From Podospora anserina (lineage: Eukaryota): a stretch of 64,000 nucleotides of DNA. The position numbers were made by a program, and so were the translations under genes. The stretch is taken from the NCBI GenBank assembly GCA_017654855.1, contig CM030332.1, positions 3,348,001-3,412,000 on the forward strand. Reading direction: 5' to 3'. Position 1 is the first letter of the stretch. Each line of letters starts with the position of its first letter. Below, piece by piece: positions 1 to 64,000 of the stretch. The notes beneath the pieces are model-generated. The model did not search any database. It had not been told where the DNA came from and worked only from the letters and a program-made list of their open reading frames with translations.

Positions 1-1
1 G

Positions 2-2980
2 CTTATTGCGGTTTCAAAGGCTATGGTTGCTGCTGCCGAGTTTTTTGCTGTTATCGATGCGCCAAAGCCGAAGATGGGAACGCTCAAGGAGCCGGATGTG
101 ACTGCGGATCAGGATATTGTTTTTGAGGACGTGGTGTTTGCTTACCCGAGTCGGCCGTCGAAAAAGGTGCTGGATGGGCTTAACTTGAGGATTGCGGCGA
201 ATATGAACACGGCTATTGTTGGGCCTTCGGGGTCGGGGAAGAGCACGATTGTGGGGCTGATTGAGGGGTGGTATACGCTTCATGATCAGTATGTTATTGC
301 CAAGGCTGTGGCGAAGGATCCGGCGAAGGAGAAGAAGGAGAAGGAGAAGGAGAAGAAGAGGAAGGAGGGGAAGGTTGTTGAGAAGAGTGAGGATGAGGAG
401 GAGGATGGACCGGCGCCTATTGATGCTGAGGATGTTGGTCCTCCTGTTGAGCTGAGCGGGAGTATTTCGACTTGCGGGAAGGAGTTGGGGGATATTGACA
501 TCAAGTGGTGGAGATCGCAGATTGGTCTTGTTCAGCAGGAGCCCTTCCTGTTCAATAATACCATCTTTGAGAATGTCGCTACTGGGCTTATTGGGACTGA
601 GCATGAGAATGCGTCCAAGGAAGAGAAGATGAAGTTGGTCAAGGAGGCTTGTGCTGAGAGTTTTGCTGACGAGTTTATCGACCGGTTGCCGGATGGTTAT
701 GAGACCCAGGTTGGAGATTCCGGTGCCAAGTTGAGCGGTGGGCAGAGACAGCGCATTGCTATTGCCCGGAGTATCATCAAGAAGCCCAAGATTCTGATTC
801 TGGACGAGGCTACCTCTGCCATCGATGTTCGCGGAGAGCGCATCGTTCAGGCTGCGCTCGAGAGAGCCTCCAAGGGCCGCACCACCATCACTATTGCCCA
901 TCGGCTGTCTACCATCAAGAACGCGGATCGCATTATTGTCTTGCAAAACGGAAAGGTCGCTGAAGAAGGTACCCATGACGGTCTTCTTGCCAACGAGCTC
1001 GGTGTCTACTACGGTCTTGTTCACGCCCAGAAGCTGTCGCTTGGTGAGGACACTGGCGAGGATAACCTCCAGGAGGAAGATATCGCCGCCGTTCTGACGA
1101 GGGAGAAGAGCGCCGCAATCTCAGAAAAGGACGGCACCAAGAAGAGTGTTCCCGTTTGGAAGGATCGCAACCTCATCAATGGTTTTGGCAAGCTCCTGTC
1201 AGAGCAGAAGAGCAGATTTCCCTTCTACATCATCGCCCTCGTCGGTGCCATGGGAGCGGCCTCTGCTATTCCCATTCAAGCTTACCTCTTCGCCCAAGTC
1301 GTCGGCGTCTTCCAAGACCCCCTCAATCTGCTGGAAGGAGCCACATTCTGGTCCAAGATGTGGGCTGCCCTCGCTGCCGGCGTGGGCTTCAGCTACTTCC
1401 TCACAACCTACGTCTCAACCAGCGTTGAAGGCTTCATCTCGGCTGCCTACAAGCAAGAGTACTTTGAATCAATCCTCTTCCAACCCACATCCTACTTTGA
1501 CAAAGACGACAATGCCACTGGACAGCTCACCGCCCGGTTATCGTCTGACCCTCAGGCCTTGAAAGAAATGCTCGGCATCAACATCATGATGATGCTCATC
1601 GGCGTCTTCTCCCTCATCGGTGCCCTTACCATCTCCTTCGCCTTTGGCTGGAAACTCGCCCTGGTAGCCACCTGCGTCACCGTCCCTATGGGTTTGCTGG
1701 CGGGGTACTACCGCATCCGTTACGAGCTCCAATTCAACGCCATGAACGAAGCCGTCTTCCAGGAGTCGTCCAAGTTTGGCGCCGAGTCCATTTCCGCCTT
1801 CCGCACTGTCAGTGCTCTCGTCATGGAAGACAGCATCTGCAACCGGTATTCCAACCTCCTCAACGGGCACGTAACCGGCGCGTACAAAAAGGCTCGCTGG
1901 ACAACCTTCATCTTTGCCTACGCTGACTCTGTCGGGCTGGGCTGCACCGCTCTCATCCTCTGGTACGGCGGCCGTCTCCTCGCCGCAAGGGAATACGATG
2001 TCATCGCCTTTTTGGTTACCTACATGGCCATGATCCAGGGTGCTGAGTCGGCCGGTCAGTGGCTTTCCTTCGGACCCAACGCTGCGCAGGCTGCTGCTGC
2101 GGCGAACAGGATTTTGCAGGCGAGGGATAGCAAGATTAAGGATTCCATCTCCGCGGCGGAGCAGATTCCCGACACGGAGGGGGGGATTGCTATTGAGTTG
2201 AGGGATGTTTTCTTCAAGTATCCCACGAGAGACGTTTCCATCTTTCGGGGTTTGAACATCACGATTGAGAAGGGCCAGTTTGCCGCTCTTGTTGGTGCGT
2301 CTGGGTCGGGGAAGACGTCGATTGTTTCGTTACTGGAGCGGTTTTATGATGTGGATAAGGGGCAGATTTTGTTTAACGGGAAGGATATCTCCGAGGTTAA
2401 TGTTTTTGAGTACCGGAAGTTGTTGTCGCTTGTGGCGCAGGAGCCGTCGCTTTTCCACGGGACGATTAGGGAGAATATTCTCCTGGGTGTGGACCCGGAA
2501 CAGGTCAGTGAGGAGGAGCTGCATAATTGCTGCAAGGACGCGAGTATACATGAGTTCATCATGAGTTTGCCTGAGGGGTATAACACGAATATTGGGAGCA
2601 GGGGTGTTAGTCTGTCGGGGGGGCAGAAGCAGAGGTTGAGTATCGCGAGGGCGTTGATTAGGAATCCGAGGGTGTTGTTGTTGGATGAGGCGACTAGTTC
2701 GTTGGATTCGGAGAGCGAGAAGTTGGTCCAGAAGGCGTTTGAGAGGGTTGCCAAGGGGAGGACGACGGTGGCGGTGGCGCATCGGTTGGCGACGATTCAG
2801 GGGGCGGATGTGATTTATGTGTTGGGAGAGGGGAAGGTGTTGGAGAAGGGGAATCACAATGAGTTGTTGAGGAAGAAGGGGGTTTATTGGCATATGGTGA
2901 GTCTACCTTGCTTCTGAAGACATGTGTTTGGGGTATGCTAACACGATGAACAGTGCCATAATCAGGCTTTAGACCGTTAG
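2..2980 (+). CDS. ABCB/MDR-type multidrug ABC transporter, 5' part outside window (NBD1-TMD2-NBD2)
   Basis: Frame open from window edge. Two Walker A motifs (GPSGSGKS, GASGSGKT), two LSGGQ signatures, two LDEATS Walker B motifs, hydrophobic TMD between them. Last intron 2897-2953 (GTGAGT..GCTAAC..CAG), terminal exon CHNQALDR*. Confidence 0.95.
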
Positions 2981-3713
2981 AGATTTCGATTCTTGTTCAT
3001 GACTTGACAATATGGGGGGGTTTGAGGTGGTTTTTTCTTGGATATACTTTTTTCTTCTTTTTCCTTTTTCCTTTTTTTTTTTTTTTTTGGATTTGGGCTT
3101 TGAGGTCGACATACATCCAACTCATTCTTATATAGCAAGCGAGCGAGCGCGCACCTTGTTTTTATAAATATTCCACACATATAATAGATATTCCTTTGGC
3201 CAAGATGATGCGCCACTTTCATGCCAAGTGCTTCCATTGAGGTTTGCTTGTCGGTATTGAAAGTTCATGAAGAATTAACCATCCTGATCAACTAATTAGT
3301 TTCAACAACTTTCTTCATGTCAGTCTTCAATGTAAGTTTACTCCTTTAGTCCATCAACTGCCAAACGCTCATTTACGTCACTTTTCGCACCGGTATAGTC
3401 GCGGCAACCCCCCACCTTAAGCTCAAACAAGCTCTTATCTCTCGCCAGCTTCCCCTCCATGGTGTCCTCGGAGAAAGCGATATCCTGCCGGCAGAGATCG
3501 CTACCACAACCGACAGGTCTCATTGGACCCTGGTGTAAGTGCTGAAGATAAAGGCAGAGGAGCAGAACAGGATTGCTGCATTTCCGCTGAGGGTTATAAG
3601 GCCTGGAACCTTTTTACCTGAGTTATATACAAACTGCCTCTCCCAGGCTCTTCTATTTCCAACTGCCTTCTTGATTTGTTTTTGTTGTTGTTTGTAAAGT
3701 TTACATCAGCGCC

Positions 3714-4847
3714 ATGGACTCGACAGACGAATTCAGCCCCTATCGTGAGGATGGAAAGCTTGTATGTTCCTCCTCCCTTTCTTTTGTTCATTGAACATGG
3801 AATATGACCTCGGAAACTAATCAGATCACCAACAAAAGTACGGCTTCGTCTGCGTAGTAACCGGCGCCTCCCACCCCATAGGACAAGCCATCATCCAAGA
3901 GTTAGCCGGTAAGCAAAATATCCCTCTCAATATCCCTATCAGATAATCCACAACCATGTACTAACCACCCTTTCTCCATCCCCAGCCCACGGAGCGGCAG
4001 CCATCTACGGTAACTCCCCCCCTTCCCCCCCCCTTTCTCCCGATAACTAACCCCCGTACCTAGCATGCGACCACCCCCCCTCCTCTAACACCACCACAAC
4101 CGCCCAATCCACCTCCCTCCCCTCCCCCTCCCCCTCCCACCACCTCACAAAAATAATCCCTTACCCCACCTCCCCCCCCTCCCCAGCAATAGAACACGAA
4201 ACCCTCGCCCTAATCGACGAGATCCTCGCCTCCTTCGGCCGCCTAGACATCTGGATCTGCTCCCCCATCCCCCTCCCCTCCTCCCCCCCGCCCTCAATCT
4301 TTTCCACCACAACCCCCATTTTACACTCCCTCTTCGAAACCCACGCCCTCGGCCCATTCTTCGCGTTGAAGCACGCCCCCGCAGCAATGGGCAAGTTATC
4401 ACCCCAAAAGGGGGGCTACCCAAACGCTGTGAGGAAAACGCAAAAATACGGGAGTATCATCACTGTTATTGGTGGTGAAGGGGAAAAGGGAGGCGGGGTG
4501 GGGTACGAGATGGTACGGGGTGCGGTTTTGGGGGTTGTGAAAGGGGGGGTTGGGGTGCTGAAGGGGACGGGGGTGAGGGGGAACGCGGTTTGCGTTGGTT
4601 TTGTCGGGGAAGGGGGGGAGGAGAGGGATGATGTGCCGCTTGGGAGGGCTGCGAAACCTAGGGAGATCGCGAGGGTGGTTGGGTTTCTCGCGAGTGGGTT
4701 TTCGAGTTATGTTACGGGGGCGAGTTTGGTTGTTGATGGGGGGGTTAGGTGGGTTGCTCTCTTTGATGTTGTTGTGGTGGTGAGCGTGACTGGGATGGCT
4801 AACAAGTGAGATATAGTGCTATGGGTCCGAATATTGTTCCCATTTAA
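3714..4847 (+). CDS. Short-chain dehydrogenase/reductase-like protein, atypical motifs, 5 exons
   Basis: Manual splice gives MDSTDEFSPYREDGKL|YGFVCVVTGASHPIG..., FGRLDIWI, GVRGNAVCVG, PLGRAAKPREIARVVGFLASGFSSYVTGASLVVDGG (typical SDR C-terminus). Introns about 3762-3838, 3909-3985, 4010-4063, 4749-4816. Confidence 0.8.
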
Positions 4848-5471
4848 GGTCTGGGCGGTTTACTGGCGAAAGAGATGCTGGAGCAAGGGAACCTATTCAT
4901 TACCTAGCTTTTGGGGGATAGTTCAAGAGAATCTATGTTTGGGATCAGGATGAAGAGCAATAACCTTGGAGGTGTGTCAAGCAACACAAATATACTGGTT
5001 TTGTTGATCGTTCTTGTTTGTTATCACGTAATTTTCAGAGCAAGCAAGTCCATGGATGGTGCTCCAGATCAAGTTTACGCTTGGCCCATGCACACCTAGA
5101 AAAGGGGCAACAGGTAGCAGTACTTATCAGGGACTATACTATTCTTCCCCAAGTGGTAGACTCTTGGAAAGCTTATAGACGGCACACAACAACAGCGCAA
5201 GCGGGCGATAAAGCCCAGCTGACACACAGCAAAAGACTACGTTTTAGGGGTGGATTGTTGGTTGGTACACAGGAGGCCAGCGGCAGTGCTCGCACGATGC
5301 GATACGTCAAGTGAGACTCTCTCAGAACTAGTTTATACAAAGGGAATACAACTGCCCTCCCTTGCCCCACATCTCTTTTTCCTGCTCACTCTCGGTGTAT
5401 GGTTGATGATGGGAAGAAAAAGGCGAGCTTCTATCACGCAAAGAACCGCTTTTTTGACACTAAACGGCAAT

Positions 5472-6725
5472 TTACATGTCCGCAGAGGCGGTGGCACCAG
5501 TGATAATTTCAACCAACTCGCCGGTAATGACGGCCTGGCGGGTGCGGTTGAAGAGAATCTGGTACTTGCTGATCATCTCACCAGCGTTCTTGGAAGCGTT
5601 CTGTGACGGGTGGGTCAGATACCAGTTCATGAAACTCGTATGAGTAAAACAAAAACTTACATCCATGGCGTTGCGGCGGGCAGAGATCTCGCAAGCGTGA
5701 CCCTCAGCAAGAGCCCAGTAGAGTGAGTTGGCAAGGGTGTACTCGCGGAGGTTGGGAAGGACACCCTCCTCGACCTCGAAAGCGGCAAAGTTGGCTATTA
5801 CAGCAAAAATTAGCCAGAGGTTCATCAAGACATTCATGCATCGAGACAAGGTCTACGCACGGGAGTTGGCAAAGGCCTCCTCGGAAAATCCCTCAATGAT
5901 GGTGGGCTCGTAGCTGGTGGCGTTGATGAACTTGTTGTAGAGAATCTCAACCTCGGAGTAGTCGCCCTGGAGCTGGACGATCTGGTCGACGATGGACTGA
6001 GCCTCGGTGAAGGTGGGGACGTCCTTGCCAACACCAGAGAAGTTCAGGACGATGTTCTTAGCATGCGTACGGGAGAGCTGGGCCTTGGCCTTCTCGCCGA
6101 GGATGACGAGGTCGAAGTTGTCCCCCTCGGTGGCAGCCCTTCGGCGGATGAAGCGGGCAAGACCAGAGTGAACACCACCGCAAAGACCCTTGTCGGAGCT
6201 GCAGACGACGACGAGCTTCTTCTTGCCCTCGCCCTCGAGGGGCTTTGTCTCGGCCGACTGGTAGACCTTGTTGCTGGTCTCGCCGTAGCTGCGCGACTCG
6301 GTCATGGCACGCTGGGCACGGTTGAGCTTGGTCGAGGCAACGATCTTCATCGTCTTGGTGATCTTCTCGATGTTGCGAATCGACTTGAGGCGGCCCTCGA
6401 TTTCACGGAGGGTAGCGAAGGTGGCGGCCGGAGCAGCAGCCCTGCATGTCGCAACCGTGGGTTAGTATTTTGTGTTCTTGCTGCATTGTCCTCTTTTCTT
6501 TCCGTCTTCATCTATGCCATCTTCCCCAACCCGGAGATGCTCTCTCTCCACCAGACCGAAATATATCGTGTGTTGTTGTGCTGTCGGTGCTGCTCGGGCC
6601 TCTCGACGGCTTTTGCTAGGGAGCTCGGGGCATGACGAAAAAGTCCAGGGAAAGGCATTTGCAACATACCGGGAGGAGGCGGCAGCGCCGGCTCTCAAAG
6701 CCGGACGGGCAGCTCTTGACAGCAT
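5472..6725 (-). CDS. atp3: Mitochondrial F1Fo ATP synthase gamma subunit
   Basis: Arg-rich presequence MLSRAARPALR; ATLREIEGRLKSIRNIEKITKTMKIVAS, SSDKGLCGG, ISARRNAMD/NASKNA, RTRQAVITGELVEIITGA; several GT-AG introns. Confidence 0.97.
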
Positions 6726-7594
6726 GGCGAAAGGATCTGGGGATAGTTCTCTGCTGGCTGGCTGTGGCCCCGGTTGACCACGATAAATGTGCTGGCGTCA
6801 ATTGAGCAGCAGCAGCGGGAGGTTGTGGCTCAATCGATCGGAGGTGCAATTGGCGTGAGAGGTTTGCTGAGCTTCGGCTCCACACGGACCACACCCCATC
6901 CCGCTTCCTGCTCGTGCCTCCCGTCCGCCCTCTCAGCCTGTTGTGGCTTGTCTTTCCGTGTTTCCAGGGTTCCCGGCAGTGGGCGGGGCACCTCAGAGGC
7001 TGACTTGCCAGTGTTTGACAGCTGGCAGAGACCGGAATTCCAGTGTTGGATGCTCTCTTCAGGGCCCCACCAGAAAAGATGGTACTAGCTTAGTCATGGC
7101 TTGCTTTTCTCTTCACGCTACGAAACTTGAGCTGCGTGTCTGCGAAGAAGGCTACCTTACCAAGGCTGGCCAAGTGTGGATCCCCCCGTGGCCCATAATT
7201 ATCTTTAACCTCGTCCTGTCGCCCCAGCTCTGCTTGGACTCGTGGAATCCCTCTTTTTTCCCCTGCCTGGTTCTTCCTTCTCACCTCACACGTTCTCTGT
7301 CTCACGCATTGCCTTGCCCTATAGACCAGAGGCCTCGACTGCGCGTCTTTCCCTCATCCAAAAACCCCCGACTTTCCCTTCAGGAGCCGAGCAACATTCC
7401 TTCCCCTTCCGAGAGCCGGCCTTTCTTACAGGACTCGGCCAGTTTTGCTTTTTGCGAATCGCCCATTTTCCAGTCTACGCCTACCGTCTTTGACGACTGC
7501 GCCGCTTCGCACCTTCCTCGCCAGCCAACTCCGCTTCGTCTTCGTTGACCGATCGATTTTAATATCAATCAAAACTCTGCAATCAAACTTGATC

Positions 7595-10500
7595 ATGGCT
7601 TCCGACAGTTCTGACGATGACAGGCCTTTGGCAGGCACGAACGGTCACAGTAAGTTTAACTACTCGGTGCCAGAGAAGAGATATTCTCTCGCTCTGCAAC
7701 ACCAATTTTTCGCCCCTTCACGGTATGCACTGTGACACGCCCTGGTATTCGTGCCAGGTTGACGTGGCACAGTCCTCACCGCGAGCTTTCGACTGCTTGC
7801 ACTCGCCTGCCTTCTTGCAGGCCTCGTGCAGTTGAATGCTATTGTTGCTTGACGCGCAGTCGAAGCACAACCACGGCAAGAAGCAACCTCACTGACATTC
7901 TCACCATCAGAGTCCGCTCCCAAGATCTCACCAGCCACCGACCGCAAGATGGATAAACTCGCTTCCAGGGCCCGTCCGGCGCCCCCGAACGTCTCGATTC
8001 GCAACGGCCCTGTGGAAGACAACGCGATGGACATCGACACCACACCCAACGGAGGCCCCAAGCGGAAAGCGCGCAGCTCTGTTGGTCAGACGGTCAGTTA
8101 CAAGGACGAGTCGGACAGTGACAATGGCGCACCACTGGTAGGTCATCTCGGTTATCATGTGTACAACTCCTTTAGCTTACCATCTCCCAGGCCAAGCGTC
8201 AAAAGTCCAAACACAAGCAAGAAGACTCCGATAGTGACGATGAGCCAATTGCGAGAAAGAAGAATGGCGCCAGGTTGCCTCCTTCCATCAAGAACACCGC
8301 CATGGTTGATTCCTCCGATGATGACCAGCCTCTAGGAACCAAGATCGCTCAGAGGAAGGCGGCGATTGAGAAGTCTGCTGGCAAGAAGAAGCCGGCTGCG
8401 AAGAAGGCGATCAAAGACGAGTCGGATGACGAGCCGCTGGCTAAGCCCAAGAAGCGTCAATCAAATGGTGTCTCGGCCGCGAAAAAGACCAACGGCGTCA
8501 AGAAAGAAGAGTCGGATTCGGATTCGGATGCCCCCATCGCCAAGAAGGTGAAGAAGGAGGCTCCTGCCAAAGCCAAGGTCAAGGCCGCTGCTGCTCCTGC
8601 CAAAAAGGGCAGGTTGGTCAAGGAGGAATCGGTGGCCAACAGTGCTGCTGACGAAGAGGAAGAGGAGGAGTATCGGTGGTGGGACGCGCCAAAGAAGGAG
8701 GATGATTCCATCAAGTGGACCACCTTGGAGCACAATGGTGTCCTCTTCCCGCCCGCCTACGAGCCTCTCCCCAAGGATGTCAAGCTCATATACGACGGCA
8801 CGCCGGTCAATTTGCATGTGGATGCCGAGGAGGTGGCGACATTTTTCGGTGCGATGCTTCATTCCACCCAGAACGTCGAGAATCCCACCTTCCAGAAGAA
8901 CTTCTTTAAAGATTTCAGGGATGTTCTCAAGGAGACCGGTGGTGCCAAAGACCAGAATGGCAAGCCTGTTGACATCAAAGAGTTCGCCAAGCTCGACTTC
9001 ACCAAGATCTTTGAGTACTACAAGGGTCTCAGCGAAGCGAAAAAGGCTCGCCCGGCTGCTGAGAAGAAGGCGGAAAAGGCTGAGAAGGACAAGTTCGAGG
9101 CGCCCTACATGTACTGCAAGTGGGATGGCCGGAAAGAAAAGGTGGGCAACTTCCGCGTCGAACCGCCTGGACTTTTCCGTGGCCGTGGTGAGCATCCCAA
9201 AACCGGCACTGTCAAGAAGCGTGTCATGCCTGAGCAAGTCACGATCAACATCGGCAAGGAGGCCAAGGTCCCAGATCCGCCGGCCGGACACAAGTGGAAG
9301 GCTGTGCAACACGATAACAAGGCGACATGGCTCGCCATGTGGCAGGAGAACGTCAACGGCAATTACAAGTATGTGATGCTGGCTGCCAACAGTACCGTCA
9401 AAGGCCAAGCCGACTACAAGAAGTTTGAGAAGGCTCGCGAGCTCAACAAGCATATTGCGAGGATCCGAGCCGACTATACCGCTGAGCTCAAGTCCGAGAT
9501 TATGGCTGAACGACAACGCGCCACCGCCATGTATCTCATTGACAAGTTTGCGCTCAGAGCTGGCAATGAGAAGGACACCGAGAACGAGGCCGAGACGGTA
9601 GGCTGCTGTTCGCTCAAGTTCGAACACGTTACACTCAGGGAGCCCAACACGGTTATTTTTGACTTCCTGGGCAAAGACAGTATCCGCTTCTACAACGAGT
9701 TCACGGTGGAACGGCAGGTCTTCAAGAACTTGAAGCTGTTCAAGAAGCCTCCAAAGGCGGATGGTGATGACATTTTTGACAGGCTCACGGTAAGTTTTGA
9801 TCGCTTTTGAGAAGGGCCCGCAGCTAGTCACTAACGCATCTGGCAGACCTCTCAACTCAACAAGCATCTCTCCAACTACATGCCCGGCCTCACAGCAAAG
9901 GTGTTCCGTACCTACAATGCCTCCCACACGATGTCAACACTTCTTCAATCTCTCTCGGTCGAAAACAGGACCATGGCTGAGAAGATCAAGCTGTACAACG
10001 ATTGCAACCGTGAGGTGGCCGTGATTTGCAATCACAAGCGTACGGTTGGCGCAGCCCACGAGGCGCAAATGGAGAAGCTTGCAGACCGCATCAAGGGCCT
10101 CAAGTATCAGAAGTGGCGCACCAAGATGATGATGCTTGATCTCGATCCCAAGCTTAAGAAGAAGAAGGGCGCCGAGTACTTTGCACTCGACGAGGACATT
10201 ACCCAGGAGTGGCTCTTGGAACACCAGAAGTTCCTTGTGGAGGAGCAGAGGACCAAGATCCAGAAGAAGTTTGAGAAGGACAACGAGAAGCGCGTTGCCG
10301 ATGGCGAAGCTGAGTTGGACGAAAAGGAGCTCAAGGAGCGCCTCAGGGTGGCTGCGGAGCTCGAAGCCAAGTACAAGAAGGAGAACAAGACCAAGAAGGT
10401 GGAGGCCGAGGGCAAGGGCCCCGCCGTCGAGAAGCTTGAGGCGGCCGTCAGCAAGTTTGATGACCGCATCAAGACGCTCGAACTGCAATGTGCTGATCGT

Positions 10501-10741
10501 GAGGGCAACAAGGAGGTGGCCCTGGGCACATCCAAGATCGTGAGTTTTGTCGCAATGAAGTCTTGTTTTCGATGTTTCGTACTAACCTGGTCCCTTCCAG
10601 AACTACATCGATCCCCGTCTCACAGTCGTTTTCGCCAAGAAGTTCAACGTTCCTATTGAGAAGTTCTTCTCCAAGACGCTACGCGACAAGTTCAAGTGGG
10701 CGATTGAGTCGGTCGGCGACGACGACACGTGGGAGTTCTGA
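7595..10741 (+). CDS. top1: DNA topoisomerase I (type IB)
   Basis: [56 protein letters not shown]; catalytic-Tyr region GTSKI|NYIDPR restored by splicing intron 10540-10600. Confidence 0.97.
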
Positions 10742-11823
10742 GCACACGTACAAGATCGGCTCCTTTTATCTATCTATTCTAATGCTGTATACTATATATC
10801 TTGGCCAACCTTCGCTGCAAGCCACCTTTTACGATATTCACGCATTGCATTCCAGACGACCACGGTCCGGCTACCCACATATTGGCCCCTTTGCTACACG
10901 GCGGGCTTCCGCCAATTGAGGCGAGGCGCAGTTTCGACGTTTCCCACTTTGCAATCTGGTCTGGGGCGACTGGCGTTGGTTTATGGGGCCAAAATGGAGT
11001 TCAGGGGAAAGAGGTGAAAAAAGAGAGGAAGGGGATGGATATCCTATAAGGATCCCAAAGGAGTAAAACACCACAGACAGTTAGCATAAAGAAGCGTTGA
11101 ATTATATCATGATGCGATGCAGCGGTTTCTTGCTTGAACATCAGGAATTCAGTGAAGTCATTGTTTCATTCTCTGCCAAGGATTCCATGCCTGATGACAG
11201 CAGAACAGATTCCGGTCGTGCTTGGGTTGCTTGTACCGAGATCTTGCTTGCTTGACCGTTGGTGATTGCATAAGGTGGGTTTCGCCAAGACCTCGCCCAC
11301 ACCAGCCACCCGATGAATGGCTTGGCGGGCACGGCGGGCGATTCTGTGCCCGGCGCCGGGGCACCCGCCAACTTTCTCGCCGAGTTTCGATCCACATTCC
11401 CAACCTCCTCTGAAAACTAGACGAGCGGACGCGCCGCAATCCCTGCTGAGCTGGACCCTATCTTTTTGGTGCTGGGACGAGACTGATGACGACAATTGGA
11501 GGGTGGTTGGGATGATGTGTTTCTTTCCTTGGGAGGTTGTTGGTGGTGGTAGTTGGTGGTGGGGGTGATGGATAAAACCGAGGGAGTGGCCTGGTTTTGG
11601 GGGGAGCTGCAGGTTGCTCTCTTCCCGCCTTTTTTTGTTGATGTTCACTATAAGAGGATAATTTCTATAGTTCCATTGTTGGGGAGAAGACAGCAAGAAA
11701 TACTTTTGACGGGACTCGACTACCTTATTCTTTTCTGGTTGCTCCCAGTGGATTGTTATCCCTTACATTTTGACGACATCTTCGACGGGTGATCCGGCTG
11801 AGACCGGCAGATAACAACACAAG

Positions 11824-13346
11824 ATGATGTTCTCCAAACGATGGAAGACAGCGCTTACAGCCTCCACCGCACTGGTGACTGGGGTTTTGGCACAGACATG
11901 GAGTGATTGTAACCCATTACACAGCAAGTCTCTTCCCACTATGATCTCCTCCAAAACAACCTCATTAACAAGCCTTTAGCAACCTGCCCCGCCAACACAG
12001 CCCTCGGCATGACAATCAACGTCGACTTCCGCCGCGGCTCGGTCGACTCCTTCATCGCCTCCGGCGGCGCCCCCTCCTACTCCTCCGACGGCGTGACCTT
12101 CTCCGTCTCCCGCCCCGGCGAAGCCCCCCAGCTCTCCTCGCTGTTCTACATCATGTTTGGCAGGGTGGAGGTAACGATGAAAGCCGCCCCCGGAGCCGGG
12201 ATTGTCTCCTCGCTAGTCTTGCTGTCGGACACGCTAGACGAGATTGATTTCGAATGGCTAGGCGCAGACGACAGTGAAGTGCAGACGAATTACTTCTCAA
12301 AGGGGCAGACGACGACGTATAACAGGGGGCAGTTCAACCCTGCGCCGAATAATCAGGGGGAGTTTATCACTTACATTATTGACTGGACGCCGCAGAGGAT
12401 TCAATGGTATGTTGGGGGAACGTTGGTCAGGACGTTGGGGTATGATGAGGCGGAGGGGCAGTTTCCTCAGACGCCGATGCAGGTTAAGTTTGGGGCTTGG
12501 TCTGGGGGGGACAGCGCGACGAATCCTCCTGGGACGGTGGAGTGGGCTAGGGGCCCGACGGATTACTCTCGAGGGCCGTTTAGTATGGTTGTGAGGGGTG
12601 CGGTGGTGACGGATTATAGCACGGGGAAGAGTTATACTTATGGGGATAATAGTGGGACGTGGCAGAGTATTAGGTCGGAGGGGGGGAAGGTTTATGGGAA
12701 TAGTGGTGGGGCGGGGGGGATTACGGTTACGGCGAGCGCGGCGCCGGTGGCGACGGATGTGAGTCCTACTGTCCCGGTTGGGGGGATTGGGCAGGGGGAT
12801 ACGGCTACGCAGACGGGGTGGCCTTGGGAGCCTACCGGGACGGATGGGGGGAGGGGGGGGCAGGGGGCGATTCCGGAGGGGTGGAGGATTACGCCGGATG
12901 GGAAGTTGAGGCCGGTTGGGGGTAGCACTGTGAGTGAGTAACGTTCTTTGTCCCCTGATAGAAGAGCTGAGCGCGCTCGGGAAGAGTGGTTTCACTTCTC
13001 GGTGTCTTGGAGTGGAAGGCTAACTTTGTGATGGTAGACACCCCCAATCCCGTGCTCTTGCTTGGGCCATTCTTCCTCTTCGTCGTCACCATCGGTTGTG
13101 GACGGTGGAATTTCTTCTCGGTCTGAGAATATTTTGACGACGACGACCTTTACAACTTTTGTTACGGAGACCACTCCTACAGTTTCTGGTCCTGGAGGTG
13201 GCTCAAGTTCCGCGGACACACCGAACTCTGGAGAAGCGCCGCCTCCAGAACCACTTGGGGCACCGCCGCAGAACGAGGCAGGGGGGAAGTTGATGCCTTT
13301 GATGATGGCACCGTTGGTGCTGGGTGCTGGTGTTTTGTTGCTTTGA
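11824..13346 (+). CDS. GH16 Crh/Crf-family cell-wall transglycosylase, secreted, probably GPI-anchored
   Basis: Signal peptide then QTWSDCNPL..TCP; FYIMFGRVEV, GIVSS, catalytic DEIDFEW, FPQTPM; Ser/Thr/Gly-rich stalk; hydrophobic C-terminus. Introns 11924-11979 (GC-AG) and 12930-13037. Confidence 0.92.
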
Positions 13347-14244
13347 GTATGAGCGGGTTTGGCTTTTTGCATTTTGGGCATGGCGTTCGGGAAAGGGGAA
13401 ACATACCATGGGTTTGGGGCTTTAACATGATTGATGGGATAGACAGTATGGGGGATTGTAGATGAGTAGACATTTCACTCGGGTGAAGGACATAAATATG
13501 CATAATTATTGACCAGTTTCATAACATAGTGCCAGTGGCAGTGATGTGATGACGTTTGTAAGGTAGCGTTGCTCCTGCCTCGAGGGCATGGTTTGCTCCT
13601 TCCTGGGGAGTGCAGCCGTCAGGTGACTGTGGGCAGATTCTGCACCATCTATTTCTCAAGAGGATTGAAGATTGGAATCACGGCAACTTTGCAACAAACC
13701 TCCGGCTGACAACTGATCGAGACATACAACGCACCCCGGATCACGCCACCGGCTTATCCTACAGGAAAGTCCAATTCCAAACCCATGCAATCTCTCCTTG
13801 CCAGACTTGGACTCACATCTTTGTTGTTTACGTTTATTGAATTCTTTTCTGTCCCCATCCACCAACCTCCCGCTGGGGCGACGGCTATGTATGCTATATC
13901 CAACGGCAGCCTCAAGGGCGCTCGTTGTAACTGACTGATATACAAGACAGCTCGGGAAACCCGTAGCTCGAGGTACTATCTTTAACAAAGTTCATAAGTC
14001 ATAATAAGCTAACCGGTGCGTCCATCTAGGTGATTACTGGGCTGATGAGGTTGGCGTTGTGAAACGTAAATGGGGGCAGGTGTGCGGTAAGCTCTGCTGC
14101 CATGGCTGGAACGTAAACCGGCGACGATGCCTTCAAATTGGCAAAGTCGAATTCCTCCGTCAAAAAAACAATATGTTGTTGAGTCAACCGTTGATAGCAA
14201 TCCAGGCTATAACAAACAGTCACGCAAAACGTTGTGGCGGCAGT

Positions 14245-14847
14245 TCAACCACCGAGAAGTTGGGCCTTTTCTTCGTCCTTGGTCGCTCCAGAACCAGTCT
14301 TGAGCAACCTGTACAGACTATGTCCTGAGATGCTTAGGGTCATAGCCGCGCATGTGGCCCAGGGTAAGTACCCCAGGAGGATCAGGTGGGCGCTCTCTCG
14401 ACGTGCATATCCAACAAGAGCTGCAGCACCGAGAAGCGTGGTGTACACAAATAGTTGAAGAGGATCTTGGCTCTGTCGTCGCTGGGTAAACGAAGACACG
14501 GCGCAACCAAAGACCAGGCATGAGAAGAGCATCAGCCCCGGGGATGGATGAAAAAGGAAGTCATCGGTGGTGGTGGTGGGTTGGTCTGCATGCTGCTGCT
14601 GCCCTCGGTCGATCTGGACGTCGATTAGCTGGGGATCAAGAGGCTGGGCTTGGCGATGACTTGGACTGACTCTGCTGTATCCTCGATTGATATCGTTTTG
14701 AACGGTGTATTCCCAGGTGACAACACTACAGAGAGTGCCTAAGCAGATCTCGACAGTGTCAATCGCCCAGGGCCAACACCCAGGGTTCCGAAGTAAGACT
14801 GTGGGTGTTTGCGGTAGGTGGAGAGGGCAGCATGCTTCTGAACTCAT
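14245..14847 (-). CDS. Hypothetical small membrane protein (start uncertain)
   Basis: 200-aa ORF whose last ~95 aa contain three hydrophobic segments (LMLFSCLVFGCAVSSF; LFVYTTLLGAAALVGY; LILLGYLPWATCAAMTLSI) and a charged tail. Confidence 0.5.
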   Translation of the reverse strand: MSSEACCPLHLPQTPTVLLRNPGCWPWAIDTVEICLGTLCSVVTWEYTVQNDINRGYSRVSPSHRQAQPLDPQLIDVQIDRGQQQHADQPTTTTDDFLFHPSPGLMLFSCLVFGCAVSSFTQRRQSQDPLQLFVYTTLLGAAALVGYARRESAHLILLGYLPWATCAAMTLSISGHSLYRLLKTGSGATKDEEKAQLLGG

Positions 14848-15964
14848 GGAGACAGCAATTGGCTAACTTGGGAATAGAATGAACTCTGAGATCGGTAAGT
14901 GCCGAGGACTTTGATGGGTCTTGTTCTCGGAATTGGCACGAGGTCTCCCAGAACAAAACCCCAAAATCAACCTCAAATGCCTGGGTTCTTCTTGACTATT
15001 ATACGAAAGGAACACCGGAGGTTTCTGCATCATTGATACCTTGCTACAAGGCTGGGACCTCGTCAAACAAATGCTGAAGCGCCGTACGGGCTACCTGAAA
15101 TCCAGTTCCCTGCCTTTCCGGTATTGATGCTTCGCATCCATCGGATATCATCACACCAAGTGCGGCTCACCAGACTCATGCACCAACATCCACGCCCGAG
15201 TGGTTGCATTCTTGTCCCTCAATCTTATTCCAATCCAGTAACGATAGGCGAGAAGTGCGCGGGCTCTGATTCAGAGGCCTCTTCGTGATGCCGCGTGTGC
15301 ATGAGCAGCAAGGCGACCACATGCTGCAGGAAGAGATGCCTCACCATGGCGAGGCTGACCTCCAGGCAGACAGCTCTCACCGAGACTACGGGCCAATCGC
15401 CCCCCACCATTATTTTGAGCCTCACCAGGCGAACCACCCCGCGCACCATCTCAAGCATGCGAACCGAATTATCTGACGCTTCAGAGAAGCTCAAAGAGGT
15501 ACCGAAACGCTCCCTTTTTTTGTGCCCGCGTGGGTTTCGTCTTCATATCAAGGAAGCTGAGCGAGTTTGCATGTAAGTGCATCCATACATTCTTGTCGGA
15601 TTTGTTGCCATTGGCGCCCCCCGCATCTTTTGGCGGCCTTACTTATCTGCAACGTTCACTTCGACTACGTGGTGAGGCGAAGCTGCGCCATCTACAGGTA
15701 GAGCTAGCTATCAGAGCTTGGTATTTGGAAAACGCTACTAAGCTCCCCTCGTAGGTGGGCGGTAAAAAGTCCAGGCCCTCCCCTTCAGACCGTCAAGCAT
15801 TTTTTCCCCCTCTCGTCTCTGGATTCTGTTTATTCGTATACACTGCAACCAACTCGCCCCAACATCGCCCCTTTTCTTTCTACACCACCTCGCGATCTCG
15901 CCAGACATTAGGCAGCAAAGGCCATAGGAGCTTTCAACCCTCATCCTATTGCCACTTCTGCACG

Positions 15965-16860
15965 ATGGAGCGCCCCGGTTTTCCCCATGGGCAGCTGCCT
16001 CCACGAGCGCGAGATCAAGATGTTCATAGTAAGGCCAAAATCTTGTCCTGCGGTGGCATGATTGGCACATCTATTCTTTTCCCCTTGGCCAACGGCGAAG
16101 GGAACTCCTTCCGTACCATGTGAGTAAAACTGTGTAGGCCATACGATAGAAGATACTAACAGAGTCACAGCACACTCATTCTGTTCATCATCACGGCTAT
16201 TGCGTTCCACGCAATCTATACAGAGCCGTTCATTAGGTACTTTTGTCCACGACTGTCACGCCGCACGTGTTTTTTCTCTAACAATCATCTAGATCTGGAC
16301 CTTCCACGGCCCCAGTTGCCTTGGTCCTATTATTGCTTGTTGTCATTGCCGCAGGCCCTACTAGGAAGGACCTGGTGCCTTGGCTTCCGCTCTTCGTAAC
16401 AGCCTGGAGTCTTGTCACTCTTATGATTAACAAGCACATGGCAACCGCGTCACCACACCTGTCAATATCAGCCGACTATCCCTTTACAGGCGTCACAATT
16501 GGAGCTGCAACGGAGCGGTCCTTCCGGTCCATGTCCAGTCAGGACAGGCGCCAGCCCCAGTTTGAATCCAACCGCCAAAACCCATTGTACTTTGGACGAC
16601 ATGGTCCACCCTCCAGGTATTCCCAGAGGACAAGCACAATGAGTTCAGACATTTCTCTTTCCAGCATGCCAGCGCAACGCCAGGAGTACTGGGATCCTCA
16701 CACCCAGGCCTTTTTTGACAATCAGGAGATGCAGGAACTTGCCCGGGATTTGCCAGAGCCCACTCTTCCCAGGACTCAGCATGACCAAGAGAGTGACTTG
16801 AACACAGAAACTGAGACTCAGGCGTCAGAGACGGCCCGCTTCTTGCTTGGTCGTCAATAA
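15965..16860 (+). CDS. Hypothetical membrane protein, 3 exons
   Basis: Splicing at GTGAGT (16120)..CAG and GTAC..TAG joins MERPGFPHG.. / TLILFIITAIAFHAIY / VALVLLLLVVIAAG..DLVPWLPLFVTAWSLVTLMI into one frame with 3-4 TM segments and a polar C-terminal tail. Confidence 0.6.
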
Positions 16861-17874
16861 ACAGCCGCGTGCTCTGTTTAGTCACAGCTTGTTTATCTCT
16901 TTGGTTTCCTTCTTTGCTTCTTCTCCGTTTCTACATTCTTCACGCCAGGTCCGGGCCGGTTTTACCTACCCTGGCAATCCACACCGTCCGCTGGAATCAA
17001 CCGGATGGATATACACTAATAATACCTTGAACACAAGGCCAAGGACATAGCAACACTTTCATCCCCGAGGCCTATCATCCCTTTCACATCACGGACGGCA
17101 CGATCATCGACATATTTGTGGGATGTACCAAAAGCTGTCCCGCCAATCCACACCTTCTGAAGTTTGCCGGGTCTTTTACTGTACTCGGGCTCTTCCTTGC
17201 ACGATAGATTGGGTGGCTTTGTCATATCCCTCCTCTCTCGCCGTCTCAACCATCACCATCCCGCACACGTACATGCACATGGCACATAAGGTCTGACACC
17301 CGAACATATCACCATATTGCCTATACAACTGGTTCCGGTGTTAGAGTACGACGACGAGCGTTTTTCTGTCGCATAGGAGGTAGCCATGATTTCCTGTCCC
17401 TTGAGCGATATCATTCCCCCCATTTTTTTCATTTACGGTGTTGCCTCTACATAGAGAGCATGGGCGGGAACCACAGCCATGCGGGATCATTTATTATACG
17501 TTTTGAGGGAAAGGGAACAGTTCAGTTTTTCTTTTCATCAACATCATCAACATCAACTTCATCAACATCATCAATATTATCATCAACAGCGAGCGGCACC
17601 CCAAACAAACAACAACAACAAAAGTTTTTCAGTGGACGTCTTGTCAAAAACATGAGACGCAATCCACGCTTCGACCGATCGACACCAATTATCTCGGACA
17701 CGAAGAACAACATGGCATGGCATGAAATGACACCAACCCTAATGAAAGGGACAAATCGTTCCCAAATAATTTTATCATGATGAAAATCTCAAGAAAGAAA
17801 TCTTGTATATAGAACATGCCATGAACGGAAACAGAACCTTGTATATAGCTTACAGACATCAGCGGGGGTACACC

Positions 17875-17875
<1 letters not shown>

Positions 17876-17920
<45 letters not shown>
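17876..17920. repeat. (CA)n microsatellite
   Basis: About 22 perfect CA units. Confidence 0.95.
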
Positions 17921-17922
<2 letters not shown>

Positions 17923-18632
17923 AAGGCAACACGGAAAAGAAGTGTGTGTGTATATGGTTCTCTTTTTGTCAGGGGAAAGGGAGAAACCCACCGCCTCGGT
18001 TCTTGTTTTCAATCTGGAGTTAACGACTTTGATCGGCTCAGGATTGTTTAAATCCTCCCTATTGGAGGTGGTGATTCGACAGAAGGAACTCACCTATACG
18101 ACGAGCCCTGCCTGGTGCGATCATTTCGCCCATAAAAGGAAGCCATCCTATTGATGGATCAAAAGGCAGAGAACCACAGATGATATCATTTGCCACAACC
18201 CCGTTTCCTGATACAATCAATCCCTCGCTGGTGCCGGGGAAGGGAAAAAATGGGGGGAATGTATATAGCTCGGTCGGTGTATTGAATACAATACAATAAA
18301 GCAATAAAACGTACTCTAAAAATTCACGACATTGAACTTGGTTGCAATTGTTTTTGGTAGATTTAATTTGGGGGATAGATAGCCCTAAGACAGGACAGTC
18401 AGGTGGTGATGATGAACTCCCATAACCTAAGATGTTTTTCTTCACCAAGGTGGACTGACTTTAAGCCTCCCATGGGCTTTGCTTGAAGAGAGGATTGGAT
18501 TATATCTCTTTAAACAAGCCAATGAAGCGGCTTAATATCCACCCAGGTTAAGAAAAGAAAAAACCGTCTTGGATATTTGGGGGAACCATCACCAACACTT
18601 TTTTTTTTTTTTTGAGCAAGACTAAATAAAAA

Positions 18633-20615
18633 CTAGAGCCTGAAACTCTCCCTCACCGCCTCGCCCAACCGCCTGATAGCCTCAGTCATATTCCCCGGCG
18701 TAGCAGCCGCAAACGTAGCCCTGAAGAACAGCCCCGTCGGCGCCACCTCCTGCTGGGCACGAAACCAACTCCCCCTTGCGATGAGCACTCCCTTGTCGAT
18801 ACAAGACTCGAAAATCTCTTCTTCAATCTCGAGAATAGATTTTGTTCTCGAGTCCGGGTGGAGGGTGTGGTCTAGGTGGAGCCATTGCTGTCATATATCA
18901 GCGACTATACCAAGGGTAAAGGGGGGTAAAAAAACAAAAAGAAAAAAAAAAAAACAACTCACAAACATGCCCGCCCTCACAACACCCCAACTCACCACCT
19001 CTTTGGGTAAATACTCCTCGCACGCCTTGAAGAGCGTGTTCCTTCTTTCGGTGTACTCTCTCTGCAGCACCATCAACCACTTTAGATACCCCTCGTGACC
19101 CCACGTCTCGTCGAGTAGTTTATGTAAAATGACCTGAGAGAACCCGCTGGGTCCCTGGTTGGCGACTTCGGCGTGTCGGAGGAAGCGCTCGACGAGTTGG
19201 TCTGAGGCGGTGAGCCAGCCTAGTCTTGAGCCGGGGACTAGGACTTTGGAGAAGGAGTCCATTCTGATGACTCGCCCGTCCGTGTCCATGCTTAACAAAG
19301 TTGGGAGGAGGGAGTCGAGGAAGTCGGTTGTGTTGGAAGGGGCAGGGGTAGGGGTTGGGGTGATGGTGGGCGGGAGTTGCAGGTAGTAATATGGTTCGTC
19401 TTCGATGATCACCAGATCGTGCTTGGAGCAGATGTCGTAGATTTGCTTTCTTCGCTCTGGGCCTTGGGTTGCTCCTGTTGGGTTCTGACCGGATGGCACC
19501 GTGTATAAGACGTGTGGTTTTCGCTTGTTGTCCCGTTCGGAAGGGCTCCATGTTGAGAGGATGTGGTCTAGTTCGGAGGGGATAAGGCCTTGCTCGTCGA
19601 TGGGGACGCCAAAGGTGGGGATGCCCAAAGGGTGGGCTGTTTCCAAGGCCGTTGCAAAAGAGAATTCTTCTGTGAGAATGGAGTCGTTTCTGGAGGAGTC
19701 GCAGAGCATGCGGAGGGTTTGCTCTAAAGCACCGGTCGAGCCGACGGTGAGGCAGGTTTTCCAGTCGGCGTAGGGGGGGTTGGAGACGAGTTCCGTGTGT
19801 TCGGTTACGAAGCGGATGAGTTGGGCCGAGCCATGTGCTTGAGCGTAGTTGAGTGAGATGGAAAGGTCGTATTCTTTTTGGACTGGGGCTGAGGGATGGG
19901 TGTCGTATTTGCCGATGGTGATGTCTTGGAAGGCGGGGTGGACCTCTGGGGGCGAGAGAGTTGGGTTGTGAAGGTAATCTGGGACGGAGAGGGAGATGGA
20001 GTTGATGGGGAAGTACTCTGGGCACGGAAGGCCACCGCCGAGTGAGATGATGCCAGGGGTTTTGAGGTGGCGGGCAGCTTGTTTGAGCTTGCATGGTTCG
20101 CGGATAGAAGCTTCGTAGGAGAGATGATCTGTTTCACGTTAATAAACGTTCCAAAGTTGGTGAGGGGGGGGGGACATACGGCTCATATCCTTTGCCATCG
20201 GCTTTCCTGATGACTGTTGAAGCTATGTCAGCTTGACAATAAATAACGGTTCATGAGTGGCACTTACATCCCCCTTGAAAACCCCTGAATCACACCCCGC
20301 CGCCGTCGGGGCCACCAACCTCCCTGCCCTCCTCCTCCTCTCCAAAATCTCGCCAATAGTCACCCTCTTATTCTTCGTCGGTGTCTCTGGGATATCTGGC
20401 AACTCAACCTCAGGCAGAGGTGAAGGGCCACCAATCACCGTCGCCTCGGCAGCCGAATCTAACTTTGGTCTGCTGTGAAATGATGCCTGTTGGCCATTGT
20501 TGCTTTGAGCTTTCTTATAATTGTTGATGAAACCCGGCCGAGACGTCAAACCCCAACTCCGAGACCGGGGCACCACAGCAGCGGCCCCGGAGCCGAGACA
20601 GGCAGCTCTCCGCAT
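18633..20615 (-). CDS. PLP-dependent aromatic amino acid / 2-aminoadipate aminotransferase (Aro8-like, class I/II)
   Basis: ISLGGGLP, LNYAQAHGS, LYTVPSGQNPTG, IIEDEPYY, PLP-lysine motif DSFSKVLVPGSRLGW, FFRATFAA; GT-AG introns; start codon uncertain. Confidence 0.92.
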
Positions 20616-21262
20616 ATTTGTGTTCCGTTCCGGTTGCCGTGCCAAGGACCGGGATTGTGTGTGTGTGTAAGTGAGATAGATGTCCGAGAGTACCAGGGTT
20701 GATGATGCAGAACAAAAAACAAAAGAGCTTCCAATACAAAACCAATATCACTATTTATTTGAGAATGGTATCAACAGAAGATAAGAAAGAGATATATCTT
20801 GATGGAGCACGACTGTGCAACGTGTATGTAGCGTCAGTGATAAGCACCACCGGGACACGGCGGGGTCGAACTAACAACGGCTACCTTCGGGTCGAGTCAC
20901 CCATCCCGGCCCGCAACAAAGCTTACCTGGCCGTTCCGTTGTCCACAAAACTAACAAAAGAAGGGAGGATAAGGATGGCTCACTGACCGCTCCTTGTGAC
21001 CTGTCTGTACGTAATTAGCTTTAGTCGGGATAGTCCTCATCGGATGCCGTTCTCCAGAGTTATGCAAGATATGCATATAACAGTCGAGATGGGATGAGAT
21101 GGCACGGATGGGATGAGATGGAAAGACACATCATAGATGAGTAAAAATCTCATAAATCATATTCATACAAAATCCCTGTAGAGGAAGAAAGCATGCCGCT
21201 GAGTGAGACAGTCTGATATATACCATAACCCAAAATCAAAACCCCGATCCCCATACCTGATA

Positions 21263-23051
21263 TCAAGCCTTCTTGGCCTCCCAGAACCCAACCTTTACAC
21301 CATCACCCGGTTGCAGCACAATCTCGGCCCTCAGGCACGGGTTGCCACCATCAATCTCACCCATGTAGTTGTCCAGCCTCTCGTACTTTTGAAATAACCT
21401 GGTCAACACGTATGCCATCTCGGTCAGCGCAAACTGCTGCCCGATGCAGATTCTCGGACCGCCGTTGAAGGGGATGTACTGCCATGGCTTGGGTTGCCAG
21501 ACGGACCATCGATCTGGGCTGAAGACATCGACTGGGGCGAAGTTGGCGGATACGGGGGGATAGAGGTCTTCACGGCGTTGCATTACGAGAGTGGAGTAGG
21601 CGATGGGTGTATCCTTAAGGACCTTGACTGGAAGGGAGCCATCGGGACCGCCTCCACGGGGGAGGGTGGTATCTTTGAGCGCGAGACGGACACTGAGCAC
21701 GAATTGTCAATATAATGTTCAGGTATAGAATAGGGGGGGGGGGGGTTACTAACTTGAAGGGCACAACAGGATACAACCTCAGTGTCTCGTTCATGACATT
21801 CTGAAGGTACTTCATCCCCTTGAGATCCTCATAAGTAGGCGCACGAGTAGGACCAACCACACGCAAGATTTCCTCTCTCAACTTCTTGAGAGCTTCAGGG
21901 TGGCGAGCGAGTTCGTAGATGGTCCAGGACAAGGTGCAAGCGGTGGTGTCTCTTCCGGCCAACAGGACAGCAATAAGTTGGTCCCTGAGAACTTGACGAT
22001 CACGGGTGAATCCAGCCAGGGCATGCAGGAAGGTATAACCGGCGTCAGACTTGCTGGCGAGGTCGTTAGGGTCAAGACGGAGGGTCTGCTCGATGTACTG
22101 GTTGATGAAGGCGTTGATGATTTTCATGCCCCTGCGGAAGGAGCCACGGGGGACGAAGACGTTGAGGGGCCCAGCACGGCTAATGATGGACTGAACTCTT
22201 TGGACTTCGGCGAAGGCTTCGGCGAATTCTTGGCGGGGGTTGCTACATTTCCATCATATATCAGCCCCTTGTCCAAATGGAAAGGCTTAATCTGTTAAAG
22301 CATACCTGAGAGACTTGACATCCTTGCCCAACAGGAAATCTGTCGCCGAGTCAAGTGTAAACCGGAAGAACAAATCGCTGATATCAACTGGCTTCCCATT
22401 GCCAGCCTCAAGATCCACATGCTGTCCCTCGCCATTGAGAGCTCCTCCGTTCGCAATAGCCCGGAAGAGAGTCTGCATGTGCTTCTCAAACACGTGCAGG
22501 TCGCTGACACGGTCTTTGATGAACTGAGGTCTGATCAACTGTCGGCTGCCATGCCACAAATCTCCATCGGTAGTGAAAATGCTGTCGCCCAAAAAGGCCT
22601 TCCACTCCCTGTGGAAGGGCTCGCCCTTGCCATAATCACCGAACTGGGTTGCCAGGATAGCTTTGATGTTCTCGGGGTCGCAGGTCATGACCACGCGGCG
22701 GCCAGCAATACGGTTCTCGACGGTTGATGAGTTGGCTTGTACAAAGAGGGATTTCCACATGGGGAGGTTCTGGTAGTTCATTGAAGCCTTGACGCTGCGG
22801 TAAATAAAATCGATACCTGTGTTGGTTAGACATGACATACACAGTACCTGGGACCGAGGAGACATCTTACTGAACGGCAACTTGGAGGGAATCCTTGGTG
22901 GCCTTGCGCCAGTCATCCGGGCAAGCTTGATTTCCTGCCATGCAGGCCTCAAAACTAGCCACCAAGCCAGATGTGCCAGAAGCAGTGCTGGTCCGAGGAT
23001 CAACACTGATTTAACCGAGACATGCTCGATAGCTGTTTCAACGAGTCCCAT
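21263..23051 (-). CDS. Cytochrome P450, CYP52 clan (alkane/fatty-acid hydroxylase-like)
   Basis: N-terminal anchor, DPENIKAILATQF, LGDSIFTTDG, AGRDTT, ETLR, PDRW, heme motif PFNGGPRICIG; three introns. Confidence 0.95.
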
Positions 23052-25328
23052 CTTGGTGTTGAAGAAAGCACAGAAGCCAACGAAGAAACGACACCCCGAA
23101 CTAGCGGGTAGAGCAGATAACTCCCCTCAGTATCTGCGTCCTCAGAGAAGACGAGTAGAGGGAAGTAAAAACAAACAGCCGCCCGCGACCAAGAACGGCT
23201 CACCGGTTGGACTCGGCTGCCGCCGTATATAAAGCCAGGTTTTCGCCGCAGGGGTCAACAGTTGTTGAGCAACCAAAGCAGCAGATCAACACGGTCCCTA
23301 GAGGGTACAACCGTATGCTGGCCGTATGATATGCGTCCGGTACGAGCGTGTATGTGGTGATATATGACAATGACGGCAGAGACAAGAGTGTAAGCAAGTA
23401 GTGTGGGACACCAGGAGAAGTGCAGCTCCCTTGCTCTTTATTCCATCTGATTTTCCAACAGACAGAAAAAATCCTACCTCCCCAGGGAAGCAGGCGCGGG
23501 GGGCGGGCATAATTTCCATCCGTTGTTCCGAAATCCGTACGTAGGCGAGCCTCTGAGGGGTTCAGAAGAAGTTGGGAAAGAGCCAAGTTCAGTTGGCATT
23601 CATTGTCTGTGACACACCTAGCTCCACCCCAAGCAATGCCTACAGTAGCATCCTGGCGTCTGCGCACAGAAAGGGTCGGAATCAAGCCGACCAGCAGACC
23701 TCTCTCTCCGCTTTCTGCGGCCAGCATTGCGATGGCGGTACAGCATCGACCTTTGCGCACGTGTGGCCCGTATCCTGACCTCTCTTCTTCTTTGAGTCCA
23801 AACAAAGAAGCCATATCCCAAGCCTCGGCTAGCTGAAGAGAAGTTCCAAAAAGCTCTCCGATCCCATGTTTTCCGCCTTTCTCGAGACAGAGCAAAAAGA
23901 CCCCGTTCCTGGCAGGCGGGTCGGGGCCAACCCGCGCGTCATCTGTTGGGGGGGTGTTCGGGGGACTAATCCCAAGGCAGACAGGGCCGAGGCTCCTTTC
24001 TCTTGACAAGACCTGCTAAAAGGCGGGGGAAACGGCCAGTTGTGGGGTTGCATCTTGGGACGTTGCGGATCGTGCGTGATGCATCAAGTGGCGTGGTTTT
24101 TTTCCTGTCGAAAGTGCATATCGAAACATACACTTCGTCGTCTGGATCTTTGTGGCAGACGTGAGTGGTACGGGCGGAATACAACCTACGGCAGTTAAGC
24201 TCACGGGAGACGAGCTCTCGGGAGCAACCCAGGAGGTGGAAGATGGCACAAGAAATCGCGTGGCTCGGATCCGGTGCGCGATTGGGGCGGTGTGGTCCAT
24301 GTACACTGTATATAGTGTAACGGTGAGACCAGTTGTGCATAACACGAGCGAACTGTCGGTTCTTGTGGTTGTTGAAGATTTCCAAAATGTTCTTCTGTTC
24401 GGTCGTAACAAGGTGCTGACGTGAAGATGGGTTCCACCCCCGCAAACTGCCAAACAGCGCTAACCTTGCCACTATCTACCGCAGAAAACCCACTGATTCC
24501 GGCAAAGGCTAACCCTATTAGGGACCGTTGTTGGCCGCATGTAAGTGACTTCTTGCAAAACTGCCGTCACTGCAATCAACCTCACTCGGCCGAGTGTTCA
24601 AGACTGGATTTCATAAGGGAGACTTCGCTATAACTGAATTGTCTAATTGCATTTGCAAACTCCGCATTGTTTCTGAGCTATCTCCTGCCAAACTCAGGGG
24701 CACTCAAACATTCCGATTCTCAGTGTCACTCTGACATTCCCATAGCCAACAAAGCTCACCAAATTTGGAGAAGCTCTCTCAAGAATTCACATGAAAGTAC
24801 CTTATACCCTTCCTCGGTCTGCCCTGCATTTTCCCCGCAGCCAATATACGGCTGAGCACTCCAAATCCAATCACAGCTTTGGCTCTGCATCAGGTAAAGA
24901 CCAGCAGACACAAGCTCTTGGGAGGACCAAAAATTTGCGTCAGATGATGATTTTATACTTGTAAACTAGCTGCAGCTATCCAGCTGGGCAAACAAACAGA
25001 CGATCCCTCGGGGTTGAGCCTGCAAGCTGAACCGTAGTCCGTCTTGGAAGGTTGAGTTGTACTACGCAGAGAAGTCTGAAGGGATCCTTATCTTGGACCT
25101 TTATACCACGCTAGTAACAACTAACACTCTCGAAAGACGCAAGGACGCCCCTCGACTTCCGTTCTGCGCAGTCGTTACTTCTTGACACCTTGACAACATG
25201 GTTCCCATTTCCATAACAATACTCACAATAGTAAAATATATACACTACTTCACCGGCCAAGATCATCCCATATGGCCGAGATGGAACTTGCGGAACAATC
25301 CCGACTTATACGGATCTGTCCCGACTAA

Positions 25329-25361
25329 CACCACCACCACCACCACCACCACCACCACCAC
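25329..25361. repeat. (CAC)n trinucleotide repeat
   Basis: About 10 CAC units downstream of the hexosaminidase gene. Confidence 0.85.
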
Positions 25362-25437
25362 AGCACCAACATAGCCAAGCCACAACTCCAACCGCATTAA
25401 ACTCGAAACTCCCTAGCAGACACACCTCACCTCAGCC

Positions 25438-27394
25438 TCACATAGCAAACTCACACTCCCACGGCTCACCCTGCACGCAAAACTCCTGCGAAATCGGGCT
25501 CGCCCTCACCCCCCTCCTGACCAATCTCTCCCTAAACTCAGTAAGTCTAGGAAAAGCCTCAATCTGGCTCCTGTTCTGCCCGGTATTATCATCAACCCTC
25601 CCGGACCAAAGCACCTCCCCCGCCACGCTCGCCCTAGGCCAGACAATACCATCCAGATTCATCGGATCAATCGTCTCACTCCAAACCGCCACCTCCCCCC
25701 CAAGCACAAGCTTCGCCTCCTCCTCAGTAAGGTTGGCAGTAGGATCATGAGAGTAAATCAGCCCCCAAGACTTTGTCGGTCCGCACCAGTCATTAAACGG
25801 ATACCCCGTCTTGAAAGGCAGCCCATTCTCCCAGGTGATCCACTGCCCCCTTCCACAGTCGAGATACTACATCATCATGTCAGCCTTTACCCCCTTTTCT
25901 TTTTCTCTCCCTAATCAAAAAGAAAGAAAAACTCACCCAAAAATTATAATTACTATCAATAACCCTATGCCCCATCCCAACCAACTCCTTCACCGCCCCC
26001 GCCCCAAGCCAGCTCTGCACCACCGTCCCTTTTCCAAGTGTAACATTCCACTCCAAAGGAATCTCCTCCCACACCACCGGCGTCAGCCCCTTTTCCCTAA
26101 CCCTCTCATGCTGCTTATCAATAAACTTTTGCAGTAACGGCTGCAAAACCTCCGAACTATTCGACCTAATCCCCTCATCAAGCATAGAATCATTCCTATT
26201 CAACTCATCCCCCCCCGTGTGAAAATAAGCCGCGTACCTCTCCACCCTGGGCAAAAGATCATCAAACAACCTCCCCAAAAACTCGTCAACAGCCGTGTTG
26301 TTGAGCTTGAACGCCCCGCACGGCGGCTGGGCGCACCACCAGTGATACGGCTGCTCATTATACGCGACAATCAGTTCCGGATGCGACAGCGAGACGGAAC
26401 CAATATGCCCCGGCATGTCAATCTCGAAATAGACCTCCACCCCGCGGACGGCGCCGTATTTCTGGATTGATTCCACGTCGGAAGGGGAGTAAGTCTCGCT
26501 GGGGTGGTGTGCGCCTTTCTCGGAAAGTTCTGGCATTGATGGGATGACAAGAGGCCAGGATTGGGAGTCTGTGACGTGGATGTGGAGGCGGTTGAGTTTA
26601 CTCCAGGCCATGGCGTCGATTGTCCTGAGGATGTCCTCCACTGGGAAAAAATGGCGGGCCGTGTCGAGGAGGATGCCCCGGTGGGGGAACTTGGGGGAGT
26701 CGGTTATTGAGACGGGGGCGTAGGGGGTGTACCAGAATGTGCCTGATGAGTGCTGGTAGAAGAGCTGGGAAAAGGTTTCCAGGCCGCGGAGGATGCCGAT
26801 TGAGGAGACGGCTGTGAGTTTGGCGTGGCCGGATTTGCTTAGGGTCAGGTTGTAGGACTCGTCGACTTCGCCTGCTAGTGGCTTGAAGGCGGAGCGGTCG
26901 TCCGAGGCTGTCTGGATGATTTCGAGAGTTTGGAGCCATTCTAATTTGTCGAGGTCGGGTTCGTACTTCGTGTTTGGCTTGTGGAGGATCCAGGGGACAA
27001 ACTTGCTGTTGAATATCCCGGTGAGGGCTCTGGAGACGCCGGCTTGGACGATTTCCTTGCTGGTGAAGCCGGAGGGCGTGTAGCCGTAAGTGTAGGGGAT
27101 CTGTTGGAAGGCGAGGTTTTCAGTTAATACTTCCTCCTCTTGGCCATCATCATTTACGTCATCCGAGCAGTGAGCAGGGCATTCATGGGGCTGTGGCTCA
27201 GAGGAAGGAATGGAAGAGGAAGACCAGCGTACAAATGCACCGTTGTATGTGACTTCAATGTTCTGATTCAGAAACTGGACGCCATCTCCTTTGGTGAATT
27301 TTTGAGGGGCAGGCCATACAGCTGCTACAGGGTTGAGGAAGAGGGGGTATAGAAAGCAGAGAGCCGTCACGAGCGACGGCAAACGAGAAAACAT
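25438..27394 (-). CDS. GH20 beta-N-acetylhexosaminidase, secreted
   Basis: Signal peptide + VWPAPQ; DESYNL, GLETFSQL, HRGILLDTARHF, DSQSWP, EIDMPGH, catalytic HTGGDE, YLDCG, LGGEVAVWSE, WPRA. Confidence 0.95.
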
Positions 27395-28943
27395 GCTGGG
27401 TTGTATTGGAGGTGGGAATACCGCAGAGGTCGGGAATATTTGGGGGGAAAAGCAGGAGAAGGTGACCTTGAAGCTGCCTGTGGTGTTTTCAACCCCAAGG
27501 CAAACCAAGGGCAGGCGGGTGAAAGCAGGGACAGGGCAGGGCAGGCCAAGGCTGGAGAACAGAGGGAGCAGCAGGCTTTGGATGATGTTTATATAAATCA
27601 GAAATGGGCATTCAAGGGCTGGTCTTCCAATTCATGCATTCAATCGGTGTACCGCGAACGGGTATTCTGCCACACAGCCCGCGCCCGGATGGAGCTCCCG
27701 CATCCAATCAAGACTTGGTAGCACGGGATGATGGCACGGTGCAGGGCACCACAAGACCGACCCAGGTGTGCCAGTTGGTGTTGCTTCAGGTCTCAGCGGA
27801 ATTTTGTGGCGTCGATGCTACCTGGTTGTTAGAGTCCAGATGATGAAGAGTTGTGTTGATCCAAATCTTTGAAGCTGCTGTGAGGGGGCGCAACGTTACG
27901 TCTAAACCAGGTAGCTGCTCTCTTGTTGGGCAATAGGCCGTGTAAGTGCCGAAGGCCAAGTCTCAGCCGAAGCCACGTTAAGCAGCTTGCATGTGTTTTT
28001 CCCAAAGTCGAGATAACTTCAGGAAGAGGAAGAAGAAGATGGCATGTAGAATGTTTGTTTGCGGTACCCTGATTGCCTTGATGTACAGATGCGGGTCCCA
28101 ACCGAGACCTGCGGGGATCCTGATGACGATGATCACTGCCGGAGGGAGCTCTTCTCTGCCGGCCGAGATAGCTCCCATAGCCTACTTGATCAGTTGCTTA
28201 CAACTGAACCCTGACAGCTATAGGGGCACAGTTTATGCGCAGGCAGTTGACGGAAGTTGTTCCAGCCCCGTTCTATTTCAAGCAGGTGGTGGTGGCTGGG
28301 AAGACAGTGTGTAACTGACAGGAGGTAGAACTCGTAGAGATGCAGAAACGATAAGATAAGCTCACTGCTGAATAAGCACTACGAGTGAACTGGCACTTGC
28401 TCCCACTTTCTTCAATGACGCCATGGTCCGTGCCTTCTTATTCTTCCTCACTAGCCCGAGTCACGTGAAGGCCGCCACTGCGCCAAACACTCACCAGCCA
28501 CACAACTTGGAGAACTCATTCAGCCTGGTCGCGCAAGGTTCGGCTCACACAGTTGAATGATATTCGTAAAACTTTCCACCACATCCCCAACCACAAACGA
28601 ACGCTTCTTCCTGCGATTCAACTCCCTAGGACCCTCTTATTCATCAACCGAATAAATCCCCTCCTTCGCAAGCCTCGAAGGTTCTGCCCCGTATCAGTCA
28701 GCCCGCGCACCGAGCGGTCGCGTCTCGAAGCTCCGCTGTCTTTCAAAGGACTTCGCCGCTTCCATATCCACAGAGCCCATCCTCGACTTGGGCCCGAACC
28801 AACAACAACAAGCGATTTCATCTCTTCGCAACAACGGAACACCCCCGCCAGGGCAACTCTTGTCTTCTTTGCGACAGCCCGAACCATCGGTCCTTCATCA
28901 CCGAATTCCTCCTCTGCTAGCCTAACAGCAACACCACGCGACC

Positions 28944-30548
28944 ATGTCTATCGAAGTCGCGATCGGCACGCCTTTGGCGGATGCCCTTAACATGGCCATC
29001 CAGACAAAGATTGCTGAACTTGGATGGGCCGGTCCCGGCAACGAGGGTGCTTCCATGGCCGAGTATTTCGTTCTCATGCTCGCCAACGGCAAGTCAGAAG
29101 CCGAGGTTGCCAGCGAGATCTCCGGCGATCTACTAGGCTTGGGTCCCGAGGACCAGAGTGTGCCCGAGTTTTCAAGGTGGTTATTCGAGCAGGTCGCCGC
29201 TCTCAACAGCCAACTAGGCGCCCAGTCTGCGCAGCCTGCCACTGGAAACAACGAAATGGACACAGCCGGGGATGACACAATGGAGGGAACTTTTGATCTC
29301 AACATGGATACAGATGCGCCTGCCATCAATGCGTATGTTATTGTCCCTCTAACCAGCTCTAGAAATGGTTTGGCGACAGCTGCTAACAAAAGAGACAGAC
29401 CTACCGGGCCAAAAGCAATGCGCGCTGGCGCTCCCCTCCGCGGCGGCCGTGAGAAGCGTATGGTGGGCCACATCAACCGTGCGCTTGATCGATCAGGACA
29501 GGATGTTCTCCATCGTGTGCGCGGTCAGTCCGGAAGTGAGCGGATTGGGAGAGGCCCCCCACACGGACCGAGGATGGGAGTTGGGAGACAGCCAAGGACG
29601 ACAAACGCTCGCGCCACCAATATCGCCGCCGGGTTAGCCAACATGAACGGCATGCCTGGGCCCCCCGGACCTATGGGACCGATGAACGGAATGAATCCCA
29701 TGAACGGCGTTGGTAGCTTTGTGCCACCCGACCTGTACGCGATAATGGAACAGCAAAACCGCATGCTCCAGCAAATGCAGAATCAGCTCATGTTGCAGCA
29801 ACAGCAGAATGGCAATGGGCGTGGCAAGCCTTTCGACCGCAACAACCGAGGGAACCAGTTCCGCCGTGGCGGCGGCCACTTCAACGGCCACAACACACAC
29901 CATCATCAACAACAACAACAACAGCAGCAGCAGTCCTCGGAAGGGGCCCAGGACGAGACAGCACAGCAAGGCGAAGACGTTGAGATGGGCGGGGCCAAGC
30001 GTGAGGCTCCCAACCCCGAAGAGACAGTATGCCGTTACAACCTGCGGTGCGGCAATAAGGATTGCAAGTTCGCCCATCAGTCTCCGGCAGCACCTCCCAA
30101 CACCACGGTGGACGTCACGGATACTTGCAGCTTTGGGGTAGCGTGCAAGAACTGGAAGTGCACTGGTCGGCATCCCTCGCCAGCCAGCAAGATGGCACAC
30201 CAGAGCGAACAAGACTGCAAATTCTTCCCCAACTGCTCCAACCCCCATTGCACCTTCCGCCACCCAGCCTTCCCCGCGTGTCGCAACGGCGGCGAGTGCA
30301 AGATTCCAAATTGCAAGTTTACGCACGTCAAGACAGCCTGCAAATTCCACCCCTGCACCAACCGGAACTGCCCCTTCCTGCACGAGGAAGGACAGCGGGG
30401 GACTTTCCAGGACAAGGTCTGGACGGCGGACGGGTCAAAAGAACATGTCAGCGATCGCAAGTTTGTGGAGGAGAACAGGCCGGAGGACCTCGTGCTTCCC
30501 GGGTCAGAACATCCAGACGATGCTGCTTCTCCAGAGGTGGTAGTCTAA
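28944..30548 (+). CDS. nab2: Nuclear poly(A) RNA-binding protein Nab2/ZC3H14 family
   Basis: N-terminal PWI-like region (AEYFVLMLANGKS), PTGP and RGG/Q-rich middle, tandem CCCH zinc fingers (CRYNLRCGNKDCKFAH, CKFFPNCSNPHCTFRH etc.). Confidence 0.88.
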   Translation: MSIEVAIGTPLADALNMAIQTKIAELGWAGPGNEGASMAEYFVLMLANGKSEAEVASEISGDLLGLGPEDQSVPEFSRWLFEQVAALNSQLGAQSAQPATGNNEMDTAGDDTMEGTFDLNMDTDAPAINAYVIVPLTSSRNGLATAANKRDRPTGPKAMRAGAPLRGGREKRMVGHINRALDRSGQDVLHRVRGQSGSERIGRGPPHGPRMGVGRQPRTTNARATNIAAGLANMNGMPGPPGPMGPMNGMNPMNGVGSFVPPDLYAIMEQQNRMLQQMQNQLMLQQQQNGNGRGKPFDRNNRGNQFRRGGGHFNGHNTHHHQQQQQQQQQSSEGAQDETAQQGEDVEMGGAKREAPNPEETVCRYNLRCGNKDCKFAHQSPAAPPNTTVDVTDTCSFGVACKNWKCTGRHPSPASKMAHQSEQDCKFFPNCSNPHCTFRHPAFPACRNGGECKIPNCKFTHVKTACKFHPCTNRNCPFLHEEGQRGTFQDKVWTADGSKEHVSDRKFVEENRPEDLVLPGSEHPDDAASPEVVV

Positions 30549-31028
30549 GAGTTTGGGAGAGAGGAGGAAGGGGAGGAATACGGGGTATGGCAGACGGGCA
30601 AGAACGGAGGAATACCCCTGGGAATGTGTGGGTGGGGGGGAAACCTGTTCGTATTGTACTTGTATTATAGGAAACCACACCGGCGTTTAAGGGCAGCATG
30701 TTTGGAATCCGTAGAAGAGCGGTTTATACAGGATGAAACATAATGATAGGATTGTGAAGCGGGCAAAACATGGTTTCTTATCGAGTGATTTGCTTAATTC
30801 CAGTGAATACCGAAATTTCAATTTGATGTCCCAAAATGACGGAGAGCTCCATTTTTTTTTAATCCGGTAACCCACACGCCACCTTCCTCTCACGTATCCG
30901 AATGGTGATTTGATGTTCACTTTGAGCGTTTCCACCATTGCCGACCACGCCCGCCGATATCTCTCTTGAAAGCTTGCTTCGTCAGGACGCCTGGTATGTG
31001 AGATGCAGTCGTCGAGTAACTCATCATC

Positions 31029-33097
31029 ATGCTCGCCACTAGCCAGCGCTGCTTGGCGCGAAGCCAACGCTTGATCACATCCTCTCATCTCTCAAGCTCA
31101 CTCCGCTCATCATCGCCACCGAGATACAGCCGCCTTTTGTCTACCACCTCGGTCAGGAGGCAATCGAACCATGGTGACGTCGATGGGTTGCCGACCATAT
31201 TCGACAGGCCGCCCGCGTCAGTTGCGGTTCTGGGAGGCGGGCTGACGGGTCTGGCGACTGCGTTTTGGTTGGCGTGGTGGCATCCGCAGATGAAGATCAC
31301 GATATACGAGGCGAGCAACCGGCTTGGTGGGTGGATCGATTCGGAGGAGGTCAAGGTGAAGGGGCTGACTGGGGAGAAGGGGAGTGTGTGGTTTCAGAGG
31401 GGGGCGAGGATGGTCAACCCGCAGCATTCGAAGGGGCCGTTGTATCGGTACGATGATTTGGCGTTTTATCTCCTGGTACGTAAGAATATCTTTGTGTGGA
31501 AGTTGTTTGGGTGGGGATGGGATGGGAAACTGATGATGGAGTGAGTGTGTTGTAGGTTACCCAACTGGGGTTATCTGAGCAGCTCCAGAACGCGCCTGAG
31601 ACGGAGGTTATGGGAAAGTATATTTACTACCCTGACCATTTGGTTCAGCTCCCGGACAAGTCCATGACCCTGCTGGAAGTATGGCAGACTTTGAGAAAGG
31701 AACCGCTTTTCGAGGGGTTGTTTCCGTCGCTCTGGAGCTTTGGGAAGACGAGGTTACGGCAACTTTTTACCAGCACTCTCAAGCCTCCTACACAGGATGC
31801 TCACTCGAAGAACGAACTCTCGGTGGGGGAACACTTTACGAAAATGTTTGGACGCCCCGACTTGGTCGAGAATGTCCTTTCGGCGGTCATGCACGGCATC
31901 TATGGTGGTGACGTCTGGAAGCTGAGCGTGCAGAGGACGCCGTTTTGGGATGTCCTCAAGGACGGGAGATACCCCCGGTTACCTCCAGCGTACACCTGGC
32001 TCGATACCCCAGATGCCGAGCTGCTGAACTGGGTACGGAGAGATGCATGCAGGGAACTGGCCGAGGACCATCTCACCACTTCGGCGCATTGGTTCCCTTC
32101 TGGCCTCAACGAGCTGACGGACGCGCTGGTGGAGTTTTTGAAGAAGCGGGGAAATGTCACGATTAGGTTGGGCCATCGGGTTACGTCCATGACATATGCC
32201 GCCAAGGCGGATCGTGTCGCTATCAGGACGTCCAAACAGCCGACCCCGATCACGTACGAAAAGGTCATCTCGACGCTCTACGCCAAAACACTCGCGGATA
32301 TCTGCTCCCCTGGCACCCTCCCCTCGTTGGAGAAATCAACCGCGACGACCATCCGGGTGGTGAACCTGTGGTATCCAGAACCAGGCCTCAACCACCCACA
32401 CAAGGGCTTTGGATATCTCATCCCACAATCTGTCCCGTTTGAAGAAAACAGACATTTCATCCTGGGGGTGATGTTCGACTCGGACAGGGAATGGGTTCCG
32501 AACCCCCACCGGCCGGGGCAGTACATCAACCGAGGCAAGGACACGATCAGGGGAACGAAACTTACCGTCATGATGGGGGGCCACTACTGGGACCACCTCC
32601 CCCCGCATGAAATCCCCGACGAGCAAACTGCCATTAGATACGCGAAGAAAGCTGTGGCGAGACACCTCGGCTTTTCGAGAGCGACGAATGACACTGCTGT
32701 TGTCAGCACGAAGCTCTGTAAGGATTGCATCCCTCAGCAGCTTGTCGGTCACCGGGAGCGGATGAAGGCTGCGCATGAGGAGTTGCTGGCGGCGTTTAGG
32801 GGACGGGTTGCTGTCGCGGGGGGGTCATATCAGGTGCCGGGGGTGCTGCCGTCTATTAGGGCGGCGCTGGATATTGCTAGGCAGATTAGGGGGAGTTTTC
32901 ACTGGCAGGATGCGACTAGGGCGGTGGAGACAAAGTCGATTACGGTGGGGGATACGGGGTTGTGGAGGTTTGCGGCGCCAGTGAGGTCGATGGTTAGGGT
33001 TGATAAATCGGGGTTTACGGCGTTGAGGGGGCATGATAGGAGGCTGGCGATTATAAGGAGGAAGCGTGCGGAGTCTGAGAGGGAGAGGGAGGAGTGA
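31029..33097 (+). CDS. hem14: Protoporphyrinogen oxidase (HemY/Hem14-like), mitochondrial
   Basis: Mitochondrial-type presequence, FAD motif VAVLGGGLTGL, YEASNRLGGWI, YIYYPDHLV, HGIYGGD, GFGYLIP, LGVMFDS, LTVMMGG, CIPQ; intron ~31476-31555. Confidence 0.87.
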
Positions 33098-33332
33098 GTG
33101 AGTGGGAGGGTGGTGGTGGGTTTAAAAGAGGAGGGTGGAAAATTAGGTGGGGAGCGAGCGAGGCGCGTGGGAGATAGATAAGGGGGGTTTGGAAAAATGG
33201 GAATGTGTATTGATAGGTTATGGGATAAATATATATAGATTTTGTTAATTTCTTTTGCTCTTGGGGTGGTTGTTGGGAAGGTGTCGTGATATGAACAAGG
33301 AGGTTGGTTGTGTCAATATGGGAGAAAAACAA

Positions 33333-33699
33333 GAGGGAACCATTACGGTGCCCCCTGTTTATCTTACCAGCGCCCCCCTCCTTATCTACCGATTTACTTA
33401 CCCTTCTTGTAATATAGTAAAAGGCCTTAAAAGATAATTCAAAGGCCTTTGAATTATCTTGTAAAGCCTCTTAACTATCTTGTAAAGCCTCTTAACTATC
33501 TTGTAAAGCCTCTTAACTATCTTCTAAAGCCTCTTAACTATCTTTTAAAGCCTCTTAACTATCTTTTAAGGCTTATTACATATACTTTAACACTTAATAA
33601 CTATCCTTTGAAATATAATTAAATCCTATATTAATGGTTGAGGGGGAAGGGGGAGGGGGCATTGGTTAGATAAACAGGGGCCTCCGTAAAGGTTCTCCC
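33333..33699. mobile_element. MITE-like non-autonomous DNA transposon (imperfect ~45-bp TIRs, 8-bp TSD)
   Basis: Left end gagggaaccattacggtgccccctgtttatcttaccagcgcccccc matches the reverse complement of the right end (gggagaacctttacggaggcccctgtttatctaaccaatgccccc); AAAAACAA flanks both ends (33325-33332, 33700-33707); AT/TpA-rich interior, no ORF of note. Confidence 0.85.
33455..33570. repeat. 21-bp tandem repeat, 5 full copies plus a partial
   Basis: Unit TATCTTGTAAAGCCTCTTAAC with single substitutions, inside the MITE. Confidence 0.95.
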
Positions 33700-34396
33700 A
33701 AAAACAAAGAGAAAAAGGAGCAAAAGGTGAAGATCACCTAAATTACACAGGTGTCAATACCCATCACAGCTCAAGCAAAATACCTCCCAGAACTAAATTT
33801 CAATTATGGGGGAAAAAATACCAAGAGACAGACGAGCGTCGAGAAAAGAAAATACTTTTCTTTCGCCCTCATCTTCACACTCACACCCACACAAACACCG
33901 ATAAATCTCACATCGCTCATCATCACATAACAACCACACCCATCCAACAGGCATGTATAAAATAAAATCTCCCATAAAAACTCCGCTTTGGTATCATGTT
34001 CTAATTTTACCAAACATCATCATCAAACAACATCAACCCTCGCCAATGACCAAACTCATGTTATGAATCTCCTTTATTCATCTTCTCTCTTGATCGCCCC
34101 CAATGGCGATGCCATGCCATGCCACACGTTTGCAATGAATGCATATACCTTCCCTCCAGAACTTTCTTCGGGGGTGTCAAAAAAAAAGTCTTTATAAACA
34201 CAAAACCAAAACATGCCACCACCCTCAAAAGCATAAAAAGATGTTTGTTCCCGCGGTTTATTCATCTCCGCTTTTTTGCTATGCCCCCCACCCCCAAACC
34301 CCCTTAACAGCAACGTATTCGCTTTTTTGCTACTTATCGCTGATGCCAGTGATTTCAAGTCCTAACCCCATCCCAACCTCCCCCGCGTGCCAACAT

Positions 34397-37300
34397 CTAA
34401 TCCAACACGAGCGCATTGGCCATACTACTCCCATAACCACCCTGTTGATTAGTTCCCCCTTGCCTCCCTTGCTGACCCTGCCCCGACGCTCCCCGGTTCA
34501 TCATATTCGCCTGTGGAATCACCGGTTGCGGAGGAGGAGGACCACCAGTCATATTCGCCGCCGGCTGCATCTGCTGCTGCTGCCTCTGCTGCATCTGCTG
34601 CTGAAACCTCGCCGCCTGCGCCTGCTGGAACTGCTGCTGCGGTGTCGGTTGCGGAGGAGCGCCCTGATGGTGCGGCAGCTGTTGCTGAGGTCCCCCAACA
34701 GCAACACCCCTAACAACCTCATCCACCAACCCAACAATCTCCTCCACCCCCTCCAAGCTCGCCGCCGCCCCCGTCGTCAACCCCTTCCACCCGTTCCCCT
34801 TTTCGTTCCAAACCTTCTCCACCAGCACCTTCTGAAACTCGTCATTTTGTTCAGGTGGAGGTGGTTTGGAAGAAGAAGAATCCGGGGAATCAACCACCCT
34901 CGACAAACTCCACATCAACGTCCCCTGCCTCCTCCTCGGCTTCACCTCCACGTTCACCTTCCTCCCTTGCACCACCCACCGAATCGTCACCCAGTTCAGC
35001 CCCCTGTGCAGCACTGTGACCACCACCCCCGGTTGCTCTACACCACCCAACTTCTCCAGCGCCCGATAGAGCGGTAGACTCAGCACCAGCCACGACGGTA
35101 GATTCTCAAAGTCAGGCGAGTTGGCCATTTCCCTAATGTAGTCAATAACCGGGTAGTGGGGATTGCCCCTTTCGAGATCAACCTTCACCCCCCGTTCTTT
35201 TGTCAGGTCGAGGCGGACTCTCCACGGTCGATGTTGTTGTTGTCGGGTATTGTTCGGTGCTTGCTGTTCAGGACTTTCCGTCGGGACGCTATCAGTATAA
35301 GTAAACACCACCTCCCTCAGCGTCACACTCTGGTGAACCACCGCCTTCCCAGCCCTCCCAATCGCCTCAACAAGCTCAATCAGTTTATCCAGCGCCTGGA
35401 TCCGGGACGTAAGCAGCGTTATGACCGTCGCCCCCATCTCCCCTCTCAGCCTCAATGAAAACTGCCCGATATTCGGGTTATAGTTGACGTCATGGTCGAC
35501 ATTCCCCTTCAAAAACTGAAACCTTTTCCGGTTCGTCACTGTGAGTTTCGCCTCGGCGATTATCTTCATCGGGCTATCCGCCTGGACACCCTTGAAGACG
35601 ATAGGGATGTACTCCTGAGCCCAGCACAGCCCACGACCACCACCCTTGGGGCCTAGCATGTCTGACAACCGGACATACACCGTCGGCATCTTGATCTGCG
35701 CAGGAAGACTGTAGTTGACAGCCTCGCGAGTGGTGTGAGCCATGCGCTTACTATGGAGCTCACGGAGATCGGTGATTTGCGCAATCATGCCGGTCGCATA
35801 AAGGGTAAGGTTCTCAAAAAACTGATCCGAAAGGCGGAGCTGCTCGGTGGCCATGGGCATCTTGGTGTACATCTTGACCCGGGTGCCGGTTGCGCCTGGC
35901 CGTTGTTGTTGTTGGGGGTTAGGACTTTGATCATGTTAGTATAACGCTCGCATTGTCAGAGACGAACGGCCAGAAAAAAACTCACATTTCAACCAGCCAC
36001 CACTGGTCCCCGCCAAGGCTCATGCTCATAAAAATGAACCATTGCGGGTTCCAGCCCACCTTCTTCATCCACACCGTCTGGAACGGCTCCCTCGTCGACG
36101 GAGGACCAGAGTAGACAATGGATTTCATCTCGTCCATACTGAGCGGCGACCCTCTCGACACCATCCACCGAATGCTCTTAGCCCTGCTCATCAAGGCAGT
36201 GGTCACATAGTGGCAGCGCAACAGTTCCAACAGATTCGCACCCTCCTCGGCCGGGTTCGCAAACGTGTTCAGCCTCCTCTGTACGTCCGCCGCCATCGGT
36301 GACTGAGCCTGCAGGGTAAACGCCCCTGTGTAAAGATCCATGCCCACGGTAACATCCTTGTCATCGAGGACCTGCATCCTAAGTGTAAAGTCCCCGGGTG
36401 TCTTCCTGGACCCGCACAGCGTAAGCCTCCCCTGCTTATGAGTAAACCGAGGCTTGCTCGCAAGCTTGTTGTACATGGACGACAGCATGTGCTCAATATG
36501 CCTCGAGATGACAGCCTCCAAGAGACTATCCATGCTGATATTGTCCACGTCAAAGCTAATGTCAAAGTCCTTGACCTCGACACCGTCACGGAACCAACGA
36601 AGGGTGATGTAACTCGGGTGTTTCGGATCTGGCCTTCCATCCTCGCCTTTACTGCTGTTCACCCCGAGAATAATCCAACTCTTGTTGCCCTTGGAATGAG
36701 GACGGTTGGCCCAGTAGTGGACGGCCACAGCACGATTCAGCCGCTCGACTTGCAAGCAGTCAGCCCACCTGCCCGCTCGCAATTGCCAAGCCTGACGGGT
36801 GAACTCCCCGATTTTGGCGGTCAAGGTAAGGTCGTGAAGGTAGTTGTAAGCGCCCAGCAACCCATCGGTCCCCAAGGCGTTGTTTATTTTCGTTTCGGCA
36901 GCCAACCGGGCTTGCTCCGAGAGTGGCGGTGGTGTTGGTTGATAAGTCATTCTCAAATCAATGAACCAGAACTGCTTCTCAAAGTCATCGTCCCCAATCG
37001 TCAAGTCAACCTCGAATTCACCCGGGATAGAGAACGTGGCGACACCAGAGTCGATTTTGTAATCAGCAAATGGCGCTGGTATCCTTTCAAATTCTTCAAG
37101 GCTGAGTCTGGCGCTCAAGAGGGTGTTGACCTCCTCAATCCAGGCATCCGATTCCTCGGGTGTGATTTCTGGAAGTGGCAGATAGTCAAACTGCAGCAAG
37201 GTCATGTTAACATCGCCAGAATACGCTTCATCTCAACATAATAATACTTACGTCAGGCATCCAATGGATTTTCGGGCGGGCAAGAACCTCAAGCGCAGTC

Positions 37301-37920
37301 TTGAGATCTGGACTCGGAATCTTGGCCCACAACATATCCTGCTTCGTCTTGATCATTTCCCAGATCGTCACGCTAAACAACTCGAGCTTGCTCGCCAGAT
37401 GAGTCCTGATGTCGATGAGCTTCCCAACCTGGTCCGCCTTTTTACTCCATTCCGTCAGAACCAGAGCTTTAACCCATCGTGTGTGCAGATCCTGTATGAA
37501 ATTGAGAAGCATCCTCTTCTTCTCCAAACTTTCCGGCGAAGTATCCTCCTGTGTGGTGGGGTGGTAGTTGCCGTTTCCATTGGACAGGTTCTGCGGTAAT
37601 GGCATCGACTCAAGCCGTAAGATCTGGTCTTGAAGGGCCCCGTGCGAGTATTGCGCCAGCCGTGAAAGCAGCATGTTGAGCGGTATTATCTCGGCCGTGA
37701 TGTGCTGGAGCTCGTCTGGTAGTTCCTCCAGCTTCACCTGTGGCCCATTGCCAGCATACCCAGCCTCCATCCCCGAACCGCCAGCAACCCCCTTGCCTTT
37801 TTCCGAACGGTGCTCCTGCTTGATATTGTCCCCATTCACGCCGTTCGTCCACCCCTCTCTGTCGTGATTGCTGCGCACGCCATTCTGTGTACCATTTTCC
37901 ATCCTGAACGCGCCCGCCAT
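34397..37920 (-). CDS. med14: Mediator complex subunit 14 (Rgr1)
   Basis: LPDELQHIT..IPL..LLSRLAQ, KKRMLLNF..WVKALVL, AKIPSPDLKTALEVL, YKIDSG.ATFSIPGEFEVDLTIGDDD...FWFID; three exons in ORFs 37228-38088, 35982-37205, 34397-35872; Q-rich C-terminus. Confidence 0.9.
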
Positions 37921-39445
37921 CTTTTGCTGGAGCGGCTCTCTCCCGCACTGCTGTCGGCGGCTGCCGTCAACGCACCCGTCGTCCAAACTGCTCAAATGTC
38001 CTCGAAAAGGGCCAGTAAACAGTGTGGGACTTTCGCAATGACGTCTGCCGAATCCGACTGCCTGTAAAGTAATCCTAACAGGCAACACGCGACGTTGAAC
38101 GCGTAGGTCCGGTAGGCCAGCGGGTAATCGGTCACCTAGGAAGTCGTCACCATGGGGTAAAATGGCAGGTGCCAGTCACTCCAATTTCAGATTTCAATCG
38201 CAGTGACCGCGCGCACACACTCGGCAACTGTCGGCCGCTCGCTCGTTGTTGTTCGTGTCGGTCGTTCGTATCATCAAAGGTTCGCCGCACACGGTCGCGG
38301 AGCGCATGCGCCAACAACAGCCGACTAAAAGAAGAAAAGCGGTCCGGCAGTAGGGCGAAAATTCATGTACCGGCTGGGGGATTCGTCCTGCGACACGGAG
38401 GGGCGGTAAATCTTCGTATGGTCGTGGAAAAATCGACAATCGGTCGGCTCCACCGAGAAAAGGTCGAAGAAGAAAGGAAAGGACTAGGTCGTTGCTCGTC
38501 GCTATGAGGGACCGCCCTTGCTCAAAAGCAAAAAGGCAGCCGAAAGCCAAAACGCCAAAAGAATCGGATGCTCGATGCGACAGGCGTACTCAGGGCAGCG
38601 GACGCGCAGAAGCCGGGTCGTTATCGACGTGGAAAGATCGACGGAACAATGTGCTCCTGGACGTCGTTGAGGTGCGAACTGCTTCTGTTGCGCAGTCGCG
38701 GTCGTCGGGTGCCGAGTTTCGTGGTGATGGGGCAGTTTCAATGTTCCAGTTCAAAGAGAGTTGCAGCTGGGGTTGAGGCTGGTTCGCTCTGAGCTGGCTG
38801 GGTGCCGTTTTTGCCTAAGATCCAGGGCATCCACTGTTTTCACCCCCACTTATTGTGCATGTTTTCAAGCCACCGGTATTTATCAGGTAAACCGCCGGTA
38901 ATTTCCACATATTTACATGTATCCGTAATCAGCTTTTAATCGACGTCAGTTAACCTACCTATAGAGAACTAAGTATTGCTGGTTATATATATTCACTTCT
39001 TAAATCAATGGTTGACGCATCAGAGTCAAATCGGAACAATATTTTCATAATAATAACACAGACTTCGTTATTTAAGCCATTCCTCTCTTCCCACGAATGT
39101 TGGCTGGCTACCTATACCCGATCATCAAGAACACAAACAACCTTGCCCAGCCCGTATGAAGGGGGGGAAAAAGACGGTTCCTCTGGTGTCATTCGTCGTT
39201 GTCCCTGTTCCCGCCCATTCCGGCTCGGCTTCCTGCCCTGAAAAGTCTAACCGAGACGTTTCTTTCCCATACAAAAACACCGGTCGTTTCTAATAACTGA
39301 TATCCCCATTTGCTAAAAAATTGTCGCCATCAAGTTCGAGATGCGCTCAACTGTGTTGAAAGCCAGAGTTTAACGGGTGCTCAACCGTACTGTAGCAGAA
39401 ACCTCGCCCCAGAAACAAAACGCCATGCAGTATGTGACAAGCTAC

Positions 39446-41453
39446 TCACAACTTGTTTCCAGGTCCCAGAGCCGACGTGGTCGGCCACTGGTACCCAGCA
39501 GCGTCGCTGAACTTGTATCCGTACGACGATGTGAAGTCGTCGAGAACGGCAGGGCCACGCGAGCCTGAACAACACCAATTAGTATCTGAACTCAGTCATG
39601 CTGTCTATCGTCTCAACGTACCATATGGGTATTCCATGGGGATGATCTCCTTGTTATCGTCCAGGTAGTGGAGGAGAGGAGTAAAGATGCGCCAGCTGGC
39701 GTCGAGCTCGTCGTCACGAACAAAGTTGGAGTGGTCACCCTTCAAGCAGTCCAGGATAAGCGACTCGTAGGCCTCGGGGATCTTGAGATCCGAGAAGCGT
39801 CTGCGGTAGGTAAGATCCAACTCGGTGACGACCGTCTGCATGGTCAGACCGGGGAGCTTTGAGTTCATCTTGATGTAGACACTCTCGTTCGGTTGAATGC
39901 GCATAACCAATTCGTTGCGTGGAATATCCTTGAAGATGCCCGAGGTAACATCCTTGAACTGAACACGAATCTCGGTCTTTTGCTCATTAAGCGCCTTGCC
40001 CGCCTTCATGATGAACGGTACGCCATCCCACCTCTCGTTCTTGATGTAGGCAACGAGCGCGCAGAATGTTGGGCAGCGCGAATCCTTGGGCACTGTGTCA
40101 TCCTCCTTGTACGAGGGCTTGCTGCCGTCCAGCGACTTGCCATACTGTCCAATGATGACGTTCTTGGGCTCGATGGCGGGGATGGCGCGGAGTACCCGCA
40201 CCTTCTCATCTCTGATATCCTCGGACGAAAAGGAGATGGGTCTTTCCATGGCGAGGAGTGTAAGGACCTGGAGAAGATGGTTCTGCATAACGTCACGGAT
40301 GATGCCAAACTCGTCAAAGTAACCGCCGCGGCCTTCGGTGCCGAATGGCTCCTTGAAGGTGATCTGGACATTGTCGATGTGGTGCCTGTTCCAGGTGGCA
40401 CCGAGGAACGAGTTACCGAATCGAAGGATGAGAATGTTCTTGACCATTTCTTTGCCCAAGTAGTGGTCGATACGGAAGAGCTCCTCCTCCTTCCAGTCGG
40501 GCTCCAGAGACTTTTGCAGTTCCCGGGAGCTGGCAAGGTCCTTGCCGAATGGCTTCTCGACCTAGTTGTCAGGTTGGTTAGCAGGGTGTTGAGCTAGCTG
40601 AATTGGAATCAACCCACAATGACACGGGCAACGCCCCTTGATGGGTAGCAGCACTTCTTCAAATGTTGCGACACGATGGTGAAAACACTGGGAGGCAGGG
40701 CCATGTAGAACAGTCTGTTGGCCTCCTTCTTGTCGGACTCGAGCTTCTCGAGGTGCTGGTTGAGCTGTTGGAAGGACTCGTCACGGTCATATTGACCAGA
40801 GACATATGAGCAGATGTTGAGGAACTCCTCCAGCTGCTGTTCCGTATCCTTCGTGGGAGTTTTTATGTATGTCTTGATTCGGCGGATGTATTCGTCATGG
40901 TCCATCTTTGTCCGGGCATATCCGACGATCTTGATGTCCTTGGGCAGGAACTGGTTCCGGTACTATCGCGGGGGGGGGGTCGAAGTTTAGTAATCTAATC
41001 TCGAGGCCCTCGGGAGAGGACTTTGCTAACTTACGAGGCCGAAAAGGGCTGGATACTGTGATGACAAAGTTAGCTCAATGGCTCTGGCACACACTCTAGA
41101 ATTTCCTCTCTCTATGACACATACAGTCTTCTTCTTTGCGAGATCGCCGGACGCGCCAAGGACAACGATGACAGTGTTCTCCTTGAGCTCGACGGCCCTG
41201 TTCGGATCGTTAGCATAATGTCTATGCGCTCTCCCTCCTGTGACTGTTTCCGCCAGAAACTGGCCCAATCTCGTATGCTGCCATCGCCGTCTTGGGGCAA
41301 ACCACCACCGAATGCAGTCACCGTCGAGATCGCGAGCGCGCAAGGCTCGAACAAAGCTATCCTGGTCGTCCTGAGCTCCACAGGAAGCAGAGCGATGATT
41401 CAATGGCGGGGTCTGGGACGGACTTACCCAGCAGTGTGCAGGTCAGCGGCCAT
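39446..41453 (-). CDS. zwf1: Glucose-6-phosphate 1-dehydrogenase
   Basis: GASGDLAKKK, YPALFGL, EKPFG, active-site RIDHYLGKEMV, GIIRDVMQNH, RWDGVPF, YPYGSRGP; multiple introns; unspliced end reads GNKL*. Confidence 0.97.
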
Positions 41454-43947
41454 CTTGTCGGTTGGTTCTGTCCAGCAGGGTCTTGTGTTCAAAAAGGCAG
41501 GGAAACGGAGCTGAGGGGATTTCAGGGAAGCCGGCAGCAAAGAGGACAGAAAGTTTTTTTGTTGACAGGAGGAGGGATGGGAAAACTAATCGGAGTCCGA
41601 CCAAGTTTCGGGGATAATGGTATTTCTACCGCCCTGGGAGAGAGGGGGGTTGAGTGATGCGCAGACTGGAGCTAGAGCGCAGGGCACCTTGACGAGGGGG
41701 GAGCTTACTCAGGGTCCCCGCAGGCCTTTACGTACTTGGTTGCCCTGGGCCTTGAAGGGGGAGCTTGGACTGGGTCCGTGTTAGGACCCCTAACATGACA
41801 TATCGTCATAACAATCGAGGAGTCCGGATGGCAGAAACAGTCAGCTGCTTGCAGGCCTACATGAAATATCTACGTGCCTCGGGACACCCCCGAAACGGGG
41901 CGTCGCAAAGTGAAGTTTTGCGCGGTTGCCGCTCCCAGGACAGTCACCCCCTCTGGCAAGGCATACCCGGCGAGCGGTGTGGGAAAGACCATGAGCAGAG
42001 TTGGGTCGGTCTGATTCCCGGCCACAAAAGCTTTGATTCTCAGATACACTAACACTAACCGGTCCCGGCGCTTTGGAAGCTTGCGTCTTGCAAAGGCAGT
42101 GACCCAGAATCCCCAACGCGGTAATACACACCCTTTTCCCAAATTCTGAGGCCGGCGAGGTACGGCACATGCCACGCCTATCTCAACCAACAAGACGGGA
42201 CGCTGCAAAAGAGCGGGCAAGCATCAAGCAGAGGGCAATTCCATGTTGACCAGATGCAGTTATGTCTGCCCTGAGATTCAGTTGCACAATATGTAGCATC
42301 AGTGTTTTGGCGGATGAAGGTAAGGTAGGGCTGCTCGTGGAGGGGCACCGCTTGCGACTTGTTGAGCTAGGTGGGGTATCCGAATCTTGTCGAGCTCCCC
42401 CCTGGCTCGATTTGAGCTCTGGCCACATCAAAGGGGGGGGCCTCCCTCAACCCTCCCCCTCGTCACCCTCCTCCGCCTCCACGCCGCCTACATGTTGTCC
42501 GCTACCCACTTCTGTAGGCGAAGGAAATAACGCAGTCACAGTGGAGGACGCTGGCCTCGCCAAAGGCCGAGCTACCAGTCAAATAAAACAGGCAAAAATG
42601 GCACGTTGTGGTGCGGAGGTCCCGGAATAGTTTTGTTGGTCAAGGGTTCGCTCGCCGGCAGAATGCGTCAAGTTTGACTCCCCCCACGCTGACACTTGCT
42701 AGCTCCGGTGAGCAAGCACCGAGAGACCAAAGAGAAAATCGATTCCATAATAAAAAGTTCCCACCCGGAAGAAGCTTCTTCACATCTTGTGACAAGTATA
42801 TCCTCTCTTGTCAAGTCCGCGGGCCAGAGAATTATCCAAAGTCTCTGGACACAACTGACGCACTTCTCCGCGGGGTTGAGGGTCTCCGGAGCCGACGCTC
42901 AGAGTCCGTGGTGGTCTCAGGAGTTCGGACATCCCACATCTGCAACCAACCCTTGGTCGGGCGGGCCAAGACTGACAATTTGGATGTTTTAGCCACTTCA
43001 GAATATCGAAAAGAATGGCCAAGCATACCTCCGACTTCCGGGCCGGCTTCGCATGTCGTGATGCTGGTGGAGTGCTTCCTAAAAAGAGTCTTGAGCATCT
43101 TCCCTGTACGGCTTATATTACCCGCCCGCCCTGCAACCGCTTATTTCCCTCAGAAATGCTTATCAGATCTTGAGAACGCGGCTCTGATTTTCAGCTTGAA
43201 TTCCCGGACATCTCTTGACATGTTTCGAGCCAGATGGCCGGCAGAGAGGTCGTGTTCGGAGTGGGGGGTATGTTGAATGCTGTTCACAGCTGGTTGGTTG
43301 TTCTGAAGGTTGGATACAAACCATGCCCATGAGAGGGAGATAATGGCTCTAACAGGCGACTGGGGTCGACCAAATTGTCTGATTCGAGCTTACAAAGCTG
43401 AAGCCGCGCTGAACCGAGAAGCTCAAGAGGGTGACGTACGGGGGCTAGCAGCGGCATGAGGATTGTCAGAGGTCTGGTGCTGTTATCTGATGAATCATCA
43501 CTTCAGGTCCTCCTCGGTCGTCGGTCGTCGGTTGCAGGAAGTCCACAGCCGTTGTGCTCATCGCAGATTTTCTCTTGGCATCGAGCCAACTGGACAAGGA
43601 TCAGGGGGAGACAGCACTGACAATTTTTGCGATTGCATCACTCGTGGCTGAGGACCCACCAGCCACACCTCGCTGAGTGCAGGGGCCAGGCGGGAGTGCC
43701 CCGCAGAACTGCAAAGGTCGCTCCTGCCTGCCGAACTCGGCGCCACAGATAATCCGCCCCGCTAAACTGGCCCAAGCCCTACCAAATCCCACCATGCGAA
43801 TTTTCGAATTCATTTGGCGTGCCGAAGGTAAGTGCAGAGCCACATTCACGTCGCCAAACGCCGGACCTCTAATCAGCACGACATTTTGCTGATTGCCCTT
43901 GACCGTGGCAAGGAAGAATCTCAGAGGGAAATCACCAAGCCATCAAA

Positions 43948-44702
43948 ATGCCTACCGAAGCTGGTCATAGACGTGAGTCTGCCCGAGTATCCGCAGCAAC
44001 AACAGCAGCGACGTCGTCAACGCGAAATCTGGGCACCTTCATGGCCGCCGTCACGACAAAGTTGGCGATGGTCGCTGCTGGATTGCCAATCGAGTGAAAG
44101 ACCATGGGCTAACATGTCTGATCTAGTATATGTCAAGTGAGTGAAACCCCACCGGCAGTTCGACCCGCTGCGAATCGAACCGAACACCACGACGCAACAT
44201 TGCGATTCAGAATTTCGAAATGCCCGATTCGACTCGATAAGAAGCGCGAGACTGACCAGATTCCTTCCATAGGGGTCGCCACCTGAGCTACCAACGCTCC
44301 AGGCACGCCGTCCACTCCAAGACCTCTCTCATCAAGATTGAGGGCGTTGACGACACAAACGCTGCCAAGTAGGTTGCGAATCGACTTTGGGGACTACAGA
44401 AGGACAGGAGTTAACAATGGGCACAGCTTCTACCTTGGCAAGAAGGTTGCGTACGTCTACCGTGGTCAGAAGGAGGTTCGCGGCACCAAGATCCGCGTTA
44501 TCTGGGGCAAGGTCACCAGACCACATGGTACGATATATCGGGAGCTCTCTCCGCAGCGGCTTTTTCTTGGAAAGTGTCTCTTTGTGCTGACACTCTTGAT
44601 ACAGGCAACTCCGGCGTCGTCCGCGCCAAGTTCCAGACCCCTCTCCCCGCTAAGTCTTTCGGCGCCTCGGTTCGCATCATGCTCTACCCCTCCACCATCT
44701 AA
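43948..44702 (+). CDS. rpl33: 60S ribosomal protein eL33 (L35A)
   Basis: Spliced product [80 protein letters not shown]; four introns. Confidence 0.95.
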
Positions 44703-45259
44703 ATAAAGATGGGGGAGAATGGGCTGGGCAGGAGTTGGTCGGTAACGGGTGGTTCATGATTTCGGTGCATATGGAATTAGACAGGGACTTGACGAAATCA
44801 ACAACGGACGGCCCTGCTTTCTAGCATTAAAAATCAGGGCAATCGCAAAAAATGACAAAATGCCATTTGAGGATCCGCAACATCTGGGGTGCAAAGGGAT
44901 TTCAGTGCTTTGGGTGCGTTGCGGGATGGGACACAAAATCGGCAGTTCAGGGGCGGCACTTGACAAGAGTCTTGCCTTGTCAAAAATACAACATTAATGG
45001 CCAGCCTGGGGCTGAGAAGAATCAACAGGTCTTTCCAGACGACGACAATTGTGGCTTGGATGCTCGGTTGGTTGTGAGCTGGGAATGGGGGGGGCTATTC
45101 TTGCCTGGGATCTGGCCACGAGGTTGTGTTTTTATTTTTTTGAGAAGGGCCTTGGGTCAGACAGCAGTTATCGGAACCACTCAGTCTTCCATTTTCTCAA
45201 TTCGTTCTCAATATGGATTCTTGATTCTTGTGTGTTGTGGCGTGTTGCTAACCAGTGTT

Positions 45260-45349
45260 GGACAGAGCTTATCCAAGGGACAGAGCTTATCCAAGGGGCA
45301 GAACTCATCCAAGGGGCAGGACTCATCCAAGGGGCAGAACCCATCCAGG
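45260..45349. repeat. 18-bp minisatellite, 5 copies
   Basis: GGACAGAGCTTATCCAAG x2, then three diverging GGGCAG(A/G)AC(T/C)CATCCA(A/G)G copies. Confidence 0.9.
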
Positions 45350-45837
45350 TTTCACCTGTGTGCAGTATGGTCGTCGCCCTACCCATCATCATCCAAGTTG
45401 TTGATTAGACCAGCTTCCATAAACGTCCATGATTAGTAACAAAATTGCCAGCCGTCAGCCTACTACCAACAACCCATATCTCAACTACCGTATCTCAAAT
45501 CCTATATCTCAACAGCCCATATCTTACAAATTCCGCATCCACAACCTCACAACCCCCATATACCATTCCCGGCGGAATTTTGCAATCGATCTTATATCCT
45601 TGCCTAGGTCTCCCCCATCTCACCTGACCACAACGAAACTCGCAGGCGGGTTGCTGGTCTTTGAGGCTTGTTGCTCACATGTTGCAGACTCTTTTGTTTC
45701 TCCCACCACCGCCAGTGTTGGTGGAGTGAGGAAGGTCTTCTTGGCTTCTTCGTTTTCTTGTTTACAGGGGGGCAATATCATTTCATTTAGGTAGGTACCT
45801 AGGCTGACTTGATGATTGATGTATACTGACAGTCCTG

Positions 45838-45839
<2 letters not shown>

Positions 45840-45868
<29 letters not shown>
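45840..45868. repeat. (TA)n microsatellite
   Basis: About 14 TA units. Confidence 0.95.
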
Positions 45869-45870
<2 letters not shown>

Positions 45871-48800
45871 TTCATCCATACATGATCTTGCAATATCAAC
45901 TCTCTTCTCTCTGTCCGCTTCAATACTAACTCTTGTTAGCTGGCGAGGGGGATATGTTTTGAAATGCCACAGGCCGTTTTTACGTCCGTTCTTCCTGTGA
46001 GATTGGGTTGAGGTACAAGGGCGGGGCAAGGCGGTGGAGGCGTGGTGCAACGGGTGGTTTTGTTGTGGGAGGGGAGGGGAGGGGAGGGTAGGTGGGTGTT
46101 TGTGTTGCGGTGGAATGAGGCTCTGATGGTTGTTATTGTTGAGGTGGTCGAGTTCCTACCTACCTAGGTGTTTATGCGGAATATTGTGCATGCTGTCTGG
46201 GGCAGGCTGGTGGGCAGTGAATTGCGGCAGTGCTGTCCTGTGATTCTTCAGCGAGAAAAGAGGTGGCAAAGAAAACAAGATGTGAAGGGTCAGTCAAAGT
46301 TGATCAATCATATCGCTTTTTTCGTTCGTGCTGGAATGTACCTACCTATCTCTGTGCTACACAGTTCATCTCAACGTGAAGTGGTTACAGCGCCTAATAT
46401 CAGGGTGGACTTGAGGAAACGAAACACAGGTACAGCAGGTGGGTGGGCTGAGAGGCAAAGGTTTTTTATTCCCCGATCTCACCTTTCTTTCAGCATCTCT
46501 GTTTGTTTGTTTGTTTGCGTTTAGGTTGGTGTTTTTTGTCATTTGGTCTGATGCTGGTTCTCGGTCGAAATGGAGATTCAGATCTTGTGTCATTTACCCC
46601 CTCCCCCTCCCCTTGTGTCTATGTCTCTGTGTCGTCGAGAGTCAAAAAGTCCAAAAGTGTCACTTTGGAACATGCGACAGGTGGTCTCGTCTCAAAGCAA
46701 GACGACATCGGCCTTTCTCAGCCCACCCATGGAAGCTGAGATGGAAGACGACAGACCCTTTGTGTTACTTGCTTGATATGAGCAGCGCCACGGGCGCCTC
46801 ATTTGTTTTGGATCAGTTCCCGAACAGCTGGGATGGGATCGACAATCAGGCTGGCTAGCTTCGGCAGATAGGTTTCTCAACAGTCGGCCGGGGTTCACGG
46901 CCCTGGTCACGGTCACGGACCTGGGGTTCATCATGGGTGTGGCTTGCTTGAGATGATGCGTCTGAGACTAGGGTTAGACACTGAGAGGGGGTTTGACGAA
47001 AGACGAAAGCAGAGGTGTCTCGGTTTACGATAACGACATTTTGGTCTTCTCGAACGATTTATGAGATGGCCGGGCCGAGGTGAAGGGTGATGGTGGCATG
47101 GTGTGCGGCCGGGGATGCAGCCAGGAGCACATAATACGGCGCCACGACGCCACAGTGAGAGATGTAAAAGTCCAAGTAGCTGACTGTATATCTTCAGTTT
47201 CTCCAGCTCTTTTTGCTGGAGGGTTTCGCTGAAGCCTTATGCCCATGCTGGAGAGTAAAACTTGACTTGAAAAAACACCGGCGGGCTGGAACAATATCCA
47301 ACGTGCCGGCCTTGCGGTTAAGCTCCCTGCATCAAGCCCACCCAGGCCATCCCGCTAGTTCCCGGGCCTGGGGTTCCCACGTTGCCAAACCACTGGATAC
47401 GCAGTCGTCCCCATTCGATCGAAGACAACCACGTTCTCGTGTTGATCCGACTGGGGAAGAGTGGGGTCATGGTTGACAGATTGACAGGAGCTAGAAGCAA
47501 GATCATCGCCCTGTGAAGCCTGCTTCTTGTGCTTCCATCCTCTCAGGGCCTGGTTGGTTCGATCGACTCTGGGAAACGACGTGTATGATAACTTGTCTCA
47601 AAAAAACTAGGAAAAACCTGCTTTCTGGGAAAAAGGCTCAAGTCAAGGAAGCATATTGCTACTTTACCCCTTTTCTTTACGTACCAAGAAACTAAATGGG
47701 TACACCGGAAATTTGAAAGGTTGGAAAGAGGCAAAAGGTGGTGATATATGCGGGCGGTGTTTTGTTGTGACTTGATGTCCGGCTCCGTGCCGGACTTTAT
47801 GGTTATTCTGGCCCACCGTTGTTGACTCTGTTGTTGTTGTTTTTGAAACCTTGGTTACGTGTAAAGCGTGTACTACCTACCTTTATGCAGCGATAAGGCA
47901 ATGAGTAGGGAGGGAGGGTGGCTTCACAACCAGAAAACCTGAAGCTGCAATGCTACCCTCTCCCGCCCCCCCGCCGTTGAAAGATGGCTCTTGTATCCAC
48001 GAGTCGGGTAGTTTGGTATGGTGCCGAAGTTGAAAAGGGATAAGCCCAATCCTTTTCCAGAAATGCGTACCAACTTAGATCGGGATTCGAGTGTGCCAAC
48101 ACAGCAGTTGTGGCGTGGACGTTGGAATATATATCTTGGCTGGCCATGAATCAGTCGTTTACCCCTCATATTGAAGATCGAACGTCATCGTCATAATCCT
48201 GTCAGCGCTCCATCCAACATCCAGGAGAAAACTCTCGACTCGGGATGCTCGTCCGGGCGCACGCTCTAGGCTGGCAGCATCCCCCTTTTCGCGCCGCAGG
48301 AAACAAGAGGGAGCTAGTTGTGCTGACACCACAGCGGTGGCTACCTCGTCGAGGACCTGCAGCTTGAACCTGTCGTGCAGTTCTGGTCCGTACCGTGTCG
48401 GACGGATTCTAAATTTCTGTGGGACGCAGGGTACCCTAAGATAGCTCCCGTCCACCGTCCACAACCGTCCAAAATGCCCAACTTGCAGCTGGCTCTCCCA
48501 AAAGTTGAAACTTCCGAGGGATGATCACCAGCTCAGGATTTGCACATTGATACAATGCCAAGGGCTGTATATAACGCTGGCATTTCTCACATGTCGAATT
48601 CTGCATCTGAGCCGCATGAGTGGGCTCGGTGGGATGGCAATCGTATTGTAGCATAGGTATCGGATATCCATTCAAGGAAAAAAAGGGGCACATCCCACGC
48701 TGTCGCTCGGTAACACGGGCGCCGTGTGTTCCTCTCTGGCTGGCCGCGTAGTTGTCTGAGGCGCAGCGAGTCCGTATTCTTTCCCCCATGGCGCCTGGAA

Positions 48801-50555
48801 CGGGATGGGGTGAATAGCGGCCAGTCGTTGCCAGTCTGGAGATTGTCAGCGATGGCCGGCGATTGAGCTGTTGCAATTGAGTTGGAGATGATCTGTGACA
48901 GCACGACGCGCGGGGTTTGGGAGCGGATCATCCGGGTGACACACGAGTCTCCTGGTGTTCAGTGGATTGTGACGGTGAAAAACGGGGTTGAAATGGTGAG
49001 CTTGCAGAATGCAGACAGCAACCGCAAGCGGCAAATCATAAGCTGGAAGAGACCCGAGAGAAACACCATTGCCCGCCCTTCCACGCGGCCATCCTCAGGT
49101 GCTTCTAGGGTCGAACTGCATTCGGAATCCAGCGAATCCATTCTTAAAGATATGGCCCTTCCCGCCACGCGATTTTCATCCCTCCTTTCACATTTTTTGG
49201 AAACCTTTGGGCAACCAATCCAGATTCTTTATACCGTGGACTCCGTATTTACTTTCAAACCAGGCCGTTTCATCCAAACACTCGTTTGTGCCTCCCGTCT
49301 TTTAGCATTGAGCATTGAACCGTTCGACTTCTCCGTCTCTCTCTCGTTGTCCGATATCTGTCCGATAGTCCGTATCGATATCTCAGCAAAACGAGTTCAG
49401 CCTCCTCAATTGCTCTTTTGCCCCGTCTAAGTTCACAAACCCTAGGACGGCCCAGCAAGAACAGGCTTGGCACGAGCCACCTGGCACCTGAATCGGTACA
49501 TTTTGCGCGTCAACGACTCCTGCATCGGTTTAGCGCCGATTCTTGTTGCTGTACTGTTCGACGCATGCAAGTCGAAAACTGGCACTGAAAGTGTCTAGTG
49601 CATTCTCCAAGGCTCGTATTTCAGCAGTCGTCCATTTGTCACCCACCCACTCTCACGCGTCGGAAAGACTTGTCAAAAAAAAAGATATACATAAAAGAAG
49701 AGAAGCCACAACGCACGTGGAACAATCGCGAAGCGGCCCCCTGTTGCTTTTTTTTTTCTGAGAAGACCGAGCCAGAGCCACGCGAAGATCAAGCGCCATC
49801 CCAGCCCAGTCTCTTTTGGATTGACGTCAGTCAGTGGAGCCCAGTGTCAAAACGCCATCCGCTCCGCTGTCACCTCTCGGCACCTAGCGCCATTTACTCC
49901 ACCAAGAGAGCTCTTTCTGGGACCAAGGCCAGCAACACAGCCCGATCGATTTTTCCCATTTGCTGCAAGAGGTCGCCGACAATTGGCAGGCGGGAGTCGA
50001 GTTGTTATCTTTGGAGTCGATTCATAAAAAGGGTGGCAGGGTCGTCAGAAGTTCCAATAGTTGTTTGCCCTTGCGCCCGGATATCCAGCCTTATCACTAC
50101 TCCGTACACTACCACTTACTTCCATTACTTTACCGCCCGCAACGCTACGCTACGCTGCCCACGCATTTCTCTACTATTCCTTGTCAGACCGCCTGGCTGT
50201 TTGCTCCGTGAGGTTGGATTTGTTTGGACACCAGCATCCCACGCACAACACGGTTCCTTGATTTCAGCAGGAACCTGCGACAGGTTTTTCGTGGGTCCGT
50301 CTCTCGGAAAAGCTCCTGCACAATCAGGCACCCCAGTCCCACGGCCCACTTCGGCGCGACAGGATCCATCAACATCACCAGAGCTACGCCTGCCCCCAGC
50401 ATCTTTTTGTCGTCCTTGACCTTGCGAACTGCGATCACGACCCTGTCACCTTGCGGGCCCGCTGCAGATCCTTCTCATTTCCCATCTTCTTTCCTCATCA
50501 GCACGTACCACAGCGAAGTAATAAAGTTATCGCACCCCCGGCAGCGCCCGACAAG

Positions 50556-52037
50556 ATGGCGACCGCAACATCCCAGAACAGGAACCTCCCCCCTGCGCCT
50601 GCTTATCAGTACCCTCAGGCCCCGCCGCAACAGCAGCAGCAACAGCATCCGCAGTACCAGCAGTCATATCAGCAGTCTTACCAGCAGCCCCAGCAGCATC
50701 CTTCCCAACAACAACATCAGCTTCATTCGACTCAGCAGCGCCCTGCGAACCCAACCAGGAAATCTAGAAGCTTCAGTCTCAGGTCGGACAAATCCCAGGG
50801 TTCTAGCAGCAATCAGAAAGCCGACAAGGTCGACTTGCACGAGACCTCAGCCGAGAAGGAAGCCAAAAGACTTCACAGCAAAGCCGATCCCACCCTCGCA
50901 ATGCAAGAGGCGGAACCTGGTATGTTTTGGTGTCTCCCCTTGAGATGAGGAATTTTTAAACTGACAAACTCGTGTAGCACAGGTTGCCGCAAACGAAGCA
51001 TCGTCGCTCGCGCCTTTGAGGAGCATTCAACACAAGGATCTCTATGGCAACCCAATCGGTATGAGGCGCAAACCTGGGGAATTGTGACACAAAGTACTAA
51101 CCATAATTTCTGGCGCAGCCGAACCTGACCGCTCTAATCCCACCAGAAGCCGCTGGGAACGACCATTAGATACGATTCGGAGTTTCGAGGCAGCAATTGA
51201 TGGCGGATATAGCAACAGGAGGTCCATGATCCGGCCCGGTATGCACCCTGCACCCTTGGACATCTCGAGTGGCGGGATACTGACTAACGCATGCAATGCA
51301 GACCCGGATGCCAGAGCCAACCGACGAGCTAGCTATTATGGCAGTAAGTAATGCAATGCCGTGTAGGATTGATTTGCATGAGGCTAACATGTGGACTCTC
51401 AGATGGCAATGGTGGTAGATTCTCGCACGACAGCTACTACGGCAGCCGGCCGCCATCCATGATGTACCATGATCGTGTCGGTGGGAGCCAACAGGACCTC
51501 AGACAACATCACTACGACCAAGGGTACAACGGTCACCCGGCAGCTGGACGGCAAAGGTGGAACCGAATGCAGTCCGACCCGCACGGTAACAGGCCGGGTC
51601 CCAACGAATACGTGCTCCCCAGCAACCATCGGTCCTATGAGACAGTCACAACGGCGTCAGGGAGTGGTACGTCAGGAGAGCCAGCCGGGTATCAGACGGA
51701 CCCAACAAGCAGCGATAATAGCTCCATCGAGCGGGTTCAGTCGGCGCCGAAGAGGAAACCAGCACCGCAACAACAGCAGATGAACGACTACGGCATTGGG
51801 TTCAGCAACAACTCGGTGTATCCGCCACCATCGTTTGCAGTGGGAGCTCAAAGCAGCAGTTCAAGCTCGGGAGATTTGCCCAACTTTCAGCAACAGGCAC
51901 CCCCTCCAGCGGTTCCCCAGAAGGGTTCGACGTTGAGGAAAACCACGACTGCGTCGCCACCTCAAGTGCAGGATAGACCCTCGCCACCGGAGAAGAGGAA
52001 GAGTTGGTTTTCGAGGAGGTTTAGCAAGAACAACTAA
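50556..52037 (+). CDS. DUF2406-family fungal protein of unknown function
   Basis: Spliced product has KADPTLAMQEAEP..QHKDLYGNPI.EPDRSNPTRSRWERPLDTIRSFEAAIDG (DUF2406-like, recalled), Q-rich N-terminus and basic C-terminus EKRKSWFSRRFSK; four introns. Confidence 0.8.
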
Positions 52038-53107
52038 GAGGGGTCGACATTTTTGAAGATTGCTTTTTCCGATGATATTTCGACAGTTTGTTTAAGTTGC
52101 CGCCGCCGATAATGTCGACTTTTTTGATACCCGATGGTTCTTCTCACTCTCGCCTTTTAAAAAAACGTCTGGTATGGATGTGGGGCTTTGGTGGGGGTTT
52201 GCTACCGTTCAGATGTTTTTGTTGCATGGGGGCGTTGTGTTTTGTCAGGCTGTTGTGGACAGGCATATTGGCAGAGAGGAGAAGAATAAGGAGATTGGAC
52301 ATTTAGAAGATGTAGGATTTTCGACTAGTTGCGGATGGTTTGGCGTCTTGTCGTTTCTCTCAGCGAAATACTCGACTGGAGGTGGTTTTCTAGGACGGGA
52401 TTGTGATTTTGATGATGAATGGGTTGGTTTGTGTTGAAGTACACGTATACGCACACACACGGTTGGGACGGGAAAGTGAAGGGAAAGTGCAAGGGAAGCA
52501 CGTTAGGAAATGGGAATTACTACTGCTGCTGTACAAGGGCTTTTTTCTGTCGAGTCCTTTGTTCTGATTTGGTACATGAAAGAAAGAAAAATAATGAGAG
52601 GGATTCTTTTTTTGGTTTCTAACATTTTGGTGTGTTCTTGCTGGTGTTTTCTTGTGTGTGTGTGTGGGTGTGATTTGGGGGGTTGAGAGATGAGATATGG
52701 TTGGATATATATGCTGGAAAGCGCAAGGAAAGGGGGAGGGGGACTATTATGATCCAGTAGTAATGGTGAATTGAGGTGGTAAGACTCTCGGCAGAGATCA
52801 CTTTCTGTCGAAGTTGGTATCAATTTGTTGTGTCATGTGATTGAAACTAGAGACAAATATAGTTTACAGTTTGGACATTTGATCCCATGATTGATGCATT
52901 AATGTCACACGGGCTATCTAGTCCTCTCTGCCTCAATACTGGTACTCAATAGCCACATCCATTCCATAACTTTGCCACTCAATCCCCTCTTAAAGACCAT
53001 ATCGTAGGTAGTAAGTAGCAGGAACCGTGTCCCATCTGTGTGTATGGGGGTAAAATATGGACAAGATAATTTTTAGTTGAGACGAGAAGAAATGAAAAAG
53101 ACAGTGG

Positions 53108-53683
53108 TCAACGATCCTTCTTCCCCTCTTGCTTTTGCTTCTTCTCCTCTTCTAGACGGTCGGACTGGTCCTCTGCCATGGCTACGAGGACGTAGCCTAT
53201 GAGGACTACGTTTGCCATAATGGCTGCGAGGCCGCCGGCGTAGGTTGAGTTGCCTGGGGGGAATTAGCCGTATGTTTAATGAATGTGTCATGGGAGAGAA
53301 TACGAAAGAGCGTTGTGAGAATGGGTATGAACAAGGAAGTTATGAGGGGATACGAAAGGGGATATGAGCCGTAAGATATGGGAGGCATGGGAGAGGGCAC
53401 ACAGAGGGTGGTGTAAGTGAGTGAGTGAGTGACAGAGCAAGGCTGAACAGAAGATTTATAAGCCGTGTTAGTTACCTTTGAACAGAGTGTTGACGGTGGC
53501 AAAGTAAGACCCGATAGGTACGACCATCATGGCGAGTGTGAAGGCGAGGAGCTTGAAGATGACGGCTGAGGGGACGGCGGGGGTGATGTTGGACTTTTGA
53601 GCTGGGGAGGAGGATGAGAGGGAGTTTGGGTCGGGCTGGTCGAGGAGGGTTTTTTCTTGGGAGATGATACGGCGGGTGGCCAT
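53108..53683 (-). CDS. vma21: V-ATPase assembly integral membrane protein Vma21
   Basis: [56 protein letters not shown]; two TM helices; C-terminal KKDR dilysine ER-retrieval motif; one intron. Confidence 0.93.
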
Positions 53684-54421
53684 TTTGGGCGATCTTTGAG
53701 ATTTGGATTGTAGTATGTGATGATATGGTATGGTCAATGGTGAGGCTCGCTTGATGATGTTGGTTGTGAGTGTGAGAGAGGTACGTATTGGGTAGGTGAG
53801 TCCGTGCTTAATTGGCATGGGAACGTCGCTCGCAGCTCACGTGTCGACGTGCAGCAAGTACAGGCGCGTCCGGCCCACTGAAATTCCCGATTGACGCGCT
53901 CTCGTTTGCTTTTGCTGGCAGAGGCCTGTGGGGCCGGGTTTTTGATGGTTGAATTCTGGGAAAGATAGGGCTGTTTCTTCTTGCCTTTCTCTCCCTCTCT
54001 TTTGTTCAAATTCTGGTTTCGACTCGAGTACTGCCCAATCGACCGGCTACCACACCCAAAGAGGAGGCAAAAGAAGGAGACATTGTGCCAATTGTTCGGC
54101 GTCTAATTTTAGCAAAGTCTCTTTTACTTGTTGACTTTTCATTGACATTGATAACGGGGCGGTATCGGTCTAACGGCAGAAATCCCAACAGTCGCTACTA
54201 CGAATGATCTGAAATTTCCCAATTCAGGGGTGGGACATCATCAAGGACCCCGACTTTTCGTCCGACTTTCTCTTTCGGCGTCTTTGACTTCGGAGCACTC
54301 TACACGTTGCTCCGTTGTCTTCTTTATTTTTTTTTTTTTGTGAAAGATAACGATTGCTCTGAAGTTTACTCCACCTTTACCACCCTCAGTCGAAACCCAA
54401 CCAGTCGAGAAACAACAAAAA

Positions 54422-57400
54422 ATGGAGTTTTCATCTTCACCGCCAACCACCACCCGACGCAGAGGTTTGGCATTCGACGACATCGAAGACGACGACATTG
54501 TGAGCGAGTCGCCCTATTTTACACAACCGACACAGATCATGGACAAACCTTCCATACGCCCCATGTCTGTCGTACCTTCCTCGCCCCGATCAATCATTGA
54601 GGTTCCTGCCTCTTCCCCATTTCGACCACAACCAGTTGCCCCGCGAATTGGCGGTCGATTGGCAAGCGCGATGGCTCCACCGGGCACCAGCTTCAAACCC
54701 CCAGCGAGTCGAACTGTGTCTACTGCTTCGAAGAAGCGAGATTTTGTACAGATATCAGACGGCGAGTTGGATGCGCCGATCTATGTCGGAGGAGATTCTT
54801 CCGACGAGGATGCCGAGCGAACACGGGGAGACATTCGACCTTCGTCTTTCCAGCGAAAGGAGCCGAGTATCAGTGTATCGACGTCATCCACTTCACTAGC
54901 CTTGAAGGCGCAGGTGGCTGCCAAGTCGGTATGTTTAACTTTTCGGTCTACAAGTCAAGTTACTAATACGGTGTGCGGGACAGAAACAAAATACACAGGA
55001 ATCAAATGGCAGCACATCAAACCGCCACGGCCCACAAAAAGACTGGGCTTCGCTGTCTCCTTCGTCTCCCTCCTCTGATGAGAGTCTCGAGTCGCTCCGG
55101 AAACCGTCCCCACCTAAACAGCCTGCACGACGGAGGCTCGTGCAAGGTCGCCGCCCTGGCCGGCAAGCAAGTCCCGAAAGTTCTCCCGTCAAGCCGGTCG
55201 AGAAGCCAAGAAAACAAGCTAAGGTCATTGATCTTGTTAGCGACGATGACGATCGAGACGAGGACTTTGATAGTAAAAAGGCCAAGGGGCGTCGATCTTC
55301 CCCGCAAGATGCCGAGGACGACGAAGATGAGGAGGCTTCAAGCGAGTTTGATGCCCGAGTCCTCCAGTATCTCAACACTTGCGACGTAGTGCAACTGGTC
55401 GCCATCGCTGGCGTCAAAGAAGACACTGCGAAAGTCATGGTTTCCCACCAACCATTCAAGGATCTGGAGCATGCTCGCCGAGTCACCCTTGCTCACAAGA
55501 AAAAGGGCAAGAAATCTGCCAAACTCTCTGTGGGAGATGACATTGTGTCAGCGGTCAAGTCTTACGCCAAGTCGTTGGATGCGATTGACTATGTTATCCA
55601 GGCCTGTGAGAAACAGGCCCGTGCAATTAAAGCATCGACTAGTAAGTGGACGATGGATGAAACGGGCCAGATGAAAAACGATTCTCAGGCGGATGATGGA
55701 AAGCCCTTGACACCCATCAGCATGGAAGACCCAAAATTGGTCGACCTGCCCCACCGCCAGCCCAAGTATATGGAAGGTCATTGTACCATGAAGCCCTTCC
55801 AACGGTATGGGCTAAACTGGATGCGTCTGTTGCACAAATTGGACTGCGGTGGAATTTTGGCAGACGACATGGGCTTGGGAAAGACATGCCAAGTCATCTC
55901 ACTCATGTGCTCCGTTGTCGAGGACTACGAGAAGGGGAAAATGAAAGGCGACCGGCCATGGCCCAACCTCATCTTCGTGCCGCCCTCGACTTTGGCCAAC
56001 TGGGCTGCAGAGTTCAAAAGATTCGCCCCGGACATCAATGTCATCACATACCAAGGCCCCCAAGCCACCCGTGATGACATTGCGGAGGAGATCCAAGATG
56101 ATCCGGAAGCCTATCACGTTGTTCTAACGAGCTACTCGCAGCTCTCGCGGCCAGACGACATTTCCAATCTTCGACGCATCCAGCCAAAGATTGCCGTCTT
56201 TGACGAAGGTCACAAGATGAAGAATCCCAAGACGAAGCTCTACAGGGATCTGCTACGCATCACGGCCGACTGGCGGTTGATTCTGTCGGGCACGCCTGTT
56301 CAAAACAACCTCATGGAAATGATTGCCCTCCTGCGCTTTGTGGAACCTAAGCTGTTTTCAGAGCACTTTGAAACGCTGGAGGCGTTGTTCAGCCAAAAGT
56401 TCTCTCTGGCGGACGTCTCCAAGGGCGCAATCTTGGCCAGCGAGCGGGTGCCCCGTGCCAGGACCATTCTCGAGCCATTTATCCTCCAACGCCGAAAGGA
56501 GCAGGTGCTCCAAGACATGCCCCAGAAGACGACAAGGGTCGAGTATTGCAAGATGGACAAGACACAGGCCAGTATCTATGAGGACTATGCGAGAAGATTT
56601 AGGAAGTCGGCAACATCTCAATCTTCTCAGACCGTCGTTGCGGAAAAGGGCAGGGACAATGATACCAACAACGTTTGGATCCAGTTGAGAAAGTCGGCCA
56701 TTCATCCGCAGCTGTTCAGACGCTACTTCAAGGACAAGGATGTGGAGGAAATGGCCAAGGTGCTGATGAAGAGGATACCACAGTCGGAGCTCAAGCAGCC
56801 TAATCTCGGGCACCTGACGAATGAACTCAAGGCGCTGTCGGATTTTGAGCTTCATTTGTGGTGCAGAGATTACAAGTGCATCAGGTCGTTTGACTTGCCA
56901 GATGGGTCCTGGGGAGAGTGTGCCAAGGTGAAGAGCTTGTTGAAGTTGATTAGGGGGTATCAGAAGAACGGAGACCGGGCCTTGGTTTTCACGAGGTTTG
57001 CCAAGGTTATTGAGATTCTGGGAGAATGCCTGGCTAGTGAAGGGGTGGAGTACCTCAGTCTTCAAGGAAACACTGATGTCAGCGAGCGACAGGAACTGAT
57101 CAACCAGTTCAACGCCGACCCGACGATCCCGGTGTTCCTGCTAACGACGGGATCGGGAGGTACCGGTATCAACCTGACGGCGGCCAACAAGGTCATCATT
57201 TTTGATCAGAGCGACAATCCGCAAGACGATATTCAGGCGGAGAATCGGGCGCATCGTTTGGGTCAGACGAGGCCGGTTGAGATTGTCAGGTTGATTAGCG
57301 AGGGGACGGTGGAGGAGCTGGTTTACAAGGCGTGCCAGAAGAAGCTGGAGCTCGCGAATAAGGTGACGGGCTGGAGCGCTGGACTGGATGCGGCGGCTGG

Positions 57401-57482
57401 ATTGGAGATGACTTCTGGACAGATGGAGGCAGAGGTGAAGGAGATGATGAAGAAGGGGGGGACGCCGCCAGATAGTGATTAG
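54422..57482 (+). CDS. SNF2-family chromatin remodeler, Fun30/SMARCAD1/Fft-like
   Basis: GILADDMGLGKT, DEGH, LSGTPVQNNL, PFILQRRKEQVL, GGTGINLTAA, NPQDDIQAENRAHRLGQ; intron 54929-54983 joins the N-terminal exon in frame. Confidence 0.92.
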
Positions 57483-58314
57483 GGGGGTGTGGCATGGTCA
57501 GCATTAGCCTGGTGTTTTGTGATTCGATTAGAGGAATGGGGCGGTTGCGTGTTTAGAGGGGGGTTTATACAGGTGGTTTTTGTCGTTGGTGTTCTGGCGA
57601 TGATGGGGACAGAAAACAAAACGTTGTCGTTATATGTGGGCATGGGAACGGTGGCATGTTGAGGTATTGTGCGAATAATGGGCTGTCATACATGGGGCGA
57701 TTACAATAAAATATAGGTTATTTAGGGCCCGAACCAATCAAGACAAAGATTAATCAACTGATAGTTACACCATGACAACATCTTCATGTTTTTAGATCAT
57801 GATTTGAGATGGAGATTCCTTCGGCTGCAGGAACCGAGAACTGGTGATGGGGTGACCCTTGTACAAGACCAATCGGGAATCGGGAATCGGGAATTTGGGG
57901 AAGCGGGGATAAGCGACAACTGCAAGCACTTGTGCGGAAAAGTGGGGTTTGTGGCTTTCACATGCTTGATTCAACGTTGTCTGACAAGGGATGGGAAAAT
58001 GTGATTGTGGGGATATTTGTTCCTGTTCGCCTCAGGGCGGCCGAGTTGGGTGACCGTCACGAGCTAGGTTTTCCGGCGTGGTTTCGGTTTTGGGAACTTG
58101 GTTTTTATTTCTTGACAGGTTAACGCTCCTCCCTCGCCCTTTTTTTCCTTCTTTTTTTTTTTTGTTTTTTTGTTTGTTATTTTGTTGGATTGGTGTTTTT
58201 TCCCCCATGGTAACTTGAACGCGCGCGTGCCACAAAAGACTGATTAATTACTCCGTGTATGGCGTAGGAAAGGGTTGTTGGGATTTGGGAGACTTCGCAA
58301 GAAAAAGAAGGGAA

Positions 58315-60703
58315 ATGGCGTTTCAGTGGTTCGTCGGTTTGTTGGGGGCGGTGTACACCATTTTGTTGTCGCCTCTGTTTGGGACTGGGAGTGCCGATTC
58401 TGGTCCGGATGCGAGGATACGGTTTGAAGAGGTTGAGCAGCAGCAGCAGCAGCAGCAGCCAACAGGCACGGCTGGTGGTGGTAAACGTCCCAACAACACC
58501 CGTCATGATCATCAACACCACGGAAGGGGGCCAAAGCTGTTTTTGTTGTCGGCATGGGACATGCTGCTTGACGTGCTCTCTTTTTGGCGGCAGGTATGTC
58601 TCCCCCAACCCTCACCCTATCTATTATTTTCAGATCTAACCAACTGTTGATGATGTATAGAAAATCATAACCCACTACACCAACCCCACCCCCCTGACCC
58701 TCTACCTCTCCACCCTCCACTCCGCCAGAACGTTTGAACAGTGGGAGGAGGCGGCGCTCAATCTGGATACGTTGCTCGGGCTGGACCTCTGGAGGAACAA
58801 CCCTGTCTCTTCACACTACGACTTCAAGCTGATCAACGAGCGGCTGGTGAGTATTGAGATTGCGAGGGAGACGGGGGACGTGCACTCGCTGGTTAACCTG
58901 CTGAGGAGTGGCTTGGTGAGGAACTTGGGGAATATCACCGCCACGAAGCTGTACAACCGGGCGTTTGCGGGGACAAAGTTTTTGATTGAGGAGTATGTTA
59001 GGGCTGTGGCGGAGGGGGTAGAGGATATTGGGAGCTTGCCTTCGCCAGGGGAGACGTCGGCGGTGGGGTATGTTGTTGATGGTGGTAGGGGGGTTCCAAG
59101 GGGTGGTGGTGTCGCGAGGCAGGGGCATCATGTTAGTTTTGAGGATAATAATGGGGAGAGTAGCACCGGTGGGGAGGGGAGCAGTAGCGGTAGGGAGAGG
59201 AGGCAGACGCTTAGTGTGATGACGACAAGGGGGGAGAGTACTGCCGCCGGAGGGGGGAATGGGACGCCAGAGGTGGACTGGGGGGGTCTGAGTGTTGCTA
59301 GCCCCCCGGGCGGTAGTCATTTGCCTGAGGGGGGGAGGATGGTTGCTACCATGTCTACGCAGGCGAAGCTGGATTTTATACATGATACGAGACAGGCTTT
59401 TGGGAGGACGGCGTTGGTTTTGCAAGGGGGGGCGATTTTCGGTTTGTGTCACTTGGGGGTGGTGAAAGCTTTGTTTTTGAGGGGGCTGTTGCCGAGGATT
59501 ATTGTGGGCACGGCGACGGGGGCGTTGATTGCTGCGTTGGTGGCGGTTCATTCCGAGGAGGAGCTGCCGAGGGTGCTGAAGGGGGATGGGATTGACCTGA
59601 GCGCGTTTGCGAAGCAGGGGCAGGATCCGGTCAAGCATAACAAGGGGTTGAGGGAGTCGATGTGGTCGAGGTGGGCTACGCTGGTGAGGAGGGTGCGGAG
59701 GTTTAGGAGGGAGGGCTATTTTCTGGATGTGAAGGTGTTGGAGGAGTGTATCAAGAGTAACATTGGGGATTTGACCTTTGAGGAGGCGTATCATCGGAGC
59801 AAGAGGGTGTTGAACATCACGGTTGCTACGGCTGGGCATGGGGGTGTGCCGACGTTGTTGAATTACTTGACGGCTCCTAACGTGGTATGTACCGCCCTTT
59901 TCACCCAAAGTCATGGGCATGGCTAACATCCACAGCTAATCTGGACCGCCGCCGTCGCCTCCAACGCCTCCACACCCACCTTCTACGGCCACCGTCAAAC
60001 CAAGATCCTCTGCAAAGACTCCCAAGGCAACATCGTCCCCTGGAAGCCCGCCAACGAAGTCGACTTCAACCACTGGACCAACGCCTCCTACACCGAGCAA
60101 GAATCCCCCCTCCTCCGCATCGCCGAGCTCTTCAACGTGAACCACTTCATCGTCAGCCAAGCCCGCCCCTACCTCATCCCCTTCCTGCAAAGCGACATGC
60201 ACGGCCCCTCCATGGTCGAAACCCGCAACAAGACCATGTCTGGCATGGCCTTCATCATGCGCATGGTCGGGCTCGAGCTCCGACACCGCCTCCGCCAGCT
60301 CGACACACTCCAGCTGCTCCCAGCGGGTATCCGTCGGTTCCTTGTGGACGAGCGGGTGCCGGGCGCGAGCATGATGCTTGTTCCCGAGGTGACGGCTGGT
60401 GACTTTGTCCGGCTGATGGAAACCCCCACCAAGGAAACGCTGGAGTATTGGATCCTGAGGGGTGAGCGTAGTGTCTGGCCGGCTGTGGCGGCGCTCAAGA
60501 TTCGCTGTGCGGTGGAGGAGGAGCTGGATAGGGCTTACCAGGTTGCCAGACGGCTCAAGGCTGGGGGGTTAAGGAGGAAGACGAGTCATATGCAGACGCC
60601 CATGTTGGGCGATTTAGAGAACCCGGAATTGGGGGTTGAGCAGGAGAGGAAGGAAAGGTTTAGGGCTCATAGCGCCAGTGCGAGAGGTTCACCTACTGCA
60701 TGA
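58315..60703 (+). CDS. Patatin-like triacylglycerol lipase homolog (Tgl3/4/SDP1 family)
   Basis: FEQWEEAA..LD..LG.D.WR, LLRSGLVRNLGNI, AFGRTALVLQGGAIFGLCHLGVVKAL, DLTFEEAY, LLNYLTAPNV, ELFNVNHFIVSQARP, I.RGERSVWP; two introns. Confidence 0.9.
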
Positions 60704-60893
60704 GAAAGTTCGTGGGAGTACTTGGGATAGGAGTTATTGAATGGGTTTTTTTTCTTTTTTTCTTTTAGATGGCCAAGAGACGGGACGGCGGGGTACACCG
60801 TCAATGTATTTTAACGCACAAAAGGTGTTTGTTGTCTTCATTACCGTTGTCGTCAACTAATACCATCAAGCTCCCCTGGTGTAGGGACTTATT

Positions 60894-62068
60894 CTAAACC
60901 TTGTCCCTGAAGCTATGGATGCTCGACTCTCCCTTTGCGATGTAGTACACCATAATCACGCCGCCAACCTGGGAGGCAGCCAGGAAAGTGTTGGGATCCG
61001 AAACCGCCTTATCACCTGCGGCGGCCGAGTCTCCCCAAGTTCCGTCCTCGTTGCGAACCACGCGCTGGAGCTTTCCACCCTTCTGCATGAAGTAGTAGAG
61101 ATACAGCTTGGTGCCCTTGTCCGTGCTTACGGGAACCAGAGCAAGGCCGGTGCAATCACGGGAGTCGTCTGTGTTCGGAATCACGGTATCTTGTTACAGA
61201 GAGGCTACACGTCAGCTTTTCGCTCATAGAAGAAAGAAAGGCGGGCATGGTGGTTCAAAAGACGGGGAGTTTTTTTATTTCTTTATTTCTTTACCATTTT
61301 CACTGGTCGACTCGACGATGCGGAGGTTGTCTTCGTTTTGGTAGACGATGAGCTTCTTTCTTGGCGGCTGGATCGTAGACGGCTGCGAGGTTGCTGGCAA
61401 CCAGGGGTGGCTTGGTGTCGAGGGGCTTGGTGATGAGGTCCTCGCCTCTTGAGCTGGGACGACCAACCGATTGAGAACTCGGTGATGCGTGGCTTTTCTT
61501 CGGTCCCGCTGTGTTTTGTTCAGAGAGAGTAGTTGTTGTCAGTTCTCGACTTGATTCTTGGGACGAAAACATGGAAAGGGGATGAGTGGATGGATGTGGT
61601 CGTACGTCATGCAGTATATATATCCTTGGCCCTCGGCGACAATTGTGGTCATGGCAACTCCGATCACGGTATTGGTCGGGCCATCCGGTAGGAGGAGCTT
61701 ATAGACAGGGCTCAGTTGGGCCAGACGCTTGGGTGCAATGGCATCGACGGCGGCGGTGCCCTTTTGAGGTGCGCTCTGGACGAGACCGTAGAGATTGAGC
61801 TACGTTCTGTTAGGATAGAGCCATGAGCGGGGGCTTCTGAGGAAATCCCCCTCACCAATTTCTCGTTGTATAAAGCGCTGAAGGAACCCGGGTTCACGAT
61901 CTTGGAGTCGACAGGGGCCGAGAGGTTGTCTGCGAACGCAGTGGCCGTGGTCTTCTCTGCGCCAACATGGTGGAGCTCGAGGGCAGGGGTCTGGTTGCTG
62001 GACAGATAGTAGAGGAGGACCTGCTCTTTGTCGAGGGGGTTGACGAGACTGGAAAGCGGGCAAGACAT
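60894..62068 (-). pseudogene. Frameshifted gene for a putative fucose-lectin-like beta-propeller protein
   Basis: Four-exon model from MSCPLSSLVNPL (ATG 62068) to SFRDKV*; recurring beta-strand motifs (QVLLYYL, LNLYGL, LIVYQ, LYLYYF..GKLQRVVRNEDGTWG, IMVYY); third exon needs two +1 frame changes (near 61465 and 61355). Confidence 0.55.
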
Positions 62069-62949
62069 GGTGATGATGATGTGTGGCAAAATGATTTGGG
62101 AAGCCCTGCGTCTCCCATACCATAAGGATCGCGGTCCAACTCTTATATACAACTAGCTGTCTTGCTGCCTCCAGCTCTTCTTTGTCGAACTTCACATTGT
62201 CACTGGAGCCCTCCTCAGCCACCCACAGGTGGTTCCAGGGCGGTATTCCGACTACCTTATTGGCTTTGCTTGCACCTAACCGTGACGGTATGAACTTGCT
62301 GAGGCCACAAGTATTGTTCCCTTCCGGTACAATCTCTCCGGCAATGAGCTCATGGCGGAATCTAGAACCGGTTCTTAGGTGTGGTCCGACTCGGAGGCGA
62401 CTGGTCACTCTACCATACTGAATGCAATTAGGTCTAGTGTCCACAAAAGCACACTCTACAGTCAGCCCCAGGAATCCAGCTCTGCCTTTGGGGAACTTTT
62501 CAGCCAGCCGTTCCTTCATAGCCACCGTTCTAGGCTAGAAAATTCACCACAGTGTCCAGATCCATTGGGGACATCTTCGTCACTTGCGGGTTAGGTACCT
62601 TTATGGGGGTCAAGTCATGGGTAGGGGACGAGAACACGAGCCAATGGCTTCGTGTTTGTCTTATCTATCTGGTTAGATGTTCCAATCGGTCTCCCGGCAG
62701 CTTGCTTGTCTGGAGCTTGTCCGGAGGTTGTCTGGAGGTTCTGGACTCAATGTCCGACAACACGCATAATTCACAACTCCCTCACAACTCCTCCACCCAC
62801 GTCTAGCCAAGCGGCCAATCTCAACACTAAGGTTGGATACCTACCTAACATGGGTATCCGCGGGCCGGTATGTTCTTTTACTGCTCCATCCAGACTTTGG
62901 CACAATCTATCATCGACAAACAAACAGCTCAAGCTCCGTATTTGCAGCC

Positions 62950-63499
62950 ATGTCAGGTGCCGCAGCGTCACCAAGAAACCTCGTTCTGCGAAATGGGACC
63001 CAGGCGCAGAAATCAGTGACTCCGGTTGACCTCGAACCCAAACCGGACATCGGCGAGGGCAACCAGCGGCTGCATTCATTCTACCGTCCCGGGCTTGTTG
63101 CAGGCACCTATAACATTGATGTCGAACAGGATATCGCCAAGTACAGCCCATCTCCAGGCGAACGCTTTGCAGACATCCCGGCCCAAGACAAATTAGATTC
63201 GAAAAAGAGCAGCAAGAGCTTCACAGTCATCGCTCCAGTATTCCCTCCCCCCCGGTTCCCTGAACACGTCATATCCAGCCCCAGGACATCAAACACCTCA
63301 CACCACCCTTCCGCATGTGGTCTTGAACGATCCCCAGCTGCCCTGGGAGAGGGTCGGCAGTGAGGGCGAGTTGTCAACGGATTCCCCAGAGCATCAAGAT
63401 GCTCTTTCCAAAACAAGGACGCCTTGGTTGGCTGTCGTTGTCTTCACGCAGGATGAGATCATGCTTCCTCCTGAGGCAGAGGCAAGCTTCCAAAGTTGA
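62950..63499 (+). pseudogene. Frameshifted, 3'-truncated conserved hypothetical protein of the type recalled next to DUF6603 genes
   Basis: LHSFYRPGLVAGTYNIDVEQ..FTVIA[frameshift ~63235][42 protein letters not shown], then stop at 63497-63499. Confidence 0.65.
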
Positions 63500-63534
63500 C
63501 ATCGAACGTCGTTACCGGTGATGGAAGCAGAGCA

Positions 63535-64000
63535 GAAGTCGATGACGCCCTCCACCCCGACGGAAACACCCCCCTCGGCGGTGAAGTGGAAGGGCTTGTA
63601 GTTGATCAAGAAGTCGGCATAGGCGTTGAACCAGGCCCGCAATGGCCCGGCTCGGAGAGTGACATCAAGACGGCCGCCTCCCATGCACATCTTGGGGGTG
63701 ACGGCGAAGTAGGCCTCTCCCGTGATGCTGATGCGGCTGCTGAGAGGCCAGCTTATGCCTAGCCGTGGGGGCACGGGGTAGTGGGCAGGCGGCTTGAAGG
63801 AGCGGTGGTAGCCGCCAATGGTGAAGACCCAGTCCCCTCTGAGGTCTGGGTCAGGACTGTCGAACCAGGAGTACACGGCGAACCCGCCAGTGAGGTGACA
63901 ATTGGGGTCCAAGACATAGGAAGCGGGCATCAGTTGTCCTTCGATCTTCATGACCCCCAGGGCAACATCCACCGTGGCGGACAAGCCCAGTTCAACATGC
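63535..64000 (-). pseudogene. DUF6603-like domain protein, 5' part outside window, apparently truncated at 3' end
   Basis: [94 protein letters not shown]; protein-like sequence ends near 63535 and the frame runs on into the antisense of the neighbouring gene (stop 63394). Confidence 0.7.

Follow-up and report, generated by a model that had tools for sequence, protein, structure and literature searches.

Two truncated genes at the end of a 64-kb Podospora anserina window: very probably the relic of a multi-gene DUF6603 module

The last part of the 64-kb stretch of Podospora anserina DNA analysed here (the window) raises the question whether a group of genes that do not look like housekeeping genes is what is left of a multi-gene system and, if so, of what kind. 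The original prediction placed there a lectin-like propeller gene, a partner gene with an 'LPWER' motif and a gene of the DUF6603 family. The ORF list, the sequence itself and frame translations confirmed that the three features are present, and none of the identifications described below is due to chance.

The DUF6603 and F0 genes are truncated and joined tail to tail

The gene fragment running off the end of the window (63517 to 64000, minus strand) was checked against the Pfam family DUF6603 (PF20248), to which it had been assigned. The match was unequivocal: 63517-63999 scored 236.2 bits against a cut-off of 27 (E 8.4e-70). It covers positions 242-400 of the 502-position profile, i.e. the middle of the domain, and the minus-strand frame 63394-63999 contains the motif GGYH...PPRLG as well as the second, 13-letter motif quoted in the original prediction. 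In tblastn, residues 528-688 of protein P0001 aligned to 63999-63517 with 94% identity. The N-terminal side of the gene lies beyond 64000, outside the window, and the C-terminal side is cut: the homology ends at '...DFCSASIT' (63517), whereas the intact relatives P0001 and P0003 continue. The window fragment does not contain a complete DUF6603 domain (profile approximately 1-502) in an open gene.

The 'LPWER' partner, here called F0, is a protein of approximately 1170 amino acids in its full form and belongs to no known family. Its relic in the window (62950 to 63496, plus strand) retains codons 1-183 of about 1174 and is interrupted by a 2-bp frameshift at 63232/63233. The motifs PGLVAGTY, LPHVVLNDPQLPWER and PWLAVVVF are all contained in plus-strand 62950-63499, spread over two frames. 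Residues 1-101 of P0122 correspond to 62950-63252 and residues 97-183 to 63236-63496, with 88% identity (tblastn); identity to P0123 and P0124 was 67-68%. The frameshift varies among strains: a 'CT' is inserted behind 63232 in contigs of runs X15 and X18, and is absent from the window and from runs X3 and X13. Since the run contigs differ in this way, the frame break is genuine. A 183-residue protein, P0121, which is recorded on 33 contigs, is 99% identical to the F0 relic and has the same end point.

Between the two truncated genes lie 20 bases (63497 to 63516) matching neither relative, the first three of which are the TGA closing the F0 relic. The limits of this joint were set by the ends of the tblastn matches and by the sequence itself. 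This joint is a genuine feature of the species as a whole; contigs of four out of four runs (X3, X13, X15 and X18, from four studies) cross it without a loose end. The F0 and DUF6603 stumps thus abut tail to tail, side by side as members of one module would be. Remnants of F2 or F3, the further module genes described below, were not found in the window (tblastn, E up to 10); in the metagenome locus L052 the F2 side corresponds to positions beyond 64000. Truncated and frame-broken genes, seen by tblastn and in the run contigs, bear out the words of the original prediction, a remnant in need of frame correction, and we regard the end of the window as, very probably, the dead relic of a multi-gene module.

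F0, DUF6603 and F2 form a gene module

That F0, DUF6603 (F1) and a third gene, F2, constitute a real module can be stated with high confidence. F2 is a new member found in this work (1100-1450 amino acids, no Pfam family). All three core proteins are very large, look cytosolic and are without a signal peptide. Bacterial modules have a variable fourth gene, F3, whose product contains a beta-propeller, a tail-collar domain of the phage type or leucine-rich repeats (LRRs). In the 16 bacterial genome loci, among them one (L005) without upstream flank, DUF6603 was found directly upstream of F0 on the same strand in 14 cases by HMM and in 15 by BLAST cluster; in Chitinophaga the gap between the two genes is 4 bp. 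F2 occurred with F0 in 14/16 and F3 in 11/16 of these loci (HMM). The pairing of DUF6603 with F0 in bacteria and fungi, which the original prediction had named, was thereby substantiated (14/16 bacterial loci), and the predicted multi-gene system gained F2 and the variable fourth gene as further members.

Metagenome loci were taken from an alignment-based scan; a scan with the single protein P0122 had given 465 pattern matches, none of which was confirmed. Where a metagenome locus had 5 kb or more of flank on each side, F2 accompanied F0 in 17/18 cases and DUF6603 did so in 12/18. The long, fungal-type F0 was accompanied by F2 in all 12 well-flanked loci and by DUF6603 in seven of them. F3 was found in none of these 12 fungal-type loci; fungi therefore lack the part to which an aiming role is ascribed below.

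Gene order and orientation differ widely across the fungal-type loci. Intact, adjacent and convergent F0 and DUF6603 genes were observed in two metagenome loci, L052, where 455 bp separate them, and L055, where the gap is 387 bp. The three nearest named fungi have the two genes on contigs of equal size (176145, 111704 and 721648), and in one of these fungi they bear the locus tags V8F20_009866 and V8F20_009868. One gene tag between DUF6603 and F0 in the Naviculisporaceae limits the claim of tail-to-tail adjacency for this lineage. Several other ORFs recur in fungal-type loci, namely X1 (membrane-protein-like, 13 loci), X2 (10 loci) and X4, the last of which is probably the first exon of F2; relatives of these three were not found in the window.

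The F0 family comprises 3639 representative clusters at E up to 0.001, and the module was found in Bacteroidota, Cyanobacteria, Proteobacteria, Bacillota, Acidobacteria and many Ascomycota. Its decay is frequent. Its distribution is patchy, as had been predicted: of the 201 genomes sampled from one bacterial family, 20 contained DUF6603, compared with none of 14 control genomes. F0 was detected in 10 of the same 201 genomes, in 10 of the 20 DUF6603 carriers versus 0 of the other 181, and always on the same contig as DUF6603. As the other 10 DUF6603 genomes gave no F0 match, DUF6603 can stand without F0. The predicted co-occurrence is thus supported for F0 with DUF6603, as F0 was seen in this bacterial family only in DUF6603 genomes; it is not supported for the lectin-like gene, relatives of which were found in 0 of 95 loci.

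Possible function of the intact module

Searches of PADLOC, PHROG, NCBIfam and further Pfam entries with F0, DUF6603 and F2 matched no family, and PADLOC-DB 2.0 gave 0 families for seven proteins of F0, F1, F2 and F3. Scans of F0, F1 and F2 revealed no effector domain, be it NTPase, nuclease, TIR or another, and no toxin, enzyme, sheath, tube or spike family was detected in these proteins or in the scanned neighbours. Sequence searches of the PDB, run with single proteins as well as with profiles A2, A3 and A4, yielded nothing below E 0.06. According to hhalign, F0, F1, F2 and F3 are mutually unrelated, and F3 is unrelated to the propeller proteins designated X3 (distinct from the run of that label). 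Comparison of the F0 model with viral models gave nothing specific, and the protein atlas output for P0122 was 'hypothetical protein, Ascomycota'. PF20248 itself, whose cut-off is far exceeded by the window fragment and by all F1 proteins, is a domain entry without function or context; the present analysis established that it is linked to F0, F2 and a variable binder. In the library searched, no paper was found to mention DUF6603 or PF20248, and the gene cluster seems to be undescribed.

Fold predictions for F0 and DUF6603 gave no specific match, the matches being generic and of high rmsd. The DUF6603 domain is predicted to form a long up-and-down antiparallel meander of approximately 26 strands, for which VIA-align ranked porin-type meanders at the top. 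The best fold rows were giant outer-membrane beta-barrels (LptD, the FimD usher, SprA and porins), at TM 0.2 or less and rmsd 12-15 Å. In contrast to those, DUF6603 has no signal peptide and occurs also in Bacillota and fungi, which do not have such an outer membrane; the predicted likeness is one of topology only. Complex prediction for DUF6603 262-730 with F0 1-530, in which alignments were not used, scored 0.00, a value uninformative either way.

Two kinds of known systems resemble the module in part. Tc (ABC) toxins and RHS/YD shells are encoded by clusters of several very large proteins, which form an all-beta shell with an attached targeting part; they show patchy spread and lack classical signal peptides. 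The module shares with them the several very large proteins, the patchy spread and the lack of classical signal peptides. Foldseek rows included TcdB2-TccC3 and teneurin, both weak (probability 0.38 and 0.07, TM 0.09 or less). The difference is that RHS, SpvB and TcdB Pfam domains were not found in F0, F1 and F2; RHS/YD, SpvB and TcdB-mid were not found by Pfam in P0003, P0006, P0122, P0123, P0126 and the F2 and F3 proteins scanned from bacteria. The second likeness is to phage tail fibres, baseplates, tailocins and contractile injection systems: the F3 protein of Trichodesmium has a tail-collar fibre domain at its end (Pfam Collar 4.1e-13, phrog_523 7e-21), and L001 and L007 gave weak Collar or Gp10_C matches. 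Cytoplasmic assembly without signal peptides, as in these systems, would fit the module proteins. On the other hand, no PHROG matched F0, F1 or F2, and sheath, tube, spike or baseplate genes were not found among the ORFs scanned in L001, L003, L004, L006, L008 and L014.

We tentatively propose that the intact module may encode a conflict machine, assembled in the cytoplasm from a cage and a binder, although we hold this to be a possibility rather than a probability. The giant, beta-barrel-like DUF6603 domain would be the cage or pore, and F0 and F2 would be subunits with a structural or enzymatic role. Directing the machine to its target would fall to the variable fourth protein, with its beta-propeller, tail-collar fibre or LRRs, and the machine would do its work once released from the cell that makes it.

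A module that is not released at all is somewhat less plausible. The intact module would then act inside the cell as an immune or sensor complex, against phages in bacteria and against viruses or in allorecognition in fungi, with the repeat protein as the sensor. All its parts look cytosolic, its distribution is patchy and it decays frequently; beta-propeller and LRR repeat sensors are typical of immune proteins, and the variable protein carries just such repeats. HET-domain genes lie near fungal-type modules in three loci, and the upstream region of L001 contains a patatin-like gene and an HNH gene. Fungi are rich in HET domains, however, and three loci may be due to chance. No PADLOC model matched the seven proteins, no effector domain was detected in F0, F1 or F2, and the tail-collar domains point outward. 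We consider an immune complex unlikely, and the released conflict machine is kept as the working proposal.

Origin of the joint

The history of the joint that we infer is a single deletion. In an ancestor within the Sordariales, F0 and DUF6603 would have been arranged tail to tail. One deletion most likely took codons 184 to the end of F0, the spacer and the C-terminal part of DUF6603, so that the two stumps came to meet at 63497-63516. Both would later have drifted, acquiring the 2-bp indel that varies among strains, and the neighbouring propeller gene would have decayed as well.

An inversion or translocation, with the other halves of F0 and DUF6603 surviving elsewhere in the genome, keeps a small share of the probability. 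A possible missing part is P0135, a 623-residue F0 fragment with its tail out of frame, whose 86% identity to residues 408-997 of P0122 is near the 88% of the stump, and the highly variable order and orientation of the module in fungal-type loci would be compatible with rearrangement. P0135, however, begins at residue 408 and not at 184, tblastn revealed no second piece of either gene in the 64-kb window, and L052 and L055 show the tail-to-tail order for which one deletion suffices. Rearrangement is thus the less likely course. The explanation made up of relic, deletion and conflict machine is, taken as a whole, the one we favour, with moderate confidence.

The propeller-like gene

The third feature (60894 to 62068, minus strand) is the ortholog of P0133, a 305-residue protein of Cercophora samala that bears the UniRef label 'Fucose-specific lectin'. 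Its exons are 62068-61856, 61799-61606, 61508-61295 and 61189-60897, followed by a stop codon at 60894-60896, and identity to P0133 is 92% across the last exon. A contig of run X18 skips 61190-61294 and 61509-61605, which have GT..AG borders on the minus strand; because this contig is spliced, X18 was regarded as RNA, although none of the listed runs is recorded as such. The first intron is putative, as X18 has no cover at 61763-61976. Exon 61295-61508 can be aligned to P0133 only by switching between three frames; the breaks are near 61451-61462 and 61350-61362, and two frameshifts are needed to restore the match. The gene is thus transcribed and spliced, yet frame broken. The spacer separating it from the divergent F0 relic (62069 to 62949) holds a minus-strand ORF of 124 amino acids (62153-62525) with low recognition in the protein atlas and no recognisable family; a Pfam scan of 61800-62525 gave no match, and an X18 contig spans 62068-62438.

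The original prediction saw in this gene the recognition component of the module, and one may still ask whether it is a true, lineage-specific recognition subunit in fungi. It stands head to head with F0 here, the genes share a 176-kb contig in C. samala, and both it and the module have decayed. An unrelated beta-propeller is often the final part of the bacterial gene that follows F2 (L006, L011, L012, L013, L072, L089, L092, L093 and L094). P0133 resembles the six-bladed AAL/AFL-type propellers of fungal fucose-specific lectins in its UniRef name and its roughly six repeats of approximately 50 amino acids. It differs from them in having no Pfam lectin match (at E up to 10 a chance-level peptidase propeller was the only result) and no sequence match to solved structures at E up to 10, and the window copy is frame broken. 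Moreover, tblastn and phmmer found no relatives of P0133 across the 95 related loci, and a word-based protein search returned a single homolog, in C. samala. Similarity to the bacterial F3 and X3 proteins was not detectable, and P0133 is without their long N-terminal part. As the only points in its favour are analogy and co-decay, the latter a single event in one species, membership of the module is not supported, and we judge a recognition subunit of this kind improbable.

The idea that the genes are intact, and that errors of sequencing or assembly produced the frame breaks and the joint, is contradicted by the contigs: although both breaks in the propeller gene lie in short runs (TCCC and AAGAAAG), contigs of 4/4 runs from four studies share the joint, X15 and X18 are set apart from X3, X13 and the window by the 2-bp difference, and the spliced X18 contig carries exon 61295-61508 without gaps relative to the window.

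Implications

The window copy is dead and of no use to the fungus, but it led to a conserved cluster of three to four very large genes. The relic dates a loss event within one fungal lineage and is an example of a transcribed pseudogene pair. In its widest and rather doubtful form, the proposal would be that F0, DUF6603, F2 and a swappable binder make up an undescribed machine of at least five bacterial phyla and the Ascomycota, which would be built round a giant soluble beta-barrel cage and serve in conflicts with other organisms, and in which stand-alone fungal binders such as the propeller 'lectin' replace the bacterial propeller subunit. If this were true, such binders would explain why the lectin gene decayed alongside the module. 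Widespread, crossing kingdoms and equipped with interchangeable binding domains, the module is a good candidate for a new conflict or delivery machine.

A truncated pair of F0 and DUF6603 genes

The window carries eukaryotic, spliced genes, and its closest protein matches are in Sordariales, chiefly Cercophora samala. The last ordinary gene ahead of the relic region encodes a patatin-like lipase (58772-60703, plus strand); its first long ORF contains DUF3336 (E 1.9e-24) and Patatin (E 1.7e-16), and the gene continues in 60137-60703. The remnant of a DUF6603-centred module, which the original prediction had placed at the end of the window, was confirmed by a Pfam match and by tblastn. The minus-strand frame 63394-63999 matches DUF6603 (PF20248, here family F1) with E 8.4e-70 at profile positions 242-400 of 502, and 63999-63517 corresponds to residues 528-688 of the C. 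samala DUF6603 protein P0001 with 94% identity (tblastn). Beyond 63517 the frame is still open and its sequence is unrelated to DUF6603, at a point where the domain runs on in P0001, P0003, P0005 and P0006. On the plus strand, 62950-63496 represents the first 183 codons of the 'LPWER' partner family (F0), matched by tblastn in one frame over 62950-63252 and in another over 63236-63496. Among full-length proteins, the best relatives are P0122 of C. samala (1174 aa, 88%), P0123 of Naviculisporaceae sp. (1212 aa) and P0124 of Cladorrhinum sp. (1212 aa), none with a recorded Pfam domain, and a family scan of P0122, P0123 and P0126 gave nothing above threshold. The two truncated genes are separated by a joint of 20 bases (63497-63516) matching neither F0 nor DUF6603.

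The stretch was found in 20 public sequencing runs of one organism from 10 studies, and contigs were compared from four runs of four studies. Because the contigs of all four runs cross the joint without a loose end, the joint is not an assembly artefact. A 'CT' insertion behind 63232, which opens the frame of the F0 relic, is present in runs X15 and X18 and absent from X3, X13 and the window. In the F0-related protein P0121 (183 aa, 99% identical, recorded on 33 contigs) the frame is open, and it ends on the residue at which the window ORF ends. The truncation thus appears to be common to the strains compared (4 of 4 runs) and to P0121, and the 2-bp indel is a later polymorphism; a shared truncation combined with a 2-bp polymorphism is the behaviour of unconstrained sequence. 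A 3537-base contig of X18, a spliced, RNA-like run, covers 62427-64000, from the F0 stump across the joint through the DUF6603 fragment, and continues for another 1961 bases beyond position 64000. At 35.9, the word depth of this contig exceeds that of the neighbouring propeller-like gene (about 5), and the relic may be transcribed.

In two fungal-type loci F0 and DUF6603 are adjacent and tail to tail (gaps of 455 bp in L052 and 387 bp in L055). If the two genes had lain in this order here, one deletion, from F0 codon 184 to the DUF6603 point equivalent to P0001 residue 688, would give exactly the structure of the window, and we infer that a single deletion produced the relic. Room for a rearrangement instead is left by P0135, an F0 fragment (623 aa), which is 86% identical to P0122 residues 408-997 and whose last about 40 residues are out of frame; it is either another degenerate copy, from a close relative, or the part that the F0 gene of this species lacks. 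A second, independent decay of the module is found in Chitinophaga sp. E66 (L016, 2248-19630), where all of F4, F1, F0, F2, F3 and F5 are present, split into many short ORFs.

Pairing of F0 with DUF6603

Four lines of evidence show that the pairing of DUF6603 with F0 is real. The two genes are on equal-sized contigs in each of the three nearest named fungi, and one pair is tagged V8F20_009866 and V8F20_009868. The F0 family is large: a phmmer search with P0122 against 1.84 billion representatives gave 3639 matches with E up to 0.001, 612 of them with E up to 1e-30. Sixteen bacterial genome loci, retrieved with an alignment of 28 F0 members (A1), come from Chitinophaga (6), Trichodesmium, Crocosphaera, Microcoleaceae, Dapis, an alphaproteobacterial MAG, Bacillota MAGs, Blastocatellia, Desulfosporosinus, Lachnoclostridium and Holdemania. 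DUF6603 lies directly upstream of F0 on the same strand in 14 of the 16 by HMM and in 15 by BLAST cluster, and in Chitinophaga the gaps between the two measure just 4 bp; locus L005 ends 1.2 kb upstream of F0.

An independent phyletic test drew 201 genomes from the bacterial family to which locus L006 belongs. DUF6603 was detected in 20 of them and in none of 14 control genomes, in agreement with the patchy distribution originally proposed. All ten genomes with F0 were among these 20, with both genes on the same contig, within about 4 kb in nine and about 12 kb in one, and F0 was matched in none of the 181 genomes lacking DUF6603. The other ten DUF6603 genomes gave no F0 match, therefore DUF6603 also occurs without F0. 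In nine of these (G043, G049, G101, G103, G108, G183, G185, G186 and G189) the DUF6603 ORFs are about 1090-1230 aa long, and G097 has its match in an ORF of 406 aa that lies where a contig ends; the ten may represent a second DUF6603 context with another partner.

Further members of the module

Neighbour clustering and HMM searches defined two additional families, F2 and F3. F2 (1100-1450 aa, without a Pfam or NCBIfam family) occurs in 14/16 bacterial loci and in 17 of the 18 metagenome loci, out of 79, that have at least 5 kb on each side of F0. F3 (600-1180 aa) was found in 11/16 bacterial loci by HMM and in 10 by BLAST cluster. Among twelve well-flanked loci with a fungal-type long F0, F2 is present in all, DUF6603 in seven and F3 in none; no remnant of F2 or F3 was found in the 64-kb window. 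Relatedness among F0, F1, F2 and F3 was not detectable.

The C-terminus of F3 is a tail-collar fibre domain in Trichodesmium (Pfam Collar 4.1e-13, phrog_523 7e-21) and a beta-propeller in Chitinophaga. In other bacteria the gene directly after F2 is unrelated to F3 and has binding-type repeats or is of unknown type: it encodes proteins of about 650-900 aa with beta-propeller ends (L072, L089, L092, L093, L094), two BspA-type LRR proteins (L014) or proteins with no known domain (L003, L004, L008). Chitinophaga and the alphaproteobacterium have the gene order F1-F0-F2-F3, cyanobacteria have F2-F1-F3-F0, and every order and orientation is seen in fungal-type loci.

Several local variations were noted. 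F0 is divided between two neighbouring ORFs, one of about 470 aa and the other of about 275-297 aa, in the alphaproteobacterial MAG and four Bacillota (L001, L003, L008, L010, L014), and is elsewhere one gene of about 660-720 aa. Bacillota operons share a conserved gene, F6 (L003 18022-19749, L008 8307-10007, L010 11603-13303), with a Hint or intein-like domain (Pfam Hom_end_hint 8.7e-09), and in L008 and L010 a DUF6765 gene (9.5e-22) lies between F0 and F2. The Chitinophaga modules L006, L011, L012 and L013 have one or two genes of about 660-700 aa just upstream of DUF6603; the one scanned, in L006, has a LanM-N-terminal-like domain (DUF4135 1.9e-18; TIGR03897 5.9e-18, the latter far under cut-off). 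Related large ORFs lie within 10 kb of three fungal-type modules (L021 16273-18303, L038 15973-18459, L051 1556-3409), and a HET (heterokaryon incompatibility) domain (2.3e-28) was detected in the one scanned, that of L038; its proximity may be due to chance because HET domains are common in fungi.

Predicted structure and possible function

A search of 8.1 million PMC papers and 0.36 million preprints found no mention of DUF6603 or PF20248, F0, F1 and F2 have no PADLOC, PHROGs or NCBIfam models, and no solved structure matched by sequence or profile search. The AlphaFold model of P0001 (pLDDT 81.6, pTM 0.65) consists almost wholly of beta structure and has about 26 long antiparallel strands in residues 265-721. 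Foldseek placed the largest membrane barrels on top (LptD, SlpA, FimD, SprA) at TM 0.2 or less, and the predicted DUF6603 domain can be read as a meander sheet or barrel of very large size, without a specific relative. The model of P0122 (pLDDT 83.4, pTM 0.71) is multi-domain alpha/beta; fold matches were obtained for its C-terminal Ig-like sandwich alone, which lies beyond the region matched by bacterial F0 proteins (to about residue 780). Neither a signal peptide nor a clear membrane helix was found in any of the four families F0-F3, and the N-termini of fungal F0 and DUF6603 likewise have no signal peptide.

We favour, at low confidence, the reading that the intact module is a machine that is put together in the cytoplasm and deployed against other organisms. 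This reading comes from weighing together the very large cytosolic subunits, the cage-like beta domain and the interchangeable, outward-looking binding subunit, and also from the Hint-domain gene in some operons, the patchy spread and the frequent decay (L016 and the window). The main rival, that the module is an intracellular immune complex, is somewhat less probable still.

The propeller-like neighbour

The propeller-like gene (60894-62068, minus strand) is the ortholog of C. samala P0133 (305 aa), labelled 'Fucose-specific lectin' in UniRef; P0133, P0001 and P0122 are each on a 176145-bp contig in C. samala. An X18 contig skips 61190-61294 and 61509-61605, which on the minus strand are GT..AG introns; the gene is thus both transcribed and spliced, and X18 can be taken in practice as RNA. 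Exon 61295-61508 is unbroken in this contig and can be aligned with P0133 only in three frames, the frame shifting near 61451-61462 and again near 61350-61362. The spliced frame loses register after some 150 residues and reaches a stop two codons into the last exon; the gene is a transcribed pseudogene. Between it and the F0 relic lies a 124-aa ORF (62153-62525, minus strand), overlapped by an X18 contig covering 62068-62438. This ORF matches no Pfam family, is poorly recognised by the protein atlas and might represent the propeller transcript's 5' leader.

P0133 matched no Pfam family at E up to 10 and no solved structure by sequence. That a lectin-like propeller served as the recognition component of the module, as originally suggested, is improbable: the gene adjoins F0, decayed along with the module and has an analogy in bacterial propeller subunits, but none of the 95 module loci contains a relative of P0133, which had a single homolog in one protein search and shows no sequence relation to those bacterial subunits. 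The original interpretation is partly supported: the DUF6603/F0 pairing and the multi-gene module stand, and membership of the lectin is not supported. The feature in the window is a dead relic; its parent module, undescribed as far as our searches reach, is real, widespread and cross-kingdom.
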